Shown: piece by piece, positions 1 to 64,000 of the stretch | Position numbering within the stretch: the first letter of the stretch is position 1 | How the letters are laid out: each line of letters begins with the position of its first letter | Origin: Alphaproteobacteria bacterium | Lineage (GTDB): Bacteria; Pseudomonadota; Alphaproteobacteria; Bin95 | Length of the DNA stretch: 64,000 nucleotides | Reading direction: 5' to 3' | Assembly: GCA_963665325.3 (NCBI GenBank) | Contig: OZ224045.1 | Span: 1,856,001-1,920,000 of the forward strand | Position numbers and translations under genes: made by a program | Notes under the pieces: model-generated | Databases searched by the model: none | What the model was told of the DNA's origin: nothing | Seen by the model: only the letters and a program-made list of their open reading frames with translations

Positions 1-718
1 AACCCCTGAACTCGAAGACCGGTTGCGGCGGGACCTCGAGGGGGCGCTGCACCGCCGCGGATTGCCGGCCAGCCGACGCGCAGGCAATCGACTCAGCTAC
101 CGGGTGACCGGTCGCGTCGAGATCGCGGCAATGCCGGACGGAATCGCTCCGTCGGGCCTCGTCTGGGAACTCCGCGACTGGGGCGGCAGGCTGGCCGGGC
201 GTTTCGAGCAGCAGGTCGAGGGCGGCCGGCAGGAGGCGCTGGCCGTGCTTCTCGAAGAGCTGGCCGACGAGATTGCCGGGCGGGTTCGCGCCGAAAGCCC
301 GGGCGAGGGCGATCCTGTTCGGCTGAAAATCTCCATTGCGCCGATTTCCGGCGCCGCTTCCGAAGCGACCGCGCCGCTGCTGCGCGCGCTCGAAGCGGCG
401 CTTGCAAGCAGCGGCCTGGACGTCGTGCCGCCCGCCGCGCCGAGCCACCTGCATGTATTCGGCAGCGCGGAGGCCGGTCCCGTTCTTGCGGGCCTCCGGG
501 AGCTGCGGCTCGGCTGGTCCGTTGTCTGGTCGGATGGACGGGAGGTCGGCAGGGTGGATCAGGCCAATGCCGTGCCGGCCGAATGGCTAAAGGGCGCGTG
601 GACATCGCTTGCTGCTGCGGCTGCCGAGGGGGCGGCCTCGGGCATATCGGACCTTGTGTTCAAAGCGCAGACCGAGCTTCAGCCGACGGGTGGAGCAACG
701 GGGCGTAACCGGCCCTGA
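1..718 (+). CDS. Hypothetical protein, 5'-truncated by window edge
   Basis: Frame open from base 2 to TGA at 716-718; two internally similar halves (LVWELRDWGGR.AG.FEQ / LGWSVVWSDGREVGRVDQ.N); no family recognised. Confidence 0.55.
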   Translation, partial: TPELEDRLRRDLEGALHRRGLPASRRAGNRLSYRVTGRVEIAAMPDGIAPSGLVWELRDWGGRLAGRFEQQVEGGRQEALAVLLEELADEIAGRVRAESPGEGDPVRLKISIAPISGAASEATAPLLRALEAALASSGLDVVPPAAPSHLHVFGSAEAGPVLAGLRELRLGWSVVWSDGREVGRVDQANAVPAEWLKGAWTSLAAAAAEGAASGISDLVFKAQTELQPTGGATGRNRP

Positions 719-1268
719 GCGCCCTGAGCGTGGTGGGCGGCGTCAGCACCTCGACCGCGCCGGCGGGGCGTGCGATTGCGGCGTCGTATTCGCCGGGCGT
801 GTAGCGCAGCAGCAGCGGCCCTGCCACCAGCCAGGCGGACCCGTTGCGGCTCACGAACGCGCCATCGGGAAGCGCTGCGGATTCGCCGACATGGATGCGC
901 CGCCGGCGTCCGTCGAGGCGTTCGGCATGAAGCACACGGTCCATCTCTCCGGCTCGCGGCCTGCCGCCCCAGCCGGCGGCATAGGTTCTGGCAGCCTCGC
1001 GCCGGCACTCGAAGCATGGCCGGTGCCCGGCGGCGAGCGCCACCGCCTCGTCGAGAAAGAAGAGTTCAGTATAGCGCCCCAGGGCCATGACTTGCCGTTT
1101 CCTGCCCCGGAATTCGGTGACGCAGCAAATCCAGGCCTTGTGCGTCCAGCGCCGCCGGCCGAGCCTGCGGTTCTCGTCATGCAGGATGCCGCGGTTGCCC
1201 ATCATGAGCCCGCGCTCGGGTGTGGCGACAATGTCGCCGAAGGGCGTCACGCGGTTCTGGAGCGCCAT
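660..1268 (-). CDS. Conserved hypothetical protein with Ada-type Zn-binding motif
   Basis: MALQNRVTPFG start (ATG 1268); FFLDEAVALAAGHRPCFEC resembles the Ada N-terminal GxRPCxxC metal-binding motif. Confidence 0.7.
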   Translation of the reverse strand: MALQNRVTPFGDIVATPERGLMMGNRGILHDENRRLGRRRWTHKAWICCVTEFRGRKRQVMALGRYTELFFLDEAVALAAGHRPCFECRREAARTYAAGWGGRPRAGEMDRVLHAERLDGRRRRIHVGESAALPDGAFVSRNGSAWLVAGPLLLRYTPGEYDAAIARPAGAVEVLTPPTTLRALRAGYAPLLHPSAEARSAL

Positions 1269-1427
1269 CGGGGGAACCTTCCTGGGTGGTGTCGACAAGG
1301 ACGGGTACTAGGGACAGCGGAGCGTACCCCTCGGACCGGACGGTTTGATGCGGCGTTCTTGACAGGGTTGCGTAAGGCGCCGCCGGCTTGTAGTCGGCGG
1401 TATCGAGCATTGTCTTGGGGAGGGGCC

Positions 1428-2390
1428 ATGACCGGCGTCGATATCATCGATCCCGCAATCGTCGAAGCGGGCAAGCGTGCCGCAGCGGTCTCGCCCCCGC
1501 TCGACCTTAAGGCACTGGTGAATGCGCCGGCCGGAGATATACGCGCCGCCTATGACGCGTCCTCGACCTATTGGAACGCCGACCCACCGCCCGTTGCCTC
1601 GGTCGTCAATCTCGCTCTGGCCGGGCCCCATGGCGAGCTCCGGGTGCGTATCTATCGGCCGCACGACGATCGCCGCCTGCCGGGGCTGCTCTACCTGCAT
1701 GGCGGTGGGTTCATGCTCGGCAGCGTCGAATCGCACGACACGCTCTGCCGCCTGCTGGCGAGGGAAGCCGACGCGGCGGTGGTTTCGGTCGATTACCGGC
1801 TCGCCCCGGAGCACCGGTTCCCGGTTCCGGTGGAGGAATGCATTTTTGCCTGCGACTGGCTGGCGGAGCATGGCGCGGAGGTCGGGGTGGACGCCTCGCG
1901 GCTTGCCGTGGGGGGCGACTCGGCAGGGGCCAACCTGGCGCTCGCGGTGCTGGACCGGCGGCGCGAGGCGCTCAGCACGGCGTTGCTGTTCTACGGCTGC
2001 TACGGCCATATGCCGGAATACGGCTATGAGCTGGGCTCCGCCGCTGCGGCTTACGGGGACGGCCGCTACGGCCTCGGTCTGGATATCATGCGGCGCTTCT
2101 ATGCGGACTATTTGCGCGGCGAGAATGACGGCCGCGACCCGCTGTTCTGCTCGCTGAACATGGACTTCCGCGATCTGCCGCCGGTCCTGCTGACAGCGGC
2201 CGCGCTGGACCCCTTGCGCGATGACGCCGAAGCGCTGGGCCTGAAACTCGCGGCGGCCCATGTGCCGCACCGGTACATTCTCTACCCCGGTGCGCCGCAC
2301 GGCTTCCTGAAGTTGGCCCCGGAAGTGGAGGTCGCGGCCCGCGCCGTTCGCGATGCCGCTGACCACCTGCGGGAGCACTGGGGCGCGTAG
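1428..2390 (+). CDS. Alpha/beta hydrolase, HSL-family esterase
   Basis: HGGG oxyanion motif, GDSAG nucleophile, DPLRD and HGF motifs; GGAGG before ATG 1428. Confidence 0.9.
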   Translation: MTGVDIIDPAIVEAGKRAAAVSPPLDLKALVNAPAGDIRAAYDASSTYWNADPPPVASVVNLALAGPHGELRVRIYRPHDDRRLPGLLYLHGGGFMLGSVESHDTLCRLLAREADAAVVSVDYRLAPEHRFPVPVEECIFACDWLAEHGAEVGVDASRLAVGGDSAGANLALAVLDRRREALSTALLFYGCYGHMPEYGYELGSAAAAYGDGRYGLGLDIMRRFYADYLRGENDGRDPLFCSLNMDFRDLPPVLLTAAALDPLRDDAEALGLKLAAAHVPHRYILYPGAPHGFLKLAPEVEVAARAVRDAADHLREHWGA

Positions 2391-2421
2391 GTCCGCCGGG
2401 CCACCCGGCGCGAGCCATCGG

Positions 2422-3258
2422 TCAGTGATGCACGAACACCGGTGCCGGGCAGTCGTGCAGTAGGCGGCGGGTGGCGGAGCCGACCAGGATATTGTGGACG
2501 AGGTTGTGGTGCCCGAAGGCGCCCATCACGAGCATTCCGGCGCTCATGGCTTCGACCTGCGACAGGATGGCATCGGCAGGATTGCCTCGCGCCGCAATTC
2601 CATGCGCCTCGGCCTCGAAGCCGTGCGACCGGAACAAGCCGGCGCCCTTGTCGGCGGTTTCCAGGGCCGTGGCGCGATCGGTGGCGATGCTGACGACATG
2701 GGCCTCCTGTCCCTTCGCCAGCCCGAGCAGGATATACATGTGCATGGCGCGGGAGGATTCCCGGCTGCCGTCAAAGGCCACCACAACCCGTTCGCCCCGC
2801 TGCGGCGCAGGCGGCACCATCACCACAGGCCGCGGATTGTCGTGCAGCAGGCGCTGGACGACATCGGCAATGTCGTGCTTCTCGACTCCGTGGAAGTTGG
2901 TCTCGCGCCCGATGACGATGAGGTCGTGGCGATCCGCCTCCGCCTCGATCAGCATGTGTGGTACGCCCTCGGCCTCGATGGCTCCGTAGGCTGCGCCGGC
3001 GGCCGCGCAAACAGCCTCGAACTCCCTCAGACGCACCTCGAGCCGTTCGCGCGCGGCCTCGACCAGCGTCTCGTCGCGATGCTCCTTGTAGGCGCCGGCA
3101 CCCATCGGCCGGGCCATGGGTGCGGTGAAGAAAGGAGTATCGAGCACACCGATTCCGACGAGCTGCGCGCCATGGCTGCCGGCAATGGCAAGCGCGAGCT
3201 TTTCCCCCTCCACGCTCGACGGGGACGCATCCACCGCCACCACTATGCTCTTGAGCAT
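2422..3258 (-). CDS. Universal stress protein (tandem USP domains)
   Basis: IVVAVDAS ... DLIVIG and VVVAFDGS ... LVMGAFGH ... VGSAT ... PVFV. Confidence 0.88.
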   Translation of the reverse strand: MLKSIVVAVDASPSSVEGEKLALAIAGSHGAQLVGIGVLDTPFFTAPMARPMGAGAYKEHRDETLVEAARERLEVRLREFEAVCAAAGAAYGAIEAEGVPHMLIEAEADRHDLIVIGRETNFHGVEKHDIADVVQRLLHDNPRPVVMVPPAPQRGERVVVAFDGSRESSRAMHMYILLGLAKGQEAHVVSIATDRATALETADKGAGLFRSHGFEAEAHGIAARGNPADAILSQVEAMSAGMLVMGAFGHHNLVHNILVGSATRRLLHDCPAPVFVHH

Positions 3259-3313
3259 GATGCACGCACCCCCTTGGCCGTCCGCCGGATTGTAGCCGCC
3301 GCTTGCGCGGAGG

Positions 3314-4030
3314 TTAAGCTTCGCGCCGGTGCGCTTCGACCAGTTCCGCCATCGAGCCGAAATGGAAATCCACCTGCACCTCCGTGGGCGGCGGCATGGT
3401 GGCGCCCCAGCCCGGCCGGCCCTTGCGTCGGTCGATCCAGCAGGTCGCGAAGCCCGCGGCCACAGCCGGCACATGGTCGTGGAACAGGGATTGCGCTATG
3501 TGCAGGACGCGCGCCTTTGGCATGCTGCGCGCCTCCAGCCCGGCGACCAGCGCATCGAAATTCGCAGCCGCTGGCTTGTAGGAGCCGACGTCCTGGGCCG
3601 TGAAGACTGCGTCGAAGCGCGTTCCCAGGCGTTCGGCAGAGGCGGCGAAATTCTCCCGGTCCACATTCGACAGCACGATGAGTTCGTAATGCCGGCCCAG
3701 ATAGCCGAGCGCCTCGGGGCTGTCCGGGAATGCCGGCCAGTCTGGCACGGAACGGCCGAAGGAGACCGCGTCGGCCTCGACGGGCGCGCGTCCGAAGTCC
3801 GCGCCCATCCCCATGAACGCCCGCGCGAGCACCTCCGGATAGGGCAGGCCCGGCGTTTCGGCCTGCTGGCGCGATTCGTTGGCAGCGAAGCTTTCGAGCA
3901 CGGCGCCGTCCCCGGCCTCCACGCCCTCCCTTGCCGCCCACGGGCGCCATGCGGCGAGAATGCCGGCTTCCCAGTCGATCAGCGTGCCGTAGCAATCGAA
4001 GCTGAGAGCGTCGAAATCCCGAAGCTTCAT
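3314..4030 (-). CDS. HAD-IA hydrolase (haloacid dehalogenase type II-like)
   Basis: FDCYGTLIDWE, LSNVD, SYKP, HIAQSLFHDH motifs; ATG overlaps upstream stop (ATGA). Confidence 0.9.
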   Translation of the reverse strand: MKLRDFDALSFDCYGTLIDWEAGILAAWRPWAAREGVEAGDGAVLESFAANESRQQAETPGLPYPEVLARAFMGMGADFGRAPVEADAVSFGRSVPDWPAFPDSPEALGYLGRHYELIVLSNVDRENFAASAERLGTRFDAVFTAQDVGSYKPAAANFDALVAGLEARSMPKARVLHIAQSLFHDHVPAVAAGFATCWIDRRKGRPGWGATMPPPTEVQVDFHFGSMAELVEAHRREA

Positions 4031-5208
4031 GCGCGGACCAGCGTTGTTTCGACCAGGCGCGACCAGTAGGTAGCGCCCCAAGGCAGGGCGTCGTCGTTGA
4101 AGTCGTAATGCGGATTGTGAACGACCACGCCGCCATGCTCGCCCTCGGCGCCGTTGCCGATGCGGACATAGGCGCCCGGTTTGGCGTTGAGCATGAAGGA
4201 GAAATCTTCCGAGCCCATGCCGGGCGGCGAGTCCGTGCGCACATTGTCGGCCCCGAACACATCCGCCGCGACGGCGGCTGCAATATCGACATGCGCCTCG
4301 TCGTTGACCGTCGGCGGGTAGCGGCGCTCATAGCGCACAGCGACTCTGGCGCCGAAGGCTTCCGCGATACTGTCGCAGATGCGCCGCATGCGCGATTCCG
4401 TCAGGTCCTGCACCTCCGGTTTGAAGGCCCGGACGGTGCCGCGCAGGACGACCTTCTGGGGGATCACATTCCAGGTGTCGCCGCCATGCACCTGCGTAAT
4501 CGTCAGCACGACCGAGTCGATAGCGTTGACAGACCGGCTCGCGATGGTCTGGAGCGCGGTGACGATCTGGGCCTGCACGACAACGGTGTCCACGCCCTGA
4601 TGCGGCCGGGCGGCGTGCGTGCCGTAGCCGTCGATCTCGATCTCGAAGATATCGAACCCCGCCATCGCCGGCCCGGCGCGGGTCGTGAAACGCCCAACCG
4701 GCACGCCGGGCGAGTTGTGCATTCCGTAAACGGCATCCGCCGGGAAGCGCTCGAACAGCCCGTCCTCAACCATGGCGCGGCCGCCGCCCTCGTTTTCCTC
4801 GGCCGGCTGGAAGACGAAATAGACCGTGCCGTCGAAATTGCGTGTTTCGGCAAGATATTTCGCGGCTCCAAGCAGCATCGTCGTATGCCCGTCATGGCCG
4901 CAGGCATGCATCTTTCCGGGGTTCCGGGACTTGTAGTCGAAGTCGTTTGCCTCCTCGATGTCGAGCGCGTCCATGTCGGCCCGAATGGCGACGGAACGCT
5001 GGCCGTCGCCCTGTCCCCGCAACACTGCAACGACGCCTGTCTTGGCAATGCCGGTATGGACCGCGTCCACGCCGAATTCCTTCAGCTTGTCGGCGACGAA
5101 GGCGGAGGTCCGCACTTCTTCGAATGCCGTTTCGGGATACATGTGGAGCTCGCGCCGCCAGGCGGTCATCTCCTGGTGGAACTCGGCTATGCGATTGACG
5201 ATGGGCAT
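4027..5208 (-). CDS. M20D amidohydrolase (hippurate hydrolase-like)
   Basis: RADMDAL, MHACGHDGH, FQPAEE, SEDF, HNPHYDFND. Confidence 0.93.
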   Translation of the reverse strand: MPIVNRIAEFHQEMTAWRRELHMYPETAFEEVRTSAFVADKLKEFGVDAVHTGIAKTGVVAVLRGQGDGQRSVAIRADMDALDIEEANDFDYKSRNPGKMHACGHDGHTTMLLGAAKYLAETRNFDGTVYFVFQPAEENEGGGRAMVEDGLFERFPADAVYGMHNSPGVPVGRFTTRAGPAMAGFDIFEIEIDGYGTHAARPHQGVDTVVVQAQIVTALQTIASRSVNAIDSVVLTITQVHGGDTWNVIPQKVVLRGTVRAFKPEVQDLTESRMRRICDSIAEAFGARVAVRYERRYPPTVNDEAHVDIAAAVAADVFGADNVRTDSPPGMGSEDFSFMLNAKPGAYVRIGNGAEGEHGGVVVHNPHYDFNDDALPWGATYWSRLVETTLVRA

Positions 5209-5273
5209 GAACTGCTCTGCCTTGCCATGGGTGCGGGAATGGGGCCCGATTTCGCCCGACGCCGCCCGGCGGG

Positions 5274-6227
5274 TCAAGCGACGCGGTTGCGCATCTCGCC
5301 GCGCGCCCAGGCTTCCAGGCCCGAAACGAGGCCTTCCACCAGGGCGGCCATCGCCGTCTCGCTCGCCCAGGCGACATGCGGGGTGACGATGACATTGGGT
5401 CGGCCCGCAAGCGCCGGCACGAGGTGGTCTTCGGGCGGTGGCTCGGCCGTGGCGACATCGAAAGCCGCGCCCCGGATGGTTTCCCGGTCCAGCGCCTCGA
5501 CCAGCGCGGCCTCGTCCACGATCCCGCCCCTCGCCGTGTTGACGAGGAAGGGCCGCCGGCGCATCGCCTCGAAGTCAGCCCGCCCGATCAGCCCGCGGGT
5601 CTCGTCGTTGAGCGGGCAATGGATGGAGATGGCGTCGGCGCTTGCCAGCATCTCATCGAAGGCCATCCGGCCGGGGCCGGGCGCCGCGCCCTTGCGCCCG
5701 GCGATGACCGGCTCCATGCCGAAAGCGGCAGCCTTGGCGGCGACGGCGGACCCGATGACGCCGGCGCCGACAATACCCAGCCGCTTCCCCGACAGGTCCA
5801 TGATCGGATAATCGAAGAGGCAGAAACTGCGCGCCTTCGCCCAGCGCCCCTTGGCCACGGCGCGGTCGTAGGCGGGCACCGCGCGCGCCAGCGCCAGCAG
5901 CAGGGCCAACGCATGTTCCGCAACGCTGTCCGCGGCATAGCCGGTGACGTTGGTGACCGGCACACCGGCGGCCCGCGCTGCTTCTTTGTCCACGCAATCG
6001 GTGCCGGTGGCCGAAACTGCCACGAGCTCCAACGTCGGTGCGGCCTCGAACACCGAGGCGTCGATGCGGCACTTGTTGGTGACCGTGACATGGGCACCCC
6101 GCAGCCGTTCCGCCGCCTGGTCCGGCCGGGTCTCCTCGAACTCGACCCACTCATGCGGGAAGCCGGGCCTACGAATCGGCACGCCGGGAGGAAAGGAGTT
6201 GCGCTCCAGAAAGACGATTCTCTTCAT
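5274..6227 (-). CDS. D-2-hydroxyacid dehydrogenase (glycerate dehydrogenase/HprA-like)
   Basis: GAGVIG, HCPL, NTARG, TPHVAW motifs; N-terminus IVFLER typical of the HprA-like subfamily. Confidence 0.85.
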   Translation of the reverse strand: MKRIVFLERNSFPPGVPIRRPGFPHEWVEFEETRPDQAAERLRGAHVTVTNKCRIDASVFEAAPTLELVAVSATGTDCVDKEAARAAGVPVTNVTGYAADSVAEHALALLLALARAVPAYDRAVAKGRWAKARSFCLFDYPIMDLSGKRLGIVGAGVIGSAVAAKAAAFGMEPVIAGRKGAAPGPGRMAFDEMLASADAISIHCPLNDETRGLIGRADFEAMRRRPFLVNTARGGIVDEAALVEALDRETIRGAAFDVATAEPPPEDHLVPALAGRPNVIVTPHVAWASETAMAALVEGLVSGLEAWARGEMRNRVA

Positions 6228-6303
6228 GGTCCTGCCGCCTGCCTCTCGACTTGTTGCCGGCGCGCATTAAATCATGCGATGCAGGATCGGGGAGAGGGGA
6301 TCG

Positions 6304-7290
6304 ATGCGAGCGGCTTGGTACGAGCGCAAGGGACCGGCACGGGATGTGCTGGAAATCGGCGAAATGCCGACGCCGGAAGCAGGTCCGGGCGAAGTGCGCG
6401 TTCGGCTGGCGGCGTCCGGCGTCAACCCGGCCGATGTGAAGTTGCGCGCGGGCACAAGCGACTACGGATTCAATTTCGCGCGCGTGATCCCGAACAGCGA
6501 CGGCGCCGGTATTATCGATCAGATGGGCGCGGGGGTCGATGCGGCCTGGCTGAGCCGGCGGGTCTGGCTCTACAACGGCCAGAGGCTCGGGCGGGCATGC
6601 GGCACGGCGGCGGAATATATCGCGCTCGATGCCGGGCTCGTTCATGCACTGCCCGACGGACTCGGATTTGCAGAAGGGGCAACGCTCGGCATTCCCGCGA
6701 TGACGGCGCATCGCTGCGTCTTCGCCGGTGGGTCGGTGGCGGGCCGGACAGTGCTGGTGACCGGAGGCGCGGGCGCCGTCGGGCACTATGCGGTGCAGCT
6801 TGCGAAATGGGGCGGCGCGCGCGTGCTAGCGACCGTGAGCGGCGAGGCGAAAGCGGCGCATGCCGTGGCAGGCGGGGCCGATGCGACTGTCAATTACCGG
6901 CAGGAAGACGTTATCGCCCGGGTGCGGGAGCTTACCGGTGGGGAGGGCGTGGACCGAATCGTCGAGGTCGATTTCGGTGGCAATCTCGCCATTATGATGG
7001 GCGTGCTGAAGCGCAACGGCGCCGTTGCAATTTATGCCAGCGACGGCAATGCCAAGCTGGAGATCGACGTGCGCGCCCTTATGGGCCTGAACGCCACTCT
7101 GAATTTCGTGGTGCTGAACAGCATCCCTCTGGAAGCGCGCCGGCAGGCGCAGCGCGATGTGACGCGCTGGGCCGCGGCCGGCGAAGGACTGTTTCCTGTC
7201 GCAGCGCGGTTCCCGCTGGATGAGATCGTGGCCGCACATGAGCTGGTGGAAAGTCTGGACAAGCTCGGCACGGTCGTCGTCGAGCCCTGA
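6304..7290 (+). CDS. NADPH:quinone reductase (MDR family)
   Basis: SGVNPAD, PNSDGAG, GTAAEY, TGGAGAVG. Confidence 0.9.
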   Translation: MRAAWYERKGPARDVLEIGEMPTPEAGPGEVRVRLAASGVNPADVKLRAGTSDYGFNFARVIPNSDGAGIIDQMGAGVDAAWLSRRVWLYNGQRLGRACGTAAEYIALDAGLVHALPDGLGFAEGATLGIPAMTAHRCVFAGGSVAGRTVLVTGGAGAVGHYAVQLAKWGGARVLATVSGEAKAAHAVAGGADATVNYRQEDVIARVRELTGGEGVDRIVEVDFGGNLAIMMGVLKRNGAVAIYASDGNAKLEIDVRALMGLNATLNFVVLNSIPLEARRQAQRDVTRWAAAGEGLFPVAARFPLDEIVAAHELVESLDKLGTVVVEP

Positions 7291-7307
7291 AACAACGAGG
7301 ATCGCAC

Positions 7308-8837
7308 ATGGACCTGCCCTGCACGCTGGCCGACCTGATTGCGGCCCACCCGGTCGACCGTGTCGCCTTGGACGCGCCCGGACGCCCTTCCCTGACCTTC
7401 GGGGCGCTTGGCAGGCAGGCGCACGAAACCGTCTCGTCGCTCAATGCCTTCGGGATCGGCCGCAACGATAGAGTGGCGGTGGTGCTGCCCAACGGCCCGG
7501 AGATGGCGGCGGCCTTCCTGGCAGTCGGCGCCGGAGCTACGGTGGCGCCGCTTAACCCGGCCTATCGGGAAGATGAGTTCCACTTTTACCTAGACGACCT
7601 TTCGGCCAAGGCGCTGATCGTGTCGGAGGAAGAAGACGGGCCCGCGGTCGATGCTGCGGCCCGGTTGGGCATGCCGGTGCTCCGGCTGGTTGGCGACGAG
7701 GAGCAACCGGCAGGCAGTTTCTCGCTGCTCGCCGAGGGCACGGGAGGTGAGAGCACGCCGGTGAAGGGCTATGCGGGCGCCGCGGATACCGCGCTCGTGC
7801 TGCATACCTCCGGCACGACCTCGCGGCCCAAGATCGTGCCGCTCAGCCAGACGAATATCTGCGCTTCGGCGGAGCATATCGAGCAGACCCTCCGGCTGGA
7901 GCCGGCAGATCGCGGCATGAACATCATGCCGCTGTTCCACATTCATGGGCTGATCGCCAACCTGCTTGCGCCGATGCGCGCCGGAACGAGCGTCTATTGC
8001 ACGCCGGGTTTCGATGCATTCCGGGTCTTCGAGTGGTTCGCAGATGCCGAGCCGACCTGGTACTCCGCCGTGCCGACCATGCACCAGGCGATTCTGGCCC
8101 GGGCCCGGCGGAACACCGAGATAACGGACGCCCTGCAATTGCGGTTCGTGCGTTCATCCTCGTCTTCGCTGCCGCCGCAGGTGATGCGGGAGCTGGAAAC
8201 CCTGTTCCGCTGCCCGGTGATCGAGAGCTACGGCATGACGGAGGCCGCCCACCAGATGGCGAGCAACCCGCTGCCGCCCGGGGAACGCCGGGCCGGATCC
8301 GTGGGCATTGCAGCCGGGCCAGACATCGCCGTCATGGACGAGACGGGACGGATGCTGGCGCCCGGCGAGACCGGCGAAGTGGTCATCCGCGGGCCGAACG
8401 TGATGGCCGCCTACGAGAACAACCCGGAGGCCAATGAGAGCGCGTTTTCGGACGGCTGGTTCCGAACCGGCGACCAGGGAATCGTCGATGCGGCGGGCTA
8501 TCTGACGATTACCGGGCGACTCAAGGAGATCATCAACCGGGGTGGCGAAAAGATATCTCCGCGCGAGGTGGACGAGGCGTTGATGGACCACGCCGCCGTC
8601 CAGCAGGTCGTCACCTTCGCCCTTCCGCACCGGACACTCGGCGAGGAGGTGGCCGCCGCCATCGTGCTGGCTGAAGGGGCGGAAGCGAGCGACCGGGACC
8701 TCAAGGAGTTCGCCAGCGCCCGCCTTGCCGACTTCAAGGTGCCGCGCCGGATCGTGTTCGTGGACGAGATTCCCAAGGGTGCGACGGGCAAGCTCCAGCG
8801 CATCGGACTCGCCGAGAAGCTCGGCCTCGCTCCGTGA
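7308..8837 (+). CDS. Acyl-CoA synthetase, oxalate--CoA ligase-like
   Basis: LHTSGTTSRPK, PLFHIHGL, TWYSAVPTMH, YGMTEAAHQMASNPLP, KGATGKLQR: AAE3/oxalyl-CoA synthetase-type signature. Confidence 0.85.
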   Translation: MDLPCTLADLIAAHPVDRVALDAPGRPSLTFGALGRQAHETVSSLNAFGIGRNDRVAVVLPNGPEMAAAFLAVGAGATVAPLNPAYREDEFHFYLDDLSAKALIVSEEEDGPAVDAAARLGMPVLRLVGDEEQPAGSFSLLAEGTGGESTPVKGYAGAADTALVLHTSGTTSRPKIVPLSQTNICASAEHIEQTLRLEPADRGMNIMPLFHIHGLIANLLAPMRAGTSVYCTPGFDAFRVFEWFADAEPTWYSAVPTMHQAILARARRNTEITDALQLRFVRSSSSSLPPQVMRELETLFRCPVIESYGMTEAAHQMASNPLPPGERRAGSVGIAAGPDIAVMDETGRMLAPGETGEVVIRGPNVMAAYENNPEANESAFSDGWFRTGDQGIVDAAGYLTITGRLKEIINRGGEKISPREVDEALMDHAAVQQVVTFALPHRTLGEEVAAAIVLAEGAEASDRDLKEFASARLADFKVPRRIVFVDEIPKGATGKLQRIGLAEKLGLAP

Positions 8838-9817
8838 AGGTCGCTATCTACGGCGCGGGGGCGATCGGTTGCCATCTCGCGGCCCTCGTGGCGCGCCAGG
8901 GCGATGCCGAAATCAGCCTGATTGCGCGCGGGCCGCATCTGGCGGCCCTGCGGGCGAACGGGTTGCGCTTCGTTTCCGACGAAGAGGATTTTACGCTGCC
9001 GGTCGCGGCGAGCGAGGACCCGGCGGATTTCGGCGTCCAGAACTTCGTGATCGTGACGCTCAAGGCCCATCAGGCGCCGGACGCCGTCGAGGCAATGCGC
9101 CCGCTGTTGGGGCCTGACACCGCGGTCGTCACCGCGATGAACGGGGTTCCCTGGTGGTATTTCCACGGCATCGACACGGGCTTCCCCGCAGGGCCGGTGG
9201 AAGCGGTCGATCCGGGCGGCGCCCAATGGTTCGGGCTGGGCTCGGAGCGCGCCATAGGTTGCGTCGTCTATCCGGCGACGGAAATCGTCGAACCCGGCGT
9301 CTGTCGTCATATCGACGGCAATACTTATACCCTGGGCGAACCTGACGGAACGCGCAGCGAGCGGGCCTCAGCGCTCTCCCGGCTGCTCATTGCGGCAGGC
9401 TTCCGCGCGCCCGTCAGGCCCCGCATCCGCGACGAGATCTGGGTGAAGCTCTGGGGCAATCTCTGCTTCAACCCGATCTCGGCGCTCACCCATGCGACCC
9501 TGGCTGAAATCGGTGCGGATACCGGTGTGCGACGGCTTGTCGAGGCGATGATGCGCGAGGGGCAGGCCGTCGGCGAAGCGTTGGGCGTGCGGTTCCGCAT
9601 CCCGCTGGAACGCAGGCTCGAAGGCGCTGTCGGCGTCGGCGCGCACAAGACCTCCATGCTGCAGGACCTGGAGCGCGGCCGGCCGATGGAGATCGACGCG
9701 CTGGTGGGCGCGGTCGGCGAGCTCGGCAGGCGCGCGGGCGTCGCGACACCGGCTATCGATACCGTCCTGGCGCTCATCCGCTTGCGCGGGCGCATGGCAG
9801 GCACCTATCCGCTATAA
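8834..9817 (+). CDS. Ketopantoate reductase family protein (PanE2/oxalyl-CoA reductase-like)
   Basis: GAGAIG, NGVPWWYF, KLWGNL, SMLQD..GRPMEID; translationally coupled (GTGA) to the ligase. Confidence 0.85.
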   Translation: MKVAIYGAGAIGCHLAALVARQGDAEISLIARGPHLAALRANGLRFVSDEEDFTLPVAASEDPADFGVQNFVIVTLKAHQAPDAVEAMRPLLGPDTAVVTAMNGVPWWYFHGIDTGFPAGPVEAVDPGGAQWFGLGSERAIGCVVYPATEIVEPGVCRHIDGNTYTLGEPDGTRSERASALSRLLIAAGFRAPVRPRIRDEIWVKLWGNLCFNPISALTHATLAEIGADTGVRRLVEAMMREGQAVGEALGVRFRIPLERRLEGAVGVGAHKTSMLQDLERGRPMEIDALVGAVGELGRRAGVATPAIDTVLALIRLRGRMAGTYPL

Positions 9818-9849
9818 GGCGTCGCGAGGAAATCGGGAGGGGGGACACC

Positions 9850-11940
9850 ATGTCCGAAGTCGTCCACTTCAGCAGGCAGGGACCTGTCGGCATCATTACT
9901 GTGGACTATCCGCCTGTGAACGCGCTTGGGCCGGGTGTCCGCGAAGGCATACTGGACGCGCTCGACCGCGGCATCGCTGATTCCGAAGTGCGGGCCATGG
10001 TGCTGATCGGGGCCGGCCGGAGCTTTATCGCCGGTGCCGATATTCGCGGCTTCGGCAAGGGACGCCCACCGGTCACCCGACGCACCCATGACGTGCTGGA
10101 AGCAAGTCCCAAGCCGATTGTTGCGGCGATTCACGGCTACGCGCTCGGCGGCGGGCTGGAGAATGCCCTCGGCTGCCACTACCGCATCGCCGTGCCGGGC
10201 GCGAAGGTGGGCCTGCCTGAAGTCCTGATCGGCATCCTGCCAGGCGGCGGCGGCACGCAGCGCCTGCCTCGCCTGATCGGCCCGGAGGCCGCGCTCGAGA
10301 TGATCGTCTCGGGCCGCCACGTGCCCGCGCCGGAAGCGCTTGCGCTGGGCATTCTCGACGAGCTGGTGGAGGGTGGCGAACTGCGCGATGCCGCCGTTGC
10401 CTTTGCGATGCGGGTGATGCACGAGCCCGTCCTGCCGAGAGCGTCGGAACGGGAGATACCGGAGCACGATCCGGGTATCTTCGAGGCGATGCGGCAAAAG
10501 ATCGCCCGCCGTGCCCGCAATCAGCCGGCGCCCTGGCATTGCATCCGCTGTGTGGAGATTGCGTGTTCCACGCCCTTCGAGGAAGGCATCCGGCAGGAGC
10601 GCGCGCTGTTCGAGGAGTTGGAGAACTCGGAGGAGGCGAAGGCGCTGCGCTATGCCTTCTTCGCAGAGCGTGAAGCACAGCGCTCGCCGGTTGTGCCGCG
10701 CGGAACGCCCGCCCGCCCGGTGGAGGCAGCCGCGGTGGTCGGCGCCGGAACCATGGGCGGCGGGATCGCCATGACCTGCGCCGATGCCGGCCTGCCGGTC
10801 AAGATCATGGACAAGGACCCGGAGACGCTCGCGCGGGGCATGGAACGAATCGGGAAGACCTACGCGGCAAGCGTCGCCCGGGGTTCGCTGGACGAAGCGG
10901 CCATGGCGGCGCGCCTCGCCCTGATCGAACCGGTCGAAACCTACGATGCGATTGCGGATGCCGATGTCGTGATCGAGGCGGTGTTCGAGGAAGTCGGCGT
11001 CAAGCGGGACGTCTTCCGGGCTCTGGACCGGACGATGAAGCCGGGCGCCCTGCTGCTCTCGAACACCTCCGCGCTGGATATCGACGAGATTGCAGCCGCG
11101 ACGGAGCGGCCGGAAGACGTGGCCGGCGCGCATTTCTTCAGCCCGGCCAATGTCATGAAACTGCTGGAGGTCGTCCGCGGCGAGCGGACGTCCGAGGAGG
11201 TGCTGGCCTCAGTCCAGGCGCTGGCGAAGCGGCTCGCCAAGGTAGGCGTCGTCTGCGGCAACTGCGACGGCTTCGTCGCCAACCGATCGCGCGCGCCGTT
11301 CAACACCGAGATGATCATCCTGCTGGAAGAAGGGGCGCTGCCGGAGCAGGTGGACGGGGCAATGGTCGAGTTCGGCTATCTCATGGGTCCGTTCGTGGTC
11401 GGCGACCTCGCCGGACTCGACATCGGCTATGCCGGGCGCAAGCGCAGGGAAGCAGCCGATCCGACGATCCGCCCGCTGCCGATTGCGGACGCCTTGGTCG
11501 AAGCGGGGCGCCTCGGCATGAAGACGGGCGCCGGATGGTACCGTTACGAGCCCGGCGACCGCACGCCGCATCCCGACCCGGAGGTAGCGGCGCTGATCCG
11601 GCAGGTCGCCGGCGAATCGGGCGTCGAGCAACGGGAGTTCGACGACGAGGAGATCTCGCAGCGCCTGCTTTTCTCGTCCGTCAACGAGGCCTGCCGGATT
11701 ATCGAGGAGGGCATGGCCGGACACGCCGTGGAAGTGGACACGATGTGGCTCTACGGATTCGGGTTTCCGCGTTACCGTGGCGGGCTCATGTATTGGGCCG
11801 ATACCATTGGCGTCAGAGCGGTCTATGGCCGGATCGCGGCATGGCACCAGCGCTATGGAGAACGGTGGGCACCGGCGCCCCTCTTGCGGCGCCTCGCCGA
11901 GAGCGGCACACCGCTGAGGGAGGCGGCTTCCGATATGTGA
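9850..11940 (+). CDS. Enoyl-CoA hydratase / 3-hydroxyacyl-CoA dehydrogenase fusion
   Basis: PPVNAL, AGADI, GGGLE, GAGTMGGGIA, SNTS, HFFSPA. Confidence 0.92.
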   Translation: MSEVVHFSRQGPVGIITVDYPPVNALGPGVREGILDALDRGIADSEVRAMVLIGAGRSFIAGADIRGFGKGRPPVTRRTHDVLEASPKPIVAAIHGYALGGGLENALGCHYRIAVPGAKVGLPEVLIGILPGGGGTQRLPRLIGPEAALEMIVSGRHVPAPEALALGILDELVEGGELRDAAVAFAMRVMHEPVLPRASEREIPEHDPGIFEAMRQKIARRARNQPAPWHCIRCVEIACSTPFEEGIRQERALFEELENSEEAKALRYAFFAEREAQRSPVVPRGTPARPVEAAAVVGAGTMGGGIAMTCADAGLPVKIMDKDPETLARGMERIGKTYAASVARGSLDEAAMAARLALIEPVETYDAIADADVVIEAVFEEVGVKRDVFRALDRTMKPGALLLSNTSALDIDEIAAATERPEDVAGAHFFSPANVMKLLEVVRGERTSEEVLASVQALAKRLAKVGVVCGNCDGFVANRSRAPFNTEMIILLEEGALPEQVDGAMVEFGYLMGPFVVGDLAGLDIGYAGRKRREAADPTIRPLPIADALVEAGRLGMKTGAGWYRYEPGDRTPHPDPEVAALIRQVAGESGVEQREFDDEEISQRLLFSSVNEACRIIEEGMAGHAVEVDTMWLYGFGFPRYRGGLMYWADTIGVRAVYGRIAAWHQRYGERWAPAPLLRRLAESGTPLREAASDM

Positions 11941-12043
11941 TTCGTGTTTGCGAATCGGGCATGAACCGTTATCATAACGGGTGGCCGAACCAGCCGATTG
12001 GCCGCCCGCTACTTCAGACACACGGCAATCGCGAGGAAATAAC

Positions 12044-12886
12044 ATGCTGTCACGGATCACTACCTATATTGTGGTCGGGACCGCTGCGCTTGCGCTCGGA
12101 GGATGCGCGTCGAACCTGAAAGACGCGCAGATGGCCGAGGCGACCGGGTCCGACTTCCAGATGGGATTAATCGAGGGCTACAAGAAGCTCGCAAACATGG
12201 AAGCGGCCGAAGCGGACTGGCAGGACGCTCGGGTCTTCTCCGCCCGCGTGATGGCTGTCGCTAGCGGCGCCGATGTGATGCCCGAGTCGCCCTCCGACCG
12301 CGTTCTTCCGGCTGACGTCAGTTGGGAAGTGGAAATCGCCCAGGCGCGGCTCGAAACCATCTTGGACGGCGGCGGGCGCGAGAAGGCCGGAAAGGCCGCC
12401 GCCATGGCGCAGGTCGGCTTCGATTGCTGGCTGCAGGAGCTGGAAGAAAATATCCAGCCGGACGATATTGCGAACTGCAAGGCGATGTTCGAGGAAGGCG
12501 CGAGCGCTGCGGAAGATGCGCTTCGGCCGCCGCCGCCGAAGCCCGTCGACAAGGGCCCGTGGGAGGTCTATTTCGCCTGGGACAGCGCGGCTATCGACGC
12601 GGCGGCCCAGCAGGCGATCAACACGGCCTACACGGCGCACCGCAAGTTCAAGGGTTCGACCGTGAACATCTCCGGCCACGCCGACACGAGCGGCCCGTCC
12701 AAATACAACCAGAAGCTCTCCGAGATGCGGGCCAAGGCGGTCTATGAGGTGTTCACCCTCGACCTGCTCGTTCCCGAAGAACAGGTCTCGATGAATGCGA
12801 TGGGCGAGGATGGACTGGCGATCTTGACTCCGGACAACACCCGCGAGGTGCTGAACCGCCGGGTCGTGATTCATCTCTCGAAATAG
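12044..12886 (+). CDS. OmpA-family lipoprotein
   Basis: Lipobox ALGGC; C-terminal VYFAWD ... GHADTSG ... YNQKLS..RA ... NRRV. Confidence 0.88.
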   Translation: MLSRITTYIVVGTAALALGGCASNLKDAQMAEATGSDFQMGLIEGYKKLANMEAAEADWQDARVFSARVMAVASGADVMPESPSDRVLPADVSWEVEIAQARLETILDGGGREKAGKAAAMAQVGFDCWLQELEENIQPDDIANCKAMFEEGASAAEDALRPPPPKPVDKGPWEVYFAWDSAAIDAAAQQAINTAYTAHRKFKGSTVNISGHADTSGPSKYNQKLSEMRAKAVYEVFTLDLLVPEEQVSMNAMGEDGLAILTPDNTREVLNRRVVIHLSK

Positions 12887-12921
12887 GCTGGAAGCCGGGT
12901 AACCGGCGGAACGGTCACGGG

Positions 12922-12949
12922 GGCGCCCCGCCGGTAACGGCGGGGCGCC
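12922..12949. terminator. GC-rich hairpin between convergent genes
   Basis: GGCGCCCCGCCG-GTAA-CGGCGGGGCGCC perfect 12-bp stem. Confidence 0.7.
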
Positions 12950-12956
12950 TTGCATT

Positions 12957-14156
12957 TCAGGCCTGCAGGACCGTTCCCTCGCGGCAAAGCCGGGCGATTT
13001 CTTTGGGCGAATAGCCGAGCAGTTCCGCAAGGCAGGCTTCTGTGTGCTCGCCGAGCAACGGCGCCCCGGCCGGGGGCCGCACCGGCGTTCCGGAAAGCGA
13101 TACCGGCGAGCGAACAGCCCGCACCTCGCCCAGCGCGCTGTGCGCCTGCGTCACGACCATGCCGCGCAGCTCCATCTCCTCTGACGCGAAGGCTTCCGCC
13201 ACACTGCGCACCGGTCCGCCGGGAATGCCTGCGGCCCGCATGCGCGCGATCCAGCCGTCCCGCGTATCGGCTTTGAGGATGCCGTTCATGGCTGCCGTCA
13301 ATGCTTCGCGGTTCTCCATGCGCGCGGCGTTGGTGGCGAAGGCGGGGTCGTCCGCGAGACCGGGGCGGTGGAAGACCTCTACGGCCAGGCGCCGGAACAG
13401 GCGGTCGGTCGTCACCGCAATCATCACCGGGCCGTCCGAGGCCTCGAACAGGCCGGCCGGCATGGCGACCAGGTTGGAATTGCCCGGCCGGCCGATATCG
13501 ACCCCACCCTCCAGCCAGGCGGTCGCGGCATGGGAGGTCATGGCGACGGCGGTGTCGAACAGCGGCACGTCGATGCGCTGGCCCCGGCCGGTGCGCTCGC
13601 GGGCGACCAGGGCCGCCAGCACCGCCTGTGCGGCATACATGCCGGCCATGATGTCCACCAGCGAGACGCCGGTGCGCATCGGCGGGCCGTCGGGTTCGCC
13701 GGTGAGCGACATGAGGCCGCTCTCGCCCTGCGCCACCGGGTCGTAGCCGGGCCTGTCCGCGAGCGCGCCGCTGCGCCCGTAGCCAGAAACCGAGCAATAG
13801 ACGAGGCGAGGATTCTCCGCCGCCAGCGCCTCATATCCGAGGCCGCGCCGGTCGAGCGCGCCGGTGCGGGCATTCTCCAGTAGCACGTCGGAAATGCGCG
13901 CGAGCCCGCGCACGATCTCGGCGCCCTCGGGCTTGGTGAGATCGACGGCGATGCTCTTCTTGTTGCGGTTGACGGTCAGGAAATAGGTCGAATGGCCGTC
14001 CCGGGCGGGAGAAAGGAAGCTGCGCGTGTCGTCGCCGCCGGCCGGGTTCTCGACCTTGAGCACCTCCGCGCCGAGGTCGGCGAGCTGCATCGTGCACCAG
14101 GGGCCGGACAGCACGCGGGTCAGATCGACGACGCGAATGCCTGCAAGAGCGGTCAC
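12957..14156 (-). CDS. CaiB/BaiF family III CoA-transferase
   Basis: DLTRVLSGP, LADLGAEVLKVE, NRNKKS, GYD..AQ, P.LGEHT. Confidence 0.93.
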   Translation of the reverse strand: MTALAGIRVVDLTRVLSGPWCTMQLADLGAEVLKVENPAGGDDTRSFLSPARDGHSTYFLTVNRNKKSIAVDLTKPEGAEIVRGLARISDVLLENARTGALDRRGLGYEALAAENPRLVYCSVSGYGRSGALADRPGYDPVAQGESGLMSLTGEPDGPPMRTGVSLVDIMAGMYAAQAVLAALVARERTGRGQRIDVPLFDTAVAMTSHAATAWLEGGVDIGRPGNSNLVAMPAGLFEASDGPVMIAVTTDRLFRRLAVEVFHRPGLADDPAFATNAARMENREALTAAMNGILKADTRDGWIARMRAAGIPGGPVRSVAEAFASEEMELRGMVVTQAHSALGEVRAVRSPVSLSGTPVRPPAGAPLLGEHTEACLAELLGYSPKEIARLCREGTVLQA

Positions 14157-14189
14157 GGGAGCCGGTCCTTTCTTCTTGCGGGGCGGAGT

Positions 14190-14999
14190 TCAGGAATACA
14201 CCCAGGCGAGCAGCAGCCCGCCGAGCACGACCCGATAGACGACGAAGGGGGTGAAGCTCGACCGGGCGAGCCAGCGCATCATCGCGGCTATCGCCGCCAG
14301 GGCGGCCGCGAAGGCGAGCAGGGCCGCGAGAACTGCTGCCGCGGCAATCGAGGGATCGCCCGTTCGCACGAGGTCGCGGGCCGTCCACAACCCGGCGCCC
14401 AGAATGACCGGGATCGAGAGCAGCAGGGCGAAACGCGCCGCTTCGGCCCGCTCGAAGCCAAGCGCCAGCGCTGCCGTCATGGTGATGCCGGAGCGGCTGA
14501 CGCCCGGCACGAGCGCGAGGACCTGCGCCGCGCCGATGGCGAGCGCATGGGGCAGGCGCAGCGAGTCGAGCCGCTTCGTCCGCCGGCCCCGGCGGTCGGC
14601 GGCCCAGAGAACCAGGCCGAACCCGAGCGTCGTCCAGGCGATGACCTCGATGCTCCGCGCCTCTGCGGCGACGGTGTCCTTCAGGAGCGCACCGGCGGCC
14701 GCGACCGGAACGGCGGCCGCCGCCACCTGCCAGCCGAGCGCCCAGCCCTCCGGCCGGGGGCCGGCAAGCCCGGCGAGGCCCGCCCGGACTAGGCGGGCAA
14801 TATCGCGGCGGAAATAGACCAGCACGGCCCCGAGGGTGCCGAGATGGACGGCGACATCGAGCACGAGCGCGGCGGCTTCCTCCGGGCGGTACTCCCCATA
14901 GGCCGCGTGGACGAGCACCAGGTGCGCCGAGGAACTGACCGGCAGGAACTCGGTAATGCCCTGGACGAGCGCGAGAAGGACGATGAGCAAGAACGGCAA
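14190..14999 (-). CDS. uppP: Undecaprenyl-diphosphate phosphatase
   Basis: QGITEFLPVSSSAHL and PGVSRSG motifs; TTG start approximate. Confidence 0.92.
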   Translation of the reverse strand: MPFLLIVLLALVQGITEFLPVSSSAHLVLVHAAYGEYRPEEAAALVLDVAVHLGTLGAVLVYFRRDIARLVRAGLAGLAGPRPEGWALGWQVAAAAVPVAAAGALLKDTVAAEARSIEVIAWTTLGFGLVLWAADRRGRRTKRLDSLRLPHALAIGAAQVLALVPGVSRSGITMTAALALGFERAEAARFALLLSIPVILGAGLWTARDLVRTGDPSIAAAAVLAALLAFAAALAAIAAMMRWLARSSFTPFVVYRVVLGGLLLAWVYS

Positions 15000-15088
15000 G
15001 GGCGGTCCGGGTCCGGAGGGTCGACGACGGGATATAGCACTGCCGGACGGTTGCGGGTTAAAGTGGCGCATCGATTCAGGGGGCGTAT

Positions 15089-15757
15089 ATGGCGACCCTG
15101 CTTCACCTGCCGCTTTCGCCCTATTGCCGCAAGGTGCGCATCGCTCTGGGCGAGCTCAATATCCCGTTCGCGCTGGAGGAGGAGCCCGTCTGGGAACGGC
15201 GCGAGGCCTTCGTTGCGCTCAACCCGGCGGCAACGGTGCCGGTGCTGCTGCTGGACGACGGCTATGCCCTGGCCGAGAGCCAGGCCATCGTGGAATATCT
15301 GGAGGACACGGCCGAGGCGCCGTTCCTGATGGGCAAGGGCGCGAAGCTGCGGGCGGAAATCCGCCGGCTCGCCCTCTGGTTCGATAACAAGTTCGGCTCC
15401 GAGGTGACCGACTATCTCTACCGGGAGCGGATCATGAAGCGGATGGCGGGGCACGGGCCGCCGAACTCGGAATTCGTTCGCGCCGGCGTCCTCAACCTTG
15501 AGCAGCACCTCCGCTATGTCGACACGCTTCTGGAGGCGCGTCACTGGCTGGCGGGCGACGGGTTCTCGCTGGCGGATATCGCCGCAGGCGCGCATCTCTC
15601 CTCGCTCGACTATATGGGCGCGGTTCCCTGGTCCGACCATCCGCCGGCGCATGAATGGTATGCGCGTTTCAAGTCCCGCCCGTCGGTCCGCCCGCTGCTC
15701 TCCGACCGGGTGCCGGGCTGGCGGCCGGCCCCCCATTACGCCGACCTCGACTTTTGA
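15089..15757 (+). CDS. fzlA: GST-family FtsZ-binding protein FzlA-like
   Basis: GST fold (SPYCRKVR, LNPAATVP), C-terminal KSRPS.RPLL.D...HYADLDF tail, divergent from uppP as in other alphaproteobacteria. Confidence 0.75.
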   Translation: MATLLHLPLSPYCRKVRIALGELNIPFALEEEPVWERREAFVALNPAATVPVLLLDDGYALAESQAIVEYLEDTAEAPFLMGKGAKLRAEIRRLALWFDNKFGSEVTDYLYRERIMKRMAGHGPPNSEFVRAGVLNLEQHLRYVDTLLEARHWLAGDGFSLADIAAGAHLSSLDYMGAVPWSDHPPAHEWYARFKSRPSVRPLLSDRVPGWRPAPHYADLDF

Positions 15758-15776
15758 CCGGCAGGGCCGGAGACCG

Positions 15777-16592
15777 GTGAGGCTCTTCGTCCACGGGCTC
15801 GGCTATTCCGCCGAACGCCTTGCGCTCCGGCTGGCGGCGGAGGGCTGGGAGATTGCCGGCACGACGCGCGAGGCGGAGAAGGCGGCGCGCTTCGCGGCGC
15901 GCGGCTGGAACCGGTTCGACAGACGGCAAGCGACGCATCTCCTTTTCTCCGCGCCGCCGGGCGAATCGGGCGATCCCTTCCTGCCGGGCTTCGAGCCGCC
16001 GCCGCGGCTCGTATGGGCGGGCTATCTCTCGACCACCGGCGTTTACGGCGACCGGGGCGGCGGCTGGGTGAACGAGGAAAGTCCGCTCCTGCCGACGGGA
16101 GGGCGGGGCCGCCGGCGGGTGGAGGCCGAATCCGCCTGGACGGCGCGCGGCCTGCCGCTGCATGTGTTCCGGATCGCGGGAATTTACGGGCCGGGCCGCA
16201 ATGCGTTGGCGGCCGCCCGCGCCGGGCGGGCGCGGCGGATCGTCAAGCCGGGCCAGGTGTTCTCCCGTATCCATGTCGATGACATCGCGGCGGCGCTGGC
16301 CGCTTCCATCGCGCGCCCCAATCCCGGCCGCGCCTACAATCTCGCCGACGACAGGCCGGCCCCGCCCTCGGAAGTAACCGAGTTCGCCTGCCGCCTGCTG
16401 GACCTGCCGCCGCCCCCGGCCGAGCCCTTCGAGGCCGCCCGACTCTCGCCCATGGCCGCAAGCTTCTACCGCGACAGCAAACGCGTCTCCAACGCCCGCA
16501 TCAAGGCCGAACTCGGCGTCCGCTTGCGCTACCCGGGCTACCGGGAGGGCCTGCGGGCGCTGCTTGAGGCGGGGGAGGGGATGCCGGCATGA
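15777..16592 (+). CDS. Atypical SDR / NAD-dependent epimerase
   Basis: GLGYS, YLSTTGVYGD..G.WV.E, GIYGPGR, FSRIHVDDI. Confidence 0.88.
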   Translation: MRLFVHGLGYSAERLALRLAAEGWEIAGTTREAEKAARFAARGWNRFDRRQATHLLFSAPPGESGDPFLPGFEPPPRLVWAGYLSTTGVYGDRGGGWVNEESPLLPTGGRGRRRVEAESAWTARGLPLHVFRIAGIYGPGRNALAAARAGRARRIVKPGQVFSRIHVDDIAAALAASIARPNPGRAYNLADDRPAPPSEVTEFACRLLDLPPPPAEPFEAARLSPMAASFYRDSKRVSNARIKAELGVRLRYPGYREGLRALLEAGEGMPA

Positions 16593-16673
16593 GATTGTCG
16601 CGGCAGACCTGTGCGCTCTCGCCGCCTTTGTTCTTCCGCGATTGGTATACCGAGGCTTGACGGACTATCCCGG

Positions 16674-16820
16674 TGAACCGCGCCCGCCCGCGCGCGACAC
16701 GCGCAGCAAAGGAGGGCTGCGCCGGGGAGGCGGCCGCGCGGCTGAGATGGAACGAAACGCGATGGAGGAATGGTATCCAAGATGCGGGGTATGACAGAAA
16801 GAAACATTTCATGACGCATC
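16674..16820 (+). repeat. Degenerate, 5'-truncated copy (D) of the dispersed intergenic element
   Basis: GAACCGCGCC..GCCCGCGCGCGA.ACGCGC..CAAAGG shared with copy A; 16748-16770 matches 62947-62969 at 22/23 nt; ATGAC at 16791 and 16811. Confidence 0.6.
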
Positions 16821-16914
16821 GCAAGGGGGCCCGAATTTGTAACTCCTGATGACATCGCCGCGCGTCTCGATGAATATAGACCCCGACAGGCCCGAACAGC
16901 GAACCGGAGGCGTC

Positions 16915-17898
16915 ATGACTCTCAATGCCGAGCTCAGCCGCAGGATCTACACGGACATGTGGCGAATCCGCCTCTTCGAGGAGGAGGCTCTGCGCCAGAC
17001 CAACCTCGGCTCCGTGAAAGGAACGCTGCACACCTATTGCGGCGAGGAAGCGATCGCGGTCGCGGTATGCGCGCATCTGCGCGACGACGACTATGTGCTG
17101 GGCACCCATCGCAGCCACGGGCACTGCCTCGCCAAGGGCGCGCCGATGGACCGCATGATGGCGGAGCTGTTCGGGCGCACGACCGGCAGCTGCCGCGCCA
17201 AAGGCGGGTCCATGCACATCGCGGACTTCTCCCGCAACATCCTCGGCGCTAACGGCATCGTCGCCGGCGGCATCGGCCCCGGCACCGGCACGGCGCTCGC
17301 CAGCAAAATCCGCAAGAGTGACCAGGTGTCGGTCGTGTTCTTTGGCGACGGCGCGGCGGCGCGCGGCCCCTTTCATGAGGGTCTCCTGTTCGGTTCGCTC
17401 TGGAAGCTGCCGGTTATCTATGTCTGCGAGAACAACGGCTACCAGCAATGGGTGCCGCGCAGGAATGTCGCCGTGGTGGACTCGGTGGCCGACATGGCGG
17501 CGTCCTACGCCATTCCCGGCGTCTCGGTGGACGGGCAGGACCTGGAGGCGGTCTATGGCGCGGCGGAAGAGGCGGTCGCCCGCGCGCGGCGAGGCGAGGG
17601 CCCGACGCTGATCGAGGCGCGCACCTACCGCTTCTACGGCCACAGCCTGGGCGACATGGAGGAATACCGCTCGCGAGAGGAAGTCGACGACTGGCGCGAG
17701 AACCGCGACCCCATCAAGCTGTTCAGCGCGTGGATGAAGGAGCGCCAGTGGCTCGGCGACGACGAGGACGAGGCGATCCAGACGGAGGTGAAGGCGGAGA
17801 TCGTCAGGTCCGTGGCCTTCGCCGAGGAAAGCCCGCTGCCGAGCCCGGAGGACGTCATGACCGACGTGCTGGATGACGAATGGAGGGTTTCGGCATGA
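16915..17898 (+). CDS. TPP-dependent dehydrogenase E1 alpha subunit (AcoA/PdhA-like)
   Basis: THRSHGH, GGSMH, FFGDGA..ENN, TYRFYGHS; GGAGG RBS. Confidence 0.92.
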   Translation: MTLNAELSRRIYTDMWRIRLFEEEALRQTNLGSVKGTLHTYCGEEAIAVAVCAHLRDDDYVLGTHRSHGHCLAKGAPMDRMMAELFGRTTGSCRAKGGSMHIADFSRNILGANGIVAGGIGPGTGTALASKIRKSDQVSVVFFGDGAAARGPFHEGLLFGSLWKLPVIYVCENNGYQQWVPRRNVAVVDSVADMAASYAIPGVSVDGQDLEAVYGAAEEAVARARRGEGPTLIEARTYRFYGHSLGDMEEYRSREEVDDWRENRDPIKLFSAWMKERQWLGDDEDEAIQTEVKAEIVRSVAFAEESPLPSPEDVMTDVLDDEWRVSA

Positions 17899-18866
17899 GG
17901 ACCATCGCGCTGCGCGACGCGCTCCGGGAAGCGTTGCATGAGGAAATGGCCCGCGATGACAGCGTGTTCGTCATCGGCGAGGACGTGATCGCGCATGGCG
18001 GCCCCTACACCGTCACCCAGGGCATCGTGGACAAGTGGCCGGAGCGCATCTTCGAGACGCCGATTGCCGAGGCGGGCATAGTCGGTCTCGGCGTCGGCGC
18101 CGCACTCGCCGGCATGCGCCCGGTGGTCGAGATCATGTATGTCGATTTCATCACCTGCGCGATGGACGAGGTCGTCAACCAGGCGGCCAAGATGCGCTAC
18201 ATGACCGGCGGGCAGGCGAGCGTGCCCATCGTCATTCGCCTGCCTTGCGGCCCGGCCCGGCTGGTAGCGGCCCAGCATTCGCAGATCATGGAATCCTGGT
18301 TCATGCATGTGCCGGGCCTCCAGGTGGTGGCCCCGAGCACGCCCTACGATGCCAAGGGCCTGATGAAGACGGCGATCCGGAGCCCCGACCCGGTGGCGTT
18401 CTTCGAATACAAGGCGCTCTATGTGAGCGAGGGCGAGGTGCCGGAGGAGGACTATGTGATCCCGTTCGGCAAGGCCGACATCAAGCGGGAAGGCGAGGAC
18501 GCCACGGTCGTTGCCATCGGCGGCATGGTGCCCCGCGCGCTGGAAGCGGGCATCGCGCTTGAGGACGAGGGCTACGACATCGAGGTCGTGGACCCGAGGA
18601 CGCTTGCCCCGCTCGACATGGAGACGATCTGCGAATCCGTGCGTCGGACGGGCCGCGTGGTGGTCTGCGAGATGGACTCCTCCTTCGCCGGCACCGGCGC
18701 AGAGATCGCTGCGGCGCTCGCCGAGCAGTGCTTTCACGATTTGCGCGCGCCGATCGTGCGGGTCGGCAGCCCGCATGTGCCGATGCCGTTCGCCGAGGAA
18801 CTGGTGAACGTCACCGTGCCCGATGCCAAGGCAGTCGCGAAGGCGGTGCGGAAGGTCATGGCCTGA
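17895..18866 (+). CDS. TPP-dependent dehydrogenase E1 beta subunit
   Basis: GEDV, TPIAE, GMRPVVE, AAQHSQ, PSTPYDAKG. Confidence 0.93.
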   Translation: MRTIALRDALREALHEEMARDDSVFVIGEDVIAHGGPYTVTQGIVDKWPERIFETPIAEAGIVGLGVGAALAGMRPVVEIMYVDFITCAMDEVVNQAAKMRYMTGGQASVPIVIRLPCGPARLVAAQHSQIMESWFMHVPGLQVVAPSTPYDAKGLMKTAIRSPDPVAFFEYKALYVSEGEVPEEDYVIPFGKADIKREGEDATVVAIGGMVPRALEAGIALEDEGYDIEVVDPRTLAPLDMETICESVRRTGRVVVCEMDSSFAGTGAEIAAALAEQCFHDLRAPIVRVGSPHVPMPFAEELVNVTVPDAKAVAKAVRKVMA

Positions 18867-20035
18867 TGGCGGTCCGTCTCAGGCTCGCCGCGCTCGGCCA
18901 CACCATGGAGCGCGGCAAGGTCGTGGAGTGGTATGCGACCGAAGGCGCTCCGGTCGAACAGGGCGCGCCGCTCTATTCCGTCGAGACCGACAAGGCGACG
19001 GTCGATGTCGAGGCGCCGGCCGGCGGCGTGCTGCTGCGCATCGACGCCGATGTGGACCGGGAATACCCGGTCGGCGCCACGCTCGCCTGGATCGGCGAGA
19101 GCGGCGAGGACCTGCCGGAGAAGACGGACGAAACGGTCGCCGCGCCGGCGGCAGTATCGGACGACCAGCGGGTGACGCCCGTCGCGCGGCGTCTTGCGGA
19201 GCGGCGCGGCGTGGACGCCGACCGCTTGGCAGGCACCGGCCCCGGCGGGCGCGTCACCAAGGAAGACGTGCAGCGCGCCACCGACGCGGGCACCGCGCCG
19301 CCGCTGGAGAAGAAGGCGTCCGGCGAGCCCGAGCACGATGTCATCCCGCTGACCCCCATTCGGCGGGTGACGGCCGAGCGCCTCAGCGCCCATTGGGCCG
19401 GCGCGCCGCAGGTGACGGAAGGCATCGACATCGACATGACCGACATGCGCGCCTTCCGCAATGCCAGCCGCAGCGAATGGCGCACCGCCTACGGCCTCGT
19501 CCCCTCGCTCAACGACATCCTGCTGAAGGCGGTCGCGGCCGCGCTGGAGGCGCATCCGGCACTCAACTCGGCCTTCGTCGATGGCGAGGTCCACCGCTAT
19601 CGGGAGGTCAATCTGGGTGTGGCGGTCGATGTCGAGGACGGGCTGGTGGTGCCGGTGCTGCGCAATGCTGCAAAGCTCGGCCTCGGCCAGATCGCGACCG
19701 CCGCAGCCGATCTCGCCGAGCGAGCCAAGACGGGCAAGCTCTCCGTGCCGGATTTCGAGGGCGCGACCTTCACGGTCAGCAACCTGGCGGCGCTCGGCGT
19801 GGACTGGTTCACCCCGGTGCTGAACCCGCCGCAATGCGCCATCCTCGGCGTCGGCAGGATGCGGCGCATGCCCGCCGTCGTGCGGAACGAGGTCGCGGTC
19901 CGCGATATCGCCACTTTCGTTCTCACCTTCGACCACCGCGCGCTCGACGGCGCCCCCGCCGCCCGCTTCCTCGCAAGGCTCAAGCGCCTGCTGGAATCGC
20001 CGGATCCGTCGCTGTTCTCCGGGCCAGGCGGTTAA
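18866..20035 (+). CDS. Dihydrolipoamide acyltransferase E2
   Basis: Lipoyl ETDKA, E3-binding GTGPGGRV, catalytic DHRALDG. Confidence 0.92.
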   Translation: MAVRLRLAALGHTMERGKVVEWYATEGAPVEQGAPLYSVETDKATVDVEAPAGGVLLRIDADVDREYPVGATLAWIGESGEDLPEKTDETVAAPAAVSDDQRVTPVARRLAERRGVDADRLAGTGPGGRVTKEDVQRATDAGTAPPLEKKASGEPEHDVIPLTPIRRVTAERLSAHWAGAPQVTEGIDIDMTDMRAFRNASRSEWRTAYGLVPSLNDILLKAVAAALEAHPALNSAFVDGEVHRYREVNLGVAVDVEDGLVVPVLRNAAKLGLGQIATAAADLAERAKTGKLSVPDFEGATFTVSNLAALGVDWFTPVLNPPQCAILGVGRMRRMPAVVRNEVAVRDIATFVLTFDHRALDGAPAARFLARLKRLLESPDPSLFSGPGG

Positions 20036-20066
20036 CACGCACCGCATGCGGCCCTCGCGCTGAACG

Positions 20067-21098
20067 ATGCGGGCGAAGCAGCTAATCCACATTGTGAGCT
20101 GCCATGCTGAGGGTGAGGTGGGGGATGTCATCGTGGGCGGGGTGGCGCCGCCGCCGGGGGCAACGCTCTGGCAGCAGAGCCGGTTCATCGCGGAGGATGG
20201 CTGGCTGCGCGACGTGGTGCTGAACGAGCCGCGCGGCGGCGTCTTCCGCCATGTGAACCTGCTTGTGCCGCCGAAGGACCCGGCCGCGGCCATGGGCTTC
20301 ATCGTCATGGAGCCGGCCGACACGCCGCCCATGTCCGGCTCCAACGCCATATGCGTCGCGACGGTGCTGCTGGAGACCGGCATCGTGGCGATGGAGGAGC
20401 CGGAAACCCGCTTCCTGCTGGAGGCGCCGGGCGGGCCGGTCGAGGTCGTGGCGTCCTGCTGCGACGGCAAAGCGGAGCGGGTGCGGATACGCAACGTCCC
20501 CTCTTTCGCCGACCGCCTCGACGCGCCGCTCGAAGTCGAGGGCCTCGGCACGCTCAAGGTCGATACCGCCTATGGCGGCGACAGCTATGCCATCGTGGAT
20601 GCCCACGCACTCGGCTTCGCGCTCCGCCCGGACGAGGCGCGCGACCTCGCTGCCACCGGCATGCGTATCGTGCGGGCAGCAAACGAGCAGATCGGCTTCC
20701 GCCATCCCGAGCAGGCGGACTGGGCGCATATCTCCTTCTGCCAGTTTGCCGCCCCGCTCCAGTATCGCGAGGGCGTTCCGCACGGCCGCAATGCTGTCGC
20801 CATCCGGCCCGGCAAGATCGACCGCTCGCCCTGCGGCACCGGCTGTTCCGCCCGGCTCGCAACCCTGCATGCAAGGGGCGTTCTCGGCACGGGCGACGCC
20901 TTTGTCGGCGTGTCTCTCATCGACTCCCGCTTCGACTGCCGGATCGAAAGCGAGACGACGGTGGGCGGCCGCCCCGCCATCCTGCCCTCGCTCGCCGGCC
21001 GCGCCTGGATCACCGGCACGCACCAGGTCACGGTCGATCCCGACGATCCCTGGCCGCGCGGCTACCGCCTCAGCGACACCTGGCCGGACTATTGCTGA
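20067..21098 (+). CDS. Proline racemase-family protein (Ser/Cys active-site pair)
   Basis: [26 protein letters not shown]. Confidence 0.9.
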
Positions 21099-21125
21099 GC
21101 GGCGTGGCCGTAGAGACCCCCCGCA

Positions 21126-21640
21126 GATGTCATGAATTGTCATGTTTTGCATGCGCCGGGCGTATATTCCGTAGTCGTTTCAGGCATGAAGCTGTCCGCT
21201 CTTCGGCTTCCTCCCGCTTGCATTCACCGTCGCCCCGGCTTCCGAGCCGGAGCCCCCGCTTCCGACGCCGTCGAGACAGCGGGCGAGGGCTTCGGCGGCA
21301 GGCGCCAGCCTTGCGGCCAGCTTCGCCGCCAGTCCGGGGCGGGGGTCGGTTGCGGTCATCGGGTCTCCTCTTCCTTGTCGGTCCGGGAGCGGGCCGGCGG
21401 TTCCCTTTGCCGCGCGCGTTTCGCGCGCGGGCGTGCGTGCGCGTCGGCGCCGGCGCGGTTCGCGCGCCTGATTGCGCGCGCGAGGCGCAGGGCGCACCTT
21501 TCCTGTCGGCTTCTCGGGGGGTTTCAAAAAGGTGGCGCTGCGCAGCACCGGGGAAGCGGCTCCGGATGCCGCCTTCCCGATACCAGTCTAACACATTTTC
21601 TCACAGATCAAGAACATTAAGTGAACAATACAAGAAAATT
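21126..21640 (-). repeat. Copy A of dispersed promoter-structured leader-smORF-CATGACA element
   Basis: 21452-21499 matches the reverse complement of 62793-62840 at 45/48 nt; TGTCATG at 21128 and 21138; RBS plus ATG at 21359. Confidence 0.8.
21612..21626. promoter_or_regulatory. Alphaproteobacterial LexA (SOS) box
   Basis: GAAC-ATTAAGT-GAAC fits the GAAC-N7-GAAC consensus; adjacent to a minus-strand TTGATC and TGTTAGACT extended -10 (21593-21585). Confidence 0.65.
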
Positions 21641-21679
21641 CTAAAATGTCCCGTTCAAGCCGAACACCAGCCCCGAATT

Positions 21680-21732
21680 CGTCGCCCCGGCTTCCACGGG
21701 AACCTGGGTCCTCGCCGCTCGGGGGCGGGGAC
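21680..21732. repeat. REP-like palindromic repeat
   Basis: CGTCGCCCCGGCTTCC identical to 21228-21243; CCGCTCGGGGGCGGGGAC identical to 63107-63124. Confidence 0.55.
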
Positions 21733-21750
21733 AGGTGGGCGCCGGGGCGG

Positions 21751-22368
21751 CTATTGCGGACCGGTCTCCCGTCCGAGCAGCAGGCGGAGGCCGAGGCCGC
21801 CGAGGATGAGGGCGGCGGCGCGGTCGATATATCGTTTCGCGCGCATATAGCGTCTCGCGACGGCCTCCGTGCTCATGCAGAAGGCGAGCGCCGAATAGAA
21901 GACGACTTCCACGAGGAAGTGATTGGCGACGATGAACGCGCTGTCCCCGACGCCGAGGCCGGCCGGAAACACGGTGACGAGGACGGCGGCCGCGAAGAGC
22001 ACGGACTTCGGGTTGAGCAGGTTCACCAGGAAGCCTTGCCGGAAGGCGCGCTTCGCCGGCGCGGCTCTCGCCTCCGCCGGTGCGGACGAGTCCCTCCACA
22101 TCCGCCAGGCGAGCCAGATGAGATAGGCGGCGCCTGCGATCTTTGCCGCCGTATGGACCGCCGGGAACAGCCGGAAGACAGCGCCAAGGCCGAGCAGCGC
22201 CATTCCGGTCCACGCCGCCGCCATGGCGCCGAGGCCGATGCCAACCGCGACCCCCGCCCTTCGTCCCGCGCTCAGCGAGGTCTGCACCGCCATCAGCAGC
22301 GCCGGCCCCGGACTGGCGATCGCGGCCGCCAGCACGAGGTTGAAGGCAAGTATCTGTTCCAGCGTCAT
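21751..22368 (-). CDS. LysE family translocator
   Basis: SPGP, GAAYL, GFLVNLLNPK. Confidence 0.9.
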   Translation of the reverse strand: MTLEQILAFNLVLAAAIASPGPALLMAVQTSLSAGRRAGVAVGIGLGAMAAAWTGMALLGLGAVFRLFPAVHTAAKIAGAAYLIWLAWRMWRDSSAPAEARAAPAKRAFRQGFLVNLLNPKSVLFAAAVLVTVFPAGLGVGDSAFIVANHFLVEVVFYSALAFCMSTEAVARRYMRAKRYIDRAAALILGGLGLRLLLGRETGPQ

Positions 22369-22411
22369 GCGCCTTCCCTTTGCCGGTCCGACGGTGCCGC
22401 ATCCTTTGCGG

Positions 22412-22876
22412 TCACAGGTTCCCGTCCGTCCAGCGGCTCATGACCGTCCGCTCCTCGACCCCGTATCCGAGCCCTTCGTAAAACCGGCGCACCGCTTCGT
22501 TGTCCTCGCGGATCATCAGCATGACCTTGGGCGCTCCGGCCTCCGCGAGCCAGGCTTCGGCATGACGCATCAGCTTCTCGCCCAGACCCTGCGAGCGGTG
22601 CTCGGGCGCGACGGCGACATAATAGACCCAGCCCCTATGGCCTTCATATCCGGCCATGACGCTGCCCGCGATCCGTCCGCTGCTCTCTCTGGAGACTGCA
22701 ACGAATATGTCGGACGAGGCATTGGCACGTGCGCTCCCGATGTCTCGGAGCGGGTCGTTCCAGGGCCGCACCAGCCCGCAGGCGCGCCAGAGTTCCGCGA
22801 CCGCCTCCTCGTCTCCGTCGCGGATCGGGCGGATTGCGAACCCGGCCCTGCTCCCGCTTCCTTCGCTGCCCGGCAT
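22412..22876 (-). CDS. GNAT acetyltransferase (YpeA-like)
   Basis: GL.RPWNDP..DI, GYEGHRGWVYY, FYE.LGY. Confidence 0.88.
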   Translation of the reverse strand: MPGSEGSGSRAGFAIRPIRDGDEEAVAELWRACGLVRPWNDPLRDIGSARANASSDIFVAVSRESSGRIAGSVMAGYEGHRGWVYYVAVAPEHRSQGLGEKLMRHAEAWLAEAGAPKVMLMIREDNEAVRRFYEGLGYGVEERTVMSRWTDGNL

Positions 22877-22994
22877 CGCCCCCTCGCTCACACCCGTCGC
22901 GGCCCGATATTACGGCAGATACCGTCCACTGGCGCGCGGGCGCCGTTCGCGGCATCATCCGACCCTTCCCCATTGCCATCCGGAGGTCGGTCCC

Positions 22995-24212
22995 ATGGCT
23001 CGGCGCGGCATGAGTTTCGGCGTCTTCCTCGCTCCCTTCCATGCGCTCGGCGAGAACCCGACGCTTGCCATGGAACGGGACATGGAGCTGATCGAGTGGC
23101 TCGACCATCTGGGCTATGACGAGGCCTGGATCGGCGAGCACCATTCCGCCGGCTGGGAGATCATCGCCGCGCCGGAGATCTTCATCGGCGCCGCCCTCCA
23201 GCGCACCAAACACATCAGGCTCGGCTCGGGCGTGACCTCCTTGCCCTACCACCACCCGATGCTGGTGGCGCAGCGCTTCGTCCAGCTCGACCATATGAGC
23301 CGGGGACGCACCATGCTCGGCTGCGGGCCGGGCGCGCTGGTGACCGACGCCTACATGATGGGCATCGCGCCGACCGACCAGCGCCGGCGCATGATGGAGT
23401 CGCTGGAGGCCGTCATCGCGCTTCTGGAGTGCAAGGAACCGGTGACGATGGAGACCGACTGGTTCACGCTCCGGGAAGCGCGGCTGCATCTGGCGCCCTG
23501 GACCGAGGGCCGCTTCCCCATCGCCGTCGCCTCGACGATCACCCCCTTCGGCATGATGGCCGCCGGGCGCCACGGCATCGGCGTGCTGTCCATCGGGGCT
23601 GGCATTCCGGGCGGGCCGGAGATGCTGGCGAAGCAGTGGCAGATCGCGGAGGAGGAGGCCGCGAAGCACGGCAAGACCATGGACCGCAAGGACTGGCGGG
23701 TGGTCGTCAACATGCACCTTGCGGAGGACGACGAGGAGGCGCTGCGCCAGGTGAAGGCCGGCGAGCGGCTTGAGACCGTGACCTATTTCGAGGAGACGCT
23801 CGGCCGCCCGCCCGGCCGCGCCGACGATCCCGTGCGCGACGGCGTGAAGATGGGCACGACCCTGATCGGCTCGCCGGAGACCGCAATCAAGGGCATCGAA
23901 TACCTCCTCGAACTTTCGAAGGGCGGCTTCGGCGGCATCCTCTTCCGGGCGAACGAATGGGCGAACCGGGAAGACACGATGAAGAGCTACGAGCTGTTCG
24001 CCCGTTATGTGGCGCCTCGCTTCCAGGGCTCGATGGACACGCTCTACGGCTCCAACGCCTTCGTGCGCGAGAACCGGCTGCGCGTGCTGGAAGGCAATGT
24101 CGAGGCGGTCAAGCGCGCCTTCACCGATACCGGCCGCGAAGTCCCCGCCGGCTTCGAGGACCGCACGCTGGGCGCCGGCGACCTGCCGAAGGACAAGGAC
24201 GCGGCAGAGTAG
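22995..24212 (+). CDS. LLM class flavin-dependent monooxygenase (limonene monooxygenase-like)
   Basis: FG.FLAPFH, EAWIGEHHS.GWE, GV.SLPYHHP, GPGAL. Confidence 0.88.
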   Translation: MARRGMSFGVFLAPFHALGENPTLAMERDMELIEWLDHLGYDEAWIGEHHSAGWEIIAAPEIFIGAALQRTKHIRLGSGVTSLPYHHPMLVAQRFVQLDHMSRGRTMLGCGPGALVTDAYMMGIAPTDQRRRMMESLEAVIALLECKEPVTMETDWFTLREARLHLAPWTEGRFPIAVASTITPFGMMAAGRHGIGVLSIGAGIPGGPEMLAKQWQIAEEEAAKHGKTMDRKDWRVVVNMHLAEDDEEALRQVKAGERLETVTYFEETLGRPPGRADDPVRDGVKMGTTLIGSPETAIKGIEYLLELSKGGFGGILFRANEWANREDTMKSYELFARYVAPRFQGSMDTLYGSNAFVRENRLRVLEGNVEAVKRAFTDTGREVPAGFEDRTLGAGDLPKDKDAAE

Positions 24213-24264
24213 CGGTCACGGGGCTCGCACCATCCCCCTGTCGTGAACGGCGGACACAGCACAT

Positions 24265-25059
24265 ATGCCTCTGGCGCGGATCGAAGGCGGCGACATCCAT
24301 TACGAGGAGAGCGGCGGCGGCGCGGCGCTGGCGATGCTGCTGCCGCAAAGCGGCGGGCCGGTCGGCGTGCGTCCGTTCCTCGACCGGATGGCGGAGTGCT
24401 TCCGGGTCGTCCGCTACGATCAGCGCGGTACCGGCCGGAGCGCGCCGGTAGCAGCGCCCGAGGACATGACCATGACGGGCCGCGCCGGAGAGCTTGCCGG
24501 GCTTCTCGATGCGCTCGGGATCGGGAAGGCGCACCTGTTCTGCCATTCCACCGGCTGCGGTATCGGCCTTGCGTTCGCGGCCTCCCGCCCGGAGCGGGTG
24601 GCGGGGCTGGTCCTGGCGAATCCGTGGAGCCATGGCGACGTGCATCTGACGACCATGCAACGCCTGCGGGTGGCCGCCGCGCGTGCGCTCGACCCCTATC
24701 GTTATGCCTGGTTCAACGCCAGCCTGCTGTTCCCGCCCGACTACCGCCGCGCGCACACCGGGGCGTTCGAGGCGCTGGCAAGCAACGCCGCGCCGCAGGA
24801 CGCCGACGGAATCGAGGCCCGTCTGGAGGCGATCCTGGCCTTCGACGCCCGCCCGCTGGCGCCGGGCCTCTCCTGCCCCGTTCTGATAGCGACCGCTGCC
24901 GACGACCAGCTGATGCCGCCCTGGTTCGGCGCGGAGCTGGCGGCGTCGATTCCCGGCGCGGCCCATCTGGCGCTCGACGGCGGCGGCCATATGCTGCCGG
25001 AGACGCGCGCCGATGCGTTGGGCGAAGCGGTTATTGAATTCCTCGACGGCGTCGCCTGA
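24265..25059 (+). CDS. Alpha/beta hydrolase, RutD-like
   Basis: YDQRGTGRS, CHSTG, DDQL, GGH; RutD-like spacing. Confidence 0.75.
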   Translation: MPLARIEGGDIHYEESGGGAALAMLLPQSGGPVGVRPFLDRMAECFRVVRYDQRGTGRSAPVAAPEDMTMTGRAGELAGLLDALGIGKAHLFCHSTGCGIGLAFAASRPERVAGLVLANPWSHGDVHLTTMQRLRVAAARALDPYRYAWFNASLLFPPDYRRAHTGAFEALASNAAPQDADGIEARLEAILAFDARPLAPGLSCPVLIATAADDQLMPPWFGAELAASIPGAAHLALDGGGHMLPETRADALGEAVIEFLDGVA

Positions 25060-25084
25060 CCCGCCCGGACTCGCGGCCCTCCGC

Positions 25085-26473
25085 TCACGCCTCCGCCACT
25101 TCCTCGCTCAGGCGCACGACCACCGAATCGAGCCGGTCGACCGCCTCGTCGATCTCGCTGCGGTCGATGCAGAGCGGTGGCGCCACCGGGACGACATGGC
25201 CGCCGCGGCCGAGCATCCCGTGTTCCCGCATGAGCCGCACGACGCGCCCGTCCAGCCCGAACTCCTTCGGGAACTGCGCCCGCGTCCCGCGGTCCTTCAC
25301 CAGCTCGACGGCGCAGAGCAGCCCCATGCCGCCGCGCACATCGCCCACGATTTCGTGCTTGCGAAGCGTCTGGAGGCGCTCGAACAGGTAATCGCCCATC
25401 TCGCGGGAGCGCGCCGCCATGTTCTCGCCTTCCATGATGTCGAGATTGGCGAGCGCGGCGGCGCAGGAGGCCGGATTGCCCCCGAAGGTGATGAGATGCT
25501 GGAAGACCCGCTCCTCGCCGCCGGAGAAGGCGTCCGCGACCTTGCCCGTCGCGATCGTCGCGCCAATGGGCAGGTAGCCGCTGGTCAGTGCCTTGGCGAC
25601 GGTGAAGATGTCGGGCTTCACGCCCCACTGCTCCATCGCGAACATCTTCCCCGTCCGGCAGAAGCCGGTGATGACCTCATCGGCGATTAGCAGCACGCCG
25701 TAGCGGTCGCAGATCTCGCGCACCTGGGGCCAATAGTCCGGGTGCGGCACATGGATGCCCGCCGCCGCCGAGATCGGCTCGCCGATGAAGGCCGCCACCG
25801 TCGCCGGGCCCTCGTGCAGGATCGCCCGCTCGACGTCGCGGGCGCATTCCATGCTGCACGAGCCCGCGTCCGCGCACAGGTGGCAGCGCCAGGACGCCGG
25901 TTGGGCCACATGGATATTGCCCGGCACGAGCGGGCCGAAATGCATCGGCACGCTGCCGCCGCCCGGCCCGCCGCGCCCGAGGCTGGTGCAGGCGAGCGTG
26001 GCGCCGTGATAGGAGCCGCGCCGGGAGAGTACCTTCCAGCGCGTCGGCTCGCCGTTCAGGTGGTGGTAGTTCTTGGCGAGCTTGAGCGCCGTCTCATTCG
26101 CCTCCGAGCCGCCGCTCACGAAATAGACCCGCGCCGCTTCGTCCTGGCTGAGGCGGGCGAGACGGCCCGAAAGCTCCGCCGTTGCCGGGCTCACCGTGTC
26201 GCTCGGCGTGAAGGCAAGCTCCAGCATCTGGCGATAGACCGCATCGGCGATCTCCTGCCGGCCGTGGCCGATATTCACCAGCCAGAGCCCCGACATGGTA
26301 TCGAACCAGCGCTCCCCCTCGCCGTCCACCACCCACACCCCCTTGCCATGGGTGACGACCTGAAGGCCGGTCTTGCCCTCGACATTCCCCGCCGGACGGG
26401 AATGCGGCCAGAAATGATCCCTGGCGTCGGCGCGCGCCTTGTCGAGGTCGGGTGCGTTGGCGAAATCGGGCAT
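25085..26473 (-). CDS. Class III PLP aminotransferase
   Basis: [32 protein letters not shown]. Confidence 0.92.
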
Positions 26474-26645
26474 GGCGGGGGCCTCCCTGCTGGCGGCGCG
26501 GACTGTCGGCGAAAATTGCCGGGGGTTCGGGGACGCGCCGGGCCCGGCCCGCGCTCCGCGCTCCGTCGGCGTCCGCGCAGACTGTACCACCCGCCCCGAA
26601 GCCCGAACAGCGCACGTTCCCGTTCCGGACGGAGGAGGCCGGGGC

Positions 26646-27275
26646 CCACTCCAGCGGGATGTCATGAAGTGTCATGTTTCGTCATGGTCCGGTCTCCGCC
26701 TCGGCCGTTTCTGCGGATTCGGGGTCGTGCGCTCGCGGGGCATCGCGCCTCCTTTTCGCCGTCGACAGTCCCGGACACTCCCGCGGCGGCGGAGCGTCCC
26801 TGTTTCGCGCGTAACACGCGCGGGCGGGCGGGCGTGTCAGCGCCGGCGCGGTTCGCGCGCCTGATTGCCCGCGCGCCTGTGCGCGAGGCGGCGAGGGTCC
26901 ACTCCACCGGGATGTCATGTTTTGTCATGTTCCGGTTTCCATCCCCGGGCGTTCGCGCCGGTCCGCGGGTCGTCCATCGTGCATCGCAGCCTCCTTTCAT
27001 CACCGGTTTCCTCCGCTCCCCGGGCCGGGGGCGCGTCCCCGCCTCACGCGTACCGTGTGTGCGGGCCTGCGGGCGGGCGCGCAAGCCAAGCCAGGCGCAG
27101 GGCGCACCCGTCCCGTCCGCTCGCGCCGGGGAATTTGCGGCGCCCGGCCATCGCTTCCCTGCGCAGAAAAGCCGAAAGGCGACCCCGGACGCCGCCTCTC
27201 CCTACGCCCATAATAGCACAGAATTCCTCAGGCCGAGCATGATTTAGGAAATATTACGGGATAATTGTGAACGAA
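26646..27275 (-). repeat. Copy B of the dispersed element, two units in tandem
   Basis: CCACTCCA.CGGGATGTCATG at 26646 and 26899; two AAGGAGG+ATG sites (26984, 26743); conserved hairpins at 27174-27200, 27093-27109 and 26853-26876; TGCTATTAT extended -10 at 27218-27210. Confidence 0.8.
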
Positions 27276-27430
27276 CCGCTGTAAGTCGTCTCAATCCAGG
27301 TCCTTCCGCCGGGGACGGTCTTCTCGGCGGCGTGTCCCGTGGGAGTCGGTGCGGCAAGGCTCGGCATACAGAAGGAACCTTCGCTCCGAGCCGCAGCTCT
27401 CGAGCGACTACCACATCCGTATGTACTTCG

Positions 27431-27910
27431 TTAGAACCGTTCCATTCTCACGTTAAGAAGGTCGTTAGGAAATGCACGAATCAAAAGAGCCTCCACTGCT
27501 GATATGTGATTGTGTTCCACTTCGTAGGCACTGATGTAGGACGCCAGATCATACAACCTAGTTGACATCTTTTTGACTCTTCGGTGTTGTCTATCTGCTC
27601 GGTGAAATTCACGATTCCTTACATAAGGATGACTAACCAGAAATACTTTCCTCGTGTCGCTATGGCCGAGGTTTCGGTTAAATGCGTTCTTCGCCTCGAA
27701 CCAAAGGCTTCTCTGCTCAGTTTTCCCAACATATAGGGCGCGACCTCTGCTATCGTAAAATAGGTAAATTCCGCTCGCAGCTTCCAGCGCCTGACGGAGG
27801 CCATTGTTATATCTGTATTCGTCTTCATCAGTTGGAAACAGATCGTATGAGCCATTATTGCCAGTCGGTGTTGCATCAAGGAAAAAGAATTCTACTATGG
27901 GTCTTATCAC
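27431..27910 (-). CDS. GIY-YIG nuclease-like protein (low GC)
   Basis: GIYLFYDSRGRALYVGKT, later E.LLI...P..LLN; AGGAG before GTG; visibly more AT-rich than the flanks. Confidence 0.7.
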   Translation of the reverse strand: MIRPIVEFFFLDATPTGNNGSYDLFPTDEDEYRYNNGLRQALEAASGIYLFYDSRGRALYVGKTEQRSLWFEAKNAFNRNLGHSDTRKVFLVSHPYVRNREFHRADRQHRRVKKMSTRLYDLASYISAYEVEHNHISAVEALLIRAFPNDLLNVRMERF

Positions 27911-27994
27911 GCCGTCGCTCCTGAAATGTGCTGCTTGATCGGTTGTGATATTTCCCGAACCCAGGTTCGAAAATGGAGATTCTAAAGCTATTTT

Positions 27995-29080
27995 CTACTC
28001 CGCCGCCTCCGCGCGGAATGCCGGCGAGAAGTGCGGGGCGACTTCGCGGGCGAAGCGGGCCATGACTTCCCGTTGCAGGTCCTTGGGCATGCCGGGCGTG
28101 GCGGCGGAGACCAGGGCGTAGTCGAAGCCGAGCGCGGCATAGCCCCTGAGCCGTTCCACGGCGGTCTCGGGCGAGCCGACAAGGTTCATCTCGCAATAGG
28201 GGCCGAGCTCGTCGGGGTCCGTCATCTTGCGCAGATTGGCGAACATGCGGGAGAACTGCTGGTATTCCTCGATGTTCTCCCAGGGGTTTGCGTCGGCTTC
28301 GTAGTGGTCCGCCTGGATTGCGAAATAGGGCGGGAAATAGCGCCGCGCGAGCTTGGTCGCCTCCTCGTCCGTGTCCGCGATCAGCATCTTTATCGAGATG
28401 GCCTTCGAGCGGTCGGCCCCCGGAGGTGCCTGCTCGTCCCAGGTCCCGAGAATCTTCTCCAGCAGGCGCGCAGGAAATGTGGACAGGCAGAGCGGCGGCA
28501 GGGCGAGACCGGCCATCACGCCGGCGCTCTGCGGGCTGCCAATGGCGCCGTAGAACCTGACCGGCTTGTCCACCGGCTCCGGGCGCAGGCGGACCGGGCG
28601 CGGCACCTTGTAATGGGTCCCATCATGGGTGAATTCCTGTCCCGAGAGGCCCTTGCGGATAATGTTCAGCGATTCCGCGAACCGGCCCCGCGCCTCCGGC
28701 ATGGAGACGCCGTAAGCGTCGTACTCCGATTTCGCCGTGCCGCGCCCGAGGCCCAGATGCAAGGTGCCCCGCGTCAGCGAGTTCAGCATCGCGATCTCTT
28801 CGGCGATGCGCACCGGGTGGTACCAGGGCAGCACGAGCACCGACGTGCCGAGCCCGATATCGGGGCAGAGCGCCGCCACATGTGCCATGAACAGGAGCGG
28901 GCTCGGCGTCGGGTAGTAGTCCGAGAAATGGTGCTCCAGCATCCAGACCGATTCGTAGCCGAGCGACTCGGCGAGCTTCACGTCCTCGATCACCTCGTCG
29001 TACAGCACCTTGTCCGATTTGCGGACATCGGTGGAGGGCGCGGTCTGCACGCCGAAGGTCATGGCTCGGACCGTCGTCAT
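27995..29080 (-). CDS. LLM class flavin-dependent oxidoreductase (luciferase-like)
   Basis: LGYESVWMLEHHF, PSP, VLPWYHPVRIAEE, GLGRG, VGSPE. Confidence 0.9.
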   Translation of the reverse strand: MTTVRAMTFGVQTAPSTDVRKSDKVLYDEVIEDVKLAESLGYESVWMLEHHFSDYYPTPSPLLFMAHVAALCPDIGLGTSVLVLPWYHPVRIAEEIAMLNSLTRGTLHLGLGRGTAKSEYDAYGVSMPEARGRFAESLNIIRKGLSGQEFTHDGTHYKVPRPVRLRPEPVDKPVRFYGAIGSPQSAGVMAGLALPPLCLSTFPARLLEKILGTWDEQAPPGADRSKAISIKMLIADTDEEATKLARRYFPPYFAIQADHYEADANPWENIEEYQQFSRMFANLRKMTDPDELGPYCEMNLVGSPETAVERLRGYAALGFDYALVSAATPGMPKDLQREVMARFAREVAPHFSPAFRAEAAE

Positions 29081-29127
29081 GGGCGCGGGTTCCTCTTGCG
29101 GGGCGTATCCGGGGCGGCGGGCGGAGG

Positions 29128-30790
<1,663 letters not shown>

Positions 30791-30836
30791 TGCCGCTTCC
30801 GAACTCCCGCAGAGGACGACCTGTTACCTCGATACA

Positions 30837-30853
30837 GGCAAATTGCGTGCCGG
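30837..30853 (-). promoter_or_regulatory. Sigma54 (-24/-12) promoter of amtB-glnK
   Basis: Minus strand CGGCAC-GCAAT-TTGC, exact GG-N10-GC spacing, about 50 nt upstream of the amtB start. Confidence 0.75.
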
Positions 30854-30880
30854 AACGCGACAACAGATCCGGCGGGCCGT

Positions 30881-31285
30881 CTATCCCCCCTTTTTGGGCC
30901 GCTCGGCGACCGGGCCGCCGGCTTCCTTCCAGGCGGTAAAGCCGCCTTCGATGTGGGCGACGGGCTCGAGGCCCATATCCTGCAGTGTCTCTGCCGCCAG
31001 CGCCGAACGCCAGCCGCTCGCGCAATAGAGCACGAACTTCTTGCCGTTCGCGAACACATCGCGGTGGTAGGGACTCGCCGGATCGACCCAGAATTCCAGC
31101 ATGCCGCGCGGGGCATGCAGCGCGCCCGGAATCATGCCGTCGCGGTCGAGTTCGCGCACATCGCGGATATCGACGATCTGCACGGACTCGTTGTCCTGGA
31201 GAGCCAGCGCGTCGGCGGCGGATATTTCCTCGATCTTCGCGCGGGCGGCGGCAAGGAGCTGGTCGATGCCCTTCGTGATGGCCAT
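30881..31285 (-). CDS. Rhodanese-like protein
   Basis: VDIRD..E, RGMLEFW.DP, YCASGWRS, GGF.AW. Confidence 0.9.
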   Translation of the reverse strand: MAITKGIDQLLAAARAKIEEISAADALALQDNESVQIVDIRDVRELDRDGMIPGALHAPRGMLEFWVDPASPYHRDVFANGKKFVLYCASGWRSALAAETLQDMGLEPVAHIEGGFTAWKEAGGPVAERPKKGG

Positions 31286-31314
31286 GGGATGCGGTCGCTT
31301 TCCTGGGTGGCGGG

Positions 31315-32373
31315 TCAGACGATGCCGACGGGATTGGCGGGAGAGCCGACCGCGCCCGGCAGGCGGAGCGGCTGGCAGGTGGCGAAGAAGCGCGTCCGGC
31401 CGAGCTCGCGCAGGCGCCGCGCGAGGTCGCCCAGATACCAGAGTTCGCCGAGCGGCACGCCGAGCTTGAACAGGCAGTGCTGGTGCAGCGGCGAGTTGGC
31501 GTAGCGCTCTCCCGCCATGGGCCGGGCCGGCGATTGTTCCACGGCGTAGTTGTCGGCGAAGAGCGCGGCGACGCCGGTGTCGGTGATCCATTGCAGCAGC
31601 TTGTCGTCGCGCCCGTCGAGCGCGGCGCAGCTGTTGGCGAGGCGCGGGCCGTCCGGCTCCTTCTCCATTTCGAGGATGAGGTCCGCGAAGCCGGTATAGA
31701 AGAAGGCGAGGTCGCCTTCCTCAACGGTGGCGCCGGTCTCCTCCAGCACGCGCATCAGCTCGTCGTAAGTGACGAGATGGCGTCCCTCGCGCCCGAAGAA
31801 GCGCTCGAGGTCTATCAGCACGCCGCGGCCGACCACGCCCTTTTCCGCGAAGGTCTCAATGCCGAGCTTGCGCGCGCCCATCGCTTCCGGACGCGGCATC
31901 TGCGAGCCGTCGGCGTTGTAGTCGACCGGCCCGATAATGTCCTCGCCGCCCTTGAAGCCGTTGTAGAAGCGGATTTCCGGGACGCCGTCGCCATCCGCAT
32001 CGAACAGTTGTCCCATATGGCAGAAGGCGTCCCACTGCGAGGAATATTGCAGCGTCATATGCACCCGGTCGTCGCAGCCGACATCGATATGGCGCGGGTC
32101 GTCGAGTTGCAGCGGGTAGTTGTAACGCGGCGCGCCGTCCGGCCCCTGGGTCGGCTCCAGCACCGGCGGATGGCGGCGCGGATTGAGAATGTTGCGGCCC
32201 GGATAGTCCAGTGGAAGGGACAGGCAATAGACCTCGCCCAGACGGATTTCCTCGCGCGCGGTCAGCACCCGCTCCGGCGTCAGCAGGTTCAGCCGGCCGA
32301 GCTGGTCGTCCGGTCCCCAGTCGCCCCAGGTGGACCCGTCTGGCCGTCTTTTCCAACGCGGAGTCTCCGTCAT
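31315..32373 (-). CDS. Cyclase family (kynurenine formamidase-like) metal hydrolase
   Basis: WGDWG.DDQLGRLN, LQYSSQWD..CH, GRGVLID, DNYAVE, LGELW. Confidence 0.85.
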   Translation of the reverse strand: MTETPRWKRRPDGSTWGDWGPDDQLGRLNLLTPERVLTAREEIRLGEVYCLSLPLDYPGRNILNPRRHPPVLEPTQGPDGAPRYNYPLQLDDPRHIDVGCDDRVHMTLQYSSQWDAFCHMGQLFDADGDGVPEIRFYNGFKGGEDIIGPVDYNADGSQMPRPEAMGARKLGIETFAEKGVVGRGVLIDLERFFGREGRHLVTYDELMRVLEETGATVEEGDLAFFYTGFADLILEMEKEPDGPRLANSCAALDGRDDKLLQWITDTGVAALFADNYAVEQSPARPMAGERYANSPLHQHCLFKLGVPLGELWYLGDLARRLRELGRTRFFATCQPLRLPGAVGSPANPVGIV

Positions 32374-32450
32374 GCGTCCCTTTCTCCCGCTTGCCGCCGG
32401 CGCAGTTGCGGCTACGGTAACGGAACCCGAATGCATAAGGAAACGCCGAA

Positions 32451-33227
32451 ATGAGCAATCCCTTCAGCCTCGAAGGCCGCAATGTCCTGGTCACCGGCGC
32501 GGCGCAGGGCGTCGGCCGCGAGGTCGCGCGCACCGTCGTCTCGATGGGCGGCCGCGTCGCTGTCGTCGATCTCAACAACGAAGGTATCGACAGCCTTGTC
32601 GCCGAACTCGGCGAGGACAAGGCGATGGGTTTCAGCGGCTCGGTCACCGAGCAGAGCCTTGCGGACAGCATCGTCGAGACGATGGTGGACGAGTGGGGTT
32701 CGATAACCGGACTGGTGAACAATGCCGGCATCGTCCGCGCCGCCATGATCCACAAGATGAGCCGCGAATACTGGGACGAGGTCATCAATGTGAATCTGAC
32801 CGCCGTCTATCTGGTGCTGCAATCGGTCGGCCGCCAGATGATCAAGCAGTCGGAGACGGGTGAGTTCGGCGTCTGCCCCGGCCAGATCGTCAATGTGTCC
32901 TCCATCGCCGGCACGGCCGGCACCATCGGCCAGATCAACTACGGCGCCGCCAAGGCCGGCGTGCTCGGCATCACCATGAGCGCGGCGCGCGAATGGGCGC
33001 GCTACGGCGTCTGTGTGAATTCGGTGGCGTTCGGCACCGTTGTCACGCCGATGACCGAGGTGATCCGCGGGCCGAAGTTCGGCGCCCAGACCATGTCCCG
33101 CATCCCGCTCGGCCGTTACGCCGAGACCAGCGATGTGGCGCCGAGCGTCTGTTTCCTGCTCTCGCCGGGGTCGAACTATATCACCGGCAAGAACCTCACC
33201 ATCGATGGCGGCATGACCGCGATGTGA
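32451..33227 (+). CDS. SDR oxidoreductase (FabG-like)
   Basis: TGAAQGVG, NNAG, YGAAK. Confidence 0.92.
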   Translation: MSNPFSLEGRNVLVTGAAQGVGREVARTVVSMGGRVAVVDLNNEGIDSLVAELGEDKAMGFSGSVTEQSLADSIVETMVDEWGSITGLVNNAGIVRAAMIHKMSREYWDEVINVNLTAVYLVLQSVGRQMIKQSETGEFGVCPGQIVNVSSIAGTAGTIGQINYGAAKAGVLGITMSAAREWARYGVCVNSVAFGTVVTPMTEVIRGPKFGAQTMSRIPLGRYAETSDVAPSVCFLLSPGSNYITGKNLTIDGGMTAM

Positions 33228-33237
33228 GGCAGGGGGG

Positions 33238-34125
33238 GTGAGCACACTTTCGACAGGGCCGTGGCGCAGCTTCCTGTTCGCGCCTGCCAACCATGCCCGC
33301 ATGGCGGAGAAGGTGTTCCAGGCGGGCGCCGACGCGGCCATCCTGGACCTTGAGGATGCGGTGGCGGTCGCCGGGAAACCGGCCGCCCGCGCCGACGCGG
33401 TCGCCGCCTTGCAGCGGCCGCGGCCCTGCAAGGGCTTCGTGCGCGTCAACGCCGCCGAGACCGAATGGTGCTTCGGCGACATGGAGGCAATTGTCGGGCC
33501 CTGGCTCGACGGCATCGTGCTGCCGAAGCTCGAAAGCGCGGCCATGCTCCAGACCATCGACTGGACGCTCGCCCAGCTGGAGCGCAAGGCCGGGCTGGAG
33601 ATCGGCAGCATCGACCTCATGCCCATCGTCGAGACCGGCCTCGGCATCTCCAACCTGAAGGAGATCGCCGCCTGCCGCTCGCGCCTCCGGCGGCTCTGCT
33701 TCGGCGCCGGCGACTACACGCTCGACGTGGGCATGCGCTGGTCGCTGGACGAGACGGAACTGGCGCAGGCGCGCGCCGCGATGGTGGTGGAGTCTCGCGC
33801 GGGCGCGCTGGAGCCGCCGGTCGATACGGTGTTCATCGAACTCCGCGAAACCGAGGCTTTCGAGGCCTCTGCCCGGCGCGTGCTCGCCATGGGATTCCAG
33901 GGCAAGCTCTGCATCCATCCGAGCCAGGTGGGCCCGGTCAACGACGCCTTCTCGCCGACGGAGGAGGAGGCCGAGCGCGCGCGGCGCATCGTCGCGGCGT
34001 TCGACGAAGCCGAGGCCGCCGGCTCCGCTTCCATCCAGGTGGACGGCTATTTCGTCGATTACCCGATAGTCGAGAAGGCGCGCCGAACGCTGGCGCTGGC
34101 GGAACGGATCGCCGCGCGGGGCTGA
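33238..34125 (+). CDS. CitE-family CoA ester lyase
   Basis: ILDLEDAV, VRVN, LPK, IVET, FGAGD, GK.CIHPSQ. Confidence 0.9.
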   Translation: MSTLSTGPWRSFLFAPANHARMAEKVFQAGADAAILDLEDAVAVAGKPAARADAVAALQRPRPCKGFVRVNAAETEWCFGDMEAIVGPWLDGIVLPKLESAAMLQTIDWTLAQLERKAGLEIGSIDLMPIVETGLGISNLKEIAACRSRLRRLCFGAGDYTLDVGMRWSLDETELAQARAAMVVESRAGALEPPVDTVFIELRETEAFEASARRVLAMGFQGKLCIHPSQVGPVNDAFSPTEEEAERARRIVAAFDEAEAAGSASIQVDGYFVDYPIVEKARRTLALAERIAARG

Positions 34126-34131
34126 GGGCGG

Positions 34132-34929
34132 TCAATCCTCGGACGAAGGCTGCTCCGCCCAGGGAGGTGGGCGCTTTTCGTTGAAGGCGTCTATGCCGGC
34201 GCGGGCGGCGGAGGCGCGCAGCAGGCCGGCGATCGTGCGGGCGGCGTCGTCCAGGGTTTCGTCCACCGGGCGGTCGGTGGCGGAGATGACCAGGCGTTTC
34301 GCCTCGGCGACGGCGTTCGGTTCCGAGCGGCGGACCTGGTCCAGCACCTCGGCCAGCGCCGCATCGGCCTCCTCGGGGCTGGCGGCGAGGATGTGGGCGA
34401 GGCCGTCGCGGAGCGCGTCGCGGCCGTTCAGTATGGCGCCGGTCACCACCAGCCGCCGGGTCCAGCCTTCGCCCATGCGCCGGACAATGTGGGGGATGAC
34501 CTGGGCCGGGATGAAGCCGGAGCGCGCCTCGGGCAGGCCGATCTTCGCGTCCTCGCGCACGATGACGACGTCCGAGCAGCAGGCCATGCCGAGGCCGCCG
34601 CCCGTGCAGGCGCCCTCGACCACGGCGATGACGGCCTGGGGCAGGGCGTTCAGCACCTCCAGCACATGGCCCATCTTGCGGTAGAGCCGGAACAGCGGGT
34701 CGGGGTCCGCGGGCGGGGGAATGTCTCCCAGCATCGACATGTCGCCGCCGGCCGAGAATTGCCCGCCTTCGCCCCGCAGCACGACGGCGCGCGCGTCCGA
34801 GGCCTCTGCGTCCCTGAAAGCGGACAGCAGCGCCTCCATGGTCTCCTGGGTCAGGGCATTGCGGCGCTCGGGCCTTGTCAGCAGGACATGGAGGGCGATT
34901 CCGCGGCGTTCGACCCTGACCGGGCTCAC
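34132..34929 (-). CDS. Enoyl-CoA hydratase/isomerase (AtuE-like)
   Basis: RNAL, FSAGGD, GGG.G, LPE..SG.IPAQ. Confidence 0.85.
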   Translation of the reverse strand: MSPVRVERRGIALHVLLTRPERRNALTQETMEALLSAFRDAEASDARAVVLRGEGGQFSAGGDMSMLGDIPPPADPDPLFRLYRKMGHVLEVLNALPQAVIAVVEGACTGGGLGMACCSDVVIVREDAKIGLPEARSGFIPAQVIPHIVRRMGEGWTRRLVVTGAILNGRDALRDGLAHILAASPEEADAALAEVLDQVRRSEPNAVAEAKRLVISATDRPVDETLDDAARTIAGLLRASAARAGIDAFNEKRPPPWAEQPSSED

Positions 34930-36512
34930 GACGGGGACCCGAACCCGCCCGCGCCGGGGGTCTCGACGAGGAGCCGCTCATCCTCATGCACGATGATGCC
35001 CGATGGCTTGGTGGCGAGCGGGGTCTCGGCGCCGTCTGCATCCAGCAGCGCAAACCGGCCGCGGCCGCCGGTGTCCCCGCCGGCGAGGCCCCACGGCGAG
35101 TTCGTGAAGCGCTCGCCCGCGCCGTTGAAGAGGCAGTCGTGCCCGACCGGCCGCACCACGCGGTACAGCCCGCGCCCGCCGCGGAACCGCCCCGCGCCGC
35201 CTGAGCCTTCCAGCAGGCCGTAGCGTTCCACCATCAGCGGGTATTCGGTCTCGATGGCTTCGACGGGCAGGTTGGAGGTGTTGGTGATGCCGACCTGCAC
35301 GCCGTCCTTGCCGTCTCCCCCCGGCCAGCCGCCGGCGCCGCCGCCGAGCGTTTCCAGATAGAGGTAGCCTTCGCCCGTTCTGGGGTCGATGCCCGAGAAG
35401 ACGGCGGTGGTGTTCGCGCCGTTGCCGGCTGCCGGCGCACGGTCCGGCATGGCGGGCGCAAGCGCGCCGAACACGACATCGATGATCCGCTGGCAGGTAT
35501 GCGCCCGCGCCGCCACGGGGGCGGGAAAGACGGCGTTGAGCAGCGAGCCGCGCGGCGCGGAAATCTCCACGCAGTCGATCACCGCCTGGTTGTTCGGCAC
35601 TTCGGGGTCCAGCAGCGCCTTGAGCGTGTAGGTGACGGCTGCGACCGTCGCATTCATGGTCACATTGACGTTGCCGGGGACCTGCGGGGCCGTGCCGGAG
35701 AAATCGAAGCTCGCGCTGCCGCCCTTCTTCTCCACGGTCAGCACGATGGGGATGTCGCGGGTCTCGATGCCGTCATCGTCCATGACATCGTCGAAGCGGT
35801 AGGTGCCGTCCGGGATCGCGCGGATCGCATCCGCCATGCGCCCTGCCGTGCGCGCCAGCATGTCTTCGAAGGCTGCGAGCACCGTTTCGGCGCCGTAGGC
35901 CGCGACGGTCTCGTCCATGCGCCGCACGCCGAGATTACAGGCCGCGACCTGGGCGAAGTAATCTCCGCGCCGCTCGTTCGGCAGCCGCACATTCAGCAGC
36001 ACGAGGTCGAACAACTCGCTTTGCAGCACGCCTTTGCGGAAAAGCTTGACCACCGGCACTCGCAGGCCTTCCTGGTAGATTTCCGACATGCCGCCGGCCA
36101 TCGACCCCGGCGCCATGCCGCCGACATCGGCGTGGTGAGCGATATTGCAGACCCAGGCGACGATGCGCCCGTCGGCGAAAACCGGGGCCGCCATGTTGAT
36201 GTCGGGCAGGTGGGTGCCGCCCGCCGTGTGCGGGTCGTTGGCGATGACGATGTCGCCTTCCTCGATATCGTCGCCATAGCGCGCCAGCAGGCAATCCATC
36301 AGACCGCTCATCGACGCGATATGGATCGGCAGGGACTGCTCCGCCTGGGCAATCAGCCGGCCCCGCGCGTCCATGATCGCGGTCGAGTGGTCGTGGCGCT
36401 CCTTGATGTTGGTCGAATAGGCGCTCTTCATCAACGCGGCGAAGGTTTCGTCGGTGATCGAGCGGAGCGCGTTGGCAAGGATTTCCAGGCCGATGGGGTC
36501 GAGTGCGGTCAT
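34926..36512 (-). CDS. Hydantoinase B/oxoprolinase subunit
   Basis: SAYSTNIKERHDHS, NDP..GGTHLPD, HHADVGG, ETPGAGGFG. Confidence 0.92.
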   Translation of the reverse strand: MTALDPIGLEILANALRSITDETFAALMKSAYSTNIKERHDHSTAIMDARGRLIAQAEQSLPIHIASMSGLMDCLLARYGDDIEEGDIVIANDPHTAGGTHLPDINMAAPVFADGRIVAWVCNIAHHADVGGMAPGSMAGGMSEIYQEGLRVPVVKLFRKGVLQSELFDLVLLNVRLPNERRGDYFAQVAACNLGVRRMDETVAAYGAETVLAAFEDMLARTAGRMADAIRAIPDGTYRFDDVMDDDGIETRDIPIVLTVEKKGGSASFDFSGTAPQVPGNVNVTMNATVAAVTYTLKALLDPEVPNNQAVIDCVEISAPRGSLLNAVFPAPVAARAHTCQRIIDVVFGALAPAMPDRAPAAGNGANTTAVFSGIDPRTGEGYLYLETLGGGAGGWPGGDGKDGVQVGITNTSNLPVEAIETEYPLMVERYGLLEGSGGAGRFRGGRGLYRVVRPVGHDCLFNGAGERFTNSPWGLAGGDTGGRGRFALLDADGAETPLATKPSGIIVHEDERLLVETPGAGGFGSPS

Positions 36513-38551
36513 GCTGCGATCCGGATTGTGAGGTTGCCGTATGTGTCCACTGTCGCCGTGTCGTCCGGATAGACGATAGCGGTGGCGTCCAGTTGTTCGA
36601 TGACAGCGGGGCCGTCGATGCGGCTGCCCGCGCCGAGTGCGCCGCGGTCGTAAACCGGCGTGCCCGGGCACTCCCGGCCGGTGAAGCGCACGAGCCGGCG
36701 TTCCCTCGGCGCGGGCGGGCCTTCGGCTGGCGGGAGCGTTGTTTGCGGCGCCCTGTAGAGGCGGGCCTTCGCCGTCAGCCTGAGATTGACGATCTCGACC
36801 GGGTCGTCCGGGTTGCGGAAGCCGTAGGCGAACTCATGCGCATCGAGGAAGCGGTCCCGAAGGTCGTCGAGGCTTTCCGGAAGTGCCACGGCGAGTTCAA
36901 AATTCTGCCCGACATGGCGCATGTCGAGCGAAACCTCGGTCTGCCGGTCTTCCGCGGATCCTTCCCCCGCGAACCAGAGCCCGGCCCGCTCCTCCAGTTC
37001 CTCCAGAATGGCGGCGATGCGCGGAAACGCCACGGCCGACACGGCGATGCGCTCGCTCCGGGTGAAGGTCTCGCGCAGGTCCGAGACCAGCAGCCCCTCC
37101 GCGCAGACGATGCCCGGTGCGGGCGGGACCAGGATTTCGCCGATCCCGATGCCGGCGGCCACATCGCGCGCATGCAGCGGCCCCGCTCCGCCGAAGGCCG
37201 CCAGCACATAGCCGCGCGGGTCGTGTCCGCGCTCGACCGAGACCGTGCGGATCGCGCGGATCATGTTGGCGGCCACGATATCGAGCACGCCTTCCGCGGT
37301 GCGCTCGACCGAGAGGCCGAGGCGCGCAGCGGCCGGCTCGAAGGCAGCGCGGGCCCTGCCTTCGTCGAGGCGCATGCCCCCGTCCAGCAGGCCGCGCGCG
37401 CTGAGCCGCCCGAGCAACAGGTTGGCGTCCGTGACCGTCGGTTCCGCATTGCCCCGCCCGTAGCAGGCGGGACCGGGATCTGCGCCGGCGCTCTGCGGGC
37501 CGACCTTCATCAGCCCGTCGCGGTCGAACCAGGCGATCGAGCCGCCGCCGGCCCCGATGGTCGCGATGTCGATCTGCGGCAGGCGGATGGGAAAGCCCGC
37601 AACGGCCCGCTCATAGGCGATATCCGCCTCGCCGCCCCGGATTAGCGCCATGTCCGCGCTGGTGCCGCCCATGTCGAGCGTGACGAGATCGCCGAAGCTG
37701 GCGCTGCGGGCTGCGTGGATCGCGCCGACGACGCCCGCAGCCGGTCCCGAAAGGGCGGTGCGGACAGGAAAGGAGCGCGCGCGGCGGACCGACATCAGGC
37801 CGCCGCTCGACTGGTTGATGCCGAGGTTGGCGCGCGGCACGACGGGGGAGAGGCCTTTTTCCAGCCGGCCGAGATAACGGTCCATCACCGATTGCAGATA
37901 GGCGTTCACGGTCGTGGTGGAGAAACGCTCGAACTCGCGGAATTCGGGCTGGACCTCCGACGACAGCGAGACCTGCAGGTCCGGCAGCGCCGCCCGCAGG
38001 GCCTCGGCCATCGCGCGCTCATGCGCGCCGTTCAGATAGGCGAACAAGAAGCACACGGCGCAGGCTTCGGCCCCGCTCGCGCGGACCTCCTCGACAACCG
38101 CCGCGATATCGGCGGCGGCAGGCGCGCGCAACGGTTCGCCCGCCGCGTCCATGCGCTCGGCAAGCTCGAAACGCCTTTCCGGCGGCACCGGCGGGGCCGG
38201 AAAGGTGCGGCGGAAATCATACATATGCGGGCGCACCTGACGGCCGATCTCCAGCAGGTCCCGGAAGCCCTCGGTCGTGACCAGCGCCACCTTGCCGCCC
38301 TTGCCCTGGAGCAGCGCATTGGTCGCGACCGTCGTGCCGTGCGCCAGACGGGACACCTCGTCCAGCGCGATCCCGCACGCGTCGGCCATTTCCCGGATGC
38401 CCTCGAGGATGGCGCGGCTCGGGTCGTCGGGCGTCGAAGGGCGCTTGAAGATGTGCGTTTCGCCCGTGCGGTCGTTGACGGCAGAGAAGTCGGTGAAGGT
38501 CCCGCCGACATCCACCCCGACAATCCAGGACCCGGCCTCATGCCTATCCAT
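36509..38551 (-). CDS. Hydantoinase A/oxoprolinase subunit
   Basis: DVGGTFTD, HGTTVATN, SGPAAG, DMGGTS, GAGGGS, FGGAGPLH. Confidence 0.93.
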   Translation of the reverse strand: MDRHEAGSWIVGVDVGGTFTDFSAVNDRTGETHIFKRPSTPDDPSRAILEGIREMADACGIALDEVSRLAHGTTVATNALLQGKGGKVALVTTEGFRDLLEIGRQVRPHMYDFRRTFPAPPVPPERRFELAERMDAAGEPLRAPAAADIAAVVEEVRASGAEACAVCFLFAYLNGAHERAMAEALRAALPDLQVSLSSEVQPEFREFERFSTTTVNAYLQSVMDRYLGRLEKGLSPVVPRANLGINQSSGGLMSVRRARSFPVRTALSGPAAGVVGAIHAARSASFGDLVTLDMGGTSADMALIRGGEADIAYERAVAGFPIRLPQIDIATIGAGGGSIAWFDRDGLMKVGPQSAGADPGPACYGRGNAEPTVTDANLLLGRLSARGLLDGGMRLDEGRARAAFEPAAARLGLSVERTAEGVLDIVAANMIRAIRTVSVERGHDPRGYVLAAFGGAGPLHARDVAAGIGIGEILVPPAPGIVCAEGLLVSDLRETFTRSERIAVSAVAFPRIAAILEELEERAGLWFAGEGSAEDRQTEVSLDMRHVGQNFELAVALPESLDDLRDRFLDAHEFAYGFRNPDDPVEIVNLRLTAKARLYRAPQTTLPPAEGPPAPRERRLVRFTGRECPGTPVYDRGALGAGSRIDGPAVIEQLDATAIVYPDDTATVDTYGNLTIRIAA

Positions 38552-38772
38552 CGCTCGATCTCGTCATTGCGGCTTTCCCCCCGGCGTCGGGCTCCAATCT
38601 AGCCCACATGTCCCGCAGGGGTCACGGCTTGCCCGGCGCTGTCGGAGCGCGTGGGCTTGCGTCATGCACCCTCCGCCTTCGCCGGTACGTTCCTGCTGCA
38701 CTTTGGGCGTTGCGGCCATGGGGCAATATCGTTCCGGTGGCGCGGTTGAACGGTCTGGGTTAAGTTCCAATC

Positions 38773-39018
38773 ATGGCTGGAAAGCAGCGCAAACCCGATC
38801 TTCCCAAAGGCACTGAATCGAATGGCCAGCTTGCTGAGGCGGCGCATTTGCAGGTGATCGAAGGGAACTCTCTTTCGCCCGGCGAACTTGCCATGTTCGA
38901 AATGTTCGAACGCGAGCAGTGGGCGTCCGAGGATCGCCGCGCTTATATCGGACAACGGACCGGAGGCCGCGTGCGGCCTTCGGACATTTTGCGGGCGCGC
39001 GACGCGGACCGTAAGTGA
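38773..39018 (+). CDS. Small protein resembling VbhA/FicA-type antitoxin
   Basis: 81 aa; HLQVIEGN.L recalls the (S/T)xxxE(G/N) Fic-inhibitory helix; recognised by memory only. Confidence 0.45.
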   Translation: MAGKQRKPDLPKGTESNGQLAEAAHLQVIEGNSLSPGELAMFEMFEREQWASEDRRAYIGQRTGGRVRPSDILRARDADRK

Positions 39019-39121
39019 GCGCTGCCGTGGATGCGTCCGCAGTCGTCGCGGCGCAGGCCGTGACATCGGCGGGACATCCGCGCTAAGGTCCGCGCTCGGT
39101 TCGATCTTCCGGAGGGGGCCG

Positions 39122-40258
39122 GTGGCGAAACGGTTCGAGGATGCGCTCGGCGACCTGTCCAGGCTGAAGCAGTTGATCCAGGCGAGCGAGTTCGATCTCG
39201 TGGTGGCAGCCTCGCCGGAAAACGTGCTCTACACGAGCGACGTCTTCATCTCGACGCAGGTCGATATCCGCGACCGGCTGGCGCTGATCGCCTGGGACGG
39301 GGACCGCGATCCGGTCTTCATTCTCTGCCGGGTGGAGGAGGGCTTCGCGCGGGAGGAAGGCTGGATTACCGACATTCGCGCCTACAAGGAGTTCGTCACC
39401 TCGCCCATCGACATGCTGGCCGAGGTCATCGACGAGTTGGGCGCGGCGAGCGGCTCGGTCGGGCTGGAGCTGGATTACCTGCCGGCGGTCTATTACGAGC
39501 GCCTGCGCTCTCTGCTGCCCAATGCGCGGTTCGGTCGCGCGGAACCGATCTTCGACCGTGCCCGGGTCATAAAGACGCCGCGCGAGCGCGAACGCCTCGC
39601 CGAAGGCTTCCGGGGCACCGAGCGGGCGCTGAAGGAAGCCTTCCTCGCGACGCGGCCCGGCGATACGGAGCGCGACATGTGCTTTCGCCTCGCCGACGGC
39701 ATCCTGCGGCACGGGGCGGAGTCCGTGGCATTCACGCACATCAATGGCGGGCCCAACACCGGCTTTCCGCACAAGGACCCCTCGGACTACCGGGTGAAGC
39801 GCGGCGACATACTCAAGGCCGACGCCGGGGGACGCTACGGGCGCTACTACTCCAATGTCGGCCGCACGGCGAAGCTTGGGCCGCTCAACGACGAGGACCG
39901 GTCCTGGTGGTCGCGGTTGCGGGAAATCCACCATGAGCTGATCGACATGGTCCGGCCCGGAAACACCGGACGGCAGATATTCGACCGCGCCACCGTGCTG
40001 CATGAGCGCCACGGCATTCCCTTCCCTTACGCGCATAACGGGCACGGGCTTGGCCTGCTGGTGCATGAGCGGCCCCTCATCAGCCCGCATGAGGACATGG
40101 CATTCGAGCCGGGTATGATGTCCACCATCGAGACGCGCGTCAGGTGGGTCGGGAAATGCGGCTACCATATGGAGGACCTGCTGGAGGTGACGGAGGGCAG
40201 CCCCGTGCTGCGCTCCGACTATTTCGACAATGAGGAGATTCTGGTCGTCGATGCCTGA
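39122..40258 (+). CDS. M24 (Xaa-Pro peptidase/creatinase) family protein
   Basis: SPEN..Y, R.IKT..E, GHGLGL.VHE.P, EPGM...E, EDL; GGAGG before GTG. Confidence 0.88.
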   Translation: MAKRFEDALGDLSRLKQLIQASEFDLVVAASPENVLYTSDVFISTQVDIRDRLALIAWDGDRDPVFILCRVEEGFAREEGWITDIRAYKEFVTSPIDMLAEVIDELGAASGSVGLELDYLPAVYYERLRSLLPNARFGRAEPIFDRARVIKTPRERERLAEGFRGTERALKEAFLATRPGDTERDMCFRLADGILRHGAESVAFTHINGGPNTGFPHKDPSDYRVKRGDILKADAGGRYGRYYSNVGRTAKLGPLNDEDRSWWSRLREIHHELIDMVRPGNTGRQIFDRATVLHERHGIPFPYAHNGHGLGLLVHERPLISPHEDMAFEPGMMSTIETRVRWVGKCGYHMEDLLEVTEGSPVLRSDYFDNEEILVVDA

Positions 40259-40311
40259 GTCCCGGCGGGACGGCCGGTAACGGGAACAACGGGAGAAGCT
40301 AGGGAGACACC

Positions 40312-41238
40312 ATGCTGAAACGAATTGCACTGGCCGCCGCGGCGGCAACGGCCTTCGCGGGGATAGCCGGAAGCGCCGGCGCATATCCGGACAAGCCGAT
40401 TACGCTGATCGTGCCCTACAAGGCCGGCGGCACCACCCATACGATGTCGATGGTGCTGTCCAAGGCGCTCGGGGAGGCTCTCGGCGGCAAGGTCGTGGTC
40501 AAGACCCGTCCCGGCGCCGGCAGCGCGGTTGGCATGACCTTCCTTTCCAAGGCGAAACCCGACGGCTACACCATCGCCTATTCGGACCTCGGCAACCTGA
40601 TCTGGAACCCGATGACCAAGAAGGACGTCGCCTACAAGGTCGACGACCTCCGGGTCATCGCCGGCATCAGCGAATACCAGGTGGCGCTTATCACCACGCC
40701 GGACAAGCCGTACAAGACGCTCGACGAGCTGCTGGAATATTCGAAGACCAATCCGCTCAATGTCGCGGACATGGGCGGCATGTCGAAAGTGTTCCTGAAC
40801 TACATCGCGGCGAAGGAAAACGTGAAGTGGACGGCGATCCCGACGCGCGGCGGCGGCGAGATGGTGCCGTTCCTGCTCGGCGGCAAGATCGACTTCGCCT
40901 ATAGCGGCGGTATCCACCAGAAGCACGGCGACAAGATGATCGTGCTTGCCTCCTTCCTGAAGGACGGCCTGGCGAAGGACCCGGACGCGCCCACGACCCA
41001 GGAGCGCTACGGCATCGCCATGCCCGGCAATTCCGTGCTGGTTGCTCCGGCCGGGATATCCGACGAGATCGCCATGAAGCTCGAGGCCGCGGCCAAGGCG
41101 GCGATGGACGATCCCGATTTCACCAAGGTGCTGGCGAACATCCAGTTCCCGAAGCGCTACATCCCCTCGTCCGACATCTCCGATTTCGCGGCGAGCGTCA
41201 CGAAGAGCCTTCAGGAAGTCGTTGCGGCGACGCAGTAG
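40312..41238 (+). CDS. Tripartite tricarboxylate transporter substrate-binding protein (TctC/Bug)
   Basis: Signal peptide, YPDKPITLIVPY.AGG, PGAG, PDGYT, GGGE. Confidence 0.92.
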   Translation: MLKRIALAAAAATAFAGIAGSAGAYPDKPITLIVPYKAGGTTHTMSMVLSKALGEALGGKVVVKTRPGAGSAVGMTFLSKAKPDGYTIAYSDLGNLIWNPMTKKDVAYKVDDLRVIAGISEYQVALITTPDKPYKTLDELLEYSKTNPLNVADMGGMSKVFLNYIAAKENVKWTAIPTRGGGEMVPFLLGGKIDFAYSGGIHQKHGDKMIVLASFLKDGLAKDPDAPTTQERYGIAMPGNSVLVAPAGISDEIAMKLEAAAKAAMDDPDFTKVLANIQFPKRYIPSSDISDFAASVTKSLQEVVAATQ

Positions 41239-41250
41239 GCCAAGGGGCCG

Positions 41251-41282
41251 GGAGCCGGGGCGCCCTCGGGCGTTCCGGCTTC
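41251..41282 (+). other. Intergenic hairpin after tctC (possible mRNA stability element)
   Basis: GAGCCGGGGCGCCC-TC-GGGCGTTCCGGCTT imperfect inverted repeat. Confidence 0.45.
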
Positions 41283-41322
41283 GCACGCGCCCTCTTCGCC
41301 CGCCCTGCATGAGGCCGCTTCG

Positions 41323-41817
41323 GTGAGAACAACCCACATCTGGTCGGGAGTGCTGCTGGTCCTGGCATCGCTCTGGTGCCTGTTCTGGGTCATTCCCGAT
41401 AACACGTACCCGCCCGACAGCGAACTCGATCTGGCCCCTGCCTTGGTGCCGTCCATTGCCATCGGCGCGTGCCTGGTGCTGGCGGCCGTCATGGCCTTGC
41501 AGGCCATTCGTGGCAGCACCAGCGTCGGATCGGGCGAGGACCATCTGGACGAGGAGTTCGGCGCAGAGGCGACGGGCGCGAGCGGCCATGTGCTGCTGAA
41601 CCTGCTCATCTGGACAGCCGTCGCTGGTGCATCCTGGTTCCTGATCGAACATGTCGGCTTCGAGCCGGCCATGACGCTCTTCCTGGTCGCGACCATGCTG
41701 TTCGTCGGCGCGAGGAACCCCTGGACCATCGCGCTGGTCTCGGTGGCCACGCCGGTCGTGCTTTCGCTGGCGGCCTACCAGTTCTTCAACACCGAACTCC
41801 CCGCCTTCTGGCGCTGA
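41323..41817 (+). CDS. TctB family small membrane protein
   Basis: Hydrophobic helices, C-terminal F...LP, position between tctC and tctA. Confidence 0.85.
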   Translation: MRTTHIWSGVLLVLASLWCLFWVIPDNTYPPDSELDLAPALVPSIAIGACLVLAAVMALQAIRGSTSVGSGEDHLDEEFGAEATGASGHVLLNLLIWTAVAGASWFLIEHVGFEPAMTLFLVATMLFVGARNPWTIALVSVATPVVLSLAAYQFFNTELPAFWR

Positions 41818-41841
41818 GCGGAACGAGTAGGGGGGCGGTCG

Positions 41842-43395
41842 ATGGACATACTCAACAGCATGCTCGGCGGCTTCGAGGCCGCTTTCACGCTCGTCAACCT
41901 CGCCTATATCTGCGTCGGCATCGTGCTCGGCATCATCTTCGGTGTGCTGCCGGGGCTGGGCAGCGTCACCGCGCTCGCCATGCTGATCCCGATCACCTTC
42001 TATTTCACGCCGCTTGCCGCCATCGCCTTCCTGGTCGGCATCAACAAGGGTGGCACCTCGGGCGGGGCTATTCCGGCCATCCTCATCAATGCGCCGGGAA
42101 CGCCGGAAGCGGCGGCGACCGCGCTCGACGGCTATCCGCTCGCAAAGCAGGGCAAGCCGGAAAAAGCGATGAAGACGGCCCTCTATTCGTCGGTCTTCGG
42201 CGACACGTTTTCCGACATCATCCTCATCCTGCTCGCCGCGCCCTTCGCGGCCATCGCGCTGACTTTCGGGCCCAACGAACTCACCACGATCATCCTCTTC
42301 TCGTTCACCATGATCGCGGCGCTGGCGGGCCGCTCACTCGTAAAGGGGCTGATCGCGGCGGCGCTCGGGCTGTTCCTCAGCACATGGGGCCTCGACCCGG
42401 TGGACAGCACGGAGCGGATGACCTTCGGCACCATCTACCTCTTCGACGGCATTCCGCTGCTGCCCTTCGCAATCGGGACGCTGGCGCTGAGCTCCGTCCT
42501 CTCGCAGCTCTACGACATGCGCCGGGACCGGGGCCAACCGCCGCCGCCGCCGCTTCCGCCCGCATCCCAGTTCCGGGTCGAGAACCGCATCGCGCCCCGG
42601 GAGTTCTGGGGCAATTGGAAGACGCTTATCCGTTCCGCCTGCATCGGCACGGGCGTCGGCATCCTACCCGGCCTCGGCGTCACGCTGGCCGCGTTCCTCG
42701 GCTACGGAGCGGCGCGGCGCGCCTCCCCGCGCGGCGACAATTTCGGCAAGGGCGAGCTCGAAGGCATCCAGGCGACGGAAGCGGCGAACAGCGCCGTGGT
42801 CGGCTCCAACCTCATCCCCACCATCGCGCTCGGCATTCCGGGCAATGTGGCGGCGGCGCTGCTGATCGGCGCGTTCATGATCCACGGCGTCGTGCCGGGG
42901 CCGCTGATGATGGTGAACCACGCCGAGCTCATCTACTCCATCTTCGCGTCCATGCTGATGGCCAATCTCGCCCATCTCATCATCGGGCGCGCGGGCATCC
43001 GCATCTGGGTCCAGTTCGTCAGGATTCCCAAGCACATCGTGCTGCCGACCGTCGTGCTGCTCTGCGTGGTCGGGGTCTATATCCCGACCAATTCCATGTT
43101 CGACGTGGGCATGCTGTTCCTGTTCGCCGGCGTCGGCTACCTGATGCGCAAGGCGGGCTTCTCCATCGTCTGCCTGGTGATCGGCTTCCTGCTCGGCGAG
43201 AATTTTGAGATCTATCTCCGGCAGACGGTGCTCATCAACAAGGCCGACCTGACCGTCCTGCTGACCAACCCCATTTCGCTGGCTTTCCTGTTGCTCACGG
43301 CTTTCTTCATCTGGCATTTCGGCATTCGCGTGCCCCTCAGGCAGAAGCGCGAGCGCGAGGCCGCCGCCAGGGAAGTCGACACAGCATCCGACTGA
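41842..43395 (+). CDS. TctA family permease
   Basis: G.LPGLG, GG.IPAIL.N.PGTP, DGYP, EAANS, LGIPG. Confidence 0.93.
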   Translation: MDILNSMLGGFEAAFTLVNLAYICVGIVLGIIFGVLPGLGSVTALAMLIPITFYFTPLAAIAFLVGINKGGTSGGAIPAILINAPGTPEAAATALDGYPLAKQGKPEKAMKTALYSSVFGDTFSDIILILLAAPFAAIALTFGPNELTTIILFSFTMIAALAGRSLVKGLIAAALGLFLSTWGLDPVDSTERMTFGTIYLFDGIPLLPFAIGTLALSSVLSQLYDMRRDRGQPPPPPLPPASQFRVENRIAPREFWGNWKTLIRSACIGTGVGILPGLGVTLAAFLGYGAARRASPRGDNFGKGELEGIQATEAANSAVVGSNLIPTIALGIPGNVAAALLIGAFMIHGVVPGPLMMVNHAELIYSIFASMLMANLAHLIIGRAGIRIWVQFVRIPKHIVLPTVVLLCVVGVYIPTNSMFDVGMLFLFAGVGYLMRKAGFSIVCLVIGFLLGENFEIYLRQTVLINKADLTVLLTNPISLAFLLLTAFFIWHFGIRVPLRQKREREAAAREVDTASD

Positions 43396-43426
43396 CCCCC
43401 GTTCCATCCCCCCGACGCGAGGCGAC

Positions 43427-44974
43427 ATGTCCGACCGGCCGAACATCCTCTTCATCACCTCCGACCAGCAGCGCGCCGACTGCTACGGCTTTGCCGGCCG
43501 GCGCGTGAAGACGCCGCATCTGGACCGGCTGGCGGCGGAGGGGACGCATTTCGATGCGTGCATCACGCCGAACCTGGTGTGCCAGCCCTCGCGCGCGTCC
43601 ATGCTGACCGGGCTGCTGCCGCTGACCCACGGTGTTGCGGACAACGGTATCGACCTGCGCCCGGAGACGGGCGAACGCGGCTTTGCGACGGCGCTCAACG
43701 CCAAGGGCTACGACACGGCGTTCATCGGCAAGGCCCATTTCGCGACCAGCAGCACCTTTTCGCCGACCGGCACGCCGGAATGCAGCCACAGCACGGCCGA
43801 TTTCGATCCGTCCTGGTTCGGGCCCTATATGGGCTTCAGCCATGTGGAGCTGATGGTGCTCGGGCACTGGTTCCACCACCGCAAGGAAGGGATAACGCCG
43901 CCGCACGGGCAGCATTTCGAGCGCTGGGCGTTCGAGGAGTCCGGCTATCCGGACATATTCGACCTCTGGGAGGCCGAGACCCAGCCGGGGACGGGCGCGG
44001 CGCAGACCTGGAGTTCCGGCATGCCCGCGGCGGTGCATAGCAGCGCCTGGTGCGCCGACCGCACGATCGAGTGGCTGCAGAACCGGAAATCGGATACGCC
44101 CAGTTGCGCCTGGGTGTCGTTCCCCGATCCGCACCACCCCTTCGACTGCCCGGAGCCGTGGAGCCTGCTGCACCACCCGGACGAGATGGAATTGCCCGTG
44201 GAAGGCGGGAAGGACCTGGACCGTCGCCCCTGGTGGCACCGGGCCTCGCTGGAGCGCGAACCGGTGCTTGCGGACCCGAGTCTCCGCGATTTCCGCGCGA
44301 AGCTCTCGCGCGTGCCAGACCAGACAGAGGCGCAACTGCGCGAGATGACGGCGAACTATTACGGCATGGTCTCACTCATCGACCACTCGGTCGGGCGCAT
44401 CCTCGTCGAGCTCGACCGGCTGGGCATGCGCGACAACACCATCGTCGTCTATTCGACCGACCATGGCGACCTGCTGGGCGACCACGGCCTCTACCTCAAG
44501 GGTCCGACGCCCTACGAGGCGCTGCTGCGCGTCGGGCTGATCGCGCGCGGCCCCGGCATTCCCGCCGGGCGGCAGGCGAAGGACCCGGTTTCCACGCTGG
44601 ATCTGCCCGCAACCTTCTGCGACTACGCCGGCACGGCGCTGGACGAGCGCGCCCAGTCGGAGAGCCTGCGCGGCCTGTTCGAGAACGCGCCGGGCGCCGG
44701 GCGCGAGGTGGCCTACAGCGAATGGAACGTGAATGCGAGCCGCTGCGGCGTGCCGCTGGAGCTGCGCACAGTGCGCACGAAAACGGCGAAGCTGACCTTG
44801 GAGCTGGGGTCGGGCGCCGGCGAGCTCTACGACCTAGCAAGCGACCCGAACGAAATGGACAACCGTTTCGACGACCCGGGCGCCGCTGCGCTCCGCCGCG
44901 AGCTGGAAGAGATGGTGCAGGCGCGGCCGGGCGAGGTGCTGGAGACGTTCGACGAACCCGTCGGCATGGCCTGA
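43427..44974 (+). CDS. Formylglycine-type sulfatase-like hydrolase
   Basis: PNILFITSDQ, CQPSRASMLTG (CxPxR), GKAH, PHHPF, TDHGD. Confidence 0.92.
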   Translation: MSDRPNILFITSDQQRADCYGFAGRRVKTPHLDRLAAEGTHFDACITPNLVCQPSRASMLTGLLPLTHGVADNGIDLRPETGERGFATALNAKGYDTAFIGKAHFATSSTFSPTGTPECSHSTADFDPSWFGPYMGFSHVELMVLGHWFHHRKEGITPPHGQHFERWAFEESGYPDIFDLWEAETQPGTGAAQTWSSGMPAAVHSSAWCADRTIEWLQNRKSDTPSCAWVSFPDPHHPFDCPEPWSLLHHPDEMELPVEGGKDLDRRPWWHRASLEREPVLADPSLRDFRAKLSRVPDQTEAQLREMTANYYGMVSLIDHSVGRILVELDRLGMRDNTIVVYSTDHGDLLGDHGLYLKGPTPYEALLRVGLIARGPGIPAGRQAKDPVSTLDLPATFCDYAGTALDERAQSESLRGLFENAPGAGREVAYSEWNVNASRCGVPLELRTVRTKTAKLTLELGSGAGELYDLASDPNEMDNRFDDPGAAALRRELEEMVQARPGEVLETFDEPVGMA

Positions 44975-45046
44975 CCGCCTCGGTTCAAAACGCCGGGGCT
45001 ATGCTCTAAAAGACGCGGCAACGCACTGTAGCGAGGCCCGGCTCCC

Positions 45047-45634
45047 ATGCGCGAAGCGTCGATAGCGCGGAAAACGACGGAAACCGAGATCGATGTCCGG
45101 ATTCGCCTCGACGGCGAGGGTCGTTACAGCATCTCGACCGGCGTCGGTTTCCTCGACCACATGCTCGAACAACTCGCCCGGCACGGCCTTGTCGATCTCG
45201 ACATCGCCGCCGAGGGCGACCTCCACATCGACGCGCACCACACCACGGAGGACACCGGCATTGCCGTGGGACAGGCCGTGTCCGCCGCGCTCGGGGACCG
45301 GAAGGGCATCCGGCGCTACGGCCATGCCTATGTGCCGATGGACGAGGCGCTTGTGCGCGTCGCGCTCGATCTTTCCAACCGGCCCTATCTCATCTGGCGT
45401 GTGGACCTTCCGGCGCAGAAGCTCGGGACGATGGACACGGAACTCTTCCGGGAGTGGTTCCAGGCCTTTGCGCAGCATGCCGGCGCGACGCTGCATGTCG
45501 AATGCCTCTACGGCACCAATACGCACCACATCGTCGAAGCCTGCTTCAAGGCCCTGGCGCGGGCATTGCGCATAGCGGCGGAGATCGACCCGCGCCGCAG
45601 CGACGCCGTGCCCTCCACCAAGGGCAGCCTTTGA
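45047..45634 (+). CDS. hisB: Imidazoleglycerol-phosphate dehydratase
   Basis: [25 protein letters not shown]. Confidence 0.97.
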
Positions 45635-45642
45635 CCGGCGCC

Positions 45643-46002
45643 ATGCGTATCTACACGATTCATCGCCGCAGCCGGGGCGTTCTGGAGGAGCCGGAAATTC
45701 GCGCCGTCAAGGAAGGCTTCTGCTGGCCGGCGCTGTTCTTCGGACCGCTCTGGGCGGCATGGCGCGGCGACTTGGCGGTCGCCGCAGGGCTTCTGGCGGT
45801 CGTCGCGGCAGCGGTCGCTCTTGGCGAATTCCCGTGGCTGTCGCTGCCGTTGCTGCTGCTCGCGGCCTTCTCGGTCGGCTTCGAAGGCAACGACCTGACG
45901 CGCTGGCGCCTCGGCCGGCGGGGGTTCTCCGCAGCCGCGCTCGCGGCCGGGCGGAACGCCGCCGATGCCGAGGCCTGCTTTCTGACCCGGACGCCGCAGT
46001 GA
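45643..46002 (+). CDS. DUF2628-like membrane protein
   Basis: MRIYT.H, V.EGF.W.A..FGPLW; typical position between hisB and hisH. Confidence 0.75.
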   Translation: MRIYTIHRRSRGVLEEPEIRAVKEGFCWPALFFGPLWAAWRGDLAVAAGLLAVVAAAVALGEFPWLSLPLLLLAAFSVGFEGNDLTRWRLGRRGFSAAALAAGRNAADAEACFLTRTPQ

Positions 46003-46640
46003 CCGTCGCCATCGTCGATTATGGGTCCGGCAACCTGCGCTCGGCCGAAAAGGCGTTCGCGCGGGCTCTCGACGAGAACGGTGGAGGAGGCCGGGTCGTC
46101 GTGACCTCCGACCCCGACGAGGTGGCCGCCGCCGACCGCATCGTGCTGCCCGGCGTCGGCGCCTTCGGCGACTGCCGCTCGGGCCTGTTCGGGTTGGACG
46201 GCATGGTCGAGGCCCTGGCGGAGGCGGTGACCGGCAAGGGCCGGCCCTTCCTCGGCATCTGCGTCGGCATGCAATTGATGGCGGAGCGGGGGCTCGAGCA
46301 CGGCGTGCATGAGGGCCTCGGGTGGCTGCCCGGCAGCGTTGTCGCGCTGGAGCCGGGCGACCCGGCCTGCAAGGTGCCGCATATGGGCTGGAACGGCCTG
46401 TCGGCGGTCGCTGACCATCCGGTTCTTGCCGGGCTCGGCAACGGAGGCTACGTCTATTTCGTGCATTCCTACCGGTTCGCGCCGGCGGAGGACGGGCACA
46501 TGCTGGCAGAGAGCGACCATGGCGGCCGGTTTGCCGCCGTCGTCGGTCGTGGCAATTTGATCGGCACGCAATTCCATCCCGAGAAGAGCCAGGTATATGG
46601 GTTGCGTCTGATTGCGAACTTCCTCGATTGGCGGCCGTGA
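45999..46640 (+). CDS. hisH: IGP synthase glutaminase subunit
   Basis: DYGSGNL, LPGVGAF, GICVGMQ, PHMGWN, QFHPEKS. Confidence 0.96.
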   Translation: MTVAIVDYGSGNLRSAEKAFARALDENGGGGRVVVTSDPDEVAAADRIVLPGVGAFGDCRSGLFGLDGMVEALAEAVTGKGRPFLGICVGMQLMAERGLEHGVHEGLGWLPGSVVALEPGDPACKVPHMGWNGLSAVADHPVLAGLGNGGYVYFVHSYRFAPAEDGHMLAESDHGGRFAAVVGRGNLIGTQFHPEKSQVYGLRLIANFLDWRP

Positions 46641-46641
46641 C

Positions 46642-47184
46642 ATGGAAAAGTTTCAGGTGGAGCGCCTCGAATCGCTGAGCGAGACCGACCTGTTCGATCT
46701 CTGCGAAGCGACGGATGCGGCGATTCTGGACGGCGGCGGGTTCGGTTTCGTGTCCCCGCCCGAGCGCAATTGGCTCGAACGCTACTGGCAGGGCGTGCTG
46801 CTGGTGCCTGAGCGCAGCCTGTTCGTCGCTCGGCGCGAGGGAACGATTTGCGGCTCCGTGCAGATGGTCGCTCCGCCGCGCAACAACGAAGCCCAGAAGT
46901 CGATTGTCGCGGTGCAACATCTCTTCGTTGCACCCTGGGCGCGCGGCCTGGGCGTCGGTCGGCTGCTGATGGAGGCGGCTGAGGCCGAAGCCAAGACCCG
47001 CCGCTTCAAGGTCATCAATCTGGATGTGCGGGAAACCCAGACCCAGGCGATCGCCATGTACGAGGCGCTCGGCTACCAGCGCTGGGGCCTGCACCCGAAA
47101 TATGCCCATGTCCGGGGCAACTGGGTGCCGGGCATCTATTTCTTCAAGGATGTGCCGTCTGCCGGAAAACGGCGGGCCGGATGA
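46642..47184 (+). CDS. GNAT acetyltransferase
   Basis: [26 protein letters not shown]. Confidence 0.88.
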
Positions 47185-47915
47185 TCGTCTTCCCCGCCAT
47201 CGACCTCAAGGACGGTTCCTGCGTGCGTCTGGTCCAGGGCGATATGGGCCGGGTGACGGTCTTCAACGACGATCCCGCCGACCAGGCCGGCCGGTTCGAG
47301 TCGGCGGGGTTTTCGTGGCTGCACCTGGTGGACCTGAACGGCGCGGTGGAGGGCGAGCCGGTCAATGCCGAGGCTGTGGAGGCCGTGCTTGCGGCGGTCG
47401 GTCTGCCGGTCCAGCTCGGCGGCGGCATCCGCGATATGGCGACCATCGAGACGTGGCTCGGCAAGGGCGTGCGGCGGGTCGTGCTGGGCACGGCGGCACT
47501 TACCGACCCCGCTTTGGTCCGGGCCGCCTGCCGGCAGTTCCCCGGGCGGATCGTCGTCGGCATCGATGCGCGCGACGGCATGGTCGCAACAAGGGGCTGG
47601 ACCGAGACCTCGGAAACCCCGGCTCTCGATCTTGCGCTCCGCTTCGAGGATGCCGGCGTCGCGGCCATCGTGTTCACCGACATCGCCCGCGACGGGGCGC
47701 TGGGCGGCGTCAATATGGACGCTACGGTGGATCTTGCATGGGCGCTGACCACCCCGGTCATCGCGTCGGGCGGGGTGGCGGACCATGACGATCTCCGCGC
47801 AATCTATGCCGAACGGGGTTCGGGCATCGAAGGAGTGATTTGCGGGCGGGCGCTTTACGACGGGCGGATCGACCCGGCGACCGCGCTGCACATCGCGACG
47901 GGCGGCGAATGCTGA
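47181..47915 (+). CDS. hisA: ProFAR isomerase
   Basis: [30 protein letters not shown]. Confidence 0.96.
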
Positions 47916-48679
47916 CCGTGCGCGTCATCCCCTGTCTCGACGTCGATGCCGGCAGGGTCGTGAAGGGCGTCAATTTCGTGGACCTGCGGGATATGGGCGA
48001 CCCCGTCGAGCAGGCCCGCTTCTATGACGCATCGGGTGCCGACGAACTCTGCTTCCTCGATATCACCGCGAGCCATGAGCAGCGCGACACGATCCTCGAC
48101 GTCGTACGCCGCACCGCCGACCGTTGCTTCATGCCGGTGACGGTCGGCGGCGGAATCCGCACGGTGGAGAATATCCGCAACCTCCTGCTGGCCGGCGCGG
48201 ACAAGGTGTCGATCAACACGGCCGCCGTTTCCCGCCCGGAGTTCGTGCGCGAGGCGGCCCGCAAGTTCGGCACGCAATGCATAACGGTCGCGGTCGATGC
48301 AAAGCGCGCCGGGACCGGCCGGTGGGAAGTCTTCACGCATGGCGGGCGGCGGCCGACCGGCATAGAGGCTGTGGGCTGGGCGGAGCGCATGATCTCGCTG
48401 GGAGCGGGGGAAATCCTCCTTACCTCCATGGACCGTGACGGCACCAGGGACGGCTACGACCTGGAGCTCACGCGCGCCGTTGCCGATGCCGTGCCGGTGC
48501 CGGTGATTGCCTCCGGCGGCGTGGGATCGCTTGAGCACCTGTCGGAAGGTGTGGCGGACGGCCATGCCTCGGCCGTACTCGCCGCTTCGATCTTCCACGA
48601 CCGCATCTACAGCATCGCGGAGGCCAAGCGGGCCATGGCCGCGGCCGGCATCCCGGTGCGTCCGGAGCCCGGCGCATGA
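47909..48679 (+). CDS. hisF: IGP synthase cyclase subunit
   Basis: IPCLDV..GRVVKG, GADEL.FLDI, SMDRDGT, LAASIFH. Confidence 0.97.
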
Positions 48680-48990
48680 ACGACAACGACATAATCGACA
48701 GGCTCTACGCTGTGATCGAGAGCCGGCGGGGCGCCGACCCCGAGACCTCGCGCACGGCGCGCTACTTCCACCTGGGCCGGGAGAAGATTGCGCAGAAAGT
48801 GGGCGAGGAGGCCGTCGAGACGGTTATCGAAGCGGTGCGCGGCGACCGGGACCGATTGATCGAGGAAAGCGCCGATCTGCTCTACCACCTGCTGGTGCTC
48901 TGGGCCGATGCGGGCGTGGCGCCGGACGATGTGCGGGCGGCGCTGGCCCGGCGCGAGGGCAAATCCGACGCAAGCGAGCGATCCCGATGA
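48676..48990 (+). CDS. hisE: Phosphoribosyl-ATP diphosphatase
   Basis: [17 protein letters not shown]. Confidence 0.95.
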
Positions 48991-49346
48991 GCTATGACGA
49001 CGACAACATCTTTGCGCGCATCCTGCGGGGCGAGATTCCCTGCGACAAGGTGCATGAAAGCGACCATGCGCTCGCCTTCCGCGACATCGCGCCGAAGGCT
49101 CCGAGCCATGTGCTGGTGATTCCCAAGGGCCGCTACGAGACGCTGCACGAGTTTGCGGAGAAGGGCAGCGACGCCGAACTGGCCGGCTGGGTGCGCGCCA
49201 TGGCGGCGGTCGCGCGCGCCGAGGGCGTTACCGAAGGCGGCTACCGCGCGACCGTCAATAACGGCCGCCACGGCAACCAGGAAGTGCCGCACCTGCATGC
49301 GCACATAGTCGGCGGCCGCCAGCTCGGCGGTGCGCCGCGCGGGTGA
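48987..49346 (+). CDS. Histidine triad nucleotide-binding protein
   Basis: NIFARILRGEIP, QEVPHLHAH. Confidence 0.93.
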   Translation: MSYDDDNIFARILRGEIPCDKVHESDHALAFRDIAPKAPSHVLVIPKGRYETLHEFAEKGSDAELAGWVRAMAAVARAEGVTEGGYRATVNNGRHGNQEVPHLHAHIVGGRQLGGAPRG

Positions 49347-49352
49347 CGCCTG

Positions 49353-50705
49353 CTACTCCGCTGCCTTCTGCGGCTTGATACGATTCAGAATGTCCTGGGC
49401 CCGATGCCAGTCGGCGGAGTTCTCGGGAAACTTGCGGACGGCGCGGCCGGCGAGGGCGACCGCGCGGCGGGCATCGCCGGTGAGCAGGGCGTGTTCGGCA
49501 AGCGCAAGGTCTGCCAGAGCCGGCCGGCCCGAGCGCCCCTCCGCAATGCCGAGCCAGTACCAGGCGCCCGCGCTTCGCGGACTGCGGCGAACGACCTCGC
49601 GCAGGTTGCGGACCGCCTCTTCGAGCGTGTCCCGCGTGCCGGACTCGATGGCGGCGCGGCCAAGCTCGACGCGGATCAGGCCCGCACGGGGGGCGAGGCG
49701 AACGGCTTCGCGGTAGGATTCCAGCGCCTCCGCGCCGCGGCCGTTCTCGAACAGCATCTGGCCCCGGAGTTCGTGGAAGTAGGGGTCTTTCGGCGCCTCC
49801 GCGATGAGGCCGTCGATCAAGGCGAGCGCTTCAGCGAGGTTCGGGACGCGGTAGTGGGCGATGGCGCGGGCGTAACGCGCCGCGACGCTTTTGTCGGAAG
49901 CGTCGTAACGGGCAAGCGTCTCTTCGGGGGGATTGAGAAATCCGTCCAACTTGGCGACCATCCGGGCATGGCGCCGGTAGAAATCGTCCGGCAGGTCACT
50001 GTCGGCCCAGGGAGACTCGGCGGTATGCTCGCGCACGATCTGGATGCGCTCTTCCGTGAGCGGATGGGTGCGCCGGTAGACATCCCCCCCGCCGCCGGCG
50101 ATCGTTTCCCGGTTCTCCAGAATCCCGAGGAATTCCGCGAAGCCGCGCGACGAGATTTTCGACCGGTCGAGATATTGCAGCGCCGCCTGGTCCGCAGCCG
50201 ACTCCTCGGTCCGGGAATGGCGCAAAAGGCCCCGCTCGGCAAGCGTGACGCCGCCCGATATCACCGCCTGTGCGACACGGGGGTCCCCCGTCGCGATGCC
50301 CGCTGCGGCGCCGAGCGCCGTTGAGATGATCGCCTGTGCCGTCCGGCTCTCGATTTCGCCCTTGAGACGCGCGAGATGTCCGCCGACGATATGGCCCGTC
50401 TCATGCGCGATCACGCCGATAACCTGGCCGGGGCTCTCGCTGACCCGGAGCAGTTCGGTGTACAGGAATATCTGCATCCCGTTGGAAACAAAGGCGTTCA
50501 CCTGGTCGCTATTCACGAGATGCAAGCGTATGCTTTCCGGCGAAATACGGGCCGCGCGGAAGACCGGATCCGCGTACAGGCGGAGCGTTTCCTCTATCTC
50601 CGCGTCCCGGACCATATTGAGCGATCGGGCTTCCGAGGGCGCGGCGCCCGAGAACGCAAGCAGAGCGGCGAAGAGGCCGCAGAGAAGGGAGCGTATGGGC
50701 CTCAT
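49353..50705 (-). CDS. M48 metalloprotease with TPRs (BepA-like)
   Basis: Signal peptide, NAF, HETGH, E..AD, THP, C-terminal TPR-like helices. Confidence 0.9.
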   Translation of the reverse strand: MRPIRSLLCGLFAALLAFSGAAPSEARSLNMVRDAEIEETLRLYADPVFRAARISPESIRLHLVNSDQVNAFVSNGMQIFLYTELLRVSESPGQVIGVIAHETGHIVGGHLARLKGEIESRTAQAIISTALGAAAGIATGDPRVAQAVISGGVTLAERGLLRHSRTEESAADQAALQYLDRSKISSRGFAEFLGILENRETIAGGGGDVYRRTHPLTEERIQIVREHTAESPWADSDLPDDFYRRHARMVAKLDGFLNPPEETLARYDASDKSVAARYARAIAHYRVPNLAEALALIDGLIAEAPKDPYFHELRGQMLFENGRGAEALESYREAVRLAPRAGLIRVELGRAAIESGTRDTLEEAVRNLREVVRRSPRSAGAWYWLGIAEGRSGRPALADLALAEHALLTGDARRAVALAGRAVRKFPENSADWHRAQDILNRIKPQKAAE

Positions 50706-50754
50706 GGATGGCGACCTCGCAGGGCGTTGGACACAAGCTAGGCGCCGGTCCGGA

Positions 50755-52158
50755 TTGCGTCAATTGGCGCCGGCAGTTCTGGTCCCGCTGTTCCTTGGCG
50801 CGTGCGGAACTGTCCCCGGCGTCGATCCGGCGGCCGTTCCGCGTCAGAACTATCTGGGCAGTGTCGTCGCCGGCGAGCCCAACGCTGCGCTGACCGCCCG
50901 GGACATTCTGAAAGCCGGCGGTTCCGCTGCAGATGCCGCGGCGGCGCTGGCCATGACGCTGGCCGTGACGAGGCCTTCCAGAGCCAGCCTCTGGGCCGGG
51001 GGCATCTGCATCGTGAATGACTCGAAAGACGGGGACCAGTGGGTCTATTCCTTCATCCACCCCGCGAGCGGGGAAAGCGAAGCGCCGCCGCCCATGCTGG
51101 TGAGGGGGGTGGCGCTTTTGCATGCAGCGCACGGCCGTCTGCATTGGGGCGCGGTGCCGGCGGCGGCGGAGCGTCTGGCGCTGCTGGGCCATCCGGTGTC
51201 GCGGGCGCTTGCGCGGGACATCGGGACCGCGCCTGAACGATTCGCGACGGCATTTTCAGGACGGCCTCTCGGGGAAGGCGACCTGCTGGTGCAGCCGGAG
51301 CTGGGCCGGATACTGAGCCGGATTCGCCTTGCCGGGCCGGGCGTGCTCTATGGCGGCCCCCTGGCGGCGGCGCTGATGCAGGGAGCGGCCGCTGCGGGAT
51401 ACCGGCTGGATGAGGCGACGTTGGGACGCGGCCTCCCGTCGGATCGGGAGCCGCTGTCTGCGGAAGGCGACCCGTGGCGGGCCTGGTTCGCCGCCGACGA
51501 GGCGAGCGCCGGGCCGGGGCAGGCTGCTTTTTGGGCACAACTTGTCGAGGACGACCGGATCGACGACACCGCTTTGCCGGTGCTTCCGCTCGTTGATGAC
51601 GGCGAAGCGGGGGAGGCGCCCGAGGACGGCGGCGGGACAGGCTTTGCGGTTGTGGACGCCGACGGGCTTGCGGTTGCCTGCGGCCTGACCATGAACGCGC
51701 CCCTCGGGACAGGCCGGATGGCTGGGGACACGGGAATAACGATTGCCGCGCCCAGGCCAGCGGGTGCGGCGGACCCCGCGCTTTCTCCGTTTCTGGTAAC
51801 GCTTGAGGCCGGCGACGAAATCCGCTTCGTCGGCGCCGGTTCCGGCGTGGGCGCCGAGCGCATCGGACCGGCCATTGCGCTGCGGACGCTGCTGGAAGCG
51901 GACACGCTGGATGCAGCAATCGCCGGCCCGCGGGCGGTGCGCGGCTCCGGGCAGGAGATAATGGCGGAAGCGGCGGTCCCGGAGGCCGTGCGCGCCGGGC
52001 TGCTGAAGGACGGCCATACCCTCTCGGAGGTCGAACGGATCGGCTTTGTTGCAGCGATTCGCTGCCGGGCGACGGACCCGGGCAGTCCCGGCCCGGTTTG
52101 CCGGGCCCATGCGGATCCGCGCGGCGCGGGCCTCGCGATCCAGGTCTTCGGAGAGTAG
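50755..52158 (+). CDS. Gamma-glutamyltransferase-like lipoprotein (start uncertain)
   Basis: Lipobox LGAC; GG.AADAA, P...SL.AGG, FAVVD.DG, ADPRG.G. Confidence 0.75.
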   Translation: MRQLAPAVLVPLFLGACGTVPGVDPAAVPRQNYLGSVVAGEPNAALTARDILKAGGSAADAAAALAMTLAVTRPSRASLWAGGICIVNDSKDGDQWVYSFIHPASGESEAPPPMLVRGVALLHAAHGRLHWGAVPAAAERLALLGHPVSRALARDIGTAPERFATAFSGRPLGEGDLLVQPELGRILSRIRLAGPGVLYGGPLAAALMQGAAAAGYRLDEATLGRGLPSDREPLSAEGDPWRAWFAADEASAGPGQAAFWAQLVEDDRIDDTALPVLPLVDDGEAGEAPEDGGGTGFAVVDADGLAVACGLTMNAPLGTGRMAGDTGITIAAPRPAGAADPALSPFLVTLEAGDEIRFVGAGSGVGAERIGPAIALRTLLEADTLDAAIAGPRAVRGSGQEIMAEAAVPEAVRAGLLKDGHTLSEVERIGFVAAIRCRATDPGSPGPVCRAHADPRGAGLAIQVFGE

Positions 52159-52164
52159 GCGGCC

Positions 52165-53319
52165 GTGGCATTTCAGGTTTCCCGCCGGGGCGGGATCGAC
52201 CCCTTCATCGTCCTGCAGGTGCTGCGGGCGGCGGGTGAGCGCGCGTCTGCGGGCAAACCGGTCTTTCCGCTGCAGATCGGTCAGCCGAGCACCCCCGCGC
52301 CTTTGGGAGCCAGGGAAGCCGCGAAGGCCGCTATCGACGAGCAGGTGCTTGGCTACACCGACGCGCCGGGTATCGAGCCGTTGCGCCGGCGCATCGCGCT
52401 GCATTACCGCGAACGCTACGGGGAAGAAGTCGCCCCGGAACGGGTGTTCGTCACGACCGGGTCGTCCGGCGGCTTCGTGCTCGCTTTCCTCGCTGCGTTC
52501 GATGCCGGCGCTCGGGTGGTGCTTACCGACCCGAGTTATCCCTGTTACCGCAATGTGCTGTCGGCGCTCGGCATAGAGACAGTGCAGGTGCCCACAGGCC
52601 CGGATACACGCTTCCAGCCGACTCCGGAGCTTCTGGAGGGCGTCGAGGGGTCGGTGGACGGGCTGGTGATCGCGAGCCCGTCGAACCCGACCGGCTCCAT
52701 GCTGTCGCCGGATGCGCTCGCCCGCCTTGCGGCATGGTGCCACGACCGGGGCGTCCGCCTGATCTCGGACGAGATCTACCACGGCATCGCATACGGCATG
52801 AAAGAGGCGACGGCGGCCGGCTGGCCCTCCGCAGTCGTCGTCAACAGCTTCTCGAAATACTTCTCGATGACAGGCTGGCGGGTCGGCTGGCTGGTGCTGC
52901 CGGAAGACCTGTCGGTCGCGGTGGAACGGTTGGGCCAGAACCTGTTCCTGAACACGCCGACAGTTTCCCAATATGCCGCGCTCGCGGCATTCGAGTGCCG
53001 GGAGGAGCTGGAGGAGAATGTCCGGCGCTATGCGCGCAACCGCGAGATTCTGCTGTCAGCCCTGCCGGCCATGGGCATCGGCGAGTTCGCCGCGCCGGAC
53101 GGCGCGTTCTACGTCTATGCCGATATCGGCCACCTGACGAATGACAGCATGGCTTTCTGCCGGCGGCTGCTGGACGAAACCGGCGTCGCCATCACTCCCG
53201 GCGTCGATTTCGACCGCGAGCGGGGCAGCCGGACGGTTCGCCTCAGCTATTGCGCCGCGACGGAGGAGGTCGAGGCGGCCATGGACCGCCTCGCCGCTTT
53301 CCTGCGTAGGCCGGGTTAG
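52165..53319 (+). CDS. Class I PLP aminotransferase
   Basis: SPSNPTG, SDEIYHG, SFSKYFSMTGWR.G. Confidence 0.93.
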   Translation: MAFQVSRRGGIDPFIVLQVLRAAGERASAGKPVFPLQIGQPSTPAPLGAREAAKAAIDEQVLGYTDAPGIEPLRRRIALHYRERYGEEVAPERVFVTTGSSGGFVLAFLAAFDAGARVVLTDPSYPCYRNVLSALGIETVQVPTGPDTRFQPTPELLEGVEGSVDGLVIASPSNPTGSMLSPDALARLAAWCHDRGVRLISDEIYHGIAYGMKEATAAGWPSAVVVNSFSKYFSMTGWRVGWLVLPEDLSVAVERLGQNLFLNTPTVSQYAALAAFECREELEENVRRYARNREILLSALPAMGIGEFAAPDGAFYVYADIGHLTNDSMAFCRRLLDETGVAITPGVDFDRERGSRTVRLSYCAATEEVEAAMDRLAAFLRRPG

Positions 53320-53340
53320 GACCGCCTCCGCGGAATCCGT

Positions 53341-54141
53341 TCAGCGGCCTGAGAACGCGGCCGGGCGCTTTTCGCGGAAGGCAGCGACGCCTTCCTCATA
53401 ATCCTGCGTCTGTCCGGCAGCGGTCTGGGTGTCGGCCTCCGCCTTGAGCTGGGCGCTGTAGCCGTTTTCCAGGCTCTGCCAGTAGAGCCGGCGGATCATG
53501 CCGAGCGAGGCCGGGCCGCCAGCGAGCCGGCGCGCCATCGCCATTGCCTCGTCCATCAGCGCCTCGTCGTCCACAACCCGGTTGACCATGCCCCATTCGA
53601 GCGCCGTTTCCGCCGGCAGCCGTTCGGCCAGCATGGAGAGCTCCATCGCACGGGCCATGCCGACAAGGCGCGGCAGGATCCATGTCGCCCCGCCATCCGG
53701 CACGAGGCCGATGCGGGCGAAGGCCTGCAGGAAATAGCCGGACCTGGCGGCTATGCGGATGTCGGCCGAAAGCGCGAAGCTCATGCCGATGCCGGCGGCG
53801 ACGCCGTTGACCGCGGATACGACCGGAACGGGAGAGGCGCGCAATCGCTCGAGGGTCGGGTTGTACCAGCCTTCCAGGTCGCTCTTCTGCTCGCCCCTGG
53901 CCTCCGCCTCCCGGTCGCGGGGCGGGCGGTCGGGGTCGTTCAGGTTCGCGCCCGAGCAGAACGCCCGGCCGTTGCCCGTCAACAGGATGCAGCGCGCGTC
54001 GCTGGCTTCGATGCGGTCGAGCGCAGCGGAGAAGTCCTCGCGCATCCGGTGGCCGATGGCATTCAGCACATCCGGATCGTTGAATGCGAGGATGGCGACG
54101 CCTTCGTCGAATCGCAGCTCCATCTTGCCATTGCTTGTCAT
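53341..54141 (-). CDS. Enoyl-CoA hydratase/isomerase (PaaG-like)
   Basis: GRAFCSGAN, AF..IGLVPDGG, EG..AF.EKR. Confidence 0.9.
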   Translation of the reverse strand: MTSNGKMELRFDEGVAILAFNDPDVLNAIGHRMREDFSAALDRIEASDARCILLTGNGRAFCSGANLNDPDRPPRDREAEARGEQKSDLEGWYNPTLERLRASPVPVVSAVNGVAAGIGMSFALSADIRIAARSGYFLQAFARIGLVPDGGATWILPRLVGMARAMELSMLAERLPAETALEWGMVNRVVDDEALMDEAMAMARRLAGGPASLGMIRRLYWQSLENGYSAQLKAEADTQTAAGQTQDYEEGVAAFREKRPAAFSGR

Positions 54142-54169
54142 GGCGCGGTCGGGTCCTCTCGTTTCGGGT

Positions 54170-56677
54170 TCAGACCAGGTTCAGTTGCCGCCGCCACCAT
54201 CCGCGCCGGCGAGGCGCTTCCGCGTCCTCGGCGGCCGGGGCGGCCTCAGCTTCCGGCTCGTTGGCCGGGGCGGCCTCGGCTCCCGGCTCGGCGGCCGGGG
54301 CGGCCTCAGCTTCCGGCTCGTTGGCCGGGGCGGCCTCGGCTTCCGGCTCGGCGGACTCGGCCTCCGGCTCCGCGGCAGGGGCGGCTTCCGGTTCCGGCGC
54401 CTCTTCCTGCAAAGGAGGCTCCGGGGCAGGCGGCTCCGCTGCGGACGGCTCGGGCGCGGACGACTCGGAAGGCTGTGCCTCCGAAGCGGCGGCCTCCGGA
54501 GCCTCTTCCTTCTTGCGGCGCGTGCGCCGCCGCCTTGGCTTCGGGGCTTCCTCCGGCGCTTCGGCAGCGACCGCCTCCGCCGGAGGGCCTGCGTCCGCCT
54601 GCTCCGCGGCAGGTTCGGCAGCCGCTTCGACCGGCGCTTCTTCCTTCTTGCGCCGCGTGCGCCGCCGCCTCGGCTTGGGAGCTTCCTCTACGGCCTCTGG
54701 GGTCTCTCCCTCGGCAGCGGGGGCAGCCTCGGGCTCCTGCGTCTTCGGATCCGGCTCCGCAGGAGCGGCGGCGCGGCGTCGCCGGCGCGGCGGCTTGGGC
54801 GCTTCCTCGGCAACCGGCTCAGCAACCGCGGCCTCCGGTTCGCCGGCGTCGGAAGTCTCGCCTGCCTCGACCGTCTCGGATTCGTCGGAAGCCCCGCCTC
54901 TCCGCCGCCGGCCGCCGCGGCGGCTGCGCCGCCTGCGCTTCGCGGCGCCTTCCTCGTCCTCGTCCTCGAGTTGGGGCGCCTCCTCCGCTGCCGGGCCGGC
55001 ATCGTCCGGCTCTGCATCGACAACCTCGTTCCGGGATTTCGGCGCCAGGCTTTCGAAGCGCCAGGTGCCGGGCGGCTGCGAATCATCGCGCTGGAGCAGG
55101 ATTTCGACGCCGTGGTCGCTGGCGAGGCGGTTCAGCAGGTTCCGCTTGTAGTTGAGCAGATAGAGCGCCGTATCGGTGGAGAGATATACCGACAGCACGC
55201 CGTGGCCGCCGCTCAGCGCCTCCTGCTCGATGGCGCGGGCGGTCTGCAGGGCGCTCGATTCGACAGACCGCATGAAGCCCGTGCCGTTGCAATGCGAGCA
55301 GGCGACAGTGCTGCTTTCGTGAATGCTCGGCCGCAGCCGCTGGCGCGACATCTCCAGCAGTCCGAGCGCGCTGATCCGCCCCACCTGTACGCGGGCCCGG
55401 TCGTTGCTCAGCGCATCCTTGAGCCGGCGTTCGACCTGGGAGTTGTTGCGCCGTTCTTCCATGTCGATGAAGTCGATGACGATGATGCCGGCAAGGTCGC
55501 GCAGGCGAAGCTGGCGGCCCACTTCGTCCGCTGCCTCGAGGTTGGTCTTGACGGCAGTCTCCTCGATATTGCGCTCGCGCGTCGACCGCCCGGAGTTCAC
55601 GTCGATGGCGACCAGCGCTTCGGTCGAATCGATGACCAGATAGCCGCCGGACGGAAGCTCCACCCGTGCCGTGTGCAGGTCGTAGAGCTGGTCCTCGATA
55701 CCGTGGGCGATGAACAGCGGCTCGGCCTCGTCCTTGTATTGCTGCACCCGCTTTGCATGGCTCGGCATCAGCGCCTTCATGAAATCCTTGGCGCTGCGGT
55801 AGGCCCGGTCGCCCTCGACCAGCACCTCGTCGACGTCACGCCCGTAAATGTCGCGGATCGCGCGCTTCACGAGGTCCGCTTCCTCATAGATGAGCGCCGG
55901 CGCCGTGCTCGACAGCGTGTCCTCGCGGATGTGCTCCCAGGTGCGGGTCAGGAAATCGTAGTCGCGCTTGATCTCTGTCTTGGTGCGCTTGACGCCGGCG
56001 GTCCGCATGATGACCGCCGTGCCGTCGGGGACCTCGAGGCTCTCGACAATGCCCTTCAGTTTGCGCCGGTCGGTCGCATCGGTGATCTTGCGCGAGATAC
56101 CGCCGCCATGCCCGGTATTCGGCATCAGCACGCAATACCGTCCGGCAAGCGAAAGATAGGTGGTCAGCGCCGCCCCCTTCGTGCCGCGCTCTTCCTTGGA
56201 GACCTGCACGAGCACGATCTGGCGGCGCTTGATGACCTCCTGGATTTTGTATTGCCTGCGTAGCCTGTTGGCCCGGCGCCTGTCTTCCTGTGGCTCGTCC
56301 CGGCCGTTGGCCTGGCCGTTGGCCTGGGCGTCGGCTTCCTCGGCGTCGTCATCTTCGACCTCACCGCCTTCGAGGTCGCTTTCGCGGCGCGCGGCCGCTT
56401 CCTCCTCGATCAGCGCCTGGCGGTCTTCCTGGGGCAGCCGGTAGTAGTCGGGATGGATATCCGCGAACGGCAGGAAACCGTGCCGGTTGCCGCCGTAATC
56501 GACGAAGGCTGCCTGCAGCGAGGCTTCGACGCGGGCGATCTTGCCGAGATAGATATTGCCTTTCAGGGTCGTCCGGGCAGCGGCTTCGTAGTCGAAGTCC
56601 TCAAGCCGGCGTTCGTTTACGACAGCGATCCGGGTTTCTTCCGGATGCGCTGCGTCGATGAGCATGCTCCTGGTCAT
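54170..56677 (-). CDS. rne: Ribonuclease E
   Basis: GNIY.G, AAFVDYG..RHGFL, KGAALTT, IDVNSG, IDFIDM, LLEMSRQR, CSHC; disordered C-terminal domain ending GWW. Confidence 0.96.
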   Translation of the reverse strand: MTRSMLIDAAHPEETRIAVVNERRLEDFDYEAAARTTLKGNIYLGKIARVEASLQAAFVDYGGNRHGFLPFADIHPDYYRLPQEDRQALIEEEAAARRESDLEGGEVEDDDAEEADAQANGQANGRDEPQEDRRRANRLRRQYKIQEVIKRRQIVLVQVSKEERGTKGAALTTYLSLAGRYCVLMPNTGHGGGISRKITDATDRRKLKGIVESLEVPDGTAVIMRTAGVKRTKTEIKRDYDFLTRTWEHIREDTLSSTAPALIYEEADLVKRAIRDIYGRDVDEVLVEGDRAYRSAKDFMKALMPSHAKRVQQYKDEAEPLFIAHGIEDQLYDLHTARVELPSGGYLVIDSTEALVAIDVNSGRSTRERNIEETAVKTNLEAADEVGRQLRLRDLAGIIVIDFIDMEERRNNSQVERRLKDALSNDRARVQVGRISALGLLEMSRQRLRPSIHESSTVACSHCNGTGFMRSVESSALQTARAIEQEALSGGHGVLSVYLSTDTALYLLNYKRNLLNRLASDHGVEILLQRDDSQPPGTWRFESLAPKSRNEVVDAEPDDAGPAAEEAPQLEDEDEEGAAKRRRRSRRGGRRRRGGASDESETVEAGETSDAGEPEAAVAEPVAEEAPKPPRRRRRAAAPAEPDPKTQEPEAAPAAEGETPEAVEEAPKPRRRRTRRKKEEAPVEAAAEPAAEQADAGPPAEAVAAEAPEEAPKPRRRRTRRKKEEAPEAAASEAQPSESSAPEPSAAEPPAPEPPLQEEAPEPEAAPAAEPEAESAEPEAEAAPANEPEAEAAPAAEPGAEAAPANEPEAEAAPAAEDAEAPRRRGWWRRQLNLV
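54227..54355 (-). repeat. Intragenic 30-bp tandem repeat (EPEAEAAPAN/A) in the RNase E C-terminal domain
   Basis: 54241-54300 and 54301-54360 are near-identical, each made of two 30-bp subunits. Confidence 0.85.
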
Positions 56678-57032
56678 TTAGTCGGGGCTCCGGGAATGCG
56701 GCAGCGCCGGTGCGGGGGCAGCGATCCGGCAGGCACAGGACAGTCATGGACTTGGCCTCCGATCGCGCAGGCTCGACCGCCCGGGCGCTCCGTGGATGGG
56801 AAGTTGAACACTCATTGCCAATCCGTGTAGACCCCGGCCGGCCGGACTTTCGCTGGCGGCGCAAACGAAAAAGCGATTTCGGATGGCGACAGGAACGGCC
56901 CGCTCGGCACGAGAACACAGACCAGCAAGCGTGCGCTACATTAGCGCGACCGGCGGCCGGCGGCAATCTCTAATCTGGGCCGCGGGGAACAGGCCTTGAT
57001 TTTGCCACGATGTTCGTCTGTATCCGGGTGAA

Positions 57033-59417
57033 ATGATTCGTCTGTTGCGCTTCTTCTTCTGGCTTGCCGCCGTGGGCACGGTGCTGGGCGGCATCGCCGG
57101 CCTGTTCGTGGTGGACCATTTTGCCCGCGGCCTCCCGGCCTATGGCTGGCTTGCGACCTATGAACCGCCGGTTGCCACCCGCGTCCATGCCGGCGACGGT
57201 CGGCTTCTGGCCGAGTTTGCGGTCGAGCATCGTCTGTTCGTTCCGGTCGAGGCGATCCCGAAGCGGGTCGTCGATGCGTTCCTGTCTGCGGAAGACAAGA
57301 CCTTCTACGACCATGCCGGCCTCGATCCGGCCGGTCTGTTTCGCGCCGTCTATACGAATATTCGCAGCAAGCTGTCCGAGTCGGCACGGCGGCCGGTGGG
57401 CGGATCGACGATCACGCAGCAGGTCGCCAAGAATTTCCTGCTGAGCGCGGAAGTCTCCGTCGAGCGGAAGATCAAGGAGGCGATCCTGGCCTTCCGGCTC
57501 GAAAAGGCGCTGCCCAAGGATGCCATCCTCGAGCTCTACCTGAACCAGATTTACCTGGGATACGGCTCCTACGGCGTTGCGGCCGCGGCGCTCAACTATT
57601 TCAACAGCTCGCTCGACGATCTCACGATTGCCGAAGCGGCCTTCCTTGCCGCCCTGCCCAAGGCGCCCAACAACTACCACCCCGTCCGGCGCCGCCCGCA
57701 GGCGCTTGCGCGCCGCAACTGGGTGGTCGGGCGGATGCTGGACGACGGACGCATATCGCCGGTCGAGGCGGAGGAGGCGATCCGGGCTTCGCTCGAGACC
57801 CGGTCCCGCAAGGCGACGGAGTTCTTCGAGGCCGAATGGTTTGCCGAGGAAGTCCGTAGGGAGCTGATGGAGGTCTTCGGACAGGAGAAGCTCTATTCGG
57901 GCGGATTGTCCGTCCGGACGACCATAGACCCGAAACTGCAGCGTATCGGGGAGCATGCCTTGCGTTCTGGTCTTCAGGGCTATGATCGCCGCCACGGCTG
58001 GCGCGGTCCTCTCGCGCGCCTCGACCGGGACGATCTTGCAGCTGCGCTGGCGTCGGCGTCCGAGCCGCCGGGGCTCAGCCCCTATCGCCTCGCGGCGGTT
58101 ACCGGCGTTTCGGCGGACGCCGCCGCCATTCTCCTGAAGGACGGCAGCGCCGGTCGCATCCCGCTGGCGGAGGCCGAATGGGCGAGGCGGTCGCTTCCAA
58201 AGCAGAGGGTCGGCGCGGCGCCGAAGCGCATGCACGGGATTTTGAAGGCGGGCGACCTGGTTGCGATCGAACCGGCCAATGGGGGACCCGACGGCATGTG
58301 GGCGCTGCGCCAGATCCCGGATATCGAAGGCGCGCTGATCGCGATGGACCCGCATACCGGGCATGTGCTCGCAATGGTCGGCGGCTACGACGCCGAGCGC
58401 AGCGAGTTCAACCGCGCGACCCAGGCGATGCGCCAGCCCGGATCGGCCTTCAAGCCGTTCGTTTACCTGGCGGCCCTCCAGGAGGGCTACACGCCGGCCA
58501 CGCTGCTCGCCGACATGCCGATCGTCATCGACCAGGGCGGCGATCTCGGCCTCTGGCGGCCGCAGAACTACGCCGGTTCCTTCCACGGGATCGTGCCGAT
58601 GCGAATCGGCATCGAGAAGTCCCGCAACCTGATGACGGTGCGCCTGGCGCAAGCCGTCGGCATGAACCGGGTCGCCGCTGTCGCTGGCCGGTTCGGCATA
58701 CAGGAGGAGATGCCGGAGGTGCTGTCGATGTCGCTCGGGGCGGGCGAGACGACGCTCGCCCGGATGACGGCCGCCTACGCCATGCTCGCAAATGGCGGCC
58801 GTCGCATCTCGCCGACGATCGTCGACCGCGTGCAGGACCGGCACGGGCGCACGGTCTTCCGCCATGAGCAGCGGACATGCGCGGGCTGCGACACGCTCGA
58901 GGAGCTCGGTCCGAAGGTGCCTTACCCGCCGGATCCGCGCGAGCGGATCGCCGACCCCCAGAGCGTCTACCAGGTAGTGTCCATGTTGGAGGGCGTCGTG
59001 CTGCGGGGAACCGGGCGCCGGCTGCGGGCGGTCGGCAAGCCGCTTGCCGGAAAGACGGGCACAACCAGCGACTATGTCGATGCGTGGTTCGTGGGCTTCG
59101 CCTCCGATCTCGTCGTGGGCGTGTATGTCGGTTTCGACCGGCCGCGCACGCTCGGCCATGCGGAGACGGGCTCGTCGGTGGCGGCGCCGGTCTTCGGTGC
59201 CTTCATGCGCGAGGCGCTCGACCGGACGCCGGCGGCGCCGTTCCGGATTCCGCCGGGCATGTCGTTCCTGCGCGTCGGCCGCACCAGCGGCAAACCGGCG
59301 GAACCCGGCGAGGCCGACATCATCCTCGAGGCCTTTAGGCCGGGGACCGAGCCGCGCCCCGAAGGGCCCGGCCGCCTGCCGGCGGGCAGCGGCGAGCGAA
59401 TTTCCGGTATATACTGA
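57033..59417 (+). CDS. mrcA: Penicillin-binding protein 1A
   Basis: EDK.F..H.G, GGSTITQQ, RK..E, SAFK, SRN, KTG. Confidence 0.95.
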   Translation: MIRLLRFFFWLAAVGTVLGGIAGLFVVDHFARGLPAYGWLATYEPPVATRVHAGDGRLLAEFAVEHRLFVPVEAIPKRVVDAFLSAEDKTFYDHAGLDPAGLFRAVYTNIRSKLSESARRPVGGSTITQQVAKNFLLSAEVSVERKIKEAILAFRLEKALPKDAILELYLNQIYLGYGSYGVAAAALNYFNSSLDDLTIAEAAFLAALPKAPNNYHPVRRRPQALARRNWVVGRMLDDGRISPVEAEEAIRASLETRSRKATEFFEAEWFAEEVRRELMEVFGQEKLYSGGLSVRTTIDPKLQRIGEHALRSGLQGYDRRHGWRGPLARLDRDDLAAALASASEPPGLSPYRLAAVTGVSADAAAILLKDGSAGRIPLAEAEWARRSLPKQRVGAAPKRMHGILKAGDLVAIEPANGGPDGMWALRQIPDIEGALIAMDPHTGHVLAMVGGYDAERSEFNRATQAMRQPGSAFKPFVYLAALQEGYTPATLLADMPIVIDQGGDLGLWRPQNYAGSFHGIVPMRIGIEKSRNLMTVRLAQAVGMNRVAAVAGRFGIQEEMPEVLSMSLGAGETTLARMTAAYAMLANGGRRISPTIVDRVQDRHGRTVFRHEQRTCAGCDTLEELGPKVPYPPDPRERIADPQSVYQVVSMLEGVVLRGTGRRLRAVGKPLAGKTGTTSDYVDAWFVGFASDLVVGVYVGFDRPRTLGHAETGSSVAAPVFGAFMREALDRTPAAPFRIPPGMSFLRVGRTSGKPAEPGEADIILEAFRPGTEPRPEGPGRLPAGSGERISGIY

Positions 59418-59447
59418 ACCGATCCCGGTTTCGGTGGAGACTGCTCG

Positions 59448-60570
59448 ATGCGTGCAGAAGCGCAGGCCCTGGTGGATGACATCCGCGACAGCCTTACCCT
59501 GATCCGGAGGCATCTTTGACTGGGATGCATCGCTCGCGCGGCTGGAGGCGCTGAACGCCGAGGCCGAAGCCCCCGAACTCTGGAACGATCCGGCCCGCGC
59601 GCAGGAGGTGATGCGTGAGCGGACGCGGCTGGCCGACGGGCTGGAGGGCTTCCGCGCGCTTGAGACTGCGCTGGACGACGCGGTCACGCTCTATGAGCTA
59701 GGCGAGGCGGAAGAGGACGAGGGCGCGCTTGAGGAAGCCGAAGCCGAGCTTGAATCGATCCGGGAGCGGGCCGCCCGCCGCCGGCTGGAGAGCCTGCTTG
59801 CCGGCGAGGCCGACGGCAACGACTGCTACCTGGAGGTCAATGCCGGCGCGGGCGGCACCGAGGCGCAGGACTGGGCGCAGATGCTGCTGCGCATGTATGT
59901 TCGCTGGGCCGACGCCGGCGGCTACAAACTGGAATGGATCGAGGAAAGCCCCGGCGAGGAAGCGGGCATCAAGTCCGCATCCGTGCGGGTGAAGGGCGAC
60001 AACGCCTATGGCTGGCTGAAGACGGAGAGCGGTGTCCACCGCCTGGTGCGCATCTCGCCCTTCGACAGCCAGTCGCGCCGCCACACCAGCTTCGCCTCGG
60101 CCTGGGTCTATCCGGTGGTGGACGACCGGATCGAGGTCGAGATCGACGAGAGCGAGCTCCGCGTCGATGTCTATCGGGCATCGGGCGCCGGCGGGCAGCA
60201 TGTCAACAAGACGGAGAGCGCCGTCCGGATCACGCATATGCCGACCGGCATCGTGGTCCAGTGCCAGAACGACCGCTCGCAGCACCGCAACCGGGCAACG
60301 GCCATGGGGATGCTGAAGGCGCGGCTCTACGAGCACGAACTCCAGCGCCGGGAGGCCGAAGCGGCGGCGGAGCAGGCGGCGAAGGCGGATATCGGCTGGG
60401 GCAACCAGATCCGCTCCTACGTCCTCCAGCCCTACCAGATGGTGAAGGACCTGCGCACCGGCGTGGAGAAGGGCAACGCCCAGGGCGTGCTCGACGGCAA
60501 TATCGACGACTTCCTGAGCGCGGCGCTGGCCGCGAGAGTGGGCGCAGACCGGTCGGCGGAAAAGGGTTGA
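59448..60570 (+). CDS. prfB: Peptide chain release factor 2 (programmed +1 frameshift)
   Basis: ATG 59448 reads MRAEAQ...RHL to CTT-TGA-C (59514-59520) with internal GGAGG; +1 frame continues DWD... with SPF and GGQ. Confidence 0.96.
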
Positions 60571-61481
60571 TACCTCTCGACGACAAGAGGTTCCGCCCTC
60601 TGGAGGGCGCGCCGGACTGGAGCGAAGAGGTCTTCGATAGGTGCGCGGAACTCACGGAGCTTCTGGAGGCGCATTCATATCGCTTCGCCCGGACGATGCC
60701 CGGTGCGCCGCATTCCTACACGCTCAAGCGGACCTGGGAGAGCGAAGACCTGTTCGTCGAGGCGCTCCGGAAAATGCGGGCCGTGGAGCGCGTCGAGGAG
60801 TTGTTCGGGGGCCGGTGGTACCGCCGTTTCACCGCCAACGGCTACAAATACTGGACCATGGGGGCCGGGCTCGACCACATCCTCATCAACCGGGCCATCC
60901 ACGATGCCGGTTTCGACCCATATGCGGTCGTCGCCGACGCCTACGACCTCGGCATCCACAGAAGCAGGTCCGAAGTCGAGCGCACGCAACGGATTTACGA
61001 TTCGGTCGGGATCGATCCCGGCGCCGACATTCTCGACATCGGTTGCGGTACCGGGACTCTTGTCGATTTCCGCTTCAAGGACATAGCACCGGAGCGCTAT
61101 ACTGGTATCGATCCAAGTCGAGGGATGCTGGGCGTCTTCGCGGACAAGCACCCCGAATTCCGGGATCGCCTGATCCGAACCCGGTTTGAGGATTACTGGC
61201 CGAAGCCGGGGCGGAAATTCGATCTGGTCGCGGCGCTGTTCGGTGCGCCTTCCTATCTCGCGGACCCCGATTCCGTTTCCCGGAAAATAGGCTGGCTTCT
61301 CAAACCCGGCGGCGCAGCTGTGCTCATGTATTACAACGGGAAGCCCCAGGATACGGAAATATACCGGCGCCTTGGTATGCAGCCTCCCGCCGCATACGGC
61401 GAGCGCGTAAGCGGCGAATTTTGGACTGTTCGGGAGGAAATCAGTGCCGGCTGGCTTACACTTGTTGGCAGCAGGACTTGA
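60567..61481 (+). CDS. Class I SAM methyltransferase with extra N-terminal domain
   Basis: [18 protein letters not shown]...ALFG; N-terminal FARTMP..PHSY...YKYWTMG...LINRA block; TTG overlaps the prfB stop. Confidence 0.8.
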
Positions 61482-61486
61482 CTGCG

Positions 61487-62503
61487 CTAACTATCCGGAA
61501 TCGTGTCTTGTAAAGCGTCGGAGATTCGCTTTATTTGCGCGGCGGCGTCTTCTATGACCCGCTCCTGTTCGACGCCGGCCTTCAGCCGAATGGGAATGCA
61601 CGGTCTTTCATTGGGAACTTTCACGTCCGTGAAGCTTCCACAAATCATTTCGAAAGCGTCGACGGTGCCATGCTGGGGCACCAACCACAACGGCGAGATT
61701 CCATGATCGCGCCATATCTTGAAGACAATCGCTAGAGATAGTTCAAACTTGTCGTGCGTACGGAAATACCGGCGGATATAATCGAAAGTAGCAGTAGGCA
61801 TATAGCCTTTTGTATCAGCTATTCCGTCGTCCACGAGCTTGTTTACGATCCCATTTATCAATCCGATGTAGTTCATTAATCGGCGCACTATCTCCTGATC
61901 GGTGACTTCATCTTCGCGCAGCGGCAGGAATGCCTCGGAGTCAGTCCAGTTCGTCAGCGCCTGTAACTGGAGGAGGTCGGCCCTAACCTCGTCATGCCCC
62001 TTGGAACGGGCAGCGTCCAGTAATGTCTCCAGGACATATTTCCAACTGGCGACCAGCATAGTCTTACCGCCGACACGGGCGCGATTGCCGGCCGCATCCT
62101 TCCATTCGAGTCCCGCGTCACTGCATCGCGCCCTGAGTTCGTGCCAGACCGTCGAAATTCTCTGCTCGGGAACGATGAACACAAGGGCTGACGGAGGGTC
62201 TTCTACGAGGTGGCCGAGATAAGACACGGGTTGCGCGTCGGTCAGCCCGGCCCAGAATTTGTTCTCGACGAAGACCCGCACACAACCGTTGCTGTCATGG
62301 ATCGTAAGGTCCGGTTGGCCCTCTCCATGTTCCAACTCGGCCTCGATGCGCCCGGGCTCGAACTCGATATCTGCGTCTCGCAGCATTTCGACGAACGCCT
62401 TGGCGATGTCCGGTTTCGATTTCAGTATGTAGGCCAGAGCCTGCGTCGCGGCGGGCTCGTTCTGTAGCGCCCCTCCAAGAACGACATGCGCCAACACGCT
62501 CAT
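61487..62503 (-). CDS. PD-(D/E)XK nuclease-family protein
   Basis: E..AT.AL, QPDL ... VENKF.A.LT..Q...Y; lower GC. Confidence 0.75.
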   Translation of the reverse strand: MSVLAHVVLGGALQNEPAATQALAYILKSKPDIAKAFVEMLRDADIEFEPGRIEAELEHGEGQPDLTIHDSNGCVRVFVENKFWAGLTDAQPVSYLGHLVEDPPSALVFIVPEQRISTVWHELRARCSDAGLEWKDAAGNRARVGGKTMLVASWKYVLETLLDAARSKGHDEVRADLLQLQALTNWTDSEAFLPLREDEVTDQEIVRRLMNYIGLINGIVNKLVDDGIADTKGYMPTATFDYIRRYFRTHDKFELSLAIVFKIWRDHGISPLWLVPQHGTVDAFEMICGSFTDVKVPNERPCIPIRLKAGVEQERVIEDAAAQIKRISDALQDTIPDS

Positions 62504-62639
62504 AGAGCTTACCCCCCGTTCTGTCGGTCCAGAGGCTTTCCGCCGGATGGCGGGCGGCTCGACCGGACCGGGCCGTGCCGGAGCCGCATCGGACGGCATT
62601 TCGGGCCGGACTGCAACCCTGCCCTGGTGAAGATGGTAT

Positions 62640-63220
62640 TTTGTTCCAGGAATTATGAAATAATTCTCCATAAAGGCTAGACGTCAGGGCAACCAGCCAC
62701 TATATAGGACTACACGGAGCGGCATCCGGAGGCCGCCCCGTCCTCCGCGTCGGCGCCGGCGCGAAAAAATGCCCCTGAGAAACGCATGGGAGAGGTGCGT
62801 CCTGCGTCTCGCGCGCGCAATCAGGCGCGCGAGCCGCGCCGCCGCGAAGCGCGCGCGGGCGGGCACAGGCGCGGCTCGCGCAGGATACGCGCGAATCAGG
62901 GTCCCGCCGCACCGGGAAGCCGGGCGGAGGGACGAACGGAACGGAGTGGAACGAATCGCGATGGAGGAACGATCATGCAGCATACCCCTCTCCGTCACCC
63001 CGGCCGGAGGTCCGCATGCCTCTTGCGTCACCCCGGACGGCGCGCCAGCGCCGAGCCGGGGTCTCCGGACGAAGGGTTGCCCTTGTTGCACGAAGCCCCG
63101 GCTTCCCCGCTCGGGGGCGGGGACGGGCGCGGTCCTGGGCGACGCAAAGGGAACGCGCACCTGCATCCTGAGCAGTTACAATAGGATATGAGCCATCCGC
63201 ATGCGGATCATGACATCTCT
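62640..63220 (+). repeat. Copy C of the dispersed element
   Basis: Promoter, GCGGCATCCGGA hairpin, 48-nt core, GGAGG plus ATG 62975, GCATGC..CATGACATCT tail shared with copy A. Confidence 0.8.
62677..62705 (+). promoter_or_regulatory. Sigma70-type promoter of element copy C
   Basis: CTAGAC-N17-CTATAT, one mismatch to the rhizobial RpoD consensus CTTGAC-N17-CTATAT. Confidence 0.6.
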
Positions 63221-63234
63221 CGAGTAACTAACGC

Positions 63235-64000
63235 TCACGCCATGGCCCTATCACCATCGGGCGCTTGCATGTCCTGGGCGGGGTGGATCAGTTGGTAGCC
63301 GAGGGTTCGAGCCTTGCGCCGCAGGTTGGCGAGGGAACGGTCGATGCGCCGTTTTTCGTAGGCTTGCATGCCTTTTTCGACATATTGCTCACCCCGCGTC
63401 ACTATCAGATAGATCAGGCAAGCCAGTTCGCGGGCGGTCGCGGTTATCGCGACGGGAGTGTCCTTTCGGGCGAGCCGGGCGCGATGTTTGGCGCCGATGA
63501 AGGTCTGGCTCCTTCGTGCCGACATGGCTGCCATGCGCAGGGCCTGTCCGACCGGGTTGACCACCTTGTGCGTCCGGCCCGGCAAAGGCTTGCCGCCGCT
63601 GATCCTGGTGCCCGGCGCCACCCCCAGCCAGGAGCAGAAGTGTTGGGCGGAAGGGAAGGCGGAGAAGTCCGGGCCGATCTCGGAAGCGATCGTCAGAGCG
63701 GTTCCGGGACCGATGGTCGGGATCGCGGTCAGGTCGGTGCCCATCATGGCGGTCAGGGCCACGGTCAACGCCTTGTCGGTCATGGGGCCGACCGCGCGGA
63801 GTGTTTCGTGGGATGCGTCACCGCCGCCCGGCCCGTCCGGTGGCGTCAGATCGTCGATCTGCTCCGCGATCCGCGCCTCGCAGTCCTCGATCTGCCGGTC
63901 GAGGAAGTCATAGCGCTGCACGGCCTGCTCCAGGGCGAAGAGATGCTCCTCGCGCCAGGTGCCTTCCAGGCTCGCGGCGATTGTGTCCGCGCTGGCCTTG
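63235..64000 (-). mobile_element. IS110 family transposase (C-terminal part; runs off the window)
   Basis: SLEGTWREEHLF.L, IPTIG, SEIG.D.S.FPSA.HF.SWLG..P....SGGK, A.TA.AR.LA...Y; frame open to the window end. Confidence 0.92.

Follow-up and report, generated by a model that had tools for sequence, protein, structure and literature searches.

Dispersed modular cassettes with phased CATGACA tails in a genus of sponge-associated Alphaproteobacteria: a candidate terS-with-binding-site module multiplied along the chromosome

The Correia elements of Neisseria and the BOX elements of pneumococci are modular, promoter-bearing repeats that are dispersed in dozens of intergenic copies, can drive neighbouring genes and form RNA hairpins. 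Correia elements are approximately 100-150 bp long, with inverted ends and a TA duplication. In enterobacteria, ldr and further type I toxin-antitoxin loci are repeats of approximately 500 bp, in which a very small ORF follows a promoter and a long structured 5' leader. Phage-inducible chromosomal islands that have their own TerS are larger (5-15 kb) and include an integrase and replication genes, while lateral transduction proceeds from pac sites in the chromosome.

In pac phages, the gene for the small terminase and the site at which the protein acts can be part of the same sequence. Excerpts of PMC6316719 describe the pac region of phage SPP1 as overlapping the promoters, the ribosome-binding site (RBS) and the 5' part of terS, and the terminase protein gp1 as binding to both flanks of the cut site. 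By its title, reference 69 of the same paper reports that the terminase represses its own synthesis.

Here, a window of 64,000 nucleotides from an alphaproteobacterial genome was analysed. It contains two nearly whole units of a dispersed repeat (A and C), one tandem partial pair (B) and one fragment (D), as listed in Table 1. A prior, sequence-only reading had assigned the same ordered modules to all four intergenic gaps. This is correct for units A and C, in each of which an AT-rich promoter-like region is followed by a GCGGCATCCGG hairpin and the core, and these by a Shine-Dalgarno site with ATG, a variable part and CATGACA. It does not apply to B, which is made up of split partial units, or to D, which lacks the promoter and hairpin and is located directly 5' of a gene on the same strand. 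The CATGACA repeats that had been attributed to C are also only partly present, as a single heptamer is left inside the window due to insertion of an IS110-family element (DEDD_Tnp_IS110, 9.6e-22; Transposase_20, 5.5e-14); the rest of the tail is found approximately 2 kb further on, beyond the window. Two other mobile elements insert into units: this IS110-family element and an integrase-bearing island, which is present in the third leader block of two other copies. The 48-nt core pattern has exactly two matches in the window, in A (21452-21499, minus strand) and in C (62793-62840, plus strand), and none in 100 shuffles. In unit A, three conserved leader blocks lie between the T-run of hairpin H2 and the Shine-Dalgarno site. 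The ends of the family were set on five recent copies, with TTGTTC on the left and a point approximately 12-15 nt past the last CATGACA on the right.

Table 1. Features of the dispersed units in the window (position 1 is the first nucleotide of the window).
Feature	Position	Strand	Remarks
Unit A, whole unit	21115-21628	minus	A-type copy in decay; its ORF is a 59-aa remnant
Unit A, left-end motif TTGTTC	21623-21628	minus	
Unit A, promoter-like region	21585-21611	minus	TTGATC, 15 nt, TG-n-TAGACT
Unit A, hairpin H1	21550-21578	minus	GGGAAGGCGGC-ATCCGGA-GCCGCTTCCCC; predicted 5' end of the transcript; fold and compensatory change
Unit A, hairpin H2	21526-21549	minus	T-run directly after it; terminator-like in A-type units
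Unit A, conserved leader blocks	21447-21515	minus	Include the near-invariant GCAATCAGGCGCGCGAACCGCGCCGGCGC
Unit A, third conserved leader block	21396-21426	minus	Reads GATACGCGCGAAACAGGGTCCCGCC in other units
Unit A, Shine-Dalgarno site (GGAGA) and 59-aa ORF (MTATDPRP...)	21180-21374	minus	Truncated remnant of a 150-190 aa A-type gene
Unit A, tail	21128-21144	minus	Two CATGACA, spaced 10 nt
Unit B	26648-27276	minus	Two tandem partial units, B1 and B2
Unit B1			Promoter, H1, 5' leader, ORF and 2 heptamers (26914-26929); without the AATCAGG core
Unit B2			Core (26845-26868), ORF and 3 heptamers (26661-26686); without promoter
Unit C	62641-63218	plus	TTGTTC, promoter-like region, H1, H2, core (62817-62840)
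Unit C, Shine-Dalgarno site and ATG	62963-62977	plus	
Unit C, sole CATGACA	63209-63215	plus	Tail cut here by insertion
IS110-family element in the tail of unit C	63219-64000	minus	Foreign to the unit; extends past the window end
Unit D	16675-16816	plus	3' fragment only: core end, pre-ORF block, degenerate heptamers 20 nt apart

The genome of the window (G000; 5.58 Mb in five contigs) was searched with nhmmer, iterated from the core of unit A. This produced 68 cores: 29 on contig C1, 18 on C3, 16 on C4, five on C5 and none on C2, in agreement with the expectation, drawn from the window, of many copies per genome. The units have a median length of 498 bp (range 386-1387) and are arranged in the order TTGTTC, AT-rich promoter-like region, two 5' hairpins, GC-rich core, Shine-Dalgarno site with ORF, and CATGACA tail. 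The leader is approximately 200-250 nt long, opens with the two hairpins and contains the GC-rich core, which is invariant in sequence. Between two and eight phased copies of CATGAC make up the tail in 62/68 units, with three copies in 29 and four in 16. Across the genome, neighbouring CATGAC pairs are exactly 10 nt apart in 157 instances, compared to 0-6 for each other spacing from 5 to 16 nt, so that the phasing first noticed in the window is far above chance. As a result of the 10-nt period, TGA and ATG fall in all three frames. The first ORF preceded by a Shine-Dalgarno site stops at the TGA of a heptamer in 50 of 61 cases.

The 40 relatives searched include 16 further species from the genus, of which 14 have many copies; other genera gave single weak matches only (E 1e-4 to 1e-3). 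A scan of one genome per species detected at least 98 stretches with the family pattern, nearly all of them in metagenome-assembled Alphaproteobacteria. Exact matches to the core number 53 in G000, 43 in G009, 75 in G005 and 77 in G013, with a single match in G012, where the core has diverged. In contigs of four DNA metagenomes that contain the organism, the core bin has 30-100x the depth of its flanks. Unit DNA had no match to plasmids, and no description of the family was found in the literature searched. The best reading is a genus-restricted and previously undescribed family of modular dispersed cassettes in sponge-associated Alphaproteobacteria.

The position of units differs between species. 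Unit A sits between two convergent genes, and its site is empty in seven related species, in which 0-13 bp separate the flanking genes and the C-terminus of the right-hand gene is a different one. The site is filled in five genomes: that of the window and, with an A-type unit, G005, G007, G008 and G015. Usable flanks were available for 55 foreign units, and for 26 of these both flanks lie on one G000 contig: nine (seven distinct sites) are empty in G000, seven are shared and 10 are ambiguous. The comparison of filled and empty orthologous sites, proposed when the units were first noticed, thus revealed both kinds between species, and units appear to be gained and lost at different chromosomal sites. 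The junctions are fuzzy, with flank identities of 80-90%, and the difference at any one site may reflect insertion or deletion. Units also lie at rearrangement breakpoints.

The statement that there is no transposase, terminal inverted repeat or target duplication holds for the copies and sites examined. Terminal inverted repeats are not present in the five recent copies, where TTGTTC and the tail ends are not inverted copies of one another. Similarly, a short target duplication is seen neither at the unit A site nor at nine further filled/empty pairs, whose flanks have diverged by 10-20%. One insertion (L051) is flanked by a 146-bp target duplication, which fits no simple model. A Y1 transposase (PF01797) was not found in G000, with control matches in 6/14 genomes, and the search for a Y2 transposase (PF04986) gave no matches, with its control likewise silent in all 14 genomes. 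The GTTC of the left end shows no more than a resemblance to IS91/ISCR-type ends. A search for full-length copies enclosing a recombinase had been proposed; the larger copies hold a small-terminase-like gene or a gene of 150-190 aa instead.

The ORFs carried as cargo belong to several lineages. Five units of G000 have an intact ORF of 326 aa, of which residues 11-80 match positions 2-71 of the 141 in the Terminase_2 profile (PF03592; E 2.4e-12, 48.1 bits versus a cut-off of 26.1), and G000 has no Terminase_2 match beyond these five stand-alone units. The protein also matches phrog_51 (3.5e-14) and has 360 homologues, the few named of which are called terminase small subunit. The AF2 model (mean pLDDT 60.6) is confident for the N-terminal helices only, and the C-terminal half is long, acidic and partly disordered. 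The best Foldseek matches are an SF6/SPP1-like small terminase and its DNA-binding domain (4zc3, 2cmp). Foldseek aligned the DNA-binding domain to that of G1P with 41-42% identity over 55-56 residues and a TM of 0.85. The N-terminal domain of the 326-aa protein is predicted to be a DNA-binding domain of the SPP1/SF6 small-terminase type. Among four of the five G000 copies, dN/dS ranges over 0.03-0.10 in residues 1-110 and over 0.23-0.65 in the remainder, and dS is 0.06-0.33. These values indicate that the genes are under purifying selection and are not fresh duplicates.

The terminase-like gene is multicopy in 13/17 genomes of the genus, with five to 11 or more copies per genome, and the copies tend to be more alike within a genome than between genomes. 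The gene lies inside a unit at all 14 loci inspected, which cover G000 and nine other species; at one of them, in G008, the ORF is not followed by a tail. A second lineage (MTATDPRP..., or A-type) encodes 150-190 aa when intact. Unit A is a truncated member of this lineage, and its orthologue in G008 retains a long A-type ORF. The A-type protein has no Pfam family and no Atlas match at or above 0.9, and matches phrog_24956 only, with an E-value of 0.013. In the other small ORFs, nucleotide blocks are shared while the reading frame varies from copy to copy, and conservation at the protein level is improbable.

A link between the terminase-like gene and the tail came from comparison of genomes. 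Each of the 13 genomes with the gene has 33-171 triple heptamer arrays, compared to 0, 0, 0 and 9 in the four gene-less genomes. G009 has its 43 cores and no terminase-like gene, and 20 of its units were compared to 20 from G005, which has 11 or more copies of the gene. The mean number of exact CATGAC copies is 1.55 in G009 and 4.15 in G005; at least two phased heptamers are present in 7/20 versus 18/20 units, and at least three in 3/20 versus 16/20. The heptamers of G009 are mutated, for example to CATGGC, CACGAC or CGTGAC, while the promoter pattern is kept in 20/20 units. This comparison, which is one natural experiment with one informative genome because the G009 units form a single homogeneous and non-independent subfamily, shows that the tail decays where the terminase-like gene is missing and that the promoter and leader persist. 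As G009 has approximately 40 copies of this subfamily and no terminase-like gene, the promoter and leader can be kept, and perhaps also spread, in the absence of the protein.

The explanation favoured here, with a probability of roughly 0.55, is that the family is a multiplied terS-with-binding-site module, whose modular cassettes end in a phased tail to which the terminase-like protein probably binds, judging by analogy to phage small terminases. Each unit would be a self-contained expression unit consisting of a promoter-like site, a leader, a Shine-Dalgarno site with ORF and the phased tail. The terminase-like protein, as an oligomer, would bind to the helically phased CATGACA array, and the unit may act like the terS-with-site module of a pac phage, either in self-regulation or in DNA marking. 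Most units, including A to D, would be deletion-decayed derivatives in which the cis parts were kept. If binding to the tail is true, this is the first case known to the authors of a packaging-recognition module multiplying as a chromosomal repeat. A further and tentative step is to view the family as a new class of selfish or domesticated element, in which a small-terminase-type binder replaces the transposase and binds as a ring to the phased array and perhaps to the leader core. The units could then provide some 50-100 packaging or recombination landmarks per genome, which spread with, hijack or sabotage phage packaging in sponge symbionts.

The promoter and leader were analysed separately from the tail. 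The recurring promoter-like pattern is TTGAC, a 15-nt spacer and (T/C)ANNAT, which a loose regular expression finds in 32/68 units compared to 0.4 expected in shuffles. A second such expression finds 34/68 units; in these, the spacer is 15 nt in 28/34 and a TG lies two bases before the second hexamer in 32/34. This arrangement, a 15-nt spacer with TG before a -10-like hexamer, resembles the housekeeping consensus of Caulobacter, itself an alphaproteobacterium. A scan for E. coli-type promoters found no site in unit A, and only 7/68 units pass. Units would be transcribed from the predicted promoter-like site. Both this site and the AT-rich tract are upstream of the predicted start and yet are repeated with the unit, which argues against copying via RNA. 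The SINE-like route that had been suggested for the family fits poorly.

RNA structure was assessed on an alignment of 45 sequences from several genomes, using a hand-drawn structure and pair counts. Compensatory change affects 3/7 pairs of hairpin 1, where 90.7% of cells are paired, and 3/5 pairs of hairpin 2. There are 25 compensatory cells versus 11.3 +/- 2.7 in shuffles, a number reached by 0/500 shuffles, and the unit A leader has a more stable fold than its shuffles (z -2.53). The RNAalifold consensus on the 45 units is weak, at -14.1 kcal/mol. The core hairpin and long-range pairs are invariant in the alignment and hence uninformative on pairing. Most rows had been picked by the exact core pattern, which inflated the apparent conservation of the core; in the G000 copies found by nhmmer, the core block is likewise nearly unchanged. 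The 5' hairpins have the appearance of genuine RNA or DNA structure, and the core is conserved as sequence, where gene conversion among copies could mimic selection. The designation "structured RNA" in the sequence-only reading is accordingly borne out only in part, by compensatory changes in the two 5' hairpins and not by the 48-nt core, which has almost no informative variation. At gathering thresholds, Rfam 15 has no match in the whole window; in E-value mode, four matches to unit A scored 11.8-16.2 bits versus thresholds of 52-100, which is noise, and the units remain, as first stated, without assignment to an Rfam family.

These data bear on the strongest of the alternatives, which is that the units are a family of host regulatory RNAs. 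Here, each unit would produce an sRNA or dual-function mRNA of approximately 200-450 nt, the core of which base-pairs with targets or is bound by a host protein. The ORF and tail would serve solely for translation and termination, and changes in copy number would result from duplication and loss. The compensatory cells and the fold of the unit A leader are as expected of such an RNA, and so are the conserved promoter-like site directly upstream and the persistence of promoter and leader in G009 despite decay of the tail. The insertion of a tyrosine integrase in the leader also fits, as these enzymes often use tRNA or sRNA genes as insertion sites. However, the near absence of covariation in the core, the weak consensus fold and the lack of an Rfam match speak against this explanation. 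In addition, species differ at roughly half of the sites that could be resolved, and some units carry selected protein genes. On balance, a host RNA family is unlikely.

A second alternative is that the unit is a portable promoter and translation-start cassette, which drives the downstream gene, may be translationally coupled to it, and passes ribosomes on by means of the three-frame tail. This would account for the ATG and TGA in all three frames of the tail, for the downstream neighbour being on the same strand in 42/62 units, and for the many genes that begin no more than 150 nt past the tail. Between co-oriented genes, 28 units are oriented with the genes and three against them, as determined with a crude gene caller, and unit D directly precedes a gene. 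The same orientation bias is predicted equally by selection against antisense transcription, however, and 20/62 units, A and C among them, face a convergent gene. Moreover, each downstream gene that was inspected has a Shine-Dalgarno site and a start of its own, and neither the invariant leader core nor the terminase-like gene would be explained. This makes a promoter cassette quite improbable.

The third alternative shares the phage connection of the favoured explanation. In this instance, the units would be dispersed pac-like sites in the chromosome that recruit the terminase of an infecting or resident phage, acting as a decoy that spoils packaging or leading to the transduction of host DNA. 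The DNA-binding domain belongs to the SPP1/SF6 G1P type, phased repeats would suit a ring-shaped binder, and every large replicon carries approximately one unit per 69-89 kb. The spacing is no more regular than random placement, though, with a coefficient of variation of the gaps of 0.73-0.84. The layout of the SPP1 pac region, as far as it is given in the excerpts of PMC6316719, resembles that of the unit. Against packaging sites, no large terminase adjoins any copy, and the sole Terminase_6N of G000, at C1:484 kb, is far from all five terminase-like genes. The neighbours of that gene were read as Mu-like prophage genes. There are no matches in G000 for PF04466, PF03354 or the HK97-type capsid family, and PADLOC returned no families for the terminase-like and A-type proteins at E <= 0.1. 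Relatives in phages are distant: phage records gave N-terminal matches only, covering 22-36% of the length of the terminase-like protein, and three distant loci match it in viral contigs. As G009 leaders also persist without the protein, the packaging-site explanation is highly doubtful.

Finally, an ordinary, already described repeat is very improbable: although the units are multicopy, intergenic, GC-rich and palindromic, a MITE or other IS-derived element is rejected by the lack of terminal inverted repeats and of a short target duplication, an IS200/IS605 PATE or REPIN by the lack of a Y1 transposase in G000, an integron cassette by the promoters and the dispersal, and a type I toxin-antitoxin locus by hydrophilic, non-conserved peptides that are rich in R, K, P and G, change frame between copies and include no conserved hydrophobic toxin, and no matching description was found in the literature searched.

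Whichever explanation applies, the units are the dominant repeat across a whole genus of sponge-associated Alphaproteobacteria. They amount to an estimated 0.6% of the G000 genome (68 units at a median of approximately 500 bp). They break short-read assemblies, and they place strong promoter-like sites as well as three-frame starts and stops beside housekeeping genes.

Under the favoured explanation of a multiplied terS-with-binding-site module, the nearest described system is the terS-pac region of SPP1 and SF6 (gp1/G1P). The likeness lies in the N-terminal DNA-binding domain and, as far as the SPP1 excerpts describe it, in a site region that overlaps the promoter, the RBS and the start of terS. 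Unlike SPP1 and SF6, the units have no large terminase gene after the terS-like gene, and the latter encodes 326 aa with the long acidic, partly disordered C-terminal half. Furthermore, there are five to 11 or more copies of the gene in a genome together with dozens of ORF-less units, the CATGACA array is 3' of the gene instead of 5', and the units are located in cellular chromosomes among housekeeping genes.

The units can also be set beside bacterial repeats and islands. By description, they are like Correia and BOX elements in being modular, in having dozens of intergenic copies and hairpins, and in that they may drive neighbouring genes. In contrast to Correia elements, they are 0.4-1.4 kb long and have neither inverted ends nor a duplication, and, unlike both Correia and BOX, they carry a Shine-Dalgarno site with an ORF, which in the master copies is a selected protein gene. 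The resemblance to ldr loci consists of a repeat of approximately 500 bp with a promoter-like site, a long 5' leader and a small ORF; the units, however, encode basic or hydrophilic peptides whose reading frame changes between copies, and they are ten times as numerous. With phage-inducible islands and lateral transduction, the units share a chromosomal small terminase and a cognate site, predicted here, in host DNA. They differ from the islands in that a unit of 1.4 kb has no other gene and most copies are without the terS-like gene.

The tail of phased CATGACA heptamers with which the units end seems to be the preferred target of an IS110-family element. Within unit C, a plus-strand unit of the window, it interrupts this tail after CATGACATCTCT. 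A second copy of the element, found near C1:1706700-1708400 of the same genome (G000) and sharing 99.7% identity across 1,687 bp, occupies the identical tail position in a different unit. The heptamer tail of unit C4_319846- (named by contig, position and strand) is also divided, here by an insertion sequence whose duplication reads AAACATGA.

Other insertions are found in the leader. The same island splits two units at one point within the third leader block, between GCGATAC and CGC. The first gene of this island encodes a tyrosine integrase with an Arm DNA-binding domain, so that the unit leader acts as an attachment site. Between leader and ORF, in the part that varies, several G000 units (e.g. 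C4_243151+, C4_746715- and C1_684917-) contain one to four tandem copies of a repeat of approximately 50 nt, GGCGGCG.CAACGCCGCCAT.TGCAATGTTCGCCGCGTTCGGCGCGGCGGCG.

Mobile elements and phage-like DNA associated with the units or present in the same genome (G000)
Feature	Location	Unit or locus	Characteristics
IS110-family element	window 63219-64000, continuing to about G000 C1:1921200	unit C	~2 kb; DEDD_Tnp_IS110 + Transposase_20
Integrase island in third leader block	G000 C1:777034 and C4:14414	units C1_777034+, C4_14414-; locus L143	
Insertion sequence in heptamer tail	G000 C4:317000-319850	unit C4_319846-	inverted ends; 8-bp duplication
Prophage-like region	G000 C1:470000-498000		large terminase (Terminase_6N); many phage-sized genes

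Units may also be involved in rearrangement of the window. In related species, the genes to the right of gap B adjoin, in inverted orientation, the genes that lie at about window position 19600, and because of this the segment that separates D (+) from B (-), both partial units, within 16600-27300 of the G000 window, looks to be inverted. Such an inversion could have arisen via recombination between units. Separately, unit A is set apart from the stop codon of the upstream gene by approximately 110 bp (window 21640-21750; GTCGCCCCGGC...) that are GC-rich and REP-like; this sequence is missing from the orthologous filled site of a related species' genome (G008).

The Terminase_6N gene of the prophage-like region, which we take to be Mu-like, is the sole large-terminase match in G000. 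One unit, at locus L052, sits on a contig from a metagenome bin that carries the label Bryobacterales. No other holder has such an assignment, and a binning error is the probable cause.

Finally, when locus L051 of another genome is compared to G000 C4:958880-959330, the terminase-type unit found there (one with a small-terminase-like gene) has the same 146 bp of target on both sides, and the duplicated target corresponds to the 3' end of a gene in convergent orientation. In contrast, transposase-type duplications are all far shorter than this.
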